A stretch of 64,000 nt of DNA from Betaproteobacteria bacterium (GCA_009927445.1 RFMZ01000285.1:4907-68906), one strand, 5' to 3'. Shown: positions 1 to 64,000, numbered from the stretch's first letter. Program-made: numbers and translations. Notes: a model not told the origin generated them from the letters alone.

Positions 1-1002
1 GGAAAAGATTCCGTCAGTGGCTACGATACAACTGGCGATTACTATGGTTTGCCTTGGCCTTGTTACGGTAATGCCGAATTAAAACATCCTGGAACACCTA
101 ACCTCTATGACAATAGTAAGCATGTGATGGATGGTGGCGGAAATTTCCGGGCAAACTTTGGGGTTGAAAAAGACGGCGTATCTATTTTGGCAGAGAACGG
201 TTCGCATTCAAAAGGTGCGGATATTAAAACGGGATATCCAGAATTTGACCATATTCTTCTCAAAAAGCTTGGATGGTGGAATGATTTAACTGAAGCTGAG
301 CAAAAAGCGGCTGAGGGTAAAAACTGGAAGACAGATTTATCAGGTGGTATTCAACGCGTCGTTTTAAAGGTACATGGTTGTCATCCTTTTGGTAACGCCA
401 AAGCCAGAGCCGTAGTCTGGAACTTCCCTGACCCTGTGCCAAAGCATCGCGAGCCTTTATATGGAACTCGGCCTGAGTTGACTGCTAAGTATCCTACGCA
501 TGCGGATAAGAAAGCTTTTTGGAGATTACCAACCCTGTATAAGACTCTTCAGGACAAGAATATTGCTGATAAGATTTATGAAAAATTCCCAATCATTTTG
601 ACCTCGGGTCGTTTAGTTGAGTACGAGGGTGGCGGTGAGGAAACGCGTTCTAATCCGTGGTTGGCCGAATTACAGCAAGAAAACTTTGTAGAAATTAATC
701 CAAAAGCAGCAGCTAGTCGGGGCATTAAGCAAAATGATTACGTTTGGGTCAAGAGCCCGACTGGCGCCAAAATTAAAGTGCGTGCTTTAGTGACAAATCG
801 GGTGGACGAGGAACATGCGTTTATACCGTTTCACTTCTCTGGTTGGTGGCAGGGTAAAGATATTTTGGATGCTTATCCAGACGGCGCCCACCCCATTGTT
901 CGTGGTGAAGCAGTAAATACAGCTACGACCTATGGTTATGACAGTGTGACGATGATGCAAGAGAGCAAGACGACTGTTTGCCAAATTGAAAAGTTTGCCT
1001 AA
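1..1002 (+). CDS. fdhA: Formate dehydrogenase major (alpha) subunit, C-terminal part; gene begins before the window
   Basis: Frame is open from base 1 (GKDSVSGYDTTGDYYGLPWPCYG...). Carries the molybdopterin-dinucleotide binding domain (LTSGRLVEYEGGG...NFVEINP...IPFHF) and is followed by the Fe-S and cytochrome b subunits. Confidence 0.93.
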   Translation, partial: GKDSVSGYDTTGDYYGLPWPCYGNAELKHPGTPNLYDNSKHVMDGGGNFRANFGVEKDGVSILAENGSHSKGADIKTGYPEFDHILLKKLGWWNDLTEAEQKAAEGKNWKTDLSGGIQRVVLKVHGCHPFGNAKARAVVWNFPDPVPKHREPLYGTRPELTAKYPTHADKKAFWRLPTLYKTLQDKNIADKIYEKFPIILTSGRLVEYEGGGEETRSNPWLAELQQENFVEINPKAAASRGIKQNDYVWVKSPTGAKIKVRALVTNRVDEEHAFIPFHFSGWWQGKDILDAYPDGAHPIVRGEAVNTATTYGYDSVTMMQESKTTVCQIEKFA

Positions 1003-1029
1003 ACCCGATCATAATTAAAGGAAAAAATC

Positions 1030-1674
1030 ATGGCAAGAATGAAATTTATCTGTGATGCCGAGCGTTGTATTGAATGCAATGGCTGCGTAACTGCTTGTAA
1101 GAACGAACACGAAGTTCCTTGGGGAGTAAACCGTCGGCGTGTAGTCACTATTAATGATGGTGAGATAGGTGCTGAGAAGTCTATTTCGGTGGCTTGCATG
1201 CATTGTTCGGATGCCCCTTGTATGGCAGTTTGTCCGGTAGATTGTTTCTACAGGACTGATGAAGGGGTGGTTCTGCATAGCAAGGACACTTGCATAGGGT
1301 GTGGGTATTGCTCTTACGCTTGCCCATTTGGAGCGCCACAATTTCCAAGTCAAGGAACTTTTGGTTTGCGCGGCAAAATGGATAAATGTACATTTTGCGC
1401 TGGTGGCCCTGAAGAAAATGGCTCCAAAGCAGAGTTTGAAAAATACGGCCGCAATCGTTTGTCCGAGGGTAAATTACCTGCATGTGCTGAGATGTGCTCC
1501 ACTAAAGCCTTGTTGGCTGGTGATGGTGATGTGATTTCAGATATATTCCGTAATCGTGTGACGAATCGTCAGACGCATGGCAAAGCTGCGGGTGGCGATG
1601 TGTTTGGCTGGGGTACAGCTTATGGTAAGCCTAAAAAGGATGATAAAGCTGCGCCAACTGGAGCAAAATCATGA
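1030..1674 (+). CDS. fdhB: Formate dehydrogenase iron-sulfur (beta) subunit
   Basis: Four 4Fe-4S motifs (CIECNGCVTAC, CMHCSDAPCMAVCP, CIGCGYCSYACP, CTFC...CAEMC); operon position. Confidence 0.93.
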   Translation: MARMKFICDAERCIECNGCVTACKNEHEVPWGVNRRRVVTINDGEIGAEKSISVACMHCSDAPCMAVCPVDCFYRTDEGVVLHSKDTCIGCGYCSYACPFGAPQFPSQGTFGLRGKMDKCTFCAGGPEENGSKAEFEKYGRNRLSEGKLPACAEMCSTKALLAGDGDVISDIFRNRVTNRQTHGKAAGGDVFGWGTAYGKPKKDDKAAPTGAKS

Positions 1675-1907
1675 GATTAACTAAAGCGATTGCTAGTGCT
1701 GTCATCAGTTTAAGTTGTGTTTTCGGATTAGTTGCTTGCTCTGAGAATTCGCAGGCTCTAAAGGCCAGTAAGTCTGATGTTGCAGCTTATCAGGGTGCCA
1801 AGAATGGTTTTGTTGATAAGAACTGGACCCCAGGTGATAAAACGAGTTGGGAAAAGCAGTTACGAGTTAGGGCGCAGATTCAAGATGAATACACGCGGTC
1901 TAAGTAG
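1671..1907 (+). CDS. Small predicted lipoprotein inside the FDH operon, function unknown
   Basis: ATGA overlap with the fdhB stop; signal peptide ending in the lipobox LVAC; 78 aa. Confidence 0.8.
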   Translation: MRLTKAIASAVISLSCVFGLVACSENSQALKASKSDVAAYQGAKNGFVDKNWTPGDKTSWEKQLRVRAQIQDEYTRSK

Positions 1908-1928
1908 TCTCTGGAGCACCATAAGGAT

Positions 1929-3044
1929 ATGACGATGAATATAATCAAAAAAGTCTTGCAGACCTTGGGTTTTTTATGGATTTTTGCTGTGGTCATTACC
2001 CAAGCCCATGCTCAGGCCAGTTCACCTGCGGCTCCCCCGGCAGTAGAGTCTGCAAATATTATGGATATCCCCAAAGGTTCGGACGCTGCTGCGCAGCGCG
2101 AGCGTGAACAAACGCAGCCGGCGAATAATTCGCCGTTTTGGCGTGCACTCAATAGTGATCAAGCCCATTACGTGAGTATCCCCGATAAGGAAGCTGGAGT
2201 TCTCATTCAAAAGGGTGGACAAGAATGGCGCCTCATTCGTAATGGTGTGATTACGGTTTTTGGTGGGTGGTTATTAGTGTTGATTGCCACAGCAATTTTG
2301 GCTTTTTATTATCTTAAAGGTGAAATTAAGTTAGAACATCCTCGCACGGGTAAGCGTATCGAGCGCTTCACTTCGGTTGAGCGTCTGACACACTGGACGA
2401 TGGCATTTAGTTTTGTGGCCTTGGCTATTTCTGGTGGGTTAATCATGTTCGGTAAGTTTTTATTACTACCGATTATTGGCTCATTCTTATTTGGCTCACT
2501 CATGTTTGTCATGAAAAATCTGCACAACTTTGTAGGCCCTTTATTTACGGTGAGTGTGGTCGTATTTTTTGTGTTGGTTGTGAAGGATAATTTTCCTGGT
2601 AAAGGTGACTGGGCTTGGATTCGTTCCTTAGGGGGTGCTCTTGGACACGCCCCTGCTGGCAGGTTTAATTTTGGTGAAAAACTGTGGTTCTGGTTAGGTA
2701 TGACGATTCTGGGCTTGATTGTTTCTGCTTCAGGATGGGTTCTGGACATGATTGTGCCGGGCGTGTCTTACTGGCGCGATACGATGCAATTAGCTAATAT
2801 TATTCACGGTGTTTCTGCAGTTCTCATCATGGCAGTTGCTCTGGGGCATATTTATATTGGTACGATTGGAACTGAAGGCGCTATTGATGGTATGAAGACC
2901 GGTTACGTTGACGAATCATGGGCACGACAGCACCATTCAGACTGGTTAGCTGATATTGAAACTGGAAAGATCCCAGCATCACGTGAGCCAGAGAACTCGA
3001 CGAGCAGTACTATTGCAAAAAAAATTCTAAGGAGTACAACATGA
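1929..3044 (+). CDS. fdhC: Formate dehydrogenase gamma (cytochrome b) subunit with N-terminal periplasmic extension
   Basis: RFTSVERLTHW, KNLHNFVGP, GRFNFGEKLWFW, HIYIGTIG and GYVDESWARQHH motifs; 4-5 TM helices; signal-like N-terminus. Confidence 0.9.
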   Translation: MTMNIIKKVLQTLGFLWIFAVVITQAHAQASSPAAPPAVESANIMDIPKGSDAAAQREREQTQPANNSPFWRALNSDQAHYVSIPDKEAGVLIQKGGQEWRLIRNGVITVFGGWLLVLIATAILAFYYLKGEIKLEHPRTGKRIERFTSVERLTHWTMAFSFVALAISGGLIMFGKFLLLPIIGSFLFGSLMFVMKNLHNFVGPLFTVSVVVFFVLVVKDNFPGKGDWAWIRSLGGALGHAPAGRFNFGEKLWFWLGMTILGLIVSASGWVLDMIVPGVSYWRDTMQLANIIHGVSAVLIMAVALGHIYIGTIGTEGAIDGMKTGYVDESWARQHHSDWLADIETGKIPASREPENSTSSTIAKKILRSTT

Positions 3045-3457
3045 AAAGAATCACTCAGGTAACGATAGTCTTTTGTCTAAGCTTCATCATTTGCTTTGCC
3101 AATGCCAAGTTGCCAGCCCCGACTCCTGAGGCGAAGGAGGCTGCCGCTTTAGCGGCTGCAAAGACTGCGCATGGCAATAAAGTTGCTGATTATCAGCTTT
3201 GCATGGCGCAGGATAAAGTTGCCCGGACTTATGCGACTCGGCCAAAGGCTGGCGAAAAACCGGTTGAAGTTCCGGCTTGTAAAGATCCTGGTAAGTTTGA
3301 GCCACCTGTGGTCGTTGCGGTTGCCCCGTCTACTGCTCCGGCTCCGGCTGCGACTGCAGCACCTGTAGCTCCACAAGCAACACCACAAGCAGCACCACAA
3401 GCAGCAACGCCAACTCCTCCTGCTGCGACTAGTGCAGCAGCGCCGGCTAAAAAATAA
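3041..3457 (+). CDS. Secreted Ala/Pro-rich protein, last gene of the FDH operon, function unknown
   Basis: ATGA overlap with the fdhC stop; signal peptide (ANA-K cleavage); two Cys (YQLCMAQ, PACKDPG); low-complexity tail; terminator follows. Confidence 0.8.
   Translation: MKRITQVTIVFCLSFIICFANAKLPAPTPEAKEAAALAAAKTAHGNKVADYQLCMAQDKVARTYATRPKAGEKPVEVPACKDPGKFEPPVVVAVAPSTAPAPAATAAPVAPQATPQAAPQAATPTPPAATSAAAPAKK
3371..3406 (+). repeat. Three tandem 12-bp units ccacaagca(a/g)ca encoding PQAT-PQAA-PQAA
   Basis: Read directly at 3371-3382, 3383-3394 and 3395-3406. Confidence 0.85.
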
Positions 3458-3481
3458 CTACCTATTTTTTAGCTCTGATTG

Positions 3482-3510
3482 ACGCGCCCTAGCTGGGCGC
3501 GTTATTCTTT
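3482..3510 (+). terminator. Intrinsic terminator between the FDH structural operon and fdhD
   Basis: Stem acgcgccc (3482-3489) / gggcgcgt (3495-3502), 5-nt loop, followed by tattcttt. Confidence 0.75.
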
Positions 3511-3513
3511 CAA

Positions 3514-4371
3514 ATGACCTCTATTTATTATCCACAACTGACCAATAACGCTTTACCGGTCACGCACGCCATTGAGGTCATCGATGAGCAGGGTAGGACC
3601 CAATCAATTGAAATACCCGGAGAGCGACCGCTTACTATTTATTTAGATAAAAAAGAATTGGTCACATTAATGACGCTCGGGGGTGCACCTGAGGCCTTGG
3701 TTTTAGGCTATTTGCGACATCAAGGATTAGTGCAAAATATCGAGGATATTGAAAGTGTTCAGGTTGACTGGGAAACCGAGTCGGTGGCCGTTAAAACTTG
3801 CCGACAGGTCCCGAATATTGATCAAATTACGCGTAAAAAAACAGTCACTACTGGCTGTGGTCAGGGGACAGTTTTTGGTGAATTTATGTCCTCCGTTGCT
3901 GATATTTCTTTAAATCCAGAGGCACGACTATCTCAAACAGCTATTTATGCGGTGGTTGAGAAAATCCGTCATCATCCTTCAATTTATAAACGAGCCGGTT
4001 CAGTGCACGCTTGTGCCGTTTTTAAAAATAGCCCTACTGGGATTGAATTACTTTATTTTATAGAAGACGTTGGTCGGCACAATGCGGTGGATGCCATTTC
4101 TGGTTTGATGTGGCTGGATCGGCAAAGCGGCGAGTCGCTGGTCTTTTATACGACAGGAAGACTGACTTCTGAAATGGTCATTAAGGGCGGGCAAATGGGG
4201 ATTCCCTTTTTAATGACGCGCTCTGGTGCGACTGAAATGGGTTTATCTTTAGCTCAGCAAATTAATTTATGCATCTTAGCTCGGTGCTCTGGGAGGCATT
4301 TTTTGGTTTATCAAGGTGCGCAGAGAATCATTTTTGATTGTTTAGCGACAAGTTCTTCAGACGTTCTTTAA
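3514..4371 (+). CDS. fdhD: Formate dehydrogenase accessory sulfurtransferase FdhD
   Basis: ERPLTIYLD, TTGCGQG, GSVHAC, EDVGRHNAVD and TTGRLTSEMV motifs; next to the fdh genes. Confidence 0.93.
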   Translation: MTSIYYPQLTNNALPVTHAIEVIDEQGRTQSIEIPGERPLTIYLDKKELVTLMTLGGAPEALVLGYLRHQGLVQNIEDIESVQVDWETESVAVKTCRQVPNIDQITRKKTVTTGCGQGTVFGEFMSSVADISLNPEARLSQTAIYAVVEKIRHHPSIYKRAGSVHACAVFKNSPTGIELLYFIEDVGRHNAVDAISGLMWLDRQSGESLVFYTTGRLTSEMVIKGGQMGIPFLMTRSGATEMGLSLAQQINLCILARCSGRHFLVYQGAQRIIFDCLATSSSDVL

Positions 4372-4404
4372 TAAGAGGTCTCGCAGACTGTTTACAATAC
4401 GTGT

Positions 4405-4974
4405 ATGACAATTAAATCTGACCGTTGGATCCGACGTATGGCGCAAGATACTGGCATGATTGAGCCATTTGAGCCTGGACAAATTCGCCAAGATGGTATG
4501 GGCCAAAAAATTGTAAGCTATGGTACTTCGAGTTATGGCTACGATATTCGTTGCGCCCCGGAGTTTAAAATTTTTACGAATATTAATAGTACGATTGTTG
4601 ATCCAAAGAACTTTGATGAAAAATCCTTTGTTGATTTTCATGGAGATGTTTGTATTATTCCGCCGAATTCTTTTGCATTAGCAAGAACCATTGAATATTT
4701 TCGAATACCTCGTAATGTTTTGACGATCTGTGTCGGAAAAAGTACTTATGCGCGTTGTGGGATTATTGTAAATGTGACGCCATTTGAGCCGGAGTGGGAA
4801 GGTTATGTGACGCTTGAGTTCTCTAATACGACACCGCTTCCAGCGAAGATCTATGCCGGGGAGGGGTGCGCTCAAGTGTTATTTTTTGAGAGCGATGAGG
4901 TTTGTCAGACGTCCTATAAGGATCGTGGGGGAAAATACCAGGGGCAAGTTGGGGTAACTTTACCAAAAGCTTAA
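4405..4974 (+). CDS. dcd: dCTP deaminase
   Basis: [48 protein letters not shown]. Confidence 0.96.
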
Positions 4975-5125
4975 AATTCTCTTGGTTTGTCATTTTCGGT
5001 GGTTAGAATAAATTCGTTGGCATTATTAGGTTGGCAGCGAAATTTAAATAATAGGCAATTAATAGAAACCTGAAGTTAACTCCCATTCATTTTGACAATG
5101 TCGATCAATTAACCAAAGGGTAGTC

Positions 5126-7389
5126 ATGAAATTAAAATTTCCAATTGTTGTGATTGATGAAGATTTTCGTTCGGAAAATATTTCCGGTTCTGGAATTCGT
5201 GACTTGGCTGAAGCAATTGAGTCTGAGGGTATGGAAGTTCTTGGGTTAACAAGCTATGGCGATTTGACTTCATTTGCCCAACAAGCCGCCCGTGCATCGT
5301 GTTTTATTTTGTCGATTGATGATGAGGAGTTTTTAGAATCTGATCACGGTGGGATTGAGGTCGTTATTGAAAGTCTTCGTAACTTTGTGCGCGCTGTGCG
5401 TAAGCGCAATGAAGACATACCGATATTTTTATACGGCGAAACCAAGACATCGCGCAACATTCCAAATGATATTTTGCGTGAGTTGCATGGCTTTATTCAC
5501 ATGAATGAAGACACTCCAGAATTTGTTGCTAGACATATTATTCGGGAGGCGAAAGTTTATTTAGACTCCTTAGCGCCGCCATTTTTTAAGTCATTAATCC
5601 ATTACGCGTCGGAAGGCTCGTATTCTTGGCATTGCCCTGGGCACTCTGGCGGAGTTGCCTTCTTAAAAAGTCCAGTTGGCCAAATATTCCATCAATTTTT
5701 TGGTGAGAACATGTTGCGTGCTGACGTTTGTAACGCGGTTGAGGAACTTGGGCAACTCCTGGATCATACAGGACCGGTGGCGGCTAGTGAACGCAATGCT
5801 GCGCGTATTTTTGGTGTAGACCATTTGTATTTTGTGACAAATGGCACCTCCACATCGAACAAAATTGTTTGGCACTCGACTGTTGCTGCAGGCGATATTG
5901 TGATTGTTGATCGGAATAGCCATAAGTCTGTTTTACATGCAATCATGATGATGGGCGCAATACCTGTGTTTTTGATGCCAACGCGAAATAATTTTGGCAT
6001 CATTGGCCCAATTCCTAAGGAGGAGTTTGAGTGGAGCAATATTCAAAAGAAGATTGACAACAATCCATTTATCAAAGATAAAAAAGCGTTGCCAAGAGTA
6101 CTTACTATTACCCAAAGCACCTATGACGGGATTGTATATAACGTTGAGATGATTAAATCGATGTTAGATGGTCGGGTAGATTCATTGCATTTTGATGAGG
6201 CTTGGTTACCACATGCGACTTTTCATGATTTTACAAAAATATGCACGCGGTCGGTAAAGACCGCGCTAGACCGAAAAAGAGTTTAGTCTTTTCTACGCAG
6301 TCTACGCATAAATTATTAGCTGGACTCTCGCAAGCATCGCAGATCTTAGTTCAGGACTCCGAGGATAGAAAATTAGATCCAACCTGTTTTAACGAGTCGT
6401 ATTTAATGCATACCTCGACGAGTCCGCAATATGCCATTATTGCCTCTTGCGACGTGGCGGCGGCGATGATGGAGCCACCAGGTGGCACTGCCCTAGTTGA
6501 GGAATCGATTGCGGAGGCGCTGGATTTTAGAAGGGCAATGCTCAAGGTTGACGAGGAGTATGGGGACGAATGGTGGTTTAAAGTTTGGGGTCCTGATTCG
6601 TTTGCAGATGAGGGCTTGGAGCAGTCTGATTGGATGCTTAGGTCTGAGGATAGTTGGCATAATTTTGGAAAACTAGCCGATGGTTTTAATATGTTGGATC
6701 CAATTAAGGCTACGATCGTCACACCTGGGATTGATATTGCTGGAAATTTTGGTGAAGAGGGTATTCCTGCGAGTATTGTCACCAAGTATTTAGCCGAGCA
6801 TGGGGTGATTGTCGAGAAGACTGGGCTTTATTCTTTTTTCATTATGTTTACGATTGGCATTACCAAAGGTCGCTGGAATACGCTCGTTGCAGAGTTGCAG
6901 CAGTTCAAGGATCATTATGACAAGAATATGCCTTTGTGGAGAGTTTTACCTGAGTTCGCGGCGAAGTATCCGCAGTATGAGCGGATTGGTTTAAAAGATA
7001 TCGCCAATAAAATTCATGCGTTTTATCGTGAGCACGATGTGGCTCGTATGACTACAGAGATGTATTTATCTGACATGATTCCTGCTATGCCACCCTCAGA
7101 AGCTTTTGCCAAAATGGCACACAGAGATATTGAGCGCGTTTCGATTGATGATTTAGAGGGCCGGATTACAGCGATGTTAGTTACGCCTTATCCACCAGGT
7201 ATTCCTTTACTGATTCCAGGCGAGCGATTTAATCAACGAATTGTGGACTATCTCCAATTTGCGCGTGACTTTAATGAAAAGTTTGCTGGTTTTGAAACAG
7301 ATATTCACGGCCTAGTTAAAGCAGAGCAACACGGTCGTAAAACTTACTTCGTCGATTGCGTGCGGGGTGCAGACGAGGGTGGAGTTTGA
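5126..7389 (+). pseudogene. Arginine/lysine/ornithine decarboxylase (wing-domain, PLP fold I), split by an apparent 1-nt deletion near 6230; may be a sequencing error rather than a true pseudogene
   Basis: ORF 5126-6286 (response-regulator-like wing domain, WHCPGHSGG, FVTNGTSTSN, HFDEAW) and ORF 6241-7389 (PLP Lys motif STQSTHKLL, PYPPGIPLL) join as HDFYKNMHAVG if one T is added to TTTT at 6229-6232. Confidence 0.88.
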
Positions 7390-7395
7390 GGCTGG

Positions 7396-8817
7396 CTAGT
7401 CCTTTAAAAGACTTCTTGCTTGTGTAATCGCGGCTAAAACCCGTTCAGGTGCCGTCCCACCAACGTGATTTCTCGAGTTGACGGAGCCTTGCAATGTGAG
7501 CACTGCGGTAATATCACTCCCAATCATGTCGGGATTACTGAGTGCGCAGGCGAGGCGCAATTCAACTAAGTTTAATTCTGCTAAGTCGACTCCTTTGGAA
7601 GCGCAGACTTTTACAGCATTGGCAACAGCCTCATGCGCATCTCTAAAAGGCATGCCTTTTTTGACTAAATAATCAGCTAGATCCGTTGCCGTAGCAAAAC
7701 CTTGTTTGACTGCTGCCAAAAGGTTGGCTTCTTTAAACTCGAGATGGACAACTAGGTCGGCAAAGATACGAAGTGTATCAATGACAGTGCTCGCCGAATC
7801 AAATAATGGTTCTTTATCCTCTTGGTTGTCTTTGTTGTAGGCGAGTACTTGGCCTTTCATGAGAGTAAGTAAGCTGATCAAATTACCATTTACTCGCCCA
7901 GTTTTACCTCTTGCCAGTTCAGGCACGTCGGGGTTTTTCTTTTGCGGCATGATTGAACTACCGGTACAAAATCGATCTGGCAAATTGACAAAACCAAATT
8001 GTGGGCTCATCCATAAGATCAATTCCTCAGAAAATCGAGATATATGGGTCATCACAATGGCGCTGGCGGCACAAAATTCGATTGCAAAATCTCTGTCTGA
8101 GACTGCATCGAGAGAGTTTTGACAAACCCCGTCAAAACCCAATAGTTGCGCAACACGTTCCCGATTAATTGGATAACTGGTGCCCGCTAGGGCAGCAGAA
8201 CCAAGTGGTAACTGGTTTAGTCGCACTCGACAATCTTGGAAGCGGGTTGCATCCCGGTGCAGCATTTCAACATAGGCCATCAAGTGATGTCCAACCGTAA
8301 TCGGTTGCGCCACTTGTAAATGGGTAAAGCCAGGCATGATGGTATGGGCATGTTTTTCTGCTAGGTCGCAAAAACTTCGTCTGAGGGTGGTCAGTTGACT
8401 GAGGATTTCGTCAATGGCATTTCTTAGCCACAAACGAATGTCTGTCGCCACTTGATCATTGCGGGACCGAGCGGTATGCAATCTCTTACCTGCATCGCCA
8501 ATCAGACTTGTCAAGCGCGCTTCAATATTTAAATGCACGTCTTCTAAATTTAATTGCCAAGTAAAATGGCCCTGTTGTATTTCTTGTAATATTTGTTGTA
8601 GGCCAGAGTTAATTTGTGCAAAGTCTATCTGGCTAATAATGCCCTGTTCGGATAGCATTTGAGCATGAACTAATGAACTTTGGATATCCACCTCTGCTAG
8701 GCGATAATCAAAGTTAATCGAGGCTGTATACCGTTGGACGAGTTCAGAAACCGGTTCGGAGAAGCGCGCTGACCAGGCCTGTGTTTTATTATCGAGTGAA
8801 TGTTTGGAAGATGACAT
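7396..8817 (-). CDS. argH: Argininosuccinate lyase
   Basis: [32 protein letters not shown] and [10 protein letters not shown] motifs. Start set at MSSSKH (8817), the last Met before the conserved N-terminal motif. Confidence 0.95.
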
Positions 8818-9775
8818 GATTACTAGTATATTGCCCCCGGAGCGGTTAGTCATCGCTTCTCGTGAAAGTCGCTTAGCCATGTGGCAGGCAAAACACGTGC
8901 AAGCCCTATTGCAAACGCTTTATCCGCAATGTGAGATTCGTATTTTGGGGATGACCACACGGGGCGATCAAATATTAGACAGAAGTTTGTCTAAAATAGG
9001 TGGAAAAGGTTTATTTATCAAAGAGTTAGAAACAGCCTTGCAAGATGGGCATGCAGATTTAGCCGTACATTCTTTAAAAGACGTGCCCATGGATATGCCG
9101 GAGGGCTTTAGTTTGGCGGCTATTTTAGAGCGTGCCGACCCTCGGGATGCATTTGTATCCAACCACTACGATTCTCTTGCCCAGATGCCCTCTGGGGCTG
9201 TCGTAGGGACTTCGAGCTTAAGGCGTGAGTCGCAGATACGAAAAGCCTACCCACATTTAATTATTTCGCCATTACGTGGTAATTTAGACACACGTTTAGC
9301 CAAGTTAGACCGCGGCGAGTTTGATGCGATGATTTTGGCGGCTGCTGGTTTAACCAGGTTAGGCCTCACGGCTCGGATGAAATCCCTGATTACTCCGGAA
9401 GAATCTTTGCCGGCCGCTGGGCAGGGGGCATTAGGAATCGAAATCCGATCCGATCAAGTGCAAATAGCTGCGTGGTTGCGCCCCTTAGTTGATGACCTAG
9501 CGACCTGGCAAGTCAGCGCTGAGCGGCAAGTTTCCAGAAGACTGGGGGGGTCTTGTGAGATTCCGATTGCCGCCTATGGGCGCTGGCACAATGACCAAGA
9601 ATTGTATTTAAAAGCGTTGGTTGCAAGCATTGATGGTAGAGAAATGATTGAGTCTAGCTTGACAAAGACGGTTACTAGTTCGGCTCAGGCAATTTTTTTA
9701 GGAGATCTCATTGCCGATGATTTGATTGCCAAGGGTGCTAAGGAGCTCATTCAGTCTCTTGGACAGCCTGAGTGA
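8816..9775 (+). CDS. hemC: Hydroxymethylbilane synthase (porphobilinogen deaminase)
   Basis: [47 protein letters not shown] and GGSCEIP motifs. ATG 8816 follows GGAAG; an in-frame TTG at 8831 is an alternative start. Confidence 0.95.
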
Positions 9776-10611
9776 GAGAATATTCCGCGATCATTGTCAC
9801 ACGCCCACGAGCGCAATTAGAAGCGCTCAAGCAGGCCATAGGGCAAGAGTTGAGTCGGCTGAAATCAGGTCTGACTTTACCCGTTTTAGGCCTGCCTTTA
9901 CTCGAGATTGTGCCTTATCGTTCGGCAGAATTAGCGCAAGCAATAGAACGATCGCTCAGGCACGCAGATTTATTGACTTTTGCTAGTCCAAACGCTTTTT
10001 TGACATGTGATCAACTATTAGCTCAGTTTGGTTATGCTTGGCCAATTGGGCTCAATGTGGCGGTGATTGGTGGCGGCAGTGAGCAAACGATCGATGGTTC
10101 ACGCTTGGTACCCAAAACCTTGATCAAGCCTACCAATCCTGATAAATGGGATTCTGAGGGTCTGTGGGAGACCCTAAAGCCTTTTAATGAGAGTTGGCAA
10201 GGACAACAGGTGGTGATGATACATGGCGATGGTGGCCGGGCTTTATTAGCACAACGGCTATCTGAGGCGGGGGCGCTAGTCGATGAATTTTCAGTCTATC
10301 AAAGGCAGGGTTTACCAGAAAGTGATCCATTATGGGGTGCCATGCAACTTTTATATGAGGAGCAATTTTGTCAGTTAGAGCAGGCGCCTATTTGGATTTT
10401 AAGCTCCTCACAAGCTTGCCAATTTTTAGGGCAGGGTATTGACCGTTTAGGGATATCAAAGACCTGGCTGCATGCCTCCCTAGCTTTAGTGACCCATTAC
10501 CGGATTGGCCAAGCGGCCCAGGCAATTGGTTTTTCTAGGGTTGAGGAGTTCACACCTGGGGATGAATCGATTGCAAAATATGTCGCAAAAGTAGTCCAGC
10601 GAGCGTTATGA
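9772..10611 (+). CDS. hemD: Uroporphyrinogen-III synthase
   Basis: [31 protein letters not shown] and LSSSQA motifs; GTGA overlap with the hemC stop. Confidence 0.85.
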
Positions 10612-10682
10612 TAGCCTGACTTGATGAATCACTACCTCTGCCAATAAAAACCGAATTAGAATCTGTCATAAAGTCCAAGTCT

Positions 10683-11465
10683 ATGCGTGAAGCCAACATA
10701 TCCAATAACAGCATTTTACCGAGTTCAAAAATTTCGTTTCTCCTGATGGTGCTGGTCATTGTTTTGGGTTGCCTAGTTGCGTATTTAGGTTTTTACCTAT
10801 ACGAGGTGACGAAAAAAGTGCAATTATTAGAAGTGACAGCCTTAAAAAACGATCGACAAATCGGTAGTTTTAATCAGATTTTAGGGCGATCCATTGATCC
10901 AAATCAAGCCGATGTCATGATGCACTCACCCGTGGAGTTCAAGGCGAGTATAGAAGCCTTTCAGCAGTTAACTAGCTTATTATCAGAGGTGCATTTACTC
11001 AGTGCTAATCCATTAGAGCCGCAAGCGAAAAAATCACTCATACAACCTGTCGCAACCTCAAAGGAAGGGCAAGCCAAGGGTAGCGGAAATGCCGAGATGC
11101 GCTGGTGGGGGCAGATGCTCCAGCATGTTTGGGTACCTTTGAAAGATTTTTTTCAGCAGGTGGTGATGATTCAAGTAATGGACACGTCGATTGATCAACT
11201 AGCGATGACGGGTGATGAGCAACATATTTTAAGAAGTGAGTTGAAGATTCGTCTACTAGCTGCTCGGCAACTTTTATTAAATGGTTTGGTGCGCGATACC
11301 CAACGCGAATTAGTCGAAATTCGTCGGGTTGTAGTCAATCATTTTGCCGTCCAACAACCATCTGTAAAACAATTTATTAGTAGCCTTGACGAGATCAAGA
11401 ATAATTTAGACAAATTACCTGAGGCGCTGTCGCCTGATTTGAATTTACCAAAAGAGAAGAAATAA
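10683..11465 (+). CDS. hemX: HemX-like membrane-anchored protein (short, divergent)
   Basis: Single N-terminal TM helix; C-terminal segment (W...KDFFQQVVMIQ...LKIRLLAARQLLL) resembles the HemX C-terminus; lies between hemD and hemY. Start uncertain (see finding at 10608). Confidence 0.6.
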   Translation: MREANISNNSILPSSKISFLLMVLVIVLGCLVAYLGFYLYEVTKKVQLLEVTALKNDRQIGSFNQILGRSIDPNQADVMMHSPVEFKASIEAFQQLTSLLSEVHLLSANPLEPQAKKSLIQPVATSKEGQAKGSGNAEMRWWGQMLQHVWVPLKDFFQQVVMIQVMDTSIDQLAMTGDEQHILRSELKIRLLAARQLLLNGLVRDTQRELVEIRRVVVNHFAVQQPSVKQFISSLDEIKNNLDKLPEALSPDLNLPKEKK

Positions 11466-12676
11466 TGCGTTTAGTTATTTGGTTAATTTTGTTATCAGTT
11501 GGAGCGGTATTAGCTGCTTGGATTTTAGATAATAATCAGGGTCACATTACGATGTATTGGAATTTATATCGAATTGACTTGAGTATGAATTTATTTATTA
11601 TTTTGCTCTTTGTTGCCTTTTTGGGCTGTTTCATTCTTTTTAATTTTTTGAGTAGTATCTTTAACCTGCCAGTGCGGGCCGAACAATATCGTGCCCAACA
11701 GCGGGCAATGAGAGCGAGTCGTGAACTAGCAGTTGCTATAGACCATTTATTTGCTGGGCGTTTTTTAAAAGCTTTAAAGTCAGTGCATGTTGTTACGCAG
11801 TTTTCTGAAACTGCAGAATATGGTCGAATGATTGCAGCGCAGGCTTATCATCAGCTCAATCAAACGGCTCAGCGGGACGCTGAACTTGAAAAAATCACTG
11901 GCTTTGCGCACCAGCAGGCTAAGTTAGTGATGCTTGCACAGATGCAAGTAGAGGATCGAAACCCTGAAGCGGCTTTAGCCACGATTGCGCAATTACAAGG
12001 TGGTGGCGCTAGACAATTTATTGTGCAGCGCATTGCCTTATTAGCCCATCGCAGATTAGAAAACTGGCCTGAGGTTGTGCGCCTTGCTAACAGTTTAGTT
12101 AAAAGACAATTTTTACCAGCGCTAGTAGGTCAAGCGAGAATTCAGGAGGGGCTAACCCAGTGGATCAAAAGTAAAAATATTTCCAAGGATCGGCTCTTGC
12201 AAGAGTGGCAAGAATTTGGTGAGCAGGATCAAGTCGATCCCCATTGGGTTCGGTTATTTGCAGAGGGATTTATACGTGTAGGCGAGCATCAAAAAGCTAA
12301 ACAGATTCTGGAAAAAGTGATCCCGAACGAGCCCAGTTTTGCGCTAGTGATGCTGTACTTCAGGTGCGCTGATAAAAAAGCCCATTCAACCGTCTTAGCT
12401 TTAGCATTAATCCACCGCGTAGAGCAGTGGTTACTCCACGACCCTGCGCAGCCAGCGCTCCATTTAGCGCTGGGTTTACTGAGTGTGGAGCAACAGTTAT
12501 GGGGTAAAGCGATTGCGAGTTTGCAGCGTGTTCTAGACTCGCCCAGAGCAGATCAAAAAATGCTTCTACAAGCTCATCTATCCTTTGTACAAATATATGA
12601 AGAACTTGAGGATGATGAAAAAAGCGCAGAGCACCGAAAAAATGCACTACGCTTTTTTACTACAAAGGCTAGCTAG
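11465..12676 (+). CDS. hemY: HemY family membrane/TPR protein
   Basis: N-terminal NNQGHITMYWNLYRIDLSMNLF with two TM helices, TPR-like helical repeats, C-terminal QQLWGKA; operon context. Confidence 0.85.
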   Translation: MRLVIWLILLSVGAVLAAWILDNNQGHITMYWNLYRIDLSMNLFIILLFVAFLGCFILFNFLSSIFNLPVRAEQYRAQQRAMRASRELAVAIDHLFAGRFLKALKSVHVVTQFSETAEYGRMIAAQAYHQLNQTAQRDAELEKITGFAHQQAKLVMLAQMQVEDRNPEAALATIAQLQGGGARQFIVQRIALLAHRRLENWPEVVRLANSLVKRQFLPALVGQARIQEGLTQWIKSKNISKDRLLQEWQEFGEQDQVDPHWVRLFAEGFIRVGEHQKAKQILEKVIPNEPSFALVMLYFRCADKKAHSTVLALALIHRVEQWLLHDPAQPALHLALGLLSVEQQLWGKAIASLQRVLDSPRADQKMLLQAHLSFVQIYEELEDDEKSAEHRKNALRFFTTKAS

Positions 12677-12685
12677 GCTGTTTCA

Positions 12686-14224
12686 TTAACGGCCTTTAAA
12701 CGCTGGTTTTCCAAATGATTTACCACTTCTTTCCCGACTAGGGGCATGATTACTTCGCGAGCCTGCAAAGCGCTCTTCTGGCTTGGTGCCGGCATTGCCA
12801 GGCTTGGCAACAAAGTCACCAAATGGTTTTGCTGGAGTTTTCGTTGGAACATAGGTCTTGGGTTCGGTCTTTCGATCTTCGCTGCGCTGACCTTTGCCAT
12901 ATTTATTGCCTTTCGATTCGTCGCTGGGCGCCCTTTTTTCGCCACCACCAAAGCCGCTCCCAGCAAATGCTGAGCGGTTTGGCGTCCGGCCACGACCACC
13001 GCCACCGCCACCATTGCGGTTAGCGGAGCGCGGTCCTGAACGTGAGTGGCTTGAGGTCTCGGGTTTTTTTTGTGGCTCTAAGCCTGGAATCACAGAGGCT
13101 GCAAGAGTTTGCTGAATGAAGCGCTCGATTGCTCGAATTTTGATACGTTCACTATGCTGGGCAATCGTGATTGCTGTGCCGTTTCGACCTGCGCGACCGG
13201 TACGTCCGATGCGGTGGGTATAATCTTCTGGCTTCATTGGGAGGCCAAAATTAATGACATGGCTGATGGTTGGAACATCGATTCCGCGAGCAGCAACATC
13301 GGTTGCTACTAAGATTTTAGTTACACCTTTACGTAAAGAATCCAGTCGACGATTACGAACTGCCTGGGGCATTGCGCCGTGGAGCGCGCTAGCAGCATAA
13401 CCATCAGCTCGTAGGTTTTCAGCGATATCTTCGCTTTCAACTTGAGTACTTGCAAAAATAACAGCTTGATCTAGTGTTGGATCGGCCAACCAGTGACGCA
13501 GGATTTTATGTTTGTGCGCCACGCTATCTGCCCAGTGCATCGTTTGAGTAATACTCGCGTGGACATCACCGGCGTGCGCTAATTCAATACGCGTAGGATT
13601 ATTGACTAGTTCATGCGCTAACTCCATAATTCGCGGAGCGAAGGTTGCTGAAAACATGAGGGTTTGTTGCAAGGTTTCGCAACGCCGATGGATTGCCTCT
13701 AAATCATCAGCAAAGCCGAGGTCGAGCATACGATCTGCCTCATCGACGACTAAATGTTGCACCTTATCCAGTCGAATTGCTCGACTGTCATTCAGGTCAA
13801 GAAGTCGTCCAGGAGTTGCCACAACGAGTTGCGCGCCTTTTATTTGAGCGATTTGTTTACCATAAGGCATACCACCCATGATGGTAGCTACTCGGATACC
13901 TCGACAAAATTTCACTAAATCGATTGCATCCGCAGCAACTTGCTGAGCTAACTCGCGCGTTGGACAAAGAATTAAGACTACTGGTTCAGCTCGTCCCGGG
14001 ATAGGCTTACCAGTTGGATTACTGGCGATGATTTGATTGAGTAGAGGCAATAAGAACGCGGCAGTTTTTCCGCTACCGGTTTGACTACTAACCATTAGAT
14101 CGCCGCCAGAAATCGCAGTTGGAATGACTTGTTCTTGGACGGGGGTAGCAAAGGTAAAGCCTAAGGCCTCAACTGCTTGTAAAAGGGGTTCAGCTAAAAG
14201 AAGTTCTTTAAATGTAACGGACAT
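12686..14224 (-). CDS. DEAD-box ATP-dependent RNA helicase (RhlE-like) with basic Gly/Arg-rich tail
   Basis: Q motif (TPVQ), SQTGSGKT, PTRELA, TPGRL, DEAD, SAT and HRIGRTGRAG. Confidence 0.95.
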   Translation of the reverse strand: MSVTFKELLLAEPLLQAVEALGFTFATPVQEQVIPTAISGGDLMVSSQTGSGKTAAFLLPLLNQIIASNPTGKPIPGRAEPVVLILCPTRELAQQVAADAIDLVKFCRGIRVATIMGGMPYGKQIAQIKGAQLVVATPGRLLDLNDSRAIRLDKVQHLVVDEADRMLDLGFADDLEAIHRRCETLQQTLMFSATFAPRIMELAHELVNNPTRIELAHAGDVHASITQTMHWADSVAHKHKILRHWLADPTLDQAVIFASTQVESEDIAENLRADGYAASALHGAMPQAVRNRRLDSLRKGVTKILVATDVAARGIDVPTISHVINFGLPMKPEDYTHRIGRTGRAGRNGTAITIAQHSERIKIRAIERFIQQTLAASVIPGLEPQKKPETSSHSRSGPRSANRNGGGGGGRGRTPNRSAFAGSGFGGGEKRAPSDESKGNKYGKGQRSEDRKTEPKTYVPTKTPAKPFGDFVAKPGNAGTKPEERFAGSRSNHAPSRERSGKSFGKPAFKGR

Positions 14225-14234
14225 ATCTATTCAC

Positions 14235-14425
14235 ACCCCGTTTAGGGGGTCTCCAAAGTTGGCATCAGCATAATTTAGGCATGATGCACGTGGTCAAAAG
14301 GCATCGACCATCAACATTTGGAGTAGGCTCTAAAACAAATACATCTTTGTTTTAGGCGAACAAGACATGACTCTTGTTACGGCTACGTCTTGAAGACTTA
14401 CAGACAAATCTAAAGGTTTAAACCT
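14235..14425 (-). promoter_or_regulatory. Highly structured 5' leader of the DEAD-box helicase gene
   Basis: A run of hairpins plus a three-way junction, read directly (details in findings). Confidence 0.6.
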
Positions 14426-14490
14426 AAAAGAATTAATATGCGTCAGGGTGCTGGGGACGATGAAAATTACTACAATTCAAATTATGCACG

Positions 14491-14518
14491 AAAATATTAG
14501 GGTTGTCCCTAATATTTT
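14491..14518 (-). terminator. Intrinsic (bidirectional-type) terminator downstream of the aldehyde dehydrogenase
   Basis: Perfect 12-bp stem aaaatattaggg / ccctaatatttt with a 4-nt loop, 20 nt past the ALDH stop. Confidence 0.8.
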
Positions 14519-14537
14519 GATAAATATTTGAAATATG

Positions 14538-15839
14538 TTAAATTTTTGAAGTTTTGAGGATCTTCATGAGGCGTTGAATCCTTTTACCATAGGGCGGATG
14601 CGCTAATCGAGTCCCCCCTAAAGCCCGAATACCCAAAAAACCACGCATGCTGAGAACTGGCTTGAAGTGGCTGAATGTATCAAAACCATGTTTACCATGA
14701 TTCGAGCCCATGCCACTTGCCCCCAATCCTCCGAAGGGGAGGTTTGGATTACTGTAATGTAACAAGGTATCGTTACAAGTAACACCTCCGGATTGAGTTT
14801 TTTCGAGAACTTCAGCGCGCAGTTTAGCGTTATTTCCAAACCAGTACAGGGCCAGCGGGGTTGGTAAATGATTAATCCAGTCAATCGCTTCGGACATGGA
14901 GTCATAGCAGATGATTGGCAGAATCGGGCCAAAAATTTCTTGGGTTGTGACGCGTGCTTTGCTAGGGGGGTTTAACACTAAACTCGGCATAAAGGGATAA
15001 TCAATCGGGGTGGTGTCATATAAATGGACCACTTGCCCACCACTTTGAGATGCATCAGTTAATAGGTTTTGCCAACGATCAAGTTGCAGGGCGTCGATCG
15101 GGTGGGTGAGTCCACTGCCAGAGGGATACATGATTTGTAAAGACTTCTTCAGCGCTTCGATAAGAGACTTTTCTTGATTTCTTGGCACTAATAGATAGTC
15201 TGGCGCAATACACGTTTGTCCGGCATTGAAAAATTTTCCATAAATAATACGACGAGCGGTATCGTCAAGAGCGGCACTTTGGTCGATGATGGCTGGGGAC
15301 TTGCCACCCAATTCTAGGGTTACTGGTGTTAAATTAGCCGCTGCAGCCTGGGCAACTAATTGACCGACACGGGTACTACCAGTAAAAAACAAATGATCAA
15401 ATGGTAGATCTGCAAAGGCTTGAGCTACTTGCTGATTGCCAGTAATAATGGATATTTCGATGGGGTTGAAATACTGTGCAATGAGCTTGGCAAGATAGCC
15501 AGAAGTTCTTGGGGAGCGTTCAGACGGCTTAAGCCAGACTTGATTTCCAGCAGCAATAGCGGCAATCGCTGGGCTGAGTGCAAGACTCAGAGGATAGTTC
15601 CAAGGGCTCATAATCCCCACAATTCCTTTTGGTTCGGGTAATAACTCACTCCTACTAGGCCACAGGTGTATCGGTGTTTTAATGGGGACTGGTTTAGTCC
15701 ATATTTCTAAATTTTTTACAGCCAGATTTGCGGCTTGCCTAATCGTAGTCAATTCAGCTAATTGTGTTTCAATGATGTTACGGAAGCCAAAATCAGCTTG
15801 AATCACTTTGCAGATATTTTCTTCATTTTCATTTAGCAT
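14538..15839 (-). CDS. Aldehyde dehydrogenase, coniferyl-aldehyde/fatty-aldehyde (ALDH3-like) family
   Basis: SPWNYP, FFTGS, TLELGGKSP, NAGQTCIAPDY, EIFGP and PFGGLGASGMG motifs. Confidence 0.92.
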   Translation of the reverse strand: MLNENEENICKVIQADFGFRNIIETQLAELTTIRQAANLAVKNLEIWTKPVPIKTPIHLWPSRSELLPEPKGIVGIMSPWNYPLSLALSPAIAAIAAGNQVWLKPSERSPRTSGYLAKLIAQYFNPIEISIITGNQQVAQAFADLPFDHLFFTGSTRVGQLVAQAAAANLTPVTLELGGKSPAIIDQSAALDDTARRIIYGKFFNAGQTCIAPDYLLVPRNQEKSLIEALKKSLQIMYPSGSGLTHPIDALQLDRWQNLLTDASQSGGQVVHLYDTTPIDYPFMPSLVLNPPSKARVTTQEIFGPILPIICYDSMSEAIDWINHLPTPLALYWFGNNAKLRAEVLEKTQSGGVTCNDTLLHYSNPNLPFGGLGASGMGSNHGKHGFDTFSHFKPVLSMRGFLGIRALGGTRLAHPPYGKRIQRLMKILKTSKI

Positions 15840-15962
15840 AGTAACTATGCGTAAATACGATCTTTTCTGGCTGCCAAAGATGGTCGTGGTTCGTTCCAGT
15901 AAGCTTGCTTTAATTGTTCAAAGTCGAAAAATAATGTGTTCATAAATTACTAGGTAAATTCA

Positions 15963-16526
15963 ATGAGTCAATCGAATAATATGTTGGGATCTAAACAGTT
16001 AGCCACGCTTGGTGGTGGTTGCTTTTGGTGTTTAGACGCTGTTTATCAAGAATTGGTAGGCATTCATCGAGTGGTTTGCGGATACGCTGGTGGCCATGTT
16101 TTAAATCCTGATTATGAAAGTGTTTGTCGTGGCATCACTGGGCATGCCGAAGTAGTACAAATCTATTTTAATCCTGAGGAGATTTCTTTTCGACAAATCT
16201 TAGAGGTTTTTTTTGTGATTCATGATCCGACCACTTTAAATCGGCAGGGGCATGATATTGGATCACAGTATCGTTCGGTCATTTATTGCGAGGATGATGA
16301 TCAAATGAAGGAGTCGTCGCAGATTGTTCAAGAACTAGCTCTTCAAGGCGTATATCGAGAGCCCATTGTGACAGAAATAAAGATGGCTCCCATTTTTTAT
16401 GCGGCAGAGCATTATCATCAGAATTACTTTGCAGCCCACCCGCACCAAGGTTATTGCATTGGGGTAGTAGCTCCGAAGGTAGAAAAATTTAGAAAAACCT
16501 TTACGCAACTCCAAAAAAATAAATAA
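15963..16526 (+). CDS. msrA: Peptide-methionine (S)-S-oxide reductase
   Basis: GGGCFWC active site; TGHAEVVQ, QGHDIGSQYRS and AEHYHQNY. Confidence 0.96.
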   Translation: MSQSNNMLGSKQLATLGGGCFWCLDAVYQELVGIHRVVCGYAGGHVLNPDYESVCRGITGHAEVVQIYFNPEEISFRQILEVFFVIHDPTTLNRQGHDIGSQYRSVIYCEDDDQMKESSQIVQELALQGVYREPIVTEIKMAPIFYAAEHYHQNYFAAHPHQGYCIGVVAPKVEKFRKTFTQLQKNK

Positions 16527-16563
16527 GCCAACATGGCGCTAAGAGGTAATTGCAGGATTTTTC

Positions 16564-17199
16564 CTAGGGGGCCAGACGGCTCATGTGCCAACTGTTCTCA
16601 TGGAGAGAAAAGGCTATGCGGTCATGCAAGCGCGATGGCCGACCTTGCCAAAACTCTATTTTATTAGCTTTGACTTCGTAACCTCCCCAGTGGGGTGGTC
16701 GAGGCGGGTTGTTCCCATAAAGTTCTTTGAACTGATCTTCTTGAGTAACCAAAAAATCACGGTTCGGAATGACTTGACTTTGTGGCGAGGCCCAAGCGCC
16801 AATTCTGGATTCGATCGGTCTAGAGTGGAAGTAGGCATCACTCCGAGAGGAATCTAATTGGGAGGCGATACCCTCAATTCGAACTTGCCGCTCAAGTTCA
16901 TGCCAGAAAAATAAAAGTGCCACATTTGGATTGCTGGCAATCTCATGACCTTTTTGGCTGGTGTAGTTTGTATAAAATATAAAGGAGTCTTCCGTGATCC
17001 CTTTTAGAAGTACAATCCTAGCGCTAGGTAGGCCATTTGGTGAGATGGTGGCTAAGGTCATCGCGTGTGGTTCAGGGCATTTTGCTGCAGAGGCTTGCTC
17101 AAACCAGCTTTGAAATTGCAGTATAGGGTTTTGGGCAATATCTTCTTCAGATAAGCTGCCTTGCGAGTAGGTTTTTCTTAAATCAGCTAAATTAGTCAT
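16564..17199 (-). CDS. pdxH: Pyridoxamine 5'-phosphate oxidase
   Basis: LRKTY, ARIVLLKG, FYTNYTSQKG, RQVRIEG, EFWQGRPSRLHDR and RLAP. Start taken at MTNLADL (17199); an upstream ATG at 17220 is possible. Confidence 0.95.
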   Translation of the reverse strand: MTNLADLRKTYSQGSLSEEDIAQNPILQFQSWFEQASAAKCPEPHAMTLATISPNGLPSARIVLLKGITEDSFIFYTNYTSQKGHEIASNPNVALLFFWHELERQVRIEGIASQLDSSRSDAYFHSRPIESRIGAWASPQSQVIPNRDFLVTQEDQFKELYGNNPPRPPHWGGYEVKANKIEFWQGRPSRLHDRIAFSLHENSWHMSRLAP

Positions 17200-17218
17200 T
17201 GATAGAGTATAGCGAGTC

Positions 17219-18010
17219 ATGAATCATTCGAAAAGTGTTCTAGAGCAACCAATAGACTCTTTGGTCGGGGTCGACCCGAATCAACGTCGCTTAGGGGGAG
17301 TAGCTCGGCTATTTGGTGAAGACGGTTTTGCAGCCTTACAAACGGCCCATGTTTTAGTGGTTGGTTTGGGCGGGGTTGGCTCTTGGGCGGCCGAGGCACT
17401 GGTTAGAAGTGCAGTTGGTGAGATCACCCTGATGGATTATGACCATATTTCTATGAGTAACGTTAATCGTCAACTGCATGCCATTGAGGGTGATTTTGGT
17501 AAATCGAAAGTGGCAGCGATGGCAGATCGACTTTTAGCTATAAACCCTGATTTGAAGGTTCATCAGTTAGACCACTTTATCAAACCTGACAATGTTGGGC
17601 AGTATATTTTGCCGGGTATGGCTGTCCTTGATGCGACAGATGACTTATTGAGTAAGGTGGCGATGGCGGTTTGGTGCGTCAGACAAAATATCGCCTTTGT
17701 AATGAGTGGCGCTGCAGGTGGAAAGCTTGATCCCACTCAAATTAGTATCGATGACTTATCAAAGACTACGCATGATCCTATTCTGTCAAAAATTCGTGGG
17801 ATTTTAAGAAAATCATATGGCTTTGAGTCTGACCCTAAAAGGCGGATGCGGGTGCGAGTCGTTTATTCTGGAGAATCTAGGATGAGTCGCTCACAGGGCG
17901 GATTATCCTGCGCGGGTTATGGCTCGGCAGTGACTGTAACGGCTAGTTTTGGCTTTGTAGCGGCGGCAGAACTCATGAATCAAATTATGCGATCACATAA
18001 ATCGGTCTAA
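17219..18010 (+). CDS. tcdA: tRNA threonylcarbamoyladenosine dehydratase (ThiF/E1 family)
   Basis: VGLGGVGSWAAEAL, SNVNRQLHA, SGAAGGKLDPT and GYGSAVTVTASFG. Confidence 0.85.
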   Translation: MNHSKSVLEQPIDSLVGVDPNQRRLGGVARLFGEDGFAALQTAHVLVVGLGGVGSWAAEALVRSAVGEITLMDYDHISMSNVNRQLHAIEGDFGKSKVAAMADRLLAINPDLKVHQLDHFIKPDNVGQYILPGMAVLDATDDLLSKVAMAVWCVRQNIAFVMSGAAGGKLDPTQISIDDLSKTTHDPILSKIRGILRKSYGFESDPKRRMRVRVVYSGESRMSRSQGGLSCAGYGSAVTVTASFGFVAAAELMNQIMRSHKSV

Positions 18011-18460
18011 GATTTTTTTACTAAACTTATCGAGATTTTTTTTATTTCGAATTAAATATTGGATACCATTGGCATCGGTGATTAATAAATCCTCTTCACT
18101 GACCCGGCGAATATCTTGTTCAGATTTAAGCTTTAGGCGAGTTTTACCGCGATTGGTATGCACGTCCCAAATACTTGGTAGCGCAAAGGTATTGAGATGT
18201 ACTATTTTTTCAATTTCTGGGATGAACTCAAAAAAAGATAACTCAGTTTGGATTAACTCTTTGAGGCTATCTGGGAGTTGACTCAGATCGTTTAACCAGA
18301 CAAGCTCATGGCCATTGTGATCGACAATTGCAAACCCATGCGATGGATTGCTGATTGGAAAAGCCCGAATGATTCGGATATTTGGATGGACAATGCCCTG
18401 TGCATCGATCAAGCTAATTGCGCCAAATTGGTCTTTTGTGAGGTTGAAATTGATCATCAT
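17993..18460 (-). CDS. DUF1854-family protein (cyanophycin-locus associated)
   Basis: RAFPIS, F.PEIEKI and WDVHTNRGKTRLKL...DIRR pattern recalled for DUF1854; lies 9 nt downstream of the ABC exporter. Confidence 0.75.
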   Translation of the reverse strand: MMINFNLTKDQFGAISLIDAQGIVHPNIRIIRAFPISNPSHGFAIVDHNGHELVWLNDLSQLPDSLKELIQTELSFFEFIPEIEKIVHLNTFALPSIWDVHTNRGKTRLKLKSEQDIRRVSEEDLLITDANGIQYLIRNKKNLDKFSKKILDRFM

Positions 18461-18469
18461 GAGGTCTCA

Positions 18470-20746
18470 TTAAATCGCTTGTGCAATTTCTGCGGCATGC
18501 CTTGCTTGGGCTTGGTAGAGTTGATAGTATGCTCCTTGTGCGCTCATTAACTCGTCATGATTGCCAACTTCCACGATTTCGCCTTTATCTAATACGATGA
18601 GTCGGTCTGCTTTTCTCAGCGTTGACAAGCGATGTGCAATGGCTAAGGTGGTTCTACCTTGCACTAAATTGTCGAGGGCTTTTTGAATTTCTTTTTCGGT
18701 AGTTGTATCGACTGAGGAGGTGGCTTCGTCAAGGATTAAGATTTTAGGATCAATGAGTAGGGCTCTAGCGATGGAGATGCGCTGTCTTTCTCCACCCGAT
18801 AATGACTGTCCGCGCTCACCCACTAGAGAGTCATAGCCGAGTGGGAGGCGAAGGATAAACTCGTGGGCATTAGCGGCTTTTGCTGCTTGGATAACTTCTT
18901 CCTTGGTCGCAGTCGGTTTGCCATAGGCGATATTATCCGCAATCGTGCCAAAAAATAAAAAGGGTTCTTGGAGGACCATTCCAAATTGTTGGCGAAGCTC
19001 GGAGATAGCAATCGATCTGACATCCACGCCATCGATTTTGACTGAGCCATCGCTGACATCGTAGAAGCGGCAAATCAGGTTCACCAAGGTACTTTTCCCC
19101 GATCCACTATGGCCAACAAGGCCAATCATTTCGCCGGGTGCGATACTGAGCGTTATATTTTTCGTGACAGCGCGGTTGCCATAGCGAAAACCAACTTGAC
19201 TCAGCTCAATTTTTCCGCGCACGGGTTGGGTCATTGGCGTTGGGTTTGGAGTATCTGGCACACTGGATTGGTGGTCTAAGATATCGAAGATCCGTTTAGC
19301 TCCCGCGGCCGCTTTTTGGGTATGTGAGACGATCCGACTCATCGAGTCCATCCGCCCATAAAACCGACTGATATAAGCTAAAAAAGCCGTTAGTACACCA
19401 ACGGTTATTGTGTCATGCGCAACTTGATAGATCCCAAAGGCCCAAACGACTAAAAGTCCAACCTCTGTCAAAAGAGTGACGGTTGGGGCGAATGAGGACC
19501 AAATTCGATTGACACGATCATTGACTTCCAGATTACGTTGGTTGGCTAGAATAAAGCGGTTGTTTTCACGGTCCTCTTGGGCAAAGGCTTTAACTACGCG
19601 AATTCCGGGGATTGTATCGGATAGAACATTATTGACCTCAGACCAGTTACGGTCGACTTTTTCAAAGCCAAAGCGCAATTTGTCACGGACAAAATGAATC
19701 ATCCAAGCGATGAATGGCAGAGGCAGGAGGGTAACGGCAGCTAGGAGTGGATCAATACTAATGAGAATGACTGCGGTCATCAAGAGCATGAGCATATCAG
19801 TAAAAAAATCCAATAGATGTAACGACAAGAAAATACAGATCCGGTCTGTTTCATTGCCTATTCGAGTCATTAGGTCACCAGTTCTTTTCGCCCCGAAATA
19901 CTCTAGTGATAGATGCAAGAGGTGTTGAAATGTTTTGGTGCGAAGCTCCATACCTATCCGTTCACTAACCAGTGCCAAGATATATGTTTTCCACCAGCCA
20001 AGTCCCCAGGCACAGGATGCGGCAAGGAGTAGACCCGCAAGGTAGATACCTGCTAGTTCAAAGTCCATGACTTGGGTTTTTTGAAAAGGAATGAGCACAT
20101 CATCCATGAGTGGCATGGTGATATACGGCGGCACTAAGGTCGCGCCAGTAGAGAGGAGGGTTAGGATAAAACCGAGGATTAATTCCTTTTTATACGGCTT
20201 GGCAAATCTCCAAAGCTTAAAGAGGGTAAGGGTCGATGGGGGGATTTCTGTTTCGGGATCACAATACAGGCATTTTTCTTGGTCTTGGGCAATAGGGTTT
20301 TGACAAATTTGGCAGGTAAGGTGTGGCCCAATTTTTTCAAAGTCGAGTCGAATACTCAAGTCAAGTTGAGATAGCAGAACTGTACAGTTTTCCTTAAATT
20401 GGGTAATTGAGGGGTTTAGAGCAAGGGTGTGATGCCAAGCTTGAATACGGCCTTGTGGGCTCATTATTGTAAGGTGCCCAACACCGGCATGATCAGAATG
20501 TTGGAAATAAGCTCCAGGGGGGATCTGCCAAGTACCCTCTAGATGGCCGGACTCATGAATTTGATCGATGCGTGCAAAATCATGGGAGGTCTTTTCAGAG
20601 AGGATGAGGAGTGATTTTGCGAAGTGGAGTCGTTGGTTTAAATCGATTTCAACCCAAGTTGATAATGTGGATTCATGCGTTTTACACAATGCTTGCACTG
20701 CAGGATTTGATTGCCAGCGTTGGGGGAGCTGTATAGTAGAGATCAT
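18470..20746 (-). CDS. ABC exporter (fused TMD+NBD) with an extra ~170-aa N-terminal domain ending in CxxC-x10-CxxC
   Basis: Walker A GHSGSGKST, signature LSGGERQR, LILDEATS, H-loop IAHRL; six-TM exporter domain. Confidence 0.92.
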   Translation of the reverse strand: MISTIQLPQRWQSNPAVQALCKTHESTLSTWVEIDLNQRLHFAKSLLILSEKTSHDFARIDQIHESGHLEGTWQIPPGAYFQHSDHAGVGHLTIMSPQGRIQAWHHTLALNPSITQFKENCTVLLSQLDLSIRLDFEKIGPHLTCQICQNPIAQDQEKCLYCDPETEIPPSTLTLFKLWRFAKPYKKELILGFILTLLSTGATLVPPYITMPLMDDVLIPFQKTQVMDFELAGIYLAGLLLAASCAWGLGWWKTYILALVSERIGMELRTKTFQHLLHLSLEYFGAKRTGDLMTRIGNETDRICIFLSLHLLDFFTDMLMLLMTAVILISIDPLLAAVTLLPLPFIAWMIHFVRDKLRFGFEKVDRNWSEVNNVLSDTIPGIRVVKAFAQEDRENNRFILANQRNLEVNDRVNRIWSSFAPTVTLLTEVGLLVVWAFGIYQVAHDTITVGVLTAFLAYISRFYGRMDSMSRIVSHTQKAAAGAKRIFDILDHQSSVPDTPNPTPMTQPVRGKIELSQVGFRYGNRAVTKNITLSIAPGEMIGLVGHSGSGKSTLVNLICRFYDVSDGSVKIDGVDVRSIAISELRQQFGMVLQEPFLFFGTIADNIAYGKPTATKEEVIQAAKAANAHEFILRLPLGYDSLVGERGQSLSGGERQRISIARALLIDPKILILDEATSSVDTTTEKEIQKALDNLVQGRTTLAIAHRLSTLRKADRLIVLDKGEIVEVGNHDELMSAQGAYYQLYQAQARHAAEIAQAI

Positions 20747-20972
20747 TTGGCTTGAAAGAGTTTCATCGAAAAAGTATAGTGCAGACCTACCAACTTCTCC
20801 TAATTCATCTCAGATGCTTTAAAAAGGCCGTCGATTCGGGCAAATTAACGCCCTTTCAGATTGATATATTTGTCAACTTTTTTAATTAAAAAGAGTTAAG
20901 TAGTTATTACTCCTATGATTTCATATTTCTGGCCAATTTCACTTTTCAACTTCTGCGCTAAATCGTCACAAA

Positions 20973-23156
20973 ATGTCCCAACTTTTAGATAAAACTATCA
21001 AAATACTTCAAATGAAGCATATTCGGGGGCCGAACATGTGGTGTTGGGTCGAAGTTGTAGAGGCTTGGATAGATATTGGCGATTTAGAAGACTATCCTTC
21101 AGATAAGATTCCTGGTTTTTATGATCGGCTCGTGCAGGCCATGCCCTCTTTAATTGAACATCGTTGTAGTTATGAGGAGCGTGGTGGATTTTTGAAGCGG
21201 GTGGAAGAGGGAACTTGGCCTGTTCACATCATGGAACACCTGACACTTGAGTTACAGGGCTTAGCCGGTTTTGAAGGAGGTTTTGGTCGGGCGCGGGAAA
21301 CAAATGATCGAGGAATTTATAAGTTGATTGTGGCCTCACCGCATGTGCAGGTAACGCAGCAAGCGATCGAAGATGCCAAAGGGTTGTTGCTAGCTCTCAT
21401 CCAGGATCAGCCTTTTGATTTAAAGCCAGTCATAGATAATTTGCGAGAAATGATTGATGACTTATGTTTGGGGCCAAGTACGAGTTGTATTGTGCAGGCG
21501 GGCCATCAACAATCGATTCCGATGATTCGTTTATCCAAGGGTAACTTGGTGCAATTGGGTTATGGCGCTCGTCAAAAACGGATCTGGACTGCAGAAACAT
21601 CACAAACCAGCGCCATTGCTGAGACTATTTCACGGGATAAGGACTTAACAAAAACGCTCTTAGCGTCGGTTGGACTTCCTGTACCTGAAGGACAGTTGGT
21701 TGAGAGTGGGCTGCAGGCCTGGGAAGTTGCTCATGAAATCGGCTTACCAGTTGTGGTCAAGCCGCAAGATGGCAATCATGGTCGCGGAGTGTTTACAAAC
21801 TTACAATTCCAAGATGAAATTTTAGCGGCCTACGAAATAGCTAAAAATGAAGGAAGTGGCGTTCTAGTTGAAAAGTTTATTTTAGGAGACGAGCACCGTT
21901 TATTAGTAGTTGGCGATCACTTAGTGGCAGCTGCGAAGGGTGAGGCTTGCCGAGTAAAGGGTGACGGCCAACATACTATTTTAGAATTAATTGAGATTCA
22001 AATTAACTCTGACCCAAGACGAGGTACTACAGAGGATTACCCATTAAATCCTGTTCGGATTGATTCAATTGCCTTACTAGAACTGAAGGGGCAAGGTTTT
22101 GAGCCAAGCAGTATTCCGGCGTTCAATCATGAAGTTTTAATTCAGCGTAATGGTAATGTAGCTTTTGATGTAACAGACTTAGTGCATCCTTCGGTTGCTA
22201 AGCGGGTTGTTTTGGCTGCAAAAGTAGTTGGGTTAGACATTGCGGGTGTTGATTTGGTTGCAATGGATATATCTAGACCGCTCGAGGAGCAGGGGGCTGC
22301 GATTGTTGAAGTAAATGCTGGCCCTGGTTTATTAATGCATTTAAAGCCGGCTAAGGGTAAGCCTAGAGAAGTTGGTGAAGCGATCATTCGACATTTATTT
22401 CCGCAAGAAGATAATGGGCGTATTCCTATCATCGGGGTCAGTGGTAGTCGGGGAGCTGATGAAGTTGCACAAATCTGCGCTTACTTTTTTAACCTGGCCA
22501 ACCACTATGTTGGACTATCCTGTAAAAGGGGCTTATTTTTAAATCAAAGAATGGTGGAGGCCTCTAGAACCTCAGAATGGGATATTGGTAAACGTATTTT
22601 ATTAAGTCCAATGGTGAGCGCGGCAGTCTTAGAAACTACTGGAAAAAGTATTATCAATGAGGGTATGTCATATGACTTATGTCAAATTAGCATTGTTACG
22701 AATGTTGATCAGACCATTTTATTTCCTGAGGACTCGATCACTGAGGTCCGCCAACTTTTTTCTGTCTATAGGTCGCAGGTTGATGTTTTGCTACCAGGGC
22801 TTGGGGTTGCGATTCTTAACGGTGAGGATGAATTAGTCGTAGAGATGGCCGAGATCAATCCAGGCGCAGAAACCATTTTTTACGGGCTAGAGTTGTCTAG
22901 TCCATTCGTCATAGAGCATATTCAAAAAAACGGTAAGTCGGTTCAGGTCAAGGATAACAGTATCCTTTTGATGCAAGGTTCACAGGAGTTAGAGCGATTT
23001 GATTTGCAAAATTCAAGGTATTTAAAAGACCAGCAAAATACGAATCGCTTGTTGAATTTGATGGCTGGGGTGGGAGCTGCTTGGGCATCACATTTACCGA
23101 TGTCGACAATTGAGGTTGGGGTGAATTCATTTGCTCAAGAAGAGGTGGAGGCTTAA
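20973..23156 (+). CDS. Cyanophycin synthetase paralogue (CphA'-like): intact N domain and ATP-grasp, degenerate and shortened Mur-ligase domain
   Basis: IRGPNMW, HIMEHLTLELQ, CLGPST, VVVKPQDGNHGRGV and EVNAGPGL are present. The Mur P-loop reads VSGSRGAD instead of (T/S)GTNGKTT. Confidence 0.88.
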   Translation: MSQLLDKTIKILQMKHIRGPNMWCWVEVVEAWIDIGDLEDYPSDKIPGFYDRLVQAMPSLIEHRCSYEERGGFLKRVEEGTWPVHIMEHLTLELQGLAGFEGGFGRARETNDRGIYKLIVASPHVQVTQQAIEDAKGLLLALIQDQPFDLKPVIDNLREMIDDLCLGPSTSCIVQAGHQQSIPMIRLSKGNLVQLGYGARQKRIWTAETSQTSAIAETISRDKDLTKTLLASVGLPVPEGQLVESGLQAWEVAHEIGLPVVVKPQDGNHGRGVFTNLQFQDEILAAYEIAKNEGSGVLVEKFILGDEHRLLVVGDHLVAAAKGEACRVKGDGQHTILELIEIQINSDPRRGTTEDYPLNPVRIDSIALLELKGQGFEPSSIPAFNHEVLIQRNGNVAFDVTDLVHPSVAKRVVLAAKVVGLDIAGVDLVAMDISRPLEEQGAAIVEVNAGPGLLMHLKPAKGKPREVGEAIIRHLFPQEDNGRIPIIGVSGSRGADEVAQICAYFFNLANHYVGLSCKRGLFLNQRMVEASRTSEWDIGKRILLSPMVSAAVLETTGKSIINEGMSYDLCQISIVTNVDQTILFPEDSITEVRQLFSVYRSQVDVLLPGLGVAILNGEDELVVEMAEINPGAETIFYGLELSSPFVIEHIQKNGKSVQVKDNSILLMQGSQELERFDLQNSRYLKDQQNTNRLLNLMAGVGAAWASHLPMSTIEVGVNSFAQEEVEA

Positions 23157-25726
23157 TTGGAAGCAAGACGAATACGCGCTTTGCGCGGCCCGAACTTGTG
23201 GAGTCGACATACGGCGATTGAGGCAATTATTTTTTGTACGCCAAATGAATACAGTATTGAGGGAATCGAAAATTTTGAGACGCGTTTACGGGCACTATTT
23301 CCTCAACTTCGTTTAATGCGAGTTGGTAGTTATAACGAGTTAATCTCTATCGCGCATGTGTTGGAGCATGTCGTTTTGGGTTTACAGGCGCAAGCTGGGT
23401 GCCCGGTGACATTTAGTCGGACGGTAAAAACGAATGAAGAGGGGATTTATCAAGTCATCGTTGAATATAGTGAGGAAGTTGTTGGTCGAAGAGCCTTTCA
23501 TTTCGCAACCGAATTAATCACAGCGGCGTTGCAGGATATATCTTTCGATTTAGAAAGTGCTCTCAAGGAGTTGGTCAATATCGATGAAGATGTTCGTTTG
23601 GGCCCAAGCACTGGTTCTATTGTGCAAGCCGCTGTCGAAAAAAATATTCCATATCGCCGATTAACCCAAGGGAGTATGGTGCAGTTTGGGTGGGGTAGTA
23701 AACAAAAACGGATACAGGCAGCTGAAACCAGTGATACTAGCGCTATTGCAGAATCAATTGCACAAGATAAAGAATTAACCAAAGAATTACTGCATGCGGC
23801 TGGCGTATCTGTGCCCATGGGGCAGGTGGTAGATAATCCTGACGATGCTTGGAGGGTTGCGCAAAGCCTAGGGAAATCGGTCGTTGTCAAACCTAAGGAT
23901 GGTAATCAGGGTAAAGGAGTAGCTGTCAATATTCATTTAGAAGAGCAAGTTCGGATGGCTTTTATTGTGGCCCAACAATATGGCTCTAAAGTGATTGTTG
24001 AAAGATATATGCCAGGGCAAGATTTTCGACTACTAGTAGTTGGCGATGCCTTAGTCGCAGCTGCTAGGAGAGATCCCCCGCAGGTGATTGGTGATGGGGT
24101 GCATTCTATCAAGGACTTAGTCGATCAAATCAATTTAGATCCTTTACGTGGTGATGGGCATGCCACGGCACTGACTAAAATTCGGCTGATGAAATAGCGC
24201 TAGCGACTTTAGTAAAACAGAATTTGACTATTGACTCGATTCCAATTCAAGGTGCGCGGGTAGTCCTTCGAAATAATGCGAATCTCAGCACCGGCGGCAG
24301 TGCGACTGATGTGACAGAGGATGTGCATCCCGATCTAGCTGCTAGCGCGGTAACAGCTGCCAAGATGGTTGGTTTAGATATTTGTGGTGTGGATGTCGTC
24401 TGCGAAGATATTTATAGACCTTTTGAGGATCAAGGTGGCGGGGTGGTGGAAGTCAATGCGGCTCCTGGATTAAGAATGCACTTAAACCCATCGTATGGGA
24501 AAACTAGGCCGGTAGGAGATGCGATTATTTCTTTGATGTTTCCGAATTCCGATAACGGTAGGATACCTGTCGTTACTGTTTCTGGCACAAATGGCAAGAC
24601 GACAACAGTACGGTTAATTGCCCATCTGTTGCAAGCCCATGGTCATCGGGTCGGAATGACAACGACGGATGGTATTTATATTGAAAATGAGCGGATCGAT
24701 AGTGGGGATTGCAGCGGGCCAAAAAGCGCTCGCAACGTGTTGATGCATCCTGAGGTGGATGCAGCAGTTTTTGAAACTGCCCGCGGGGGTATTTTGCGTG
24801 AGGGTTTAGGTTTTGATTTTTGTGATGTGGCGGTGATTACCAATATTGGTGAAGGTGATCATTTAGGGATGTCTTATATTGAGACCGTGGAGGAATTAGC
24901 ACAGGTCAAGAGTGTAATCGTGCGGAATGTTTCCCCAACTGGGGTAGCGGTTTTAAATGCAACAGATCCGATTGTAGTGAAGATGGCTAAATCTTGTAAA
25001 GGGGAAGTGATTTTCTTTGGAGGGCACGCACATCACCCGGTGATTTCTGCACATCGAGCCCAGGGTAAGCGGGTAATATTCAAAGATGGGGATCATTTGG
25101 CGGCCGCTGTTGGGAGTGTGGTGGTGCACCGCATTGCATTACAAGAAATTCCGATCACGCAGGCTGGTCAGATCGGATTTCAGGTCGAAAACGTCATGAG
25201 TTCGGTTGCTGCAGCATGGTCTTTGGGGGTTGCTTGGCAAGCGATTGATCTAGCTTTAAAGGATTTTGTCTGTGATGGGCAAAATGCGCCGGGTAGATTT
25301 AATTTATTCAAACATCGCGGTGCGACTGTGATTGCTGATTATGGGCATAATCCAGATGCTATACGGGCTTTAGTTCAGGCGACGAATTGCATGCCAGCAA
25401 AACGTCGGCATGTTGTCATCAGTGGCGCTGGTGATCGACGAGACGAAGATATTCGACAGCAAACAAAGATTTTAGGAGAGGCCTTTGATTCGGTCATTCT
25501 TTATCAAGACCAATGTCAACGAGGCCGGGCGGATGGAGAGGTCATTGCACTTTTAAAACAAGGCTTACAAGGCACGACAAAAGTTCGAGAAGTGCAAGAA
25601 ATTCGCGGTGAGTTTTTAGCTATTGATACTGCTTTAGATCAACTACAAGCCGATGATTTATGTTTGATTTTAATTGACCAGGTAGAGCAGTCTTTAGATT
25701 ATTTAAATAAAGTGACCCAGCCCTGA
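23157..25726 (+). pseudogene. cphA: Cyanophycin synthetase CphA, split by an apparent 1-nt deletion near 24187; may be a sequencing error
   Basis: TTG start after a GGAGG SD. ORF 23157-24197 and ORF 24224-25726 join as TKIRLDEIALATLVKQNLTIDS if one base is restored in ctgat. LGPSTGSI, KPKDGNQGKGV, EVNAAPGLRMH, VSGTNGKTTT, ETARGGILREGL and DYGHNP motifs. Confidence 0.9.
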
Positions 25727-25747
25727 TCATTTAATGGATTACATGTT

Positions 25748-25781
25748 TGTAGGAAACTTCTGATTATTCTGTAGGAAGTTT
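25748..25781. promoter_or_regulatory. Candidate transcription-factor site upstream of the permease-ald operon
   Basis: Direct repeat tgtaggaa at 25748 and 25770 (22-bp period), overlapping the inverted repeat aaacttc-N14-gaagttt (25754-25781). Confidence 0.4.
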
Positions 25782-25903
25782 GAGGCTTTTAAAAATAAGG
25801 GTATTGATTTGCAAGTAATTTAATTCCCCTTATCTTTTTTTTTCGATAAAACTAGCATTTTTGGTATTTTATGGGGCTATTCAACATTCCCATACTTTTT
25901 TAG

Positions 25904-25936
25904 ACTCCTATAGTCAATCCTGACTAATATAGGAGT
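25904..25936 (+). promoter_or_regulatory. Hairpin sequestering the Shine-Dalgarno sequence of the amino-acid permease
   Basis: actccta/taggagt (7 bp) plus tagtca/tgacta (6 bp); AGGAG at 25931-25935 is paired; GTG start at 25942. Confidence 0.6.
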
Positions 25937-25941
25937 AAACA

Positions 25942-27366
25942 GTGGAAACACATCAACTAGAATCCGGCGATCAAGCAAATTGTTCGACCTCAGAGCCACA
26001 TGCATTAAAGAGACATTTAAAAGCTAGGCATATTCGTTTAATGGCATTAGGCTCGACGATCGGTGTGGGCTTATTTTTAGGTTCTGGCACCGCTATTGCG
26101 CAAGCTGGACCGTCAATTCTCTTAGGCTATTTAATCGCCGGTTTAATGGCTTTTATCGTTTTAAGAGCTCTTGGTGAGATGGCTGTTCATAACCCAGTTG
26201 CTGGTTCTTTTGCTCAGTATGCGCATAGTTATATTAGCCCCTTAGCTGGTTATTTAGTTGGTTGGGGCTATTGGTTTTATTGGGTGATTGTTGGGATAGC
26301 AGAAGTCACTGCGGTTGGAATTTATATGAGTATGTGGTTTCCAGACATACCTCAGTGGCTTTGGGCAATTAGTTCATTGCTCTTTATGGGTGGATTAAAT
26401 TTTATTGCGGTGCGATTGTTTGGAGAGTTTGAATTTTGGTTTGCCTTAATTAAGGTGGTTGCAATTGTTGTCATGATTGGGATAGGTTTGGCAGTCATAT
26501 TTTTTGGACTTTCTAATGGCGGGGTGCCCCTTGGAATTGCTAATTTATGGCAACATGGCGGATTTTTCCCAACTGGGATTTCAGGTTTTTTATTGTCGAT
26601 ACAAATGGCTGTTTTTGCCTATGTTGGTATTGAGATGATTGGTTTATCTGCTGGCGAGACAGAAAATCCCGAAAAAACGATTCCTATTGCAATTGACTCA
26701 CTGATTGTTCGCATCTTAGTGTTTTATGGTGGTGCTTTATTTGTGATTCTATCGATCTATCCTTGGAATGAGGTCAGTGGCCAAGGTAGTCCATTTGTTG
26801 CTATGTTTGAAAGAATGGGATTACGAGAAGCTGCTGGGATTGTGAACTTTGTCGTGATTACTGCAGCCCTGTCCTCATGTAATGCCGGAATATTTAGTGG
26901 TGGTCGATTGTTATATGGCCTATCTTTAAACGGTTATGCGCCATTCAGAATGAAAAAATTATCGGCGGCAGGAGTTCCAATCCTAGCCATATTAGCAACA
27001 GTGAGTACAGCAATTTTTGGGGCATTCTTAAACTATTTTGTTCCCGAAAAGGCCTTTATTTGGGTGACATCAGCCGTCACGTTTATTGGCTTATTAGTGT
27101 GGGTAGCTATCTTAGTAACACAGTTGAAATTTAGAAAAAAACTGAGCAGTTTTCAAATCGCTCAGTTAAGTTACAAAAGCTGTGGCTTTCCGTATGCCTC
27201 TTATCTAGGCTTAGGTTTTATTGGGGCAGTATTTGTCATGATGTGTTTTTCATCAGAGACGAGGGTTGGTATATACGTTGGAATTCCAATCCTATTGCTA
27301 TTAATTTCAGTTTTTTATTTGTTTAGATTAAACCGTATTCAACATTCTCAACAGGAGCAAGCATGA
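25942..27366 (+). CDS. Amino-acid permease, APC/AAT family (CycA/ProY/AroP-like)
   Basis: RHIRLMALGSTIGVGLFLGSG, GEFEFWFALIKV, FAYVGIEMIG and NFVVITAALSSCNAG; 12 TM helices. Confidence 0.93.
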   Translation: METHQLESGDQANCSTSEPHALKRHLKARHIRLMALGSTIGVGLFLGSGTAIAQAGPSILLGYLIAGLMAFIVLRALGEMAVHNPVAGSFAQYAHSYISPLAGYLVGWGYWFYWVIVGIAEVTAVGIYMSMWFPDIPQWLWAISSLLFMGGLNFIAVRLFGEFEFWFALIKVVAIVVMIGIGLAVIFFGLSNGGVPLGIANLWQHGGFFPTGISGFLLSIQMAVFAYVGIEMIGLSAGETENPEKTIPIAIDSLIVRILVFYGGALFVILSIYPWNEVSGQGSPFVAMFERMGLREAAGIVNFVVITAALSSCNAGIFSGGRLLYGLSLNGYAPFRMKKLSAAGVPILAILATVSTAIFGAFLNYFVPEKAFIWVTSAVTFIGLLVWVAILVTQLKFRKKLSSFQIAQLSYKSCGFPYASYLGLGFIGAVFVMMCFSSETRVGIYVGIPILLLLISVFYLFRLNRIQHSQQEQA

Positions 27367-28478
27367 TTATTGGAATTCCAAAGGAAATTAAAAACCAAGA
27401 GTATCGCGTTGGTCTAACACCAAGCCAGGTTAAAAATTTAGTCGGTTCAGGACATCAAGTTTTAGTCGAGAAAACTGCAGGTAATGGGGTTGGATTTGAT
27501 GATGATAGTTATCAAACTGCAGGGGCAGTCATCATTGAAGCGCCAGACGAAATTTTTAAAGAGGCTCAAATGATCGTTAAAGTGAAAGAGCCACAGAATA
27601 GTGAGCTTGCGATGCTTCAGCCAGAGCAAATCTTATTTACCTACCTACATTTAGCCCCAGATATTGAGCAGACAAATAATTTATTAGCGACAGGAGTTAC
27701 TGCCATTGCGTATGAGACAGTCTCCTTAGGGAATGGTTGTTTACCCCTTTTAGCACCAATGAGTGAAGTGGCTGGTCGGATGTCGATTCAAGCCGCAGCG
27801 CATCATTTGGAAAAAAGACAACATGGTAAGGGCGTTCTCATGGCCGGAATACCTGGTGTTGATTCGGCTCGGGTACTTATTTTAGGAGCTGGCATTGTCG
27901 GTAAAAATGCACTTCAAATGGCAATTGGAATGGGGGCGCAAGTCACTATTGTTGACAAAAATATGGATCGCTTACGCGACCTAGATTTAATTTATGGTAA
28001 CCGCATACAAACGGCATATGCTGACCAGGCGGCTATAGAGCGTTTATTTCCTCAAGTAGATGTGGTGATTGGGGGAGTATTGATTCCTGGAGGGACGGCG
28101 CCACAACTATTAAAGCGCGAGCACTTAGGTGTGATGCAAGATGGGGCAGTAATTGTCGATGTAGCCATTGATCAAGGAGGATGTTTTGAGACATCTCACG
28201 CAACAACGCATGATGAACCCACATTTATAGTTGATGGGATTGTACATTATTGTGTAGCAAATATGCCAGGAGCAGTTCCTCGAACATCGACACTTGGGTT
28301 GACTAATGCGACTTTCCCGTACATCAGTTCCCTTGCCAATTTTGGGCTACGGCAAGTAGTGCAGGGAAATGATGCATTGCGAAGAGGGGTAACATCTCAT
28401 CAGGGTTATTTAACCTGTAATGCTGTAGCCAAGTCGCAACACAGACAATGTATGGCTATAGGAGATTTAATTCATTAG
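27363..28478 (+). CDS. ald: Alanine dehydrogenase
   Basis: IGIPKEIKNQEYRVGLTP, VKVKEP, FTYLHLA, LAPMSEVAGRMS, DVAIDQGGCFETS and CVANMPGAVPRTST; ATGA coupling to the permease. Confidence 0.96.
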   Translation: MIIGIPKEIKNQEYRVGLTPSQVKNLVGSGHQVLVEKTAGNGVGFDDDSYQTAGAVIIEAPDEIFKEAQMIVKVKEPQNSELAMLQPEQILFTYLHLAPDIEQTNNLLATGVTAIAYETVSLGNGCLPLLAPMSEVAGRMSIQAAAHHLEKRQHGKGVLMAGIPGVDSARVLILGAGIVGKNALQMAIGMGAQVTIVDKNMDRLRDLDLIYGNRIQTAYADQAAIERLFPQVDVVIGGVLIPGGTAPQLLKREHLGVMQDGAVIVDVAIDQGGCFETSHATTHDEPTFIVDGIVHYCVANMPGAVPRTSTLGLTNATFPYISSLANFGLRQVVQGNDALRRGVTSHQGYLTCNAVAKSQHRQCMAIGDLIH

Positions 28479-29551
28479 TTTTGATGAAGTAGTTGGGTTG
28501 AAAAAATCTGTAGCCGACGCGATGGTAATTCAACCCAAATATAAAGTAAATGCGCGCAAGCCCAGCTTAAAAAACAGATACCAAGTATCACAATAAGAGC
28601 ATTTAGCGGGGTTTGTTCGAGCACTTGATTAAATAAAGTATTTCCGAGCAGGATCAATGAAAAATGAATGAGGAAAGCACCGTATGACCTTTGGGAAAGC
28701 CAGACTATTACTTGTGTGATGCGTAAATATAAATTTTGATATTGCCGGTTACCCCAAAGGAGTAATACAAGTGCAACACAAATACTCAATGCGTTCTTGA
28801 TATTTGGATTAAACAGTGTCGTGATCAGAATAGCTATATTCGCTACCGTAAAAAAAGTGAGTGCCAAATGTCGATGGCGATGATTTGGCTCTTGACTGGC
28901 CCAAAATGCCAAAATCCCCAATCCATAGGGTACTAAGAAATAAAAAAAGTAAACGTCGTATTGACTGTGTTGATTAAAGTACGTTAAGGAAAAAATGATA
29001 CAGACAAATAAAGCAGTAACTCGAAAAATAAATCGATCCAACACTGTTAATAGTAAGGTTAAAAAGACATATAGTTGCCAGTCTATTGCCACATACCAAG
29101 CACCTGCAAAAATAGATTCAACCTCAAAAATCTGGTGTACCAAGAAGAGATGTGCCAGAAATTGTGTCCATGTTTCAGGATTGCCAATATATTCCTCACC
29201 TGAAAATATCCGAGCGATTTTGGCTGCGCCGATAGTAAGAATTAATACTATTAGAAAGCTTGGCGCAAGTCTTAAATAGCGATTTATGATCTCCACACCA
29301 AAGCTATTCAACCTTTCATGGGTCTGAAAGCTTTTGCTTGATAGATACCCAGCAATCACCAAAAAGATCGGGACTGCATTTGCACCATACAGATCAAACC
29401 AATTAGCAAGCTGTTTGAGTGAGTATGTGATCATCTCGGATAGGATCCCATATCGACTGAGATGATGAAGGATGATTACTTGAGCAGCAAAAACTTTGAG
29501 AAGATCAATGGTCAATAACTGATGCTGTAAAGGAGTATGAGTTATTGACAT
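28475..29551 (-). CDS. Acyltransferase-3 (OafA-like) integral membrane acyltransferase without an SGNH domain
   Basis: DLLKVFA...ILHH, FLVIAGY, RYLRLAP, WYVAIDWQLY and SYGAFLIH motifs; ~10 TM helices. Confidence 0.85.
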   Translation of the reverse strand: MSITHTPLQHQLLTIDLLKVFAAQVIILHHLSRYGILSEMITYSLKQLANWFDLYGANAVPIFLVIAGYLSSKSFQTHERLNSFGVEIINRYLRLAPSFLIVLILTIGAAKIARIFSGEEYIGNPETWTQFLAHLFLVHQIFEVESIFAGAWYVAIDWQLYVFLTLLLTVLDRFIFRVTALFVCIIFSLTYFNQHSQYDVYFFYFLVPYGLGILAFWASQEPNHRHRHLALTFFTVANIAILITTLFNPNIKNALSICVALVLLLWGNRQYQNLYLRITQVIVWLSQRSYGAFLIHFSLILLGNTLFNQVLEQTPLNALIVILGICFLSWACAHLLYIWVELPSRRLQIFSTQLLHQN

Positions 29552-29583
29552 TTTTTTAATATTTTTTTAGTCAATGAAAGTCT

Positions 29584-29961
29584 TTAGATACCCATTTCTT
29601 TAAACACCTCTTTAGCAATTTTGAAGCTATCTAGCGAAGCAGGTACACCACAATAAACGGCGGCTTGTAAAAAGACTTCCTTGATTTCATCTTTCGTAAG
29701 GCCATTATTAATTGCGCCTCGGACGTGTAATTTGACCTCATGGGGTCGATTCAGGGCAGTCAGCATTGCTAAATTCAAAAAACTGCGGGTTTTACGATCT
29801 AGTCCGGGACGGCCCCAGATTTCTCCCCAGCAAGTTGCGGTAACAAACTCTTGCAAATCTTGCGTAAAGTCATCTGCATTTTTGATAGAAGCATCGACGT
29901 ATTCTGATCCTAAAACTTCACGACGGATTTTAAGACCTTTATCAAAGTTTGCACTACTCAT
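29584..29961 (-). CDS. Carboxymuconolactone decarboxylase (CMD) family protein
   Basis: GLKIRREVLG, WGEIWGRPGLDRKTRS, HVRGAINNG and AAVYCGVPA. Confidence 0.88.
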   Translation of the reverse strand: MSSANFDKGLKIRREVLGSEYVDASIKNADDFTQDLQEFVTATCWGEIWGRPGLDRKTRSFLNLAMLTALNRPHEVKLHVRGAINNGLTKDEIKEVFLQAAVYCGVPASLDSFKIAKEVFKEMGI

Positions 29962-30073
29962 ATTGAATCTCCTTAGGTTATCTATTAATAAACATTTATT
30001 CTAACCCTCTTCTAAAAATTGTCTGGTAAGTTGTGATAAATTCGAGGGAAGAAAACATCATTAGGAGGTGTAA

Positions 30074-31123
30074 GTGAGACAACACGCGATTATGGTTGCT
30101 ATGAGTCATTCTGGTTTGCGCCAGAATTCGTATTGCAAAGATACTGCCAAATATTTGAGGATTATTTGCTTCATCTATCTCGCGGGCTTACTTTTTTCTA
30201 CTAGTAGCCGGACTCTGCATGCTCAATCTTATCCGGATCGACCCGTGAAGATTGTTGTCCCTTATGGCCCAGGAGGTGGTTCTGATATTGTTATTCGCGC
30301 CATTCAAGCAAATGTTTCAGCAAGCTTAGGACAGCCGATCGTCATCGAAAATAAGGCTGGCGCTAGCAGTACCTTAGGGACTGACTATGTTGCCAAGAGT
30401 ACTCCTGATGGCTATACGATGTTGGTCGTAGATATGGCTATTTTGGTCAACCCCAGTTTGTTTACTAAATTACCATACGACACATTAAAGGATTTACAAC
30501 CTGTTATTTATCTAGCTTCAACTCCTTCGATTATGTTGATCTCATCCAAGTTGGGTATTAAAAACTTCAAGGAATTGATTGCCAGCGCAAGAGCGCAGCC
30601 TGGGAAGTTGAGTTATGGCTCAGCAGGTTTTGGGACAGGTGGGCATATGGCAAGTGAAATGCTCAAGATTGTCACTGGTGTAGATTTAATTCATATACCT
30701 TATAAGGGGGCAGGCCCGGCCATGGCTGATGCTTTAGGCGGGCACGTGACAACGATGTTCACAACTACAGGAGCAGCCAAGGGCGTGATCGAGTCTGGCC
30801 AAATGATTGGCTTAGGGATAACTAGCGATAAGCGGGTTGAATCTTTAGGGCAAGTACCAACTTTTTTGGAGTTGGGATATCCAGATATTAATGCCAGCAT
30901 TACTTGGGGAATATTTTTACCAACGGGTACCTCAAAAGAGGTTACCCAGAAGATTAATTCTGCATTTAATATGGCGCTTCAAGCACCGGACTCTAGGCAG
31001 AGATTAATCGACTTGGGTTTCATGCCGGGTGGTGGAACTTCACAAGCTTGGACTCATGAGGTAAGTAAGTCTATTCAAAGATGGTCTGCCATTGTGAAGC
31101 AGGCCAATATTCGGGTAGAGTAA
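30074..31123 (+). CDS. Bug/TctC tripartite tricarboxylate transporter substrate-binding protein
   Basis: YPDRPVKIVVPYGPGGGSD, ENKAGA, PDGYTML and HIPYKGAGPA; strong SD AGGAGG at 30063. Confidence 0.93.
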   Translation: MRQHAIMVAMSHSGLRQNSYCKDTAKYLRIICFIYLAGLLFSTSSRTLHAQSYPDRPVKIVVPYGPGGGSDIVIRAIQANVSASLGQPIVIENKAGASSTLGTDYVAKSTPDGYTMLVVDMAILVNPSLFTKLPYDTLKDLQPVIYLASTPSIMLISSKLGIKNFKELIASARAQPGKLSYGSAGFGTGGHMASEMLKIVTGVDLIHIPYKGAGPAMADALGGHVTTMFTTTGAAKGVIESGQMIGLGITSDKRVESLGQVPTFLELGYPDINASITWGIFLPTGTSKEVTQKINSAFNMALQAPDSRQRLIDLGFMPGGGTSQAWTHEVSKSIQRWSAIVKQANIRVE

Positions 31124-31134
31124 TTGAAAGCGGC

Positions 31135-32160
31135 TTAGAAAGATTGGTGGTACGCCAAAACGCGCTCTACCTCATTTTTAGAACCTAGGATTACTGAAAC
31201 ACGTTCATGTAATTGCTTTGGTTGTAACTGTAGAATATGTTCTTGACCATTAATCGAAGCCCCACCAGCTTGTTCGATTAAAAAGCTCATTGGGTTAGCC
31301 TCGTACATGAGACGCAGTTTTCCTGGCTTACTGGGTTCTCGTTGATCCCAGGGGTACATAAAAATTCCCCCACGCGTGAGTATCCGGTGCACATCGGCTA
31401 CCATGGATGCCACCCAGCGCATATTAAAGTCTTTTTGCAAAGGGCCGGTTGTACCTGCCAAACATTCTGAGACATATTGTTGAATAGGTTTTGCCCAGTG
31501 CCGCATATTCGACATATTAATTGCAAATTCTTTGGTATCGACTGGAATTTTAACTGCCCTGCGCGTTAGAAAAAAAGTTGCTTGATGGCGATCAAGAGTA
31601 AACATCTGGACGCCATTGCCAGTTGTCAGGACGAGGATTGTTTGTGGTCCGTATAGAGCATATCCGGCAGCAACTTGTTGATAACCAGCCTGTAAAAAAT
31701 CACTTTCGGTAATCGGGATATCTTGTTGTGGTTTTTTCAGAATAGAGAAGATTGTGCCAATAGAGACATTCACATCAATATTAGAGGAGCCATCTAAAGG
31801 GTCAAAAAGTAAGAGATAGTCACCTTGTTGGAGATGCTCTGGAATTACATGAATCGTATCTAACTCTTCGGAGGCCATGGCCGCTAACAAGCCACTTGAT
31901 TCATTTGCTTGAATCAACATATCATTGGCTAGGATGTCTAACTTTTGTTGCGTTTCACCTTGGATATTGCCACTACCTGCAGAGCCCAATATATTATCAA
32001 GGGCCCCTTGATTAACCGCTTTACTGATCATTTGGCAAGATTGGCTAATGTTTTCGATTAATGCGATTAAGGGCTTGGCAATTGGATTTGCTGTTGAATT
32101 ATCCGATCTTAAAAAATTTCCTAGAGATATTTTTACTGACTCGGCTTTGGCGGTAGACAT
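31135..32160 (-). CDS. fbp: Fructose-1,6-bisphosphatase class 1
   Basis: [45 protein letters not shown] and [11 protein letters not shown]. Start at MSTAK (32160). Confidence 0.96.
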
Positions 32161-32173
32161 AGGTTCTCTTTCT

Positions 32174-34759
32174 TTAATCTGTAGATAACGCTTTATGGAT
32201 GATTTCTGCCACATCACTGGACAAGTTTTGTTGAGCAAGTTCTGCTAAAGTACTATGCATCATTTCCTGAAAGGGTGAGGCAAATTTTTTCCACCGATCA
32301 AGCCCACGTGCAAGTCTCGCGGCGACTTGTGGATTGATGGCATTCAATTCTTTGACACATTCAATCCAAAAACCATATCCTCGACCTTGTTCGTCATGAA
32401 AACCTGCAGGATTATTAAGGCAAAAAGCATGTATAAGACTACGCGTTCTGTTTGGGTTATTTATCTTAAAGGCGGGATGTTGTTTCAGTTGCAGGATATG
32501 ATCCACTAAAGCGAAGTTTTGACGTGGCGGCACAGTTGCTTGAATTGCAAACCATTTATCAAGAGCTAGATCATTATTTTGATATTGCGCGTAAAAAATT
32601 TCTAGGCAAGGGGCTGCTTGCAAACTAGCGTGATGCACCAGTGCAGTCAGAGCAGCTAAGCGGTCGGTCATATTGTGACAGGTTTTGAACTGTTTCTCCG
32701 CAAGAGCACTACCAAACTCGAGATCATCGGCAATAAGCATCTGTAGTGCAAAGTTTTTAAGGGCTCTTTTTCCGGCTTGTTGCGCATTTGCTTGATAGGG
32801 CTCGATAGGTTGGTATTTTTCGTAAGTTTCTTGCCAAGACTTTTTGAGGGACTTCGCCAGAGTACTTTGAAATTGTTTTTTTGAAGAATGAATGATGAGC
32901 GGGTTAACACTGTCACATTGCTCGTGCAGATAGGTTTCTGCTGGTAGGGTGAAAATGATTTCACGATAGGCCGGATCAAGGCGATCGTCTAGCAGTAACT
33001 GTTCCCAAACAGATATGAGTTCCTGGCTTGGCGATGCATTATTTAAGATGGCCTGCAGGGCTAATTGTTGCCCAGCTTCCCATTGATTAAAGGGATTGTC
33101 ATCATATTGAAAGAGATAGATCAGTTCACTCGTGGGTTGAGTAAATTGCAGGATAACGGGGGCCGAGAAATCTCGGTTGATGGATAAGATGGGTTTACTT
33201 GGAATTTTTTCTAGGCAAATTGTTTGGTTTACTGCTTTCAGTTCAATTAAAAATTCTTGGGTTTGTTGGTTTTCTATCAACAACTTGGTTTTAAGTGGAA
33301 TATGAAAAGGCTTTTTAATTTCTTGATTTGGTGTTGGGGGGCAGTATTGCGATAAGTTGATGGTGTAGGTTTGTTCTTCGGAGTTGTAATTTTCTGTAAT
33401 AGTAACCTGGGGTGTCCCAGCTTGACTATACCAATTCTTGAACTGTTCTAGATCGATTGCATTCGCATCCGACATGGCAGACACAAAGTCATCACAAGTG
33501 ACAGCTTGGCCATCATGTCTTTGAAAGTACAGATCCATGCCTTTGCGAAAGCCGGGTTCTCCAAGCAGCGTATGTTGCATACGTACGACTTCAGCACCTT
33601 TTTCATACACTGTAACGGTATAAAAATTATTGATTTCTTGATAGCTATCGGGGCGAATAGGGTGAGCCATTGGGCCGGCATCCTCTGGAAACTGTATTTG
33701 GCGAAGCAGTCTGACATCTTCAATTCTTTTAACAGCTTTGCCGGATTCTGAGCCCATGAGGTCGGCCGAAAATTCTTGATCACGAAAAACCGTTAGACCC
33801 TCTTTGAGTGAGAGTTGAAACCAGTCTTTGCAAGTTACGCGATTGCCGGTCCAATTATGAAAATATTCGTGACCAACGACACTTTCGATATTGGCAAAGT
33901 CGATATCTGTAGCGCTATTTGGATCGGCAAGGACATATTTGGTATTAAAAATATTTAGGCCTTTATTTTCCATTGCGCCCATATTGAAGTCGCCGACTGC
34001 AACGATCATAAAGCGATCCAAGTCTAGTTCTAAGCCAAATCGGTTTTCATCCCAAGTGATTGCTTTGATAAGTGAATCCATGGCATGCTGGGTTTTTGAT
34101 AGGTCTTTTTCTTCAACCCAAATTTGCAGTAATTTTTCTTTACCGGATTGTGTGGTGATTATTTTTTCTAAAACGGCTAATTGGCCAGCTACGATGGCAA
34201 ACAAATAAGAGGGCTTTGGAAATGGGTCTTCCCAAGTTGCGCTATGCCTATCATCACTTAGTTCTTCTTCCTGAATCAGGTTACCGTTACTTAATAAAAT
34301 GGGATAGTCTTTTTTTGCAGCAGTTAATTTCACGGTAAAGAGTGTGAGGACGTCGGGTTGGTCAAGGAAGTAAGTAATTTTTCTAAAGCCTTCAGCTTCA
34401 CATTGGGTAAAGAAATTTCCACTTGAGACATACAAGCCCATTAAGCTTGTATTTTGAAGGGGGTTATTTGAGCACTTGATTTCTAGCTCAAACGCACTGG
34501 GCAGATCATGTAAGACCAATTCTTTTGCATGGAGTTCAAAATGCCGATAGGCTTGGCCATCTACTTGGAGGGATAGGAGTTCTAGATCTTCCCCTTTGAG
34601 AATGAGAGGACCTGGGCTAAGTCGAGTTATTTTTAACTTTGACTGGACGATTGTTTTGATTGGATTGAGCGAAAAATCCAAAAAAACGGATTGAATCGCA
34701 AAATTGGGTGCTTGGTAGTCTGTCCGGTAGAAGGTCGGAGAATTTTCTGTTTTTAGCAT
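32174..34759 (-). CDS. pepN: Aminopeptidase N (M1 family)
   Basis: [26 protein letters not shown](x18)E zinc motif and NPQVAARL. Confidence 0.96.
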
Positions 34760-34796
34760 GAGAACATTGTATGAGACAAATAAATAGAGTGCATCG

Positions 34797-34873
34797 ATAG
34801 CTTATTATTATGACAAATTGATGAAATAATAGTTTTTAACTATCATTATATTTAATAAATACAATTTTCCTAT
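34797..34873. promoter_or_regulatory. Three OxyR/LysR-type ATAG-N7-CTAT units upstream of rubrerythrin
   Basis: ATAG-N7-TTAT (34797), perfect ATAG-N7-CTAT (34829) and ATAC-N7-CTAT (34859). Confidence 0.5.
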
Positions 34874-34963
34874 TTAATAAATTAGTTCTACACTGCATCT
34901 GTCACTCGAGTGATTGTAATCATTCTAAAGACATCTTTTATTTAACTTACCCAGGAGCAAACA

Positions 34964-35386
34964 ATGCCTACTTTAAAAGGTTCTAAAACTGAGCAGTGCT
35001 TGAAAGACGCATTTGCTGGTGAATCACAAGCAAATCGTCGTTATTTGTATTTCGCGAACAAAGCGGATATCGAAGGACAGAATGATGTTGCTGCATTATT
35101 CCGTTCAACAGCTGAAGGTGAAACAGGTCATGCCCATGGCCACCTCGAATTTTTGGAGCAATCTGGTGATCCAGCAACTGGCTTATCGATTAAATCTTCC
35201 AAAGATTGTCTAGCTGCAGCAGTTGCTGGTGAGACACACGAATATACCGATATGTATCCTGGTATGGCTAAAACAGCCCGTGATGAAGGCTTTGATGAAG
35301 TTGCTGATTGGTTTGAAACATTAGCTAAAGCTGAGCGTTCACACGCTAACCGTTATCAAAAAGCTTTAGACGCATTTGTAGCTTAA
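34964..35386 (+). CDS. Rubrerythrin, short type without the rubredoxin domain (sulerythrin/aerobic type)
   Basis: [33 protein letters not shown] and AERSHA diiron ExxH motifs; 140 aa. Confidence 0.93.
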
Positions 35387-35405
35387 TCGTAGTAAGGTTT
35401 TTTTT

Positions 35406-35434
35406 AGATTCCTGATTCACATCGGGAATCTTTT
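35406..35434 (+). terminator. Stem-loop after rubrerythrin (partial terminator or mRNA stabiliser)
   Basis: agattcctga / tcgggaatct 10-bp stem (one G-U pair), 6-nt loop, short T run. Confidence 0.55.
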
Positions 35435-35479
35435 AAAGAATCTTTTAAGCAACTACACATATATTCATGAAGGTAAAAA

Positions 35480-36823
35480 ATGAGTCGAGAAGGTAATTTG
35501 GAGGCGCCAACGCGCCATCCTTTAGATTGGCAGAATCCTGAATTCTATAACCAAGTAAGCGTTGATAAAGAACTTGAACGCGTATTTGATATTTGTCATG
35601 GATGCCGCAGGTGCGTCAGTTTATGCGGGTCGTTCCCAACACTTTTTGATTTGGTCGATGAGACCTCGGATGGTGAGGTGCACGGTATTCCTAAGTCGGC
35701 TTATGAAAGCGTTGTAGATCAGTGTTATCTGTGTGATCTGTGTTACATGACTAAGTGCCCATATGTACCACCCCATGAATGGAATCTTGATTTTCCGCAT
35801 CTGATGTTACGAGCCAAAGCCATTAAACATGAAAACGGGAAGACTAACTTTCGAGATAACCTGTTGTCATCAACGGATAAAATTGGTCGGTTTGCTGGTA
35901 TTCCAGTTGTGACACAGATAGTCAATCAAGTCAATAAGTCCCATTTGGCCAGAGGAGTTATGGAGTCGGCGCTAGGTGTTGATCAAAATGCTTGGTTACC
36001 CGAGTTTGCTCTGAAGAAATTTAAACAAGTTGCCAAGCCATCAGCCAATTGGCCTGTTAAAGATGGCGCGAAGACGCCGGGCAAGGTTGCCGTTTATGCA
36101 ACTTGTTACATTAACTACAATGAGCCGGGTATTGGTCAAGATTTATTACATATTCTCAACCATAACGAAATTCCTTATCAGCTAGTTGATAAGGAGGCCT
36201 GCTGTGGCATGCCAAAACTAGAGCTTGGTGATTTAAAAGCGGTAGAAAAATTAAAAGAGATCAACATTCCGCAATTAGCTCAATTAGCTCAAGAAGGTTA
36301 CGCCATCGTCACTCCGATACCTTCATGCACGCTGATGTTTAAACAAGAATTACCTTTAATGTTCCCACAAGATGCAGATGTGCAGTTAGTTAAAGAGGCG
36401 ATGTGGGATCCCTTTGAATATCTCATCGCCAGAAATAAGGATGGGCTTTTGAAAACGGATTTTCAAGAGGAACTTGGGCAGGTTAGCTATCACGTTCCAT
36501 GCCATTCACGTGTACAAAATGTAGGTAAAAAAACTGCCGAAATATTACAGATGATTCCTGGCACAACGGTACATGTCGTGGAACGATGCTCCGGGCACTC
36601 AGGAACATGGGGCGTGAAAAAGGAATTTCATCAGACCGCTATGAAAATTGGAAAACCCGTTTTTAAGAACATGGCCAGCGATGAGCCTAAATATATTAGC
36701 TCGGACTGTCAGTTGGCGGGGCATCACATTGAGCAGGGTATGGCGCAGGCGGGATTAAAAAAAGCGCAAATGGAACACCCCCTGTCGCTCGTGGCAATTG
36801 CTTATGGGATCCACCAACAATAA
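35480..36823 (+). CDS. Rubrerythrin-associated Fe-S oxidoreductase (GlpC/heterodisulfide-reductase-like, two CCG domains)
   Basis: CHGCRRCVSLC, CYLCDLC...KCPY, CCGMP, HVPCH, CSGHSG and SDCQLA motifs. Confidence 0.88.
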   Translation: MSREGNLEAPTRHPLDWQNPEFYNQVSVDKELERVFDICHGCRRCVSLCGSFPTLFDLVDETSDGEVHGIPKSAYESVVDQCYLCDLCYMTKCPYVPPHEWNLDFPHLMLRAKAIKHENGKTNFRDNLLSSTDKIGRFAGIPVVTQIVNQVNKSHLARGVMESALGVDQNAWLPEFALKKFKQVAKPSANWPVKDGAKTPGKVAVYATCYINYNEPGIGQDLLHILNHNEIPYQLVDKEACCGMPKLELGDLKAVEKLKEINIPQLAQLAQEGYAIVTPIPSCTLMFKQELPLMFPQDADVQLVKEAMWDPFEYLIARNKDGLLKTDFQEELGQVSYHVPCHSRVQNVGKKTAEILQMIPGTTVHVVERCSGHSGTWGVKKEFHQTAMKIGKPVFKNMASDEPKYISSDCQLAGHHIEQGMAQAGLKKAQMEHPLSLVAIAYGIHQQ

Positions 36824-36866
36824 TGAGTTGTAATTTTTAATGAATGAAGAAATGAAAGATACGAAA

Positions 36867-37451
36867 ATGCCAAAAATTAAACGCGAACAATTAATGAGTT
36901 TAGAGGCGTATCACAAAGCCAGGCCTCAAATGCGTGAGCAGGTTATCAAGATGCGCAAGATCAGAACGGTCAGTCTAGGCGAGCATCTCAATTTGATTTT
37001 TGAAAATGAATTTTTAATGCAGTATCAAATTCAAGAAATGTTACGTGTCGAGAAAACGTATACAGATGAAGGGATTCATGATGAATTAGACGCTTATAAT
37101 CCACTGATTCCTGACGGTTCAAACTTTAAAGCTACCATGATGCTGGAGTATCCTAACGAGGCTGATCGAAAAATTGCCTTAGGAAAAATGGTTGGTATTG
37201 AGCACAAAATGTTTATTGAAATAGAGGGTCAAACGCGCGTTTACGGTATCGCTGACGAAGACCTGGAGCGCTCTACTGCTGATAAGACTTCAGCAGTGCA
37301 CTTTATTCGGTTTGAACTGACCAGTGATATGAAGCGTGCTTTGCAAGCTGGTGCGCAGATGATGGTAGGATGTGAACATACGGAATATCCGATGCACGTA
37401 GAGATGTTAGAGCCAGAAACCTTGGCCTCTTTATTAACAGACCTGAGTTAA
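36867..37451 (+). CDS. DUF3501-family protein
   Basis: FENEFLMQYQIQEMLRVEK, YNPLIPDGSNFKATMMLEY and KTSAVHFIRF pattern recalled for DUF3501; third gene of the cluster. Start at MPKI (36867); ATG 36840 possible. Confidence 0.82.
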   Translation: MPKIKREQLMSLEAYHKARPQMREQVIKMRKIRTVSLGEHLNLIFENEFLMQYQIQEMLRVEKTYTDEGIHDELDAYNPLIPDGSNFKATMMLEYPNEADRKIALGKMVGIEHKMFIEIEGQTRVYGIADEDLERSTADKTSAVHFIRFELTSDMKRALQAGAQMMVGCEHTEYPMHVEMLEPETLASLLTDLS

Positions 37452-37499
37452 GTAGATCAAATTTCCCTAGCAGTTATCACATTCGTGGATAATTGTTCG

Positions 37500-38405
37500 G
37501 TGAAGATTAAAAATATTATCGATTTTATTTTACTTAGTGCATTGTGGGGTGGGTCGTATGTTTTTATGCGGTTTACAGTAGGGCACTTTGAGGCAATCGT
37601 TGTCGCCCAGTCTCGACTCTTGATAGGTGCCCTTTGCATTGGTCTTGTAATACTTTTTAGAAGAAGTCTGTGGCAACACCTGCAGTTGACGCGCTCAGAT
37701 TTTGGTACATTAAGTATTATTTCAATCTTCAATTCCACGCTACCCTTTGCCCTATTTACTTATGCTTTGCAATATTTAAATGCTGGCGTTGGGGCAATAC
37801 TTAATTCAACATCCCCCATTTGGACAGCGATTATTGGTTCACTTTGGTTACACGACTATTTAAGTAATAGTCGTAAATTTGGGTTATTGATTGGTTTTTT
37901 AGGGATTGTATTTTTAATGTGGGGTAAAACGAGCTTTGTTTCGGGTGGTTTAGGATTACCAGTCTTGGCTAGTATCGGGGTAACTATTTCATATGGCTTT
38001 GCTACAAACTATGTCAAAAAATATGGCCAGGGTATACATCCTGTCGCGATGTCATTTGTCAGCTTAGCCATCGGCGCTTGTGTTCTGGCAGTTCCTGCAT
38101 ATGCGCTTTATCCAACAGCGCCGATTCCTTGGAGTGCCTGGATGGGTATCGCAGGGCTTGGAATTGGATCAACCGGCATTGCGTACTTTTTGTATTATCG
38201 CTTGATGGAAAACACCAGTCCCACAACGGCCATTTCTACCACTTTTTTAGTGCCCGTTTTTAGTATTTTATGGGGCGATATTTTCCTCAACGAAGAGCCA
38301 ACCTTGCAGATGGTCATTGGTGGTTTAATTATTCTTTTTGGAACTGCCTTGGCAGTAGGTATTTTGCCTTTTGGGAGCAAGAAGGCGAAGTTAGCTAATA
38401 CTTAG
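37500..38405 (+). CDS. DMT/EamA family transporter
   Basis: LLSALWGGSY, GAILNSTSPIWT and TTFLVPVFSILWG; 10 TM helices. Start uncertain (GTG 37485 or 37500). Confidence 0.9.
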   Translation: MKIKNIIDFILLSALWGGSYVFMRFTVGHFEAIVVAQSRLLIGALCIGLVILFRRSLWQHLQLTRSDFGTLSIISIFNSTLPFALFTYALQYLNAGVGAILNSTSPIWTAIIGSLWLHDYLSNSRKFGLLIGFLGIVFLMWGKTSFVSGGLGLPVLASIGVTISYGFATNYVKKYGQGIHPVAMSFVSLAIGACVLAVPAYALYPTAPIPWSAWMGIAGLGIGSTGIAYFLYYRLMENTSPTTAISTTFLVPVFSILWGDIFLNEEPTLQMVIGGLIILFGTALAVGILPFGSKKAKLANT

Positions 38406-38426
38406 TTGGAGACTAAGAATCCCACC

Positions 38427-39122
38427 TTAAGGATGCCAACCTAAGTGGCGGGCCAGAAAGTCTTTGCCAAGTTGCGTTTGCGGTTGTTTAAAAAAAGACT
38501 CAGTAGAATCTACTTCTGCAACTTGACCATCTACAATCAAGATGACATATTGAGAGAGTCGTTGAACTTGACCCATATCGTGGGAAGCCATTAAAAATCG
38601 GGTACCTTGCTTAGCCAACTGGAGTATTTGATCTTCAATAAAGTCAGCTGTTGCCGGATCCATATTAGCGGTTGGTTCATCTAACACATTTAATGCTGCA
38701 TCTACCAGAACTGCCCGGGCTATAGCAACCCGTTGTTTTTCACCAGCGGAGAGTTTAGTCGCCGCTTGCTTGGCAAGATGTTCTAGATGAAACCTTTGTA
38801 GGACATCATGAATCATCTGATCATGAATTCGTGGATAGGCATCTTGCAGAATTGCTAAATTGTCACGTACCGACATTTTTAAAAAAGTGACTTGGTTGAG
38901 TAATAGGAAGATCGATTCAAAGGGGTGTTGTAGGCGCAAATTTTTATTGGTTTGTAGTCCAGATAAGGTTTTTAATAAAGAGGTCTTACCAGAACCATTT
39001 GGTCCGATGATCGCGGTAATTTGATCAATCGGGATGGAGAGATTTTTAATATCCAAGATAGCTTTGTCATGAGGCGCTAGATAGAGATTTTCTATCTCGA
39101 TTGACTGAATTAGATTAGCCAT
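38427..39122 (-). CDS. tupC: ABC ATP-binding subunit, tungstate (TupC-like)
   Basis: GPNGSGKT, LSAGEKQR and LDEPTANMD; overlaps the tupB-like permease stop. Confidence 0.7.
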   Translation of the reverse strand: MANLIQSIEIENLYLAPHDKAILDIKNLSIPIDQITAIIGPNGSGKTSLLKTLSGLQTNKNLRLQHPFESIFLLLNQVTFLKMSVRDNLAILQDAYPRIHDQMIHDVLQRFHLEHLAKQAATKLSAGEKQRVAIARAVLVDAALNVLDEPTANMDPATADFIEDQILQLAKQGTRFLMASHDMGQVQRLSQYVILIVDGQVAEVDSTESFFKQPQTQLGKDFLARHLGWHP

Positions 39123-39822
39123 AATTTTTCTCAGCAATGTGTTTCATGACGCTGGCTAGTAAATTAATCATTAAAACGATACTAATTAATACGATGCCAA
39201 GAGCTAGTGCCAAGGGTAAGTCACCTTTACTTGTTTCTAAAGAAATTGCCGTAGTCAGAGTGCGCGTAGAGTTGGCAATATTACCACCCACGATCATCAC
39301 TGTCCCAACCTCTGAAATGGCACGACCAAAACCAGCAAGGACTGCCAGTAGTAAAGAAAAGCGGCAATCCCAAAGAATCCACTTTATTTGTGAGTGATTA
39401 CTTAAGTGGAGTGTTTTTAAAGTTTCACCATGGATTGCCCAGCCGTCCGCAATAATTTGTCTTGAAATAGCCGCTATGAGTGGAATGGTTATGAGCGATT
39501 GGGCGATAATCATCCCTGTCGTAGAAAATAGTAGGCCAAGGCTACCAAGGGGTCCAGACCTAGAAAGTAATAGATAGATCAGTACGCCGATAATGACTGT
39601 AGGTACATTCATGAGCGAGTTTAAGATTGTAATGAGCCACTTTCTACCAACAAAGTCATTTGTTGCTAGGATCCCCCCTAATGGTAAGCCGATGACTGTT
39701 CCGATAACGAGTGCAGTAAGACTGACTTGTAATGAGACTCCTACAATTTCCCAAACTTGCTGATCAAAATACAGTACAAGCTCAAAAGACTGTAATAGGG
39801 TGGTCCACATTGATGGGGTCAT
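39115..39822 (-). CDS. tupB: ABC permease, tungstate (TupB-like)
   Basis: LLSRSGPLGSLGLLFS, LAGFGRAISEVG, VGGNI...TRTLTTAISLETSKGDL. Confidence 0.8.
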   Translation of the reverse strand: MTPSMWTTLLQSFELVLYFDQQVWEIVGVSLQVSLTALVIGTVIGLPLGGILATNDFVGRKWLITILNSLMNVPTVIIGVLIYLLLSRSGPLGSLGLLFSTTGMIIAQSLITIPLIAAISRQIIADGWAIHGETLKTLHLSNHSQIKWILWDCRFSLLLAVLAGFGRAISEVGTVMIVGGNIANSTRTLTTAISLETSKGDLPLALALGIVLISIVLMINLLASVMKHIAEKNYG

Positions 39823-39965
39823 TTGCTATCAGAAATGATCCAACGCAGCGGATATGGATATTGTTTCATAGGAACTCCATGATAAAACAATCAATTCAAA
39901 GATGCCAACTCCGAGTAAAATAGGGGGTTTACATGAAACTTACAGTTAATCAAAAAAGGAATCAT

Positions 39966-40436
39966 ATGAAATTTTTTGCACAATGGATAGTTTTTATGAG
40001 TGTCTTTTTATGGACTCAGCAGGTATTTTCTCAAGCCAACAATCCCATTCAAATTTCCGATGCCTATGCCCGAGCGACTAGTCCGGGGCAGGTGGTTGGC
40101 GCTGGTTATTTGACCATTTCTAATCTTGCTAATACCAATGACCGCTTACTTTCAGCCAGTTTTACGCGGGTAGGCCAGGTTCAAATCCATGAAATGAAAA
40201 TGGAAGGTGATCGGATGATGATGCGTGAGTTAAATGGGCTTGATATTCCTGCTAAGGGGAGTGCGCAACTCAAACCTGGAGGTAATCATTTAATGTTTAT
40301 GCAACTCAAAGAACCTTTTAAAGAAGGTGAAGTTTTACAAGTTCAATTGCAATTTGAAAAAGCTGGTAAGGTTGATATAAAGCTACCCATCAAGGCTATG
40401 GGGCATTCTGGGATGGGGCACTCTAAAAATCACTAA
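39966..40436 (+). CDS. Periplasmic copper chaperone PCu(A)C
   Basis: Signal peptide; AYARAT, DRLLSA, H-E-M...M-M-M copper motif (IHEMKMEGDRMMMRE), LKPGGNHLMF and a His/Met tail; SD AAAGGA at 39955. Confidence 0.92.
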   Translation: MKFFAQWIVFMSVFLWTQQVFSQANNPIQISDAYARATSPGQVVGAGYLTISNLANTNDRLLSASFTRVGQVQIHEMKMEGDRMMMRELNGLDIPAKGSAQLKPGGNHLMFMQLKEPFKEGEVLQVQLQFEKAGKVDIKLPIKAMGHSGMGHSKNH

Positions 40437-40472
40437 GTTCAATACCAAGTGCATCATGAATTTAAACCACCC

Positions 40473-40508
40473 AATCATCGAACGCTTCTCGCCAAGCGTT
40501 CGATGATT
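40473..40508. terminator. Perfect 15-bp hairpin between the convergent PCu(A)C and ilvD genes
   Basis: aatcatcgaacgctt / aagcgttcgatgatt with loop ctcgcc; no clear U-tract on either side. Confidence 0.5.
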
Positions 40509-40515
40509 AGCAAGA

Positions 40516-42225
40516 CTATTTATCAAGCTCAAGATTCAGGTCTGTCACTGCCCCAAGACTAGCAGAGCTAGCCAGCTTGGCGTATTTGGCTAAAATTCCA
40601 CGCGTGTAGCGCGGTTGTGGCTTTTTCCAAAGACTTCTTCGTCGAGCAATTTCTTCTTCGCTGACATTTAATTGGATCAATAGTTGATGAGCATCGATTG
40701 TGATGGAGTCATTTTCTTGTATCAGTGCGATCGTACCACCGACATAAGCCTCTGGAGAAACATGACCAACGACCATACCCCAAGTACCTCCTGAAAAACG
40801 TCCATCAGTGATTAGCCCGACTGTTTCTCCTAAGCCTTGACCAATCAGAGCGGAAGTGGGAGAAAGCATTTCACGCATGCCAGGCCCGCCCTTAGGTCCT
40901 TCATAACGAATAATAACGACATCGCCATGCGTAATTTGGTTTTTCATAATAGCGGCCATCGCATCATCCTCGGAATCAAAGACTCTTGCTGGACCGGTAA
41001 TACTTGGATTTTTAAGTCCAGAAATCTTGGCAACACAACCTTCTGGAGAAATATTGCCTTTTAGAATCGCCAAGTGACCTTCGGCATACATTGGATTAGA
41101 TATTGGGCGAATTACAAATTGGTCTGCTCTTGGGGTTGAGGGGATATCTTGGAGTGTTTGGCCAATTGTTTTACCCGTAATCGTTATACAGTCTGCGTGG
41201 AGTAGTCCTGCATCTAAGAGAATTTTCATGACTTGGGGAATTCCTCCCGCAAGGTGTAAATCTGTGGCGAGATATTTGCCGGAGGGCTTCATATCAACAA
41301 GGACTGGAACTTTGCGGCGAATGCGTTCAAAATCATCGATTGTCCAAGGCACCTCAGCGGCGCTAGCGATTGCGAGGAAATGCAGGACAGCATTGGTTGA
41401 GCCGCCCACAGCCATAATGACACTAACGGCATTCTCAATGGATTTTTTAGTAATGATATCGCGTGGGCAGAGGTTATTTTTTACGGCTTCAATGAGAACG
41501 CGGGCCGACTCAGCCGCACTTGCGACCTTTTCATCATCAATATTTGACATGGTTGAAGAATAGGGTAGACTCATTCCGAGCGCTTCAAACGCTGAGCTCA
41601 TTGTATTGGCCGTATACATTCCACCGCAGGATCCGCTACTAGGGCAGGCATTTTGCTCGATGGCTTTAAAGTCCACTTCGTTCATCCTACCCGAGGTAAA
41701 TTCTCCGACCGCTTCGAAAGCCGATACGATGTTTAGTTCGCGACCCTGGTAGTGGCCAGGTTTAATGGTGCCACCATAGACATAAATACTAGGAACATTA
41801 GTTCTCGCCATGGCCATCATGCCCCCGGGCATATTTTTATCGCAGCCGCCAACCACGAGAACGCCATCTTGCCAGAGGCCATTGACGCAAGTTTCGATAC
41901 TATCGGCGATAACCTCGCGGGATATTAAGGAGTATTTCATGCCCTCAGTGCCCATGCCCATTCCATCGGATATCGTTGGCGTACCAAAAATTTGGGCATT
42001 TGCCCCGCCAGCCTCTAAGGCGTCTACGGCTGCATCGGCTAAACGTTGTAGTCCACTATTGCAGGGTGTGATGGTTGAGTGCCCATTCGCGACCCCAATC
42101 ATTGGTTTTTGAAAGTCGCCTTCTTGATAGCCCATGGCGTAGTACATCGATCGGTTAGGGGCTCTTGCGACACCTTCTGTAATATTTCGTGAACGACGAT
42201 TGCTAGGACTTGGGTCTTTAGACAT
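40516..42225 (-). CDS. ilvD: Dihydroxy-acid dehydratase
   Basis: [50 protein letters not shown] and ITDGRFSG. Start at MSKDPS (42225). Confidence 0.96.
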
Positions 42226-42369
42226 CTGGGTCTCCGAGAAGTTGAAGTAATATAAAACCGATAAAAACCGAATAAAAACTTTTTCTTTTTCTATTTTACT
42301 GTGCGCCATGAAATTCATCGTGGACAATAGCTTTTTTAGTAGTATTTCACCAAATGGGTATGCTTAAGT

Positions 42370-43569
42370 ATGGAAAAATATGACGTAATCATCGTTGGTG
42401 CTGGAGCTGCTGGTCTCTTTTGTGCTGGGGTAGCTGGGCAATTAGGACGGCGTGTTTTGCTGTTGGATCATGCAGAGATTTTAGGGGAGAAAATCCGAAT
42501 TAGTGGTGGTGGAAGGTGTAATTTTACGAATTTACACTCTAGTCCCAAGAATTTTTTAGCCATGAACCCGCACTTTGTCAAAGGACCTTTAGCGAGGTAT
42601 ACAAGTCAACACTTCATTAATTTAGTACAAGAGTATGGCATCGCTTTTCATGAAAAACATCAGGGGCAGTTATTTTGTGATGGGTCAGCCAAGGCAATTA
42701 TTGAGTTACTCCTCAAAGAGTGCCAAATTGGAAAAGTAGAGTTACGCCATCCTATTGTCGTTCAAGCCATCAGTCAACACGAATCAGATTGGCTTGTGAA
42801 CACCCATCAAGGAGATTTTTTAGGCAGTAATTTAGTCATTGCCACGGGTGGCTTGCCCGTACCTGCAATTGGGGCGAGTGACTTTGCACTGCAATTTGCC
42901 AAGCAGCAAAATATTCCAATAGTTGATCCACGTCCTGCCTTAGTGCCGCTGGCATTTACCTCTGGAATTTTCTCATCGATGGAGGAATTTGCTGGTTTGA
43001 GCGTGACAGTTGAGATAAGCGCTGGGAGTGTAAAAAAACATTATGGGCTGGGTCATTTTCGGGAGGATTTGTTAATTACCCACAAGGGTTTATCAGGCCC
43101 TGCGGTGTTGCAGGCTAGTTCATATTGGCGTGAAGGTGAGACTTTGCAAATTGTTTGGTTTGACGAGTCGAAGTGGCGTGAGATCTGTGACGCTGATGCC
43201 AATCGCGCTCGCACGGTAGACAACTTATTAACAGAGTTTTTCCCAGCTCGACTAGCCCGTGAGTTTGCAAGGCAATTGGGTTTACAAGATAAAAAATGGG
43301 CTGAGGTCTCTGGTAAAAACAAAGCAGCGTTACTGGATTTATTAGCGCATTGGTCTGTTAAGCCTGCTGGTACTTTAGGTTGGAATAAAGCGGAGGTAAT
43401 GGTTGGTGGGGTCGATACGACTGCACTCGATAGTCGGACGATGATGGTGAAGAGTCAGCCGGGATTATTTTTTATTGGCGAGTGTGTTGATGTGACTGGG
43501 CACTTAGGCGGACATAATTTTCAATGGGCCTGGTCTAGTGCGTATGTTTGCGCTCATGGGCTTCTTTAA
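42370..43569 (+). CDS. HI0933/YhiN family flavoprotein (NAD(P)/FAD-dependent oxidoreductase)
   Basis: VGAGAAGL, KIRISGGGRCNFTN, LITHKGLSGPAVL, AEVMVGGV and GGHNFQWAWSS. Confidence 0.92.
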   Translation: MEKYDVIIVGAGAAGLFCAGVAGQLGRRVLLLDHAEILGEKIRISGGGRCNFTNLHSSPKNFLAMNPHFVKGPLARYTSQHFINLVQEYGIAFHEKHQGQLFCDGSAKAIIELLLKECQIGKVELRHPIVVQAISQHESDWLVNTHQGDFLGSNLVIATGGLPVPAIGASDFALQFAKQQNIPIVDPRPALVPLAFTSGIFSSMEEFAGLSVTVEISAGSVKKHYGLGHFREDLLITHKGLSGPAVLQASSYWREGETLQIVWFDESKWREICDADANRARTVDNLLTEFFPARLAREFARQLGLQDKKWAEVSGKNKAALLDLLAHWSVKPAGTLGWNKAEVMVGGVDTTALDSRTMMVKSQPGLFFIGECVDVTGHLGGHNFQWAWSSAYVCAHGLL

Positions 43570-44114
43570 GCCAATGATTTTTCAAGGCAGGAAAAAGTTT
43601 CAGGGACAGTTTGAACAATTTGAATTTTCTCAAAGTGCGATTCGCTCATGAGCCCATGTTGCACGCTTTGCTGTAAAAAATGGATAAGTCCGTCATAGTA
43701 ACCAGACCAATTGGCTAAGATGATCGGTTTTTTGTGAAAGCCTATTTGGGCCGTAGCCCAGACCTCAAATAACTCATCAAAGGTTCCTATCCCGCCGGGG
43801 ATAATTACAAATGCATTTGCCATATTCGACATCATTTCTTTACGTTCGCTCATAGTCTGCACATAATGCAGTTCAGTAAGTTGAGCCATATTGGCTTGTT
43901 CGGTTTGCAGGCCGTGGGGAGTAATCCCAATGACTCTGCCTTGTTGGTGGAGAGCACCTTGGGCTAGTTGACCCATGAGACCATTCCCACCACCCCCGAA
44001 AACAAGAGTCCAATTGCGGGTAGCGATACCCTGACCCAGGTCTTTTGCCCAAGTTGACCATTGGTCAGTACTCCCTGGGCGTGAACCACAAAAAACGCAA
44101 ATATTTTTATTCAT
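43566..44114 (-). CDS. LOG family nucleotide 5'-monophosphate nucleosidase (Rossman-fold, TIGR00730-like)
   Basis: ICVFCGS, GGGGNGLMG, MSERK and PGGIGTFDELFE. Confidence 0.9.
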   Translation of the reverse strand: MNKNICVFCGSRPGSTDQWSTWAKDLGQGIATRNWTLVFGGGGNGLMGQLAQGALHQQGRVIGITPHGLQTEQANMAQLTELHYVQTMSERKEMMSNMANAFVIIPGGIGTFDELFEVWATAQIGFHKKPIILANWSGYYDGLIHFLQQSVQHGLMSESHFEKIQIVQTVPETFSCLEKSLA

Positions 44115-44275
44115 GGCGATAGAATAACCTGTTTAGTTAACGAATAAAAGAGTTGCATGGTTCAGTTAATCAAGATTGGGTAAAAGTCAAACGACTTGTT
44201 TACAATGGAGTCAGATAGTGACTTTTTTAGTGAAGAAAAGTCAATCTTTATTTTGTAACCTTTTGATAAGAAGAA

Positions 44276-44875
44276 ATGATAATGACTAGTAAATTAAATG
44301 AAGCTGCACTGAACCAATTATTTATTGATGGCAGAACTGTGCACGGTTTTTTGCCTGACGAGATTACTGATGCTCAGATCCACGAAATTTATGATCTCAT
44401 CAAATGGGCGCCAACAGCGTTCAATTTACAAGCTGCCAGATTTGTTTTTTTAAAATCTAAGGAAGCCAAGGCTAGATTGATGCCAGCATTAACTCCTGGT
44501 AATGTCCCGCAAGTTGAGAGTGCTGGAGTGACTGTCATTATTGCTTACGACACACAGTTTTATGAGCATTTACCCAGCCAATTTACAGCGATGGATGCCA
44601 AAGCTATTTTTGATAAAAATCCAGAGGCTGCGAATATTGCCGGCTTTCGAAATGGTTCTATGCAGGGTGGTTATTTAATCTTAGGTGCTCGAGCACTTGG
44701 TTATGCCTGTGGTGCTATGTCGGGTTTTGATAATGCGAAAGTGAATGCCGAGTTTTTTGCCGATGGTCGTTTTAAATCCAATTTTTTACTTAATATTGGA
44801 CATCAGGCTGACACTACTAAAATTTGGCCACGTGGTCCGCGTCTAGCGTTTGATCAGGTTGCTCAAATCTTGTAA
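44276..44875 (+). CDS. Nitroreductase, RutE (malonic semialdehyde reductase)-like
   Basis: QLFIDGRT, WAPTAFN.Q.ARFVF, FRNGSMQGGYLI, GAMSGFDN and PRGPRLAF. Start 44276 or 44282. Confidence 0.88.
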   Translation: MIMTSKLNEAALNQLFIDGRTVHGFLPDEITDAQIHEIYDLIKWAPTAFNLQAARFVFLKSKEAKARLMPALTPGNVPQVESAGVTVIIAYDTQFYEHLPSQFTAMDAKAIFDKNPEAANIAGFRNGSMQGGYLILGARALGYACGAMSGFDNAKVNAEFFADGRFKSNFLLNIGHQADTTKIWPRGPRLAFDQVAQIL

Positions 44876-44879
44876 TAGT

Positions 44880-44907
44880 ATTGAGTAACCTATTTGGTTA
44901 ACTCAAT
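44880..44907 (+). terminator. Hairpin just after the nitroreductase stop (probable terminator)
   Basis: attgagt-aacc / ggtt-a-actcaat, 11 bp with one bulge, followed by gttt. Confidence 0.5.
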
Positions 44908-44980
44908 GTTTACGGTTACTTCATACTTGCTTTAACTCAATGCTTATGAGTTGGATTGGTTTGAATAGCAAGGGGGGGGA

Positions 44981-45361
44981 GTGATGTGGCAATCGATAGC
45001 GGCAATTAGCCTTGGCGCTTCCTTAGGGGCTGTATTGCGATGGACTTTTGGTATTTTGCTCAATCCAATGTATTCAGCCATTCCGCTTGGCACCGTATGT
45101 GCAAATTTATTGGGGGGCTATTTGATTGGCTTAGCCTTGGCGGTTTTTGAGCAACACGCTGAAATAGCTCCTGAGTGGCGTCTACTCATTATTACGGGTT
45201 TTTTGGGAGGATTAACTACTTTTTCGACATTTTCCGCAGAGGTCACAAAAATGTTGCACGATGGATCGTTCGCTGTAGCGTTTGGAACGATTTTGATTCA
45301 TGTAGTTGGGTCGATTATGTTGACAATCTTAGGTATTTATACCTATCAATTTTTTAAATAA
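44981..45361 (+). CDS. crcB: Fluoride channel CrcB/Fluc
   Basis: [19 protein letters not shown] and [14 protein letters not shown]. Confidence 0.95.
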
Positions 45362-45372
45362 GGATTTATCGA

Positions 45373-45897
45373 ATGGCAATTTATCAATTAGGAGATTTAG
45401 TCCCAGAAATTGATCCAACGGCATTTATTGCCCCTGAGGCAACAATCATCGGAAAAGTAATTGTTGGAACGTATTCAACAGTATGGGCTGGTGTTGTGAT
45501 CCGGGGAGATAATGAACCAATTACGATTGGGAACTCCACGAACATTCAAGAGGGTGCAGTTTTGCACGTTGACAAGGGCTTTCCATTAACGCTCGGTAAT
45601 GATGTCACAATTGGTCACCAGGTCATGTTGCATGGCTGTACGATTGAAGATGGGGCATTGATTGGAATTCAAGCAGTTGTTTTAAATAACGCGGTAATTG
45701 GTAAAGAATCTTTAGTGGGGGCTGGAGCGGTAGTCACTGAAGGCAAGGTATTTCCGCCGAGGTCCCTGATTTTAGGTTCGCCAGCAAAGGTGGTTCGGGC
45801 ATTAACGGATGAGGACATTGCGCGAATGTCCAAGGCTGCGCAGGGATATGCGAAGAGAGCAACTGTATTCAAAGAGACGTTAAAGAAAATTGGATAA
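45373..45897 (+). CDS. Gamma-carbonic-anhydrase family protein (hexapeptide repeats)
   Basis: IRGDNEPI, NIQEGAVLH, VTIGHQVMLHGC and LILGSPAKVVR. Confidence 0.92.
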   Translation: MAIYQLGDLVPEIDPTAFIAPEATIIGKVIVGTYSTVWAGVVIRGDNEPITIGNSTNIQEGAVLHVDKGFPLTLGNDVTIGHQVMLHGCTIEDGALIGIQAVVLNNAVIGKESLVGAGAVVTEGKVFPPRSLILGSPAKVVRALTDEDIARMSKAAQGYAKRATVFKETLKKIG

Positions 45898-45907
45898 GGA
45901 TGAAAAA

Positions 45908-46204
45908 ATGATTTTAGAAATAGCTGATATTACGATTGGGGCAGGTAAAAATGTTGAATTTGAAGAGGCCATTGAGCGAGGCGTTCGAGAGGTTATTCAA
46001 AACGCCAAGGGTTTTTTAGGTTTTCATATCCAAAAGGGGATAGAAAGTCCGAATCGATACATATTGATGATACAGTGGCAGACTTTAGAAAACCACACCG
46101 TTGACTTTCGTGAGTCGCCTGCTTTTGCTGTCTGGCGCGGCATTGTTGGGCCTTACTTTGAAAAGCCACCATCTGTCGAACATTTCAGTTTGCTCGCTAG
46201 TTAA
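45908..46204 (+). CDS. Antibiotic biosynthesis monooxygenase (ABM) family protein
   Basis: MILEIADI...GIESPNRY...WQTLENHTVDFRESPAF pattern; 98 aa. Confidence 0.82.
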   Translation: MILEIADITIGAGKNVEFEEAIERGVREVIQNAKGFLGFHIQKGIESPNRYILMIQWQTLENHTVDFRESPAFAVWRGIVGPYFEKPPSVEHFSLLAS

Positions 46205-46224
46205 GTTGCTCAGGGCTTTGAGGG

Positions 46225-46995
46225 CTATAAGGGCTTTTTAGCGATTGATTGATCGGAGTTCAGTTGAATTTCTTGCAGGCTTGGTGTTAGGGCCAAACGT
46301 TCATCAAACACAAAACAGTCTCCTTGATAAAAAGTTTGACCAACCTGCTCGAAATAATTGAGAATACCACCCTCGAGTTGAAGGGTGTTCTCTATCCCAA
46401 TCTCTTGCATGAAGAGGTTGGCCTTTTCGCAGCGAATACCTCCAGTACAAAAACTGATCACGGTTTTATCTGTGAGTACAGCTTGATTTTTTTCTAGAGC
46501 AGATGGAAATTCGCTAAATTGTTTTAAATCAAAATGGACGGCATTTTTAAAAGTACCAAATGCTACCTCAAAGCTGTTGCGAGTATCCAATAAGAGTATT
46601 GGACGATTTACATCATCATGTCCTTGTTTAAGCCATTGTTGAAGTTTTTCTGGTGTAATACTAGGTGCTCGTTTTTCATAGGCATGGATCGTCGGATGAT
46701 TCATGCGAATAATTTCAGGTTTAATTTTGACAAGCATTTTTTTATAGGGTTGGTACTCAGACCAGCTATTTTTAGTGGTTATATTTTCAAACGCTGGGAT
46801 TTTACAAAGCCACTCTAACCAGGAAGTAATATTTTCTTTCGGTGCGGCCAAGAAAAGATTAATCCCCTCAGAGGCAATGATTATCGTACCTTTGATGCCT
46901 AGATTGATAGCTTGTTCAAGTAAATCATCTCGCAACGTAGAAAGATTTTCAAGAACACCAAAGCGATAGGCTGAAATATTCAGAATCGGCTGCAT
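46225..46995 (-). CDS. Rhodanese-domain sulfurtransferase, TrhO/YceA-like (tRNA uridine hydroxylation)
   Basis: KGTIIIASEGIN, LDTRNSFE..GTFKNA, FCTGGIRCEKA and FVFDER. Confidence 0.85.
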   Translation of the reverse strand: MQPILNISAYRFGVLENLSTLRDDLLEQAINLGIKGTIIIASEGINLFLAAPKENITSWLEWLCKIPAFENITTKNSWSEYQPYKKMLVKIKPEIIRMNHPTIHAYEKRAPSITPEKLQQWLKQGHDDVNRPILLLDTRNSFEVAFGTFKNAVHFDLKQFSEFPSALEKNQAVLTDKTVISFCTGGIRCEKANLFMQEIGIENTLQLEGGILNYFEQVGQTFYQGDCFVFDERLALTPSLQEIQLNSDQSIAKKPL

Positions 46996-47002
46996 GGGTT
47001 AT

Positions 47003-47737
47003 TTAAAACTTTTCGTTAGCTCGCAAATATCGCCAAGCACCAACTGGTAGATTGCCAAGAGGTATTTGCCCAATGCGAATCCGTTTGAGACCGACAACAT
47101 GCAGTCCTACTAATTCGCACATACGGCGTATTTGTCTTTTCTTCCCCTCCTTGAGAACGAAGCGTAGTTGATTCTCATTTTGCCAGCTCACTTTTGCTGG
47201 TTGCAGTGCTTGTCCATCTAGACTTAATCCGTGGCATAAGGTGGCTAGTCCGGATGGGGGAAGTTTTCCTTCGACACGAACTAAATACTCCTTTTCGATT
47301 GGGCTATTTTCACCGATGAGTAATTTAGCAATGCGCCCATCTTGGGTAAGTATTAATAATCCGGATGAATCGATATCAAGTCGACCGGCTGGGGCTAGTC
47401 CGCGGGTATTAAATTTTGCATTTTTAGTACTATCTAAATGCGTCTGAAAGAAATTCTCAGGCACTACCAGGCTAGCAGCCGGTGGGTAATCCTTATCTTC
47501 ATCCAGATGTGAGATATAGCCGATTGGTTTATTGAGAAGGATGGTGACACGTGCGCTTTGCTGAAGCTGCGCAGCTTTTTTCAGCTCAATTTTTTGATGC
47601 GCAAAAGCACGCGTACCCAGTTCTGTGACCACTTCACCGTCAACGGTCACAAGACCCTGTTCAATATAGAGATCGGCTTCTCGACGAGAACAAAGACCTT
47701 GGGTTGAGAGTAATTTTGAGATTCGTATTTTTTCCAC
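47003..47737 (-). CDS. rRNA pseudouridine synthase, RsuA family with S4 domain
   Basis: CSRREAD, LLNKPIGY, AGRLDIDSSGL, EKEYLVRV, EGKKRQIRRM and LKRIRIG. Confidence 0.92.
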   Translation of the reverse strand: MEKIRISKLLSTQGLCSRREADLYIEQGLVTVDGEVVTELGTRAFAHQKIELKKAAQLQQSARVTILLNKPIGYISHLDEDKDYPPAASLVVPENFFQTHLDSTKNAKFNTRGLAPAGRLDIDSSGLLILTQDGRIAKLLIGENSPIEKEYLVRVEGKLPPSGLATLCHGLSLDGQALQPAKVSWQNENQLRFVLKEGKKRQIRRMCELVGLHVVGLKRIRIGQIPLGNLPVGAWRYLRANEKF

Positions 47738-47843
47738 TTAGATATTATCAGGCAAGTGCGCTGAAGAAGGCTTAAAATTAGAAGTTGAAGACAAAATACG
47801 CCAATTCTTGGCAATGTCACCCACTTTTAAAAGATTGATTTTC

Positions 47844-49766
47844 ATGGCTTTATTTGTATTAAGTAATGCTAACTTAGCATATGGGCACGTTGATTTATTA
47901 GCGAATACAGCATTTTCATTAGAGGAGGGGGAGCGGGTTGGGTTAATTGGACGAAATGGTGCGGGTAAATCTTCTTTATTAAAAGTCATTGCTGAGATAG
48001 AAAAATTAGATTCCGGCCTCATTCAAAAGCAACAACAAATTCGTATTACTTATGTCGCTCAGGAGCCTATTTTTGTGTCTTCAGCTACCGTGTTTGAAAC
48101 TGTCGCTTTGGGTATGGAGAATATCAAGCGTTTGCGAGAGGAGTATGAATCGCTCAGTATGCAAGAGTGGACCGATCAAATCGGATCTCAAATGGACTTG
48201 CTATATACCCAAATAGATGCCCAACAGGGATGGGCTTGGGAGCAGCAAATTACCGAAGTACTCCAAAAATTACATTTAGATAGTAATCTGCAGATATCTG
48301 AGTTATCTGGCGGAAATAAAAAACGGGTTGCCTTAGCCCAAGCTTTAGTTACTCAACCGGATGTCTTGTTGTTAGATGAGCCCACGAATCATTTAGATAT
48401 GGATTCGATTGAATGGTTAGAACAGTTTTTAATTAGTATGAACCGGGCACTCATTTTTATTACGCATGACCGGGCTTTTCTTGATCAAGTAGCAACCCGT
48501 ATTATTGAATTAGACCGGGGAATGATACGGAGTTATCCTGGGAATTTTCAGTCTTATTTAGACTTAAAAGAAAAGCAGTTAATTGATGAGTCTTTAGCTA
48601 ATGCGCGCGCTGATAAATTATTAGCTCAGGAAGAAGTTTGGATTCGGCAAGGTGTCGAAGCAAGAAGAACGCGCAGTGTTGGTCGTATTGCAAGACTTGA
48701 GGTCTTAAGAGAGCAGCGAAGTGCTAGGCGAGAGTTAGTTGGTCAAGTCAAATTAGATATTCATGCTGGTCAGCGAACTGGCAAGATTGTCGCTAGTTTA
48801 GAAAATGTGTGTTTTTCGTTTGGAGAAAAACGCATTGTGAATGACTTTACAGCGACAATTTTGCGTGGTGATAAAGTAGGTATCTTGGGTCCGAATGGTG
48901 CTGGGAAGTCGACTTTATTAAAAATTATTTTAGGTCAATTGCAAGCGCAGTCTGGTGAAGTCAGGCAAGGCAGCATGATTGACATTGCTTATTTTGATCA
49001 ATTACGTGAGGCCCTTGATCTAGAGTCGAGTCTAGAAGATTTCATTAGCCCAGGCAGTGAATGGGTAGAAATTGGTGGTCAGCGAAAGCATGTGAAGAGC
49101 TACTTAAACGATTTTTTGTTCTCGCCAGAGCGGGCTAGGTCGCCAGTTAAAACTTTATCGGGCGGGGAGAGAAATCGATTACTACTAGCTAGATTATTTG
49201 CTAAGCCAGCGAATGTATTAGTCTTAGACGAGCCGACCAATGATTTAGATATTGATACTCTAGATTTGTTAGAGGAATTTTTGCAAAATTATGGCGGAAC
49301 AGTCTTTTTAGTAAGCCATGATCGCCAATTCTTAGACCATGTGGTCACTAGCATGATTGCCTTTGAAGGTGCCGGTACTTGGCGCGAATACGAGGGTGGG
49401 TATGAGGATTGGAAGATCCAAAACCAGCGCCGACTAGCCTATTTAGGCGCTAGTCAAAAGGTGATTACAAATCCTGCGAAGTCGCGTAGTAATCAACCAT
49501 CACCAACTAATAAGTTGGCCGAGGGAAGTTCGGGCCTGAATAAATATGAAAAAAAGGAACTTGACAAATTAGTTCTTCAAATTGAGGCTTTGGAGCGTGA
49601 ACAAAGTGATTTAAGCGCACAATTAAGCGATGCTCAGTTGTATATGAATCGTCCGACGGAGGCTCAGGCTCTGCAAGAGAGGGCTACACAAGTGAGTGAG
49701 ACACTCAATCAATTATTAGTTCGGTGGGAAACATTACTGCAACGGCAGGAGCAGGCTTGGCAATGA
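47844..49766 (+). CDS. uup: ABC-F ATPase Uup
   Basis: Two ABC cassettes (GRNGAGKS...LSGGNKKR...LDEPTNHLD; GPNGAGKS...LSGGERNR), ARRTRSVGR linker and C-terminal coiled coil. Start at MALFVL (47844). Confidence 0.88.
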   Translation: MALFVLSNANLAYGHVDLLANTAFSLEEGERVGLIGRNGAGKSSLLKVIAEIEKLDSGLIQKQQQIRITYVAQEPIFVSSATVFETVALGMENIKRLREEYESLSMQEWTDQIGSQMDLLYTQIDAQQGWAWEQQITEVLQKLHLDSNLQISELSGGNKKRVALAQALVTQPDVLLLDEPTNHLDMDSIEWLEQFLISMNRALIFITHDRAFLDQVATRIIELDRGMIRSYPGNFQSYLDLKEKQLIDESLANARADKLLAQEEVWIRQGVEARRTRSVGRIARLEVLREQRSARRELVGQVKLDIHAGQRTGKIVASLENVCFSFGEKRIVNDFTATILRGDKVGILGPNGAGKSTLLKIILGQLQAQSGEVRQGSMIDIAYFDQLREALDLESSLEDFISPGSEWVEIGGQRKHVKSYLNDFLFSPERARSPVKTLSGGERNRLLLARLFAKPANVLVLDEPTNDLDIDTLDLLEEFLQNYGGTVFLVSHDRQFLDHVVTSMIAFEGAGTWREYEGGYEDWKIQNQRRLAYLGASQKVITNPAKSRSNQPSPTNKLAEGSSGLNKYEKKELDKLVLQIEALEREQSDLSAQLSDAQLYMNRPTEAQALQERATQVSETLNQLLVRWETLLQRQEQAWQ

Positions 49767-49814
49767 GAGAGTATGTTTTGTAATGCTAAAAATAATTAAC
49801 TCGGGGAGAAAAAG

Positions 49815-50600
49815 ATGGATTTAGGAATACAGGGTAAAGTCGCTTTGGTCTTGGCCTCAAGTAAGGGTTTAGGCCAAGCGATTGCAGTTTCCTTAGCCAA
49901 GGAGGGCGCTCGCGTTGTTCTGACGGGCAGAACGGTAGAGGCGCTTGAACGGACCGCCAAGCAAATTATAGAAGCTGGCGGACGTGCAACTGTTTTGCCA
50001 TGGGATTTGCATCAATTAAACGAGATTGATCTAAAGATTTCTCAGATTGAAAAAGAGGTCGGTCCGGTTGATATATTGATCAACAATACTGGCGGACCGC
50101 CGCCTACGTCAGCGGCGAATCAATCGATTGAATTATGGCAGTCTAACTTTAATCATTTAGTTTTGCTGTTGATGAAGGTGACTGATCGGGTGTTGCCGCA
50201 GATGAAAGCAAAAGCTTGGGGAAGAATTATTACGAGCACCAGTTCAGGGATGATCTCTCCCATACCAGGTTTAGCGATTTCAAACACGTTGCGTGCTGCA
50301 ATTATGGGATGGTCTAAAACCTTAGCGAGCGAAGTAGCTAAAGATGGTGTGACGGTGAACATTGTTTTACCTGGCAGGATTGCGACCGACCGGTTGCATG
50401 AATTAGATCAAATTCGTGCACAGAAAGAATCAAAGACAGTTGCTGAAATTAGCGCCCGCTTACTGGCTGCTATTCCGATTGGTCGTTACGGTGACCCACA
50501 GGAATATGCTGCTGCGGTAACATTTTTAGCGAGCCAGCAAGCGTCGTATATTACTGGTGCGACACTGCGGATTGATGGTGGTAGTTATGCTGGACACTAA
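49815..50600 (+). CDS. Short-chain dehydrogenase/reductase (SDR, atypical active site)
   Basis: ASSKGLG, NNTGGP, SNTLRAAI, PGRIATDR and TGATLRIDGG. Confidence 0.9.
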   Translation: MDLGIQGKVALVLASSKGLGQAIAVSLAKEGARVVLTGRTVEALERTAKQIIEAGGRATVLPWDLHQLNEIDLKISQIEKEVGPVDILINNTGGPPPTSAANQSIELWQSNFNHLVLLLMKVTDRVLPQMKAKAWGRIITSTSSGMISPIPGLAISNTLRAAIMGWSKTLASEVAKDGVTVNIVLPGRIATDRLHELDQIRAQKESKTVAEISARLLAAIPIGRYGDPQEYAAAVTFLASQQASYITGATLRIDGGSYAGH

Positions 50601-50631
50601 GAGCATTTGAGATAGGCATCATTGCGATTGT

Positions 50632-53124
50632 ATGAGTAACTCTATTTATAGGCGGATTACTGGATCACGGGAATTAGTTTGGCTTTTCTGTGCTCTAGTT
50701 CTATCTGTTACAGCTTTAACTAGTGTGACTTTTTTATCGGATCGCCTAGCCCAAACTTTTGAAAATAATGCTCTAGAATTAATTGCCTCTGATGCAATTA
50801 TTCGCAGTGATAAGCCAATTAGGCCAGTTTTTTTAGAAAAAGCGCTTGCCGATGGACTGCGTATTGGCCAAACGACTGTGTTTCCGACCATGGCGCAATT
50901 TGGGGAGCAGGCCAAGCTTGTTTCATTGAAAGCAGTTTCAAGTAGTTACCCACTGCGCGGTATGCTGCGACTGAAAAATGGTTCAATAGTTTTGCAGCGT
51001 GGGCAAGTTTGGATAGATCCTCAATTGGCAAAGATTCTGCACATTGAAATTGGAGACAAGATCCAATTAGGAGAGGTCAAATTTACTGTAAGTGACTTCA
51101 TCGATCGTGAATTAGATCGCGGCGCATCTTTTATGAATTTTTCACCGCGCGTAATGATGCATGCAGATGACTTGGCTGCAACCAAGTTATTAGGACTTGG
51201 CAGTCGAGCAAGCTATCGTTTGTTATTAGCAGGGTCTGCCGATATGTCCCTGAAGCAAGCTCAAGTAAATGTAAAAAAATATACGGAGTGGGCCCTTAAT
51301 CTTATTGAAAAGGAAGATTTGAGGGGAGTGCAAATCGAAGGGATGGAGAACGGTCAACCTTTGATGCGTAAGACACTGGATCAAGCCAATCGATTCTTAT
51401 CATTGGTTGCACTATTAACAGCCATGATTGCGGCTGTAGGTATTGCGTTAACTTCGCAGCGTTATGTGGAGCGACAGAGCATCACTGCGGCAGTCTGGCG
51501 ATGCTTTGGGGCGTCGCGTGGACAAATTTTATGGAGTCACGCCAAGCATTTCATCGTGGTGGCTATTTTAGGAGGTCTCTTAGGAGTTCTGTTTGGATGG
51601 GTTTTTCATGAGCTATTTATTTGGGGAATGCGTAACTTGATTGATCAAGACTTACCAAGCCCATCTTGGTGGCCAGTTTGGTGGGGTTTACTCGTCTCGA
51701 TCACGTTGCTCTTTGGCTTTTCGGGACCACCATTACTTGCCTTGACTCAAGTATCGCCATTACAAGCATTACGAAGTGTTGGTGGTAAGCGGACATTGGG
51801 TTATATCACTACAGTCTTATTTGGGCTGGGCAGTTATGTGGTTTTACTATTTTGGATTGCACAAAACTTCAAACTAGCAGGCATTATTTTAGGGGCATTT
51901 ATAGGTGGTGTGATTTTGTTTGGGGGAGTAGGATATTTCTTGGCGCGATATTTAGGAGAGCTCTTCGGTAATCGAGTTCGTTTACCTGCGGGTATTCGAT
52001 TTGCAGCGCAGCGTTTCAAAGGGAAGCCTCAATTTGCTGCCCAACAAATTACTACCCTAGCGGTGGCAATGATGGCATTACTTTTATTAATCGTGTTGCA
52101 GATCGACGTTTTAGGTGCTTGGCGGTCTAGTATTCCTCAAAACTCACCTAATCGGTTTTTATTAAATATCCAGCCTGATCAAAAAGAGGGAGTGTTAGAT
52201 TTATTAACTGCGAATCAAGCTCAGTTAGATTTTGATTTATATCCCATGATTCGGGGCAGGTTAGTTCGAATTAACCAACGCGAGGTCAGTTCAAAAGATT
52301 ATCAAGCAGATAATGCCAAGCGTTTAATTGATCGTGAGTTTAATCTATCCTACGCCGACAAGGTACCCCAAAAAAATCAAATTGTAGATGGTGTTTGGTT
52401 CTCGCCGGGCGGGGATATTAAACAGGTATCGATTGAGTCAGGCTTAATGAAAACGCTTCAACTTCGCTTAGGGGATGTTCTTGAATTTGATGTGGCAGGA
52501 TTGCGTTATGAAGCGAAGATTACTTCAGTTCGTAAACTAGATTGGAATACGATGCGCGTCAATTTTTTTGCAATGACGCCATCAGAACTCTTATCAGATG
52601 CACCACAAAGTTGGATTGTGGCATATCGGCAAGAGCAGAATCAACGTATGGACATGAATATTATTGCGGCCTATCCGAATATCACGGTTGTTGATACTGA
52701 GCAATCTTTAGCGCAGGCTAGTAGCGTGCTAATGCAATTAGTTTTTGCGATACAGATTCTTTTTTTATTGACCCTAATAGCTGGTTTGTTAGTTTTATTG
52801 ATTGTTTTAGCAGGCGTTCAAGATCGACGCGTACGTGAGGCTGCTGTATTAAAGACAATGGGCGCTAGTCAGGCTTTTTTAGCACGAACTTGGTTGGTTG
52901 AGTTTGTTTTTTGTGGTGGCGTTGGTGGTTTATTAAGTGGGCTCTGTGCGAGTATGACAGCCTGGTTTTTGGCAAATAATGCCTTAGAAATATCTATGCC
53001 ATTTCCGGCATGGATTATTTTGCTTGGGTTTGTCATGGGAGTAATCTTGAGTGGTTTATCGAGTTGGTTTTTACACGTCAAGATTTTTAAGGTTTCTCCG
53101 GTTCATATTTTACAAACCAATTAA
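50632..53124 (+). CDS. YbbP-like FtsX-domain ABC permease
   Basis: LVSLKAVSSSYPLRG, RASYRLL, PNRFLLNIQPDQ, PMIRGRL, RKLDW..MRVNFF and EAAVLKTMGA; 830 aa. Confidence 0.88.
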   Translation: MSNSIYRRITGSRELVWLFCALVLSVTALTSVTFLSDRLAQTFENNALELIASDAIIRSDKPIRPVFLEKALADGLRIGQTTVFPTMAQFGEQAKLVSLKAVSSSYPLRGMLRLKNGSIVLQRGQVWIDPQLAKILHIEIGDKIQLGEVKFTVSDFIDRELDRGASFMNFSPRVMMHADDLAATKLLGLGSRASYRLLLAGSADMSLKQAQVNVKKYTEWALNLIEKEDLRGVQIEGMENGQPLMRKTLDQANRFLSLVALLTAMIAAVGIALTSQRYVERQSITAAVWRCFGASRGQILWSHAKHFIVVAILGGLLGVLFGWVFHELFIWGMRNLIDQDLPSPSWWPVWWGLLVSITLLFGFSGPPLLALTQVSPLQALRSVGGKRTLGYITTVLFGLGSYVVLLFWIAQNFKLAGIILGAFIGGVILFGGVGYFLARYLGELFGNRVRLPAGIRFAAQRFKGKPQFAAQQITTLAVAMMALLLLIVLQIDVLGAWRSSIPQNSPNRFLLNIQPDQKEGVLDLLTANQAQLDFDLYPMIRGRLVRINQREVSSKDYQADNAKRLIDREFNLSYADKVPQKNQIVDGVWFSPGGDIKQVSIESGLMKTLQLRLGDVLEFDVAGLRYEAKITSVRKLDWNTMRVNFFAMTPSELLSDAPQSWIVAYRQEQNQRMDMNIIAAYPNITVVDTEQSLAQASSVLMQLVFAIQILFLLTLIAGLLVLLIVLAGVQDRRVREAAVLKTMGASQAFLARTWLVEFVFCGGVGGLLSGLCASMTAWFLANNALEISMPFPAWIILLGFVMGVILSGLSSWFLHVKIFKVSPVHILQTN

Positions 53125-53142
53125 ATCCACTACGACAGGTAT

Positions 53143-54039
53143 TTAGGCTTGGAAAAATGGCCTATCACCAGCCACGGTAATGCGATGGCCACTGCGTGTA
53201 TTTGGCCAATAGTCCCACATAGCCCGATGTTGTACACAGCGATTATCCCAAAAAGCGATAGAGTTTTTTTGCCATTTAAAGCGGCATTGAAATAATGGGT
53301 TTTCCATATGTTCGAATAGATAACTCAGAATTCCATCGCTTTCATCGATAGGTATTCCAACTAGGTGGGAAGTAAATCCCTTATTGATATAGAGTGCTTT
53401 TTTTAAAGTTATTGGATGAGTACGAATTACGGGATGTTCAGCGTGCGGGTAATTCGTTTTATCTTGTACGCCAAAATTAGCATAAGTTCCGCGATACACA
53501 GGCTCGCCATCATGAAAGGCTGTTAAGCCTTGCAGATAAGTTTTCATCCGGTCTGACAAGGCATCATACGCAGCGTACATACTTGCAAACAACGTATCAC
53601 CACCATTTTCTGGGCATTCGTAAATATGTAAAATACTACCCATGGGAGGTTCTTGATCGCAACTGACATCGGTATGCCAGACTTCACCATTCGCACGGGG
53701 TGAGTTTCTATCTGCCTGGATAAGCATCATTTCAGGGATATTGGCAACGTGTGGTGCGGCGGGATGAATATGTAGATCGCCAAAGATCCGTCCAAACGCT
53801 ACATGATTTTCTTTACTAATATCTTGATCGCGAAAGAAAATAACTTGATTTTCTGCAAGTGCACGGTGGAGTTCTTCTTGTTGTTTTGCCAGAATTGGCT
53901 TGCTCAGGTCGATTTGATGAATTTCAGCCCCAATGACTGGAGTGAGTTTTTTAACTTCGATTGTTTCAAAGGGTTTTTCGACATGGGTTTCATGACGGTA
54001 TCTTGGCCCGTTATGACCTTTTAATTGGTTTGTGCGCAT
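53143..54039 (-). CDS. TauD/TfdA family Fe(II)/2-oxoglutarate dioxygenase
   Basis: LTPVIGAEI, WHTD (HxD), GGDTLFAS, HPVIRTHP, FWDNRCVQH and R-S-G-H-R. Confidence 0.93.
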   Translation of the reverse strand: MRTNQLKGHNGPRYRHETHVEKPFETIEVKKLTPVIGAEIHQIDLSKPILAKQQEELHRALAENQVIFFRDQDISKENHVAFGRIFGDLHIHPAAPHVANIPEMMLIQADRNSPRANGEVWHTDVSCDQEPPMGSILHIYECPENGGDTLFASMYAAYDALSDRMKTYLQGLTAFHDGEPVYRGTYANFGVQDKTNYPHAEHPVIRTHPITLKKALYINKGFTSHLVGIPIDESDGILSYLFEHMENPLFQCRFKWQKNSIAFWDNRCVQHRAMWDYWPNTRSGHRITVAGDRPFFQA

Positions 54040-54048
54040 CTTGGATCC

Positions 54049-55020
54049 CTAATCTAATTTCACATTGGTACTTCGGATAATTTTCCCCCAGCGCTCTATT
54101 TCTGCAACGGTAAAGGCGGCAAACTCTTCAGGGGTAGACGTGATTGGTGCACCACCAAGTCCATCAAATCGTTTGAGTACGAGGGGGTCATTACACGCTG
54201 TAACGATATCTTTATTAATTTTTCGAATAATTTCTTTCGGAGTACCTTTAGGGGCATAAAAACCCGTCCATGTCCAAATTTGGAAGCCAGTTAACCCAGC
54301 TTCTATCGCGGAGGGAACTTTTGGAATCAGGTTATCTCTGGTGGGTAGACTAACTGCTAGACCACGCATTTTCCCGCCATCGATTTGTAAGCGGCCATTG
54401 GTTGTGTCGATGGTCATGAAGCTTAGCAAACCAGACAGAAGGTCCGGGAATGCCTGTGGATTACTTTTGTAGCCAATGGCACGGGCTGAGGCTTGCGCTT
54501 GTTGTAAATACAGTTCAGAGGCAATTCTAGCGGGCAATGAACCAGCGCCAAAACTATGCTTATCTGGCTCAGATTGAAGGAGTGCAGTTAAGTCACCAAG
54601 TGTTTTAATGGGCGAGTCTGCGCGCACGAGGACCACAAAAGACAATTTTCCAAACAAAGAGATTGCCTCAAAATCCTCAATAGGTCGATAGGGTAATTTG
54701 GGATAGAGCGCTGGATTAACAGCATGCGTCATAGCAGAGGTTAAAAACAGATGGTGACCATCTGGTTTTGATCTAGCGGCTGCTTCTGCACCTGGAATGC
54801 CGTTACCACCCCCACGATTATCAATTGTGACAGCTTGGCCCCACATTTGGGAGAGCTTTGCGGCGATTACTCGGCCGGTAATATCAGTGGCTGCTCCTGC
54901 GGGAAATGGCACGATAATATTGACTCGAGACTCAGGCCAAGTTTGCCCGAATGACGCATTGGGTAGAACTAATCCAAGGCTACTAGTTACTAGGCCTTTG
55001 TTAAAAAGACGTCGGTCCAA
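54049..55020 (-). CDS. Bug/TctC substrate-binding protein, apparently co-transcribed with the TauD-family gene
   Basis: WP...IIVPFPAGAATD, DNRGGGNG and PDG motifs; Tat-like MDRRLF N-terminus; 9-nt gap to tauD. Confidence 0.92.
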   Translation of the reverse strand: MDRRLFNKGLVTSSLGLVLPNASFGQTWPESRVNIIVPFPAGAATDITGRVIAAKLSQMWGQAVTIDNRGGGNGIPGAEAAARSKPDGHHLFLTSAMTHAVNPALYPKLPYRPIEDFEAISLFGKLSFVVLVRADSPIKTLGDLTALLQSEPDKHSFGAGSLPARIASELYLQQAQASARAIGYKSNPQAFPDLLSGLLSFMTIDTTNGRLQIDGGKMRGLAVSLPTRDNLIPKVPSAIEAGLTGFQIWTWTGFYAPKGTPKEIIRKINKDIVTACNDPLVLKRFDGLGGAPITSTPEEFAAFTVAEIERWGKIIRSTNVKLD

Positions 55021-55050
55021 AATGATCTCCGGTTGTAATCCAGTTCTGGA

Positions 55051-55074
55051 TTAACTACAGCATTAACTACAGCA
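55051..55074. repeat. 12-bp tandem duplication ttaactacagca x2
   Basis: Read directly, 31-54 nt upstream of the Bug start. Confidence 0.85.
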
Positions 55075-55127
55075 TTTTATTTTTATCTTGGCGGTTGACG
55101 GTATCTTTGACAACCTTTTATCCCTTC

Positions 55128-55156
55128 AGGTTAGTCAGAACTGCAGGAATTGTCAA
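55128..55156 (-). promoter_or_regulatory. Candidate sigma70 promoter for Bug-tauD
   Basis: Minus-strand TTGACA (55156-55151), 17-nt spacer, TAACCT (55133-55128). Confidence 0.5.
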
Positions 55157-55187
55157 GAAGTCCCAGAGGGGCGAGGGTCGCCTGGCT

Positions 55188-55742
55188 TTAGGCTGAAGGA
55201 TTAACTGCATCTGTCGGTGACTTGGGGAGTTGTATTAGGCGCGTTTTGGCAAGGCGATCGGCTAGGGACTGTCTTCCAAGTTGATTATTTTGATCGAGTA
55301 GGCAAGTCAGCGGCCAGAAAAAGAGAGCCATGACAAATAGCAGTTCTAAAGTAGGCCAGTTGCCCATGGGGTATCCGAGTAGCAATTTATAAGCGCCATA
55401 GATAATAACTGCTGGAATCAGCCAGAGCGAACCGATCGCAAAGCGAATCAGAGCTTGTGAGCGATTCAAATGCTTGCCAGACAAGTTAACCATTTTGACT
55501 CTCCAAGTCTGCATAGCGAGGGTTTGTCCCGTATTTGTCCAGTACCAAACAAAGTAGAACCCAAATAGCAAGTAGACATGCGCAAAAGCTAGCCAAGGTG
55601 GGACTTGGATTTGGAGCATGACTCCAAGGGCAAGGGATGGCACTAGGTAGCCCAGAGCCCAAACTCCCAGGAGCATGAGCATTTCATAAAGACCCACACA
55701 AATTCTGCGCCGAATACTAGGTGCTACGAGGATATTTTCCAA
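55188..55742 (-). CDS. RDD family membrane protein
   Basis: APSIRRR...YE, YFVWYWT..GQTLAMQTWRVK and QSLADRLAKT. Confidence 0.88.
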   Translation of the reverse strand: MENILVAPSIRRRICVGLYEMLMLLGVWALGYLVPSLALGVMLQIQVPPWLAFAHVYLLFGFYFVWYWTNTGQTLAMQTWRVKMVNLSGKHLNRSQALIRFAIGSLWLIPAVIIYGAYKLLLGYPMGNWPTLELLFVMALFFWPLTCLLDQNNQLGRQSLADRLAKTRLIQLPKSPTDAVNPSA

Positions 55743-55753
55743 GGATTAACAGC

Positions 55754-56230
55754 TTAATTGGGTTTTAAGGAAGGGGCGTTAACTAGGGAGGGTTTTTTTT
55801 GTTTCGCGTTCGCTTCGTCTGCTAACTGTTTTTTTTCTTCAGGAGATAGCTGTTGATAAGCTTCCCAGGCTTCGGCTTTTTTTTCATTTGGGATAGATTG
55901 ACTTTTAATGAAATTTGCTCTGGCAGTCCGGCGTTCCTTGATGGATAGTTTGGACCAGTCTAACATTCGGATTTTTAAGCGTTCTTTTTCCGTATCTGAA
56001 AACTGATCATACCGATTTGCCAGTTGGGCCCATTTCGATTTTTGCTCGGAAGTTAGGCTTGACCAGTCTTCCTCTAGTGAAGCTAGGACTTCTTTTTGGG
56101 GAGTTGAAAGTTCTGCCCAGCCAGGAGCTTTGGAGCCGATCACATTGACGGAAGAAGATTGGGCGTTGGCCAAATGCGTTATGGGTGTAGATAGAAGCCC
56201 AGTTAATAATAAAATAATCAATAATTTCAT
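55754..56230 (-). CDS. DUF3106-family exported protein
   Basis: Signal peptide; repeated W..L(S/T).(E/P)QK helices. Confidence 0.8.
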   Translation of the reverse strand: MKLLIILLLTGLLSTPITHLANAQSSSVNVIGSKAPGWAELSTPQKEVLASLEEDWSSLTSEQKSKWAQLANRYDQFSDTEKERLKIRMLDWSKLSIKERRTARANFIKSQSIPNEKKAEAWEAYQQLSPEEKKQLADEANAKQKKPSLVNAPSLKPN

Positions 56231-56318
56231 ATACTTATGCCAGATCGCAAGGTTTTAATACCGATCTACTTGAACCGTTGAACATGCTGCAATGGTTCGG
56301 TGAAGAAAAATGGCTAAT

Positions 56319-56843
56319 CTACTGATTAAGGCTTGGGTCAGGTGCTTTTTCACGATTTTTTTCAGTTGAGTTAGCAACTGCAGCCGGGTCATCTTGCTCA
56401 TTGGCTTTTTCAGCACGGGCAAGCATATTTTTTAAGAATAGCTTAAAGCCATCATCGGCATAGGCATCTGGCGGCACTGAGTCGCTCAAAATGGCCGCAT
56501 CAACTTCGACAATATCACTCAAACGGGCTTGTTGTTGCCAATCAGCAATTAAAAAGACTGTTATGCAGATGAGTAATAGGGTACCTAGCCAATTAAAGGA
56601 TTCATAATTGATATTGAAAAATCCAGTAGAAAGAGCTTGATTTGATTTTTTTTGCACAGAAAGTGCTTTTTCTCTAGATTTTTCAAGGTTTTGTAACACC
56701 TTAGGAGAAAGGTGGGCCAATTCTTTATCGAGTGAGCGAGCCACCGTCTTACCAACTTGGTCGATTAATAGGTCATTCATGCTGTTTTTTTGAGCAAAAT
56801 GCGGATTTATCGTGGTAGACGGGTTTTGATTTAAGGTATTCAT
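56319..56843 (-). CDS. DUF3619-family single-TM protein (putative anti-sigma factor)
   Basis: L...REKAL, one TM helix and DAAILSDSVPPDAYADDGF motif; directly downstream of the ECF sigma. Confidence 0.78.
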   Translation of the reverse strand: MNTLNQNPSTTINPHFAQKNSMNDLLIDQVGKTVARSLDKELAHLSPKVLQNLEKSREKALSVQKKSNQALSTGFFNINYESFNWLGTLLLICITVFLIADWQQQARLSDIVEVDAAILSDSVPPDAYADDGFKLFLKNMLARAEKANEQDDPAAVANSTEKNREKAPDPSLNQ

Positions 56844-56856
56844 CGAGTACTCGCTT

Positions 56857-56885
56857 CTTTTTAGGGTGAGACTTTTTAGGGTGAG
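56857..56885. repeat. 14-bp direct repeat ctttttagggtgag x2 (15-bp period)
   Basis: Copies at 56857-56870 and 56872-56885, between the ECF sigma stop and the DUF3619 start. Confidence 0.85.
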
Positions 56886-56928
56886 GCTAATAGGTAAAAC
56901 ATCAATTCAATTGATTAGAAATTACAAT

Positions 56929-57495
56929 TTAAAAACTAATTCCCAGCTTTTTTAATGCTAAAGCCAAAGTATGACAAGCTCGAGAACAATGTGTTTTAAC
57001 ACTTCCTTCACTACAACCCATCGCCGAGGCCGTCTCAGAAATGTCTAACTCTTCCCAATAACGCATGAGGAAGGCTTCGCGTTGACGATTTGGTAACTTT
57101 TCTATTTCTTTTTCTAATATTGTTGATAATTCCATTCTTTCAAGCTGTTTTGATGATTCTTGCCCAAAACTAGAGGTTTCTGGATTTTCCAAGAAGTCTT
57201 CTGGGTGAGCATCCTCATCCGCATCATTTTTTTTAAACTTAGAGAATAGAGTAACCCAAGTGTTTCTGACCTTTTGCCGTCTAAACCAGTCCTTGGTGCA
57301 GTTTTGCACAATTCTTGTGAAAAGTAATGGTAATTCTTCAATATTTTTATCGCCATAACTTTGCGAGAGTTTAATCATGGCATCCTGCACGATATCTAAA
57401 GCTGCATCCTCATCGCGAACCGCGTATAGAACTTGCTTAAAAGCGCGCTTTTCACTAGATTTAAGGAAGTCAGAAAGTTCTTTTGCAGAAGCCAT
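56929..57495 (-). CDS. ECF-type RNA polymerase sigma factor
   Basis: Region 2 (DAALDIVQDAMIKL) and region 4 (LPNRQREAFLMRYWEELDISETASAMGCSEGSVKTH). Confidence 0.92.
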   Translation of the reverse strand: MASAKELSDFLKSSEKRAFKQVLYAVRDEDAALDIVQDAMIKLSQSYGDKNIEELPLLFTRIVQNCTKDWFRRQKVRNTWVTLFSKFKKNDADEDAHPEDFLENPETSSFGQESSKQLERMELSTILEKEIEKLPNRQREAFLMRYWEELDISETASAMGCSEGSVKTHCSRACHTLALALKKLGISF

Positions 57496-57552
57496 GATTG
57501 AATTTTAAACACCAAACCAACTTTTTTGTTCAATAAAAGGCTTGAAATGTAA

Positions 57553-57692
57553 TATAATTTAAAGTTCGCTTACACGAAACCTTTTAAAAGAAGGGTTTGA
57601 ATCCGCAAGCATAGCCGCACGAAGTCACGCCACAAGCTGGGCAGAGAGCAGACCAACCAATTTTTTGCCGAAAATTGCAAAGGACTATAAAA
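57553..57692 (+). promoter_or_regulatory. ilvI promoter (-10 TATAAT at 57553) and ~130-nt structured leader
   Basis: Perfect TATAAT; hairpin at 57577-57598; alternative pairings around the SD. Confidence 0.4.
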
Positions 57693-59483
57693 ATGAATAC
57701 TGTCAATGAAGTTGTAAATACATCGTTTAAGTCAAACGAACAACTAGAGCCCAATCCAGCGCCATCTTCTGCCCAAATAATTGGTGCCGAAATTTTGGTT
57801 CGAGCTTTAGCCGAGGAGGGGGTTGAATACGTCTGGGGTTATCCTGGTGGTTCGGTTTTATACATATATGACGAAATTCACAAACAAGAAAAATTCGAGC
57901 ATATTTTAGTACGTCATGAGCAGGGTGCTGTGCACGCTGCTGATGGCTTTGCCCGCGCTTCTGGTAAGGTGGGTGTTGCTCTAGTTACGTCCGGCCCGGG
58001 CGTCACAAATGCTGTTACCGGTATTGCCACGGCCTACATGGACTCAGTTCCACTTATAGTGATTACTGGCAACGTGCCGTCGCACATGATTGGCGAGGAC
58101 GCTTTTCAGGAGTGTGACACCGTTGGTATTACTAGGCCAATTGTCAAACATAATTTTTTAGTAAAAGATGTAAAAGACTTAGCAGTAACGATAAAAAAAG
58201 CCTTTCACATTGCTCAAACTGGTCGGCCTGGACCTGTGGTCATCGACATTCCCAAAGATATTTCTTTTCATAAAGCCGTTTATGAATATCCAAAAGAAAT
58301 TGAAATGCGTTCGTATAACCCAGTACTGCGGGGGCATTCGGGCCAAATTCGTAAAGCCGTTCAGTTACTGTTAGATGCGAAGCGCCCATATATTTATAGT
58401 GGTGGGGGCGTTATTTTGGCAAACGCTGCGCCGCAACTCAAGGAATTTGCTGAATTATTAGGTTATCCGGTTACCAATACTTTAATGGGCCTCGGTGGAT
58501 TTCCTGGTTCCAACCCTCAGTTTGTTGGGATGCTTGGTATGCATGGCACTTACGAAGCTAATATGGCTATGCAACATGCAGATGTGGTGATCGCGATTGG
58601 TGCGCGCTTTGATGACCGAGTGATTGGTAATCCTCAGCATTATATGAGTGTACCGCGCAAGGTGATTCACGTGGATATTGATCCATCGGTGATTTCCAAA
58701 AGAGTCCACGCGGACGTGCCGATTGTTGGCAATCTCAAGGACGTTTTGACAGAGATGACGGCACAGATTCGCTCGCTGGGTTCTATTAAAAACCAATCCG
58801 ACGTTCAAATTTGGTGGCAGCAAATTAAAGAATGGCAAAAAACAGATTGCTTGAAATATGATCGTCAGTCTGAAATCGTCAAACCACAATATGTCGTTGA
58901 GAAGTTATACGAATTGACTGGTGGAGACGCATTCATCTGCTCGGATGTCGGGCAGCATCAAATGTGGGCAGCGCAGTTTTATAAATTCAACAAGCCCAGA
59001 AGATGGATTAATTCCGGTGGACTAGGCACCATGGGGGTTGGATTGCCTTATGCGATGGGCATTAAAAAGGCTTTTCCTAATGAAGAGGTGTGTACGATTA
59101 CCGGTGAGGGGTCGATTCAAATGTGTAGTCAGGAGTTGTCGACCTGTTTGCAATATGACACGCCGATTAAGATCATTTCCCTCAATAATCGGTATTTAGG
59201 AATGGTCAGACAATGGCAGGAGTTAAGTTACAGTAAGAGATACTCCCATTCTTATATGGATTCCTTACCCGATTTTGTGAAGTTAGCGGAAGCCTATGGT
59301 CATGTTGGGATGCTGATTGAAAAAACTGCAGACGTTGAGGGGGCTTTGCGGGAGGCCTTGAAATTAAAAAAACGCACAGTCTTCATGGATTTTCAGACTG
59401 ACCCAACAGAGAATGTTTGGCCGATGGTTGAAGCCGGCAAGGGTATTACAGAAATGTTGCTTGGTGGGGAGAATGATGAATGA
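57693..59483 (+). CDS. ilvI: Acetolactate synthase large subunit
   Basis: GYPGG, RHEQGA, TSGPGVTN, SDVGQHQMW, NSGGLGTMG and NNRYLGMVRQWQ; SD AAGGA before ATG 57693. Confidence 0.95.
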   Translation: MNTVNEVVNTSFKSNEQLEPNPAPSSAQIIGAEILVRALAEEGVEYVWGYPGGSVLYIYDEIHKQEKFEHILVRHEQGAVHAADGFARASGKVGVALVTSGPGVTNAVTGIATAYMDSVPLIVITGNVPSHMIGEDAFQECDTVGITRPIVKHNFLVKDVKDLAVTIKKAFHIAQTGRPGPVVIDIPKDISFHKAVYEYPKEIEMRSYNPVLRGHSGQIRKAVQLLLDAKRPYIYSGGGVILANAAPQLKEFAELLGYPVTNTLMGLGGFPGSNPQFVGMLGMHGTYEANMAMQHADVVIAIGARFDDRVIGNPQHYMSVPRKVIHVDIDPSVISKRVHADVPIVGNLKDVLTEMTAQIRSLGSIKNQSDVQIWWQQIKEWQKTDCLKYDRQSEIVKPQYVVEKLYELTGGDAFICSDVGQHQMWAAQFYKFNKPRRWINSGGLGTMGVGLPYAMGIKKAFPNEEVCTITGEGSIQMCSQELSTCLQYDTPIKIISLNNRYLGMVRQWQELSYSKRYSHSYMDSLPDFVKLAEAYGHVGMLIEKTADVEGALREALKLKKRTVFMDFQTDPTENVWPMVEAGKGITEMLLGGENDE

Positions 59484-59971
59484 GGCATATTATTTCGGTT
59501 TTGTTAGAAAATGAGCCTGGAGCATTATCAAGGGTAGTTGGATTATTTTCTGCGCGCGGTTACAACATCGAAAGTTTGACTGTTGCCCCGACTGAAGACG
59601 CCTCGTTATCTCGTATGACAATAGTGACAACTGGTTCTGATGAGGTCATTGAGCAGATCACGAAACATTTAAACCGCTTAGTTGAGGTTGTTAAGGTTTA
59701 TGATTTGAGTGAAGGCTTGCATATTGAGCGCGAATTGATGCTCATTAAAGTTCGAGCAGTTGGAAAAGAGCGCGAGGAAATGAAGCGAACGACTGATATT
59801 TTCAGGGGTCGGATAATTGATGTAACTGATAAAAGTTATACGATTGAGTTAACGGGCGACTCGGCTAAGTTGGATGCTTTTATTGAAGCCATTGATCAAG
59901 CCTCCATCTTGGAAACCGTTCGAACGGGTGCCTCTGGCGTAGGGCGAGGCGAGAGAGTTTTACGGGTTTAG
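59480..59971 (+). CDS. ilvH: Acetolactate synthase small (regulatory) subunit
   Basis: MRHIISVLLENEPGALSRVVGLFSARGYNIESL (ACT domain). Confidence 0.96.
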   Translation: MRHIISVLLENEPGALSRVVGLFSARGYNIESLTVAPTEDASLSRMTIVTTGSDEVIEQITKHLNRLVEVVKVYDLSEGLHIERELMLIKVRAVGKEREEMKRTTDIFRGRIIDVTDKSYTIELTGDSAKLDAFIEAIDQASILETVRTGASGVGRGERVLRV

Positions 59972-61060
<1,089 letters not shown>

Positions 61061-61091
61061 TTGGATTCAAGTTTGGAAAATAAAGGTAGCC

Positions 61092-61742
61092 ATGTCATAT
61101 AACCACCCACTAATTGCCCGCGAAGGTTGGCCTTATTTAGCTGGTATTGGGGCAGTAACCTTGCTTGTGCAAGGCCTGGGCGGGTTTATTTTTGCATGGC
61201 CCTTTTGGTTGATCTTTCTGTTTGTTCTACAGTTCTTTCGAGACCCTCCACGACTAGTACCTTTAGCAGAAAATGCTGTTTTAGCCCCAGCCGATGGCCG
61301 AATTGTTGTGGTGGAAAAGACGGCCGATCCATATGCTGATCGTCAAGCGTTAAAGATTAGTATCTTTATGAATGTTTTCAATGTGCATTCAAATCGTATT
61401 GCTGTAAATGGTCGGATAAAAAAAATTCAATACTTCGAGGGAAAGTTTGTTAACGCTGACTTAGATAAAGCCTCTACTGAAAATGAGCGTAATGCGATCG
61501 TACTAGAGGCGAATGGGCATGACATTACATTAGTTCAAGTTGCTGGACTGATTGCTAGGCGAATTCTTTGTTACGTGCGGGTTGGTGATCAGGTAAAAAA
61601 AGGCGAGCGGTATGGTTTTATCCGTTTTGGATCGCGCGTTGATGTGTATTTGCCGTTAACTGCTGAGCCACTCGTCACTGTAGGCGACCGTGTTAGTGCA
61701 ACTTCAACGATCCTTGCCACCTTGCCCAACTTGGATGGTTAA
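61092..61742 (+). CDS. psd: Phosphatidylserine decarboxylase proenzyme
   Basis: [23 protein letters not shown] and RFGSRVD pyruvoyl cleavage motif. Confidence 0.95.
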
Positions 61743-61751
61743 GGGTTGCTC

Positions 61752-62678
61752 ATGGCGCAATTTCGTAAAAATAGAATTTCTCGGCCAAAAGTTTTTAAGC
61801 AGGTCCGATTGCGTTCTTCTGAAAATGAATCAAGCCGGCTTTTGGATATCCCCCCCCCAGAGCCCTTAAAAGAGTTTTATCCAAAGCCGCGCAATAAGGC
61901 GATTTACTTACTACCGAATGCCTTTACGACAGCTGCCTTATTTTGTGGTTTTTTTGCGATAGTGCAAGCTATGAACCAGCGCTGGGAGGTGGCCGCAATT
62001 GCCATATTTTGCTCCATGGTCTTAGACGGTATGGATGGACGAGTAGCCAGAATGACGCGCACGCAAAGCGCTTTTGGGGAGCAGTATGACTCGTTAGCTG
62101 ATATGGTGTCATTCGGAGTTGCTCCAGCACTAGTAGCCTATGAGTGGACTTTAAAAGGGCTTGGAAAATGGGGTTGGTTAGCAGCATTTATATATTGCGC
62201 TGGGGCTGCACTGCGTTTAGCCCGTTTTAACATCATGACAGGAGAAGCCGATAAGCGTTTCTTCCAGGGTCTTCCAAGTCCGGCTGCGGCGGCAATTATT
62301 GCAGGTTTTGTTTGGTTAGCCGAGGATAATAAATTACCGGTTGCAAACCTAGCTATTCCTTGGACGATGTTCTTTTTGACAATTTATGCTGGTATTACGA
62401 TGGTTTCGAATGTGCGGTTTTATAGTGGTAAGACTTTGGATATTCGCTATCACGTCCCTTTTGGAATGATGGTACTTCTTATTTTGTTATTTGTTTTAGT
62501 GTCTAGTGATCCACCCTTGACACTTTTTGGATTATTTGTTTTATATGCCTTGTCTGGGTATGTGACATGGTTTTGGGGTATTTTGCCCTTTAGTAAAAAA
62601 GTGGATCGTGCGAAGACTGCAATGACCCCTAAAGCCCCTTCGGTCTCTAATGAAAAATTAGATGTAGTGAACAAGTGA
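61752..62678 (+). CDS. pssA: CDP-diacylglycerol--serine O-phosphatidyltransferase
   Basis: LLPNAFT, DGMDGRVAR...FGEQYDSLADMVSFGVAP, LRLARFN and FQGLPSP. Confidence 0.95.
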   Translation: MAQFRKNRISRPKVFKQVRLRSSENESSRLLDIPPPEPLKEFYPKPRNKAIYLLPNAFTTAALFCGFFAIVQAMNQRWEVAAIAIFCSMVLDGMDGRVARMTRTQSAFGEQYDSLADMVSFGVAPALVAYEWTLKGLGKWGWLAAFIYCAGAALRLARFNIMTGEADKRFFQGLPSPAAAAIIAGFVWLAEDNKLPVANLAIPWTMFFLTIYAGITMVSNVRFYSGKTLDIRYHVPFGMMVLLILLFVLVSSDPPLTLFGLFVLYALSGYVTWFWGILPFSKKVDRAKTAMTPKAPSVSNEKLDVVNK

Positions 62679-62709
62679 CATAAAAATTAATTCGGTGTAT
62701 AGTAAATGT

Positions 62710-62793
62710 ATGATATTCGATAAGCATTTATTTTTAATACTGAGCCTTCTGGCACTGGATCATTTGACCGGGGCTAGAGATCGAGTTTGCTAA
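62710..62793 (+). CDS. leuL: Leucine leader peptide MIFDKHLFLILSLLALDHLTGARDRVC (27 aa, 7 Leu); not in the ORF track
   Basis: ATG at 62710 to TAA at 62791-62793; Leu codons clustered at positions 7-19; lies upstream of a terminator and leuA. Confidence 0.8.
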   Translation: MIFDKHLFLILSLLALDHLTGARDRVC

Positions 62794-62833
62794 ACAGCAT
62801 TTATTTAAAAAGACATACATAACGAATCTTACT

Positions 62834-62864
62834 AACCCCAGCCAAGTTGCTGGGGTTTTGTTTT
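62834..62864 (+). terminator. Attenuator terminator upstream of leuA
   Basis: aaccccagc / gctggggtt 9-bp stem, loop caagtt, then ttgtttt. The 5' arm can instead pair with ggggctag at 62770-62777. Confidence 0.82.
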
Positions 62865-62903
62865 ATATGAGTGAGTAAATTAAGCAAAATTAAGAGAAAG
62901 AAG

Positions 62904-64000
62904 ATGGCAATGGACAAACTAATCATTTTTGACACCACTTTGAGGGATGGCGAACAGTCGCCAGGTGCTTCCATGAGTAAAGATGAGAAAGTTCGAATTG
63001 CAAGACAACTAGAGCGATTACATGTCGATGTCATTGAAGCTGGGTTTGCCGCGAGTTCTCCGGGTGATTTTGAGGCCATTAAAGCCGTTGCAGCAGCGGT
63101 CAAGGACGCGACGATTTGTTCATTAGCACGTTCGAATGAGTACGATATCACGCAAGCGGCAAAGGCTCTAGAAGGCGCCAATTCAAAAAGAATCCATACT
63201 TTTATTGCTACGAGTGCTTTACATATGGAAAAAAAGTTGCGCATGACACCAGAACAGGTCATGGAGCAAGCCATTGCATCAATCCGGCTAGCCCGCCAGT
63301 TTACGGATGATATTGAATTCTCACCAGAGGATGGTTACCGTTCCGATCCGGAATTTTTATACCGTGTTCTAGAAGCCGTGATTCGGGAAGGCGCTACAAC
63401 GATAAATGTCCCAGACACTGTGGGTTATGCTGTGCCGGAGTTATATGGTCAGTTTATTCTCGATTTACGGCAAAAGATTCCTAATTCCGATAAAGCGATT
63501 TGGTCGGTACATTGCCATAATGATTTAGGCTTAGGAGTAGCAAACTCCTTAGCGGGCATACATATTGGCGGAGCACGTCAAGTCGAATGCACTATTAATG
63601 GTTTAGGTGAGCGAGCAGGAAATACTTCCTTAGAGGAGATTGTGATGGCTATTAAAACGCGTCGCGATTTTTATAACTTACAAGTTGGCATCGATGCTAC
63701 ACAAATTGTTTCTAGTTCGAAGATGGTTTCACAAATTACTGGGTTTGTGGTGCAGCCAAATAAGGCTGTAGTGGGAGCTAATGCCTTCGCGCATGCCTCT
63801 GGTATCCATCAAGACGGGGTTTTAAAGGCGCGCGATACCTACGAAATTATGCGTGCTGAGGATGTGGGCTGGAGTGCTAATAAGATTGTGCTTGGGAAGC
63901 TGTCTGGCAGAAACGCTTTTAAGCAAAGATTACAAGAGCTTGGCGTATCGATGGATTCTGAGGTTGATTTGAACGCTGCTTTTACCAGATTTAAAACCTT
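62904..64000 (+). CDS. leuA: 2-isopropylmalate synthase, N-terminal part (runs off the window; absent from the ORF track)
   Basis: [49 protein letters not shown] and HASGIHQDG. Start ATG 62904 or 62910. Confidence 0.96.

Follow-up and report, generated by a model that had tools for sequence, protein, structure and literature searches.

Cyanophycin synthetases of the canonical CphA1 type, represented by SuCphA1 (7LG5) and TeCphA1 (7WAC), have an N-G-M domain architecture. The primer-making motif of the N domain, Cx19HxxEH, occurs in ~83% of CphA1s and is typical rather than obligatory. A SuCphA1 whose G and M domains have been inactivated can confer primer independence in trans on a CphA1 that lacks the motif (PMC9262961), and in the G domain His267 is catalytically important in both TeCphA1 and SuCphA1 (PMC9427784). 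In the cyanobacterial CphA2 (7TA5, 8FXH), the M domain is truncated and inactive and the ATP-grasp domain is the sole ligation site; its N domain is non-catalytic, and residues N393 and S395 of the large loop are required for activity (PMC10273328).

The near absence of cyanophycinase from beta-proteobacterial genomes with cphA1 has been called "unanticipated" (PMC10206079), and the field states that no cyanophycin export process is known (PMC9974463). A non-storage export hypothesis was already put forward by Price et al. (10.1101/072470); the export idea dates from 2016 to 2018 and is not a new inference. The four genes concerned show cofitness in two strains, Acidovorax 3H11 and Cupriavidus basilensis 4G11, and have phenotypes in motility and stress; the CphA/CphA' pair of C. 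necator reportedly formed no cyanophycin in earlier work but may make another light-scattering polymer (10.1101/072470). The literature searched yielded no newer experimental paper dealing with export or with the Burkholderiales pair.

Gene layout and integrity of the locus

The window analyzed here is a 64,000-nucleotide stretch of DNA from Betaproteobacteria bacterium (GCA_009927445.1, RFMZ01000285.1:4907-68906), taken from a 3.0-Mb draft genome that is 95.6% complete and consists of 293 contigs. The host is a freshwater relative of Polynucleobacter with a low GC content (~44%). Four genes are arranged in two divergent units, with the genes for a DUF1854 protein and an ABC half-transporter on the minus strand and cphA' and cphA on the plus strand. 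Gene calls and profile matches bore out the placement of all four genes by the first-pass annotation. The same four-gene set is common to the 41 clusters that we fetched, and the locus is an unremarkable representative of a conserved Burkholderiales module, cphA'-cphA/ABC-DUF1854. This beta-proteobacterial cluster has already been catalogued, and the window contains no new system; it adds one more clean, typical example. Near-identical sequence is present in runs of 15 metagenome studies, RNA libraries among them, and the cluster is abundant in freshwater bacteria.

The two units are separated by a 226-bp intergenic region (positions 20747 to 20972, assigned to neither strand) that presumably holds the promoters of both. 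A sigma-70-like site on the plus strand within this spacer (20752 to 20780) is a candidate only, since promoter- and terminator-like sites are no more numerous there than in shuffled sequence. The sigma-54 consensus TGGCAC-N5-TTGC was not matched within two mismatches anywhere in 20747 to 20972.

As it stands in the window, cphA is broken into two frames of 346 and 500 amino acids. Frame analysis and comparison to metagenome contigs place a one-base loss at 24186/24187 on the plus strand. The extra base is present in three independent metagenome assemblies with at least 99% identity to the window, namely, contigs from two independent studies of freshwater metagenomes and one RNA library, and it restores the sequence K-I-R-L-D-E-I-A. 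A T follows 24186 in two of these contigs (X1 and X4), and in the RNA-library contig (X14) a G follows 24187; RNA-library contigs also span cphA'-cphA. Contigs of a further run (X9), which scarcely reach across the stretch, were left out of the comparison. The two frames in the window might be taken to mean that the locus is decaying and that the system is nonfunctional in this organism. However, given the extra base in all three assemblies, the intact state of the remaining residues and motifs, and the origin of the window in a 293-contig draft, we consider decay very unlikely. The frameshift is specific to the assembly and does not characterize the organism, whose population carries an intact gene.

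Two synthetase paralogs with complementary losses

The first synthetase gene, cphA' (20973 to 23156, plus strand), encodes 727 amino acids covering positions 1 to 718 of the 871 in PRK14016. The second, cphA (23157 to 25726, plus strand), would encode ~855 amino acids if read through, with the profile covered to position 864 of 871. It begins with a TTG codon immediately after the stop codon of cphA', with the Shine-Dalgarno sequence GAGGTGGAGG ahead of it. Both products share the N-G-M architecture of canonical CphA1, and in our tree CphA and CphA' form sister clades (supports of 0.97 and 1.0, with 1.00 at the joint node). We assigned residue states by alignment to SuCphA1 (7LG5) and from motif tables over the 41 clusters, taking residue roles from PMC9262961 and PMC9427784. 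CphA and CphA' show complementary losses that hold across clusters. In contrast to the canonical cphB-cphA storage cluster, the three active sites are split over two paralogs here, His267 of CphA is replaced by Gln, cphB is missing, and a pump is attached. In L054, L055, and L057, canonical cphB-linked CphA1s from the order of the host, a single protein holds every motif.

CphA has lost the N-domain motif, with no Cys, a deletion, and HVLEH as the sole remnant. Its M domain is intact (GTNGKTTT, ETARGG, and GDHLG), and its Asp-binding residues are all kept (RR, NANLSTGG, and PGLRMH, corresponding to R323, the N394/S396 loop, and R458), both as in canonical CphA1. The motif DGNQGKG of the G domain amounts to H267Q, with Gln in 38 of 41 orthologs. 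Since His267 is important in TeCphA1 and SuCphA1, the G domain of CphA could be inactive. Reading H267Q as proof that the G domain is dead was rejected as unproven: Gln267 recurs independently in two cphB-linked CphA1s (L056) and in the genome G129. In G129 the Q-variant CphA is the sole intact synthetase, encoded beside ABC-DUF1854 with a decayed CphA', an arrangement that speaks for activity of the Q variant. CphA of the window may therefore have kept its activity.

In CphA', the peptidase motif of the N domain is intact (EHRC...HIMEH), and so is the ATP-grasp core, with equivalents of K261, H267, R309, and E450/N452 and the loop DGNHGRG. The elements that recognize the substrate Asp are lost: R323 is replaced by Gly, the large loop lacks five residues, and R458 is replaced by Leu (PGLLMH). 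The same losses (the Gly, the loop deletion, and PGLLMH) occur in all 40 intact orthologs. The Mur-ligase (M) domain has GSRGAD in place of its P-loop and T-I in place of D585-H586, is missing ~150 C-terminal residues, and is predicted to be dead.

A truncated, inactive M domain and an ATP-grasp domain as the sole ligation site are features that CphA' has in common with CphA2. The two differ in that the N domain of CphA2 is non-catalytic, whereas the peptidase motif of CphA' is intact, and in that the N393/S395 loop needed for CphA2 activity is deleted in CphA' (PMC10273328). The deleted loop and the intact N motif rule out CphA' as a CphA2, and the host is a beta-proteobacterium rather than a cyanobacterium. 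The best structural match of CphA' by sequence is the CphA1 structure 7LG5 (E value of 1.6e-130, versus 1e-54 for CphA2).

These patterns suggest that an ancestral CphA1 gene may have been duplicated and that the copies shared out its three active sites. CphA would then be the polymerase: it has the M domain, which adds arginine, and a full Asp-binding G site, but no longer the primer-making N peptidase. For CphA', the retention of the peptidase motif and the ATP-grasp core, combined with a rebuilt pocket and a dead M domain, points to the supply of primers or to processing in trans, and perhaps to another ligation reaction at the end of the chain. This division of labor between the paralogs is supported by the copy in the window and is directly testable in vitro.

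The rebuilt pocket also allows for a product other than cyanophycin, in which CphA' would ligate some nucleophile other than free Asp onto the activated chain end (capping it, anchoring it, or closing a ring) and the pump would read the modified end. O-antigen ABC transporters that recognize a chain terminator offer an analogue. The catalytic core of the ATP-grasp domain is invariant across 40 CphA' sequences, and all three Asp-recognition elements are swapped for equally conserved residues (QRNGNV-AFDV and PGLLMH), a pattern of new function and not of decay, and the missing cyanophycin in C. necator, with its possible alternative polymer (10.1101/072470), would fit as well. However, such a product is pure inference from residue patterns, the cluster encodes no candidate acceptor, and G129 has a decayed CphA' yet keeps CphA, the ABC protein, and DUF1854, so that CphA' is not always needed. 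We therefore regard a non-cyanophycin product as improbable.

The ABC half-transporter and DUF1854

The ABC half-transporter (18470 to 20746, minus strand; 758 amino acids) is of the exporter (MsbA/HlyB-like) type by its matches to NF052233, PF00664, and PF00005. NCBIfam provides equivalog models for both accessory genes, NF052233 for this cyanophycin metabolism-associated ABC transporter and NF052234 for DUF1854. The protein scores 1,258.4 bits against NF052233 (cut-off of 880) over profile positions 15 to 749 of 766, and it has the layout of that family, an N-terminal extension followed by ABC_membrane and ABC_tran in a gene beside cphA genes. The transmembrane domain (PF00664) occupies residues 189 to 464 and the nucleotide-binding domain (PF00005) residues 529 to 677. 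Across the 41 clusters of the same order, the protein is 58 to 68% identical, and its nearest curated families are MsbA, HlyB, TAP, and glucan exporters.

A Pfam search gave no match to the cytoplasmic N-terminal domain. Its AlphaFold model (pLDDT of 86) is PH-like, with seven strands followed by a long C-terminal helix (residues ~25 to 137; 20336 to 20674, minus strand). The top 50 VIA-align matches are all of the PH/EVH1/PTB/Ran-binding type (Z of 8.0 to 10.4 over 86 to 126 residues), the best being 3qwm_A (Z of 10.4 and rmsd of 2.9 over 110 aligned residues). Between this domain and the first transmembrane helix lies a zinc-ribbon-like CxxC-x10-CxxC (residues 145 to 162; 20261 to 20314, minus strand), whose CPxC...CPxC is kept in most of 44 aligned ABC homologs and missing in a few (L038, L043, and L051). 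HlyB-type exporters, the NdvA/ChvA glucan exporters, and Wzt-type transporters with their substrate-recognition module likewise combine a half-transporter with an extra cytoplasmic domain, a possible substrate dock, and they export a polymer made in the cytoplasm, as is proposed here. The HlyB-type head is C39-like, unlike the PH-like, zinc-ribbon-bearing head of this pump, and any likeness to the Wzt-type O-antigen transporters would be functional only. The neighborhood of the pump gene encodes no membrane-fusion, outer-membrane, or adaptor component.

The DUF1854 gene (17993 to 18460, minus strand; 155 amino acids) starts 9 nucleotides past the ABC stop codon, and it adjoins the ABC gene in 41 of 41 clusters. 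Its product, a small cytoplasmic protein, matches PF08909 (E value of 1e-41; 142 bits versus 26.8) and NF052234 (190 bits versus a cut-off of 150). The AlphaFold model (pLDDT of 93) consists of two small halves, each a beta-sheet plus helix (residues 1 to 78 and 79 to 155). Nothing meaningful was returned by a sequence search against PDB chains (best E value of 0.17) or by Foldseek with the model against the PDB (no match at an E value of ≤0.001; top rows polo-box, TM of ~0.2). The VIA-align matches all lie in the noise range (best Z of 5.6 for DUF1285; Z of 3 to 4 for PH domains), and "tandem PH-like" is consequently a description of the model only. No BLASTp similarity was found between DUF1854 and the ABC N-terminal domain.

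In one protein (P0058), DUF1854 is fused onto the C terminus of an ABC protein of the same family; the search returned three longer, fused DUF1854 proteins, a number that is a weak guide to how common fusions are. Pairs of ABC protein and DUF1854 of the same family also occur in four gammaproteobacterial genomes without any cphA. Co-folding of DUF1854 with the ABC protein lent weak support to a complex, with a score of 0.40 (best control, 0.00). This mark is one that 58 of 80 solved complexes reached, as did 2 of 110 mismatched pairs, with the caveat that scores of 0.60 or below came from only 7 of those 80 complexes and from both mismatches. The runs share at least 97% of contacts, with a partner pLDDT of at least 74. 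Based on the pairs without cphA and the P0058 fusion, DUF1854 is classed as a putative pump accessory, not a synthetase partner. The same evidence speaks against its proposed role as a primer-handling partner of CphA; primer handling more plausibly falls to CphA', which has the Cx19HxxEH motif that CphA lost. The occurrence of the pair without cphA also indicates that the substrate class of the pump is not intrinsically cyanophycin.

Some exporter-fold ABC proteins are importers, and among these are certain type IV members that carry a cytoplasmic N-terminal domain. ABC-DUF1854 could in principle be such an importer, taking up cyanophycin fragments or primers for a primer-dependent CphA. CphA lacks the primer-making motif, and the host shares freshwater communities with cyanobacteria. 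However, a periplasmic binding protein and a dipeptidase are absent, the nearest curated families of the ABC protein are all exporters, and the intact motif of CphA' makes import unnecessary. We give import very little credence.

Co-inheritance and the fate of the product

Among 201 sampled genomes of the same order as the host, DUF1854 is present in 63 and cphA in 70. All 63 genomes with DUF1854 have cphA, mostly as an adjacent pair, and a cphB-family match above the cut-off was found in only 7 of them, never at the locus. Conversely, a strong cphB adjoins cphA in six of the seven genomes that have cphA without DUF1854, forming the classical cphB-cphA cluster. Within the order, clusters linked to cphB and clusters linked to DUF1854 represent alternative architectures, and the four genes behave as one co-inherited unit without cyanophycinase. 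Co-inheritance of DUF1854 and the ABC gene with cphA, on which the first-pass annotation had staked its interpretation, holds within the order and breaks down outside it. That annotation had also reported no cyanophycinase or isoaspartyl dipeptidase in the window, an absence that extends genome-wide: no cyanophycinase or other S51 peptidase (TIGR02069 and PF03575) was found in the window or in the 95.6%-complete genome, nor were IadA, IaaA, or AstE/CphZ-type genes found in that genome. The cluster is an obvious candidate answer to the missing cyanophycinase of beta-proteobacterial cphA1 genomes.

Ordinary cytoplasmic storage, with normal cyanophycin degraded by an unrecognized cyanophycinase isozyme, is the reading that the cyanophycin field favors for cphA1 genomes without cphB (PMC10206079). 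The pump would then be peripheral, exporting surplus arginine or dipeptides or serving quality control. Storage is consistent with the complete set of M-domain and Asp-binding residues in CphA. However, all four known classes of catabolic enzyme are missing from the genome, the cphB-linked and DUF1854-linked clusters are alternatives, and cofitness ties the pump genes to the synthetases, with phenotypes that concern motility and stress rather than nitrogen (10.1101/072470). Storage thus seems unlikely to us.

Instead, we lean toward a cluster that makes an Asp/Arg polymer via the split CphA/CphA' and pumps it from the cytoplasm, where it is not stored; that the product is not kept as a nitrogen store is suggested by the lack of any known degradative enzyme. 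The polymer or oligomer would pass to a homodimeric ABC pump of the exporter type, which would carry it through the inner membrane to the periplasm or envelope, with the PH-like/zinc-ribbon head and DUF1854 as docking or gating parts. A probable role in export and not in storage, close to what the first-pass annotation had proposed (export rather than storage alone), is the best reading of the evidence and is the same hypothesis that Price et al. had put forward (10.1101/072470). More tentatively, it is possible that heteromeric cooperation is obligate, with CphA as polymerase and CphA' as primer maker, processor, or end modifier, and that the Asp/Arg product is exported to the periplasm or envelope by the PH-headed ABC pump and DUF1854. 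If true, this would be the first export pathway known for cyanophycin-like polymers and would account for the ~97% of beta-proteobacterial cphA1 genomes without cyanophycinase. If export is real, the secreted form would be of interest for biopolymer production, and cyanophycin-like polymers would be components of the envelope or periplasm and not nitrogen stores alone.

Gene content and inheritance of the cluster

The four-gene layout described in the first-pass annotation was borne out by the list of open reading frames and by Pfam and NCBIfam scans. On the reverse strand lie a 155-amino-acid (aa) DUF1854 protein (17993-18460; PF08909, E value of 1e-41; NF052234, 190 bits, cut-off of 150) and, upstream of it across a 9-base gap, a 758-aa ABC half-transporter (18470-20746; NF052233, 1258 bits, cut-off of 880) whose next-best families were MsbA, TAP, HlyB, HepA, and glucan exporters. 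NCBIfam titles these models "cyanophycin metabolism-associated DUF1854 family protein" and "cyanophycin metabolism-associated ABC transporter," respectively. A spacer of 226 bp parts this unit from two cyanophycin synthetase genes on the forward strand: cphA′ (20973-23156; 727 aa), which matches only positions 1 to 718 of 871 in the PRK14016 profile, and cphA (23157-25726), whose TTG start lies immediately 3′ of the cphA′ stop codon and is preceded by the Shine-Dalgarno sequence GAGGTGGAGG. Housekeeping genes (tcdA, pdxH, an amino acid permease, and alanine dehydrogenase) flank the cluster, and no membrane-fusion or outer-membrane gene was found in its neighborhood. The convergent tcdA (17219-18010, forward strand) and DUF1854 genes share 18 nt at their 3′ ends (17993-18010). 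Downstream, at 25942-28478, the permease is nearest to ProY/ThrP-type APC transporters and its gene end overlaps the alanine dehydrogenase gene start by 4 nt (27363-27366); together they are probably an alanine-uptake/catabolism operon with no relation to the cluster.

The absence of cyanophycinase, previously noted for the window, extends to the whole genome (3.0 Mb, 95.6% complete), in which no match was found to cyanophycinase (TIGR02069), S51 peptidases of any kind (PF03575), IadA (TIGR01975), IaaA (PF01112), or the AstE/AspA-type enzymes of the CphZ family (PF04952). Genes of the cphA family were confined to this locus. Since the nearest named DUF1854 relatives belong to Polynucleobacter (~62% identity), the order was taken as Burkholderiales in the GTDB sense. 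Among 201 evenly drawn genomes of this order (cphA-family threshold, E ≤ 1e-80), DUF1854 was present in 63 and the cphA family in 70, and cphA accompanied DUF1854 in 63/63 genomes, showing co-inheritance within the order. Nearly all 63 have one full-length cphA and one copy stopping near profile position 720, with an ABC-sized gap between these copies and DUF1854. Seven genomes carry cphA without DUF1854, six of them with a cyanophycinase gene (~250 bits) directly adjoining cphA. Conversely, a cphB-family match above cut-off occurs in just 7 of the 63 DUF1854 genomes and never at the DUF1854 locus; in G463, one genome with both clusters, they occupy different sites. Given this pattern, the cphB-linked and DUF1854-linked architectures are alternatives within one order. 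The scarcity of cphB is in line with a survey in which cyanophycinase was recognizable in just 2.8% of 903 betaproteobacterial cphA1 genomes, a result its authors called unanticipated (PMC10206079). All 41 clusters fetched contain the same four genes, in most cases divergently arranged. In two (L030 and L031) all four are codirectional, and in L032 (G340:C17, 5009 to 12741) the ABC-DUF1854 and cphA′-cphA pairs lie ~7.7 kb apart, with other DNA between them.

The locus is a typical member of an already known and catalogued system. Price et al. (10.1101/072470) described exactly the same cluster from two strains, Acidovorax 3H11 and C. basilensis (Cupriavidus) 4G11, in which the four genes are cofit and have motility and stress phenotypes, and both accessory proteins have since been given curated NCBI equivalog models.

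Integrity of cphA in freshwater populations

In the window, the lack of one base at 24186/24187 breaks the cphA reading frame into segments of 346 aa and 500 aa. The region from 17900 to 25800 was found near-identical (0.94 to 0.96 of sampled words) in runs from 15 freshwater/lake metagenome studies, RNA libraries included, dated 2016 to 2025, and the source organism is therefore a widespread freshwater bacterium. We compared contigs of four runs over this region. Two DNA assemblies from separate studies (X1 and X4) have an additional T after 24186, and an RNA-library contig (X14) has an additional G after 24187; either insertion restores K-I-R-L-D-E-I-A-L, the conserved CphA sequence. Since cphA is also unbroken (856 aa) in two congeneric complete genomes (G390 and G481), the gene is intact in the population and the frameshift is not biological. 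The missing base is either an error of assembly or a variant private to the window's source, a 293-contig draft. RNA-library contigs span cphA′ and cphA (20922-25800) and part of the ABC gene, which is only a hint of expression.

Division of active sites between CphA′ and CphA

In the reference enzymes SuCphA1 (7LG5) and TeCphA1 (7WAC), functional residues are C59, H79, E82, and H83 in the N domain; H267, R309, R323, N394, S396, and R458 in the G domain; and the P-loop, D585, and H586 in the M domain (PMC9262961, PMC9427784). Residue states were taken from alignments to both structures and from the fetched clusters. CphA′ retains an unbroken N-domain peptidase motif (EHRC...HIMEH) and ATP-grasp core (VVVKP, DGNHGRG, EHRLLVV, and EVNAGPG). 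Its R323 is replaced by Gly and R458 by Leu, and its large loop lacks five residues, including N394 and S396; these replacements are themselves kept in 40/40 intact orthologs. In its M domain, the P-loop is destroyed (GSRGAD), D585-H586 has become T-I, and the C-terminal subdomain is missing. Some lineages have a full-length CphA′ that retains the P-loop and has lost ETARGG, and these forms look like intermediates. An identity of CphA′ as CphA2 was rejected, since CphA2 requires the large loop and has a noncatalytic N domain (PMC10273328).

CphA has lost the peptidase motif (Cys absent, with a deletion) and retains R309, R323, NANLSTGG, R458, and all M-domain motifs; in its G loop, which has the sequence DGNQGKG, Gln is shared by 38/41 orthologs. 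The cphB-linked CphA1 proteins of the order (L054, L055, and L057) have all motifs within one protein. In a FastTree phylogeny of 89 sequences, CphA (support of 0.97) and CphA′ (1.0) are sister clades (joint node, 1.00) separate from the cphB-linked enzymes, which indicates a single duplication and subsequent complementary loss.

Two arguments suggest that CphA with Gln at position 267 may be active. First, the second, cphB-linked cluster of G463 (L056, G463:C1:5335000-5349000) encodes two full-length CphA proteins, each of which has Gln in place of His267 as well as degenerate N-domain motifs; here, His was replaced by Gln in an event independent of the CphA clade. Second, in G129, a gammaproteobacterium outside the order (L049, G129:C45, ~5233-7215), cphA′ is a decayed pseudogene with an internal TAA and without the P-loopG and Mg-site motifs, beside an intact Gln-type cphA, ABC gene, and DUF1854 gene. 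The truncated paralog is thus dispensable in some lineages. The CphA′/CphA arrangement mirrors a published experiment in which an SuCphA1 variant whose G and M domains were dead, supplied in trans, rendered the motif-less TmCphA1 primer independent (PMC9262961).

DUF1854 as a partner of the pump

Across 300 evenly drawn genomes of the class, DUF1854 was found in just 7, five of them outside the order. Four of these five (G257, G099, G002, and G057) have no cphA in the whole genome. In the first three (L050, L051, and L052), an ABC gene is directly followed by DUF1854, and NF052233 is the best family of the ABC protein over its whole length (560 to 650 bits, under the cut-off); neighboring genes are unrelated (HTH_34 regulator, NnrS, GNAT Acetyltransf_6, EamA, periplasmic binding protein, and LRR protein). 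The match in G057 is a partial fragment with no adjoining ABC gene. In the metagenomic protein P0058, DUF1854 is fused to the C terminus of such an ABC protein. Given these pairs in cphA-less genomes and this fusion, DUF1854 is an accessory of the pump rather than of the synthetase, and the earlier suggestion of a primer-handling role is not supported. Cofolding of the ABC protein with DUF1854 scored 0.40 (best control, 0.00; at least 97% contact agreement between runs; partner pLDDT of at least 74), a weak support. The mark was passed by 58/80 solved complexes versus 2/110 mismatched pairs, but scores of ≤0.60 included just 7 of the 80 solved complexes and both mismatches. An ABC-DUF1854 complex is likely when prior evidence is counted, namely, the shared operon, the P0058 fusion, and the cofitness published by Price et al.

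Two other metagenomic proteins on short contigs join DUF1854 to a JmjC/cupin domain (P0056) or to EF-P KOW and OB domains (P0057); they may be gene-calling artifacts or else genuine fusions, which would hint that DUF1854 binds peptides or proteins. PF08909 also matches the control genome of Sulfolobus acidocaldarius. The DUF1854 model (pLDDT of 93) consists of two small beta-sheet-plus-helix halves; Foldseek returned no structural relative, and no VIA-align match was significant (a DUF1285 protein ranked first, with a Z of 5.6; PH domains at Z of 3 to 4 per half). Pump residues 1 to 170 have no Pfam match. In their model (pLDDT of 86), seven strands and a long helix precede a small ribbon, after which the first membrane helix begins. 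The 50 best structural matches to this head all belong to the PH/EVH1/PTB/Ran-binding superfold (Z of 8.0 to 10.4 over 86 to 126 residues), and a CxxC-x10-CxxC motif at residues 145 to 162 is kept in most homologs.

The cyanophycin literature knows no export process (PMC9974463), and the putative export reading of the first-pass annotation repeats a published hypothesis (Price et al., 10.1101/072470). The identity of the product and its putative export are a worthwhile question, and the divided active sites yield directly testable predictions.
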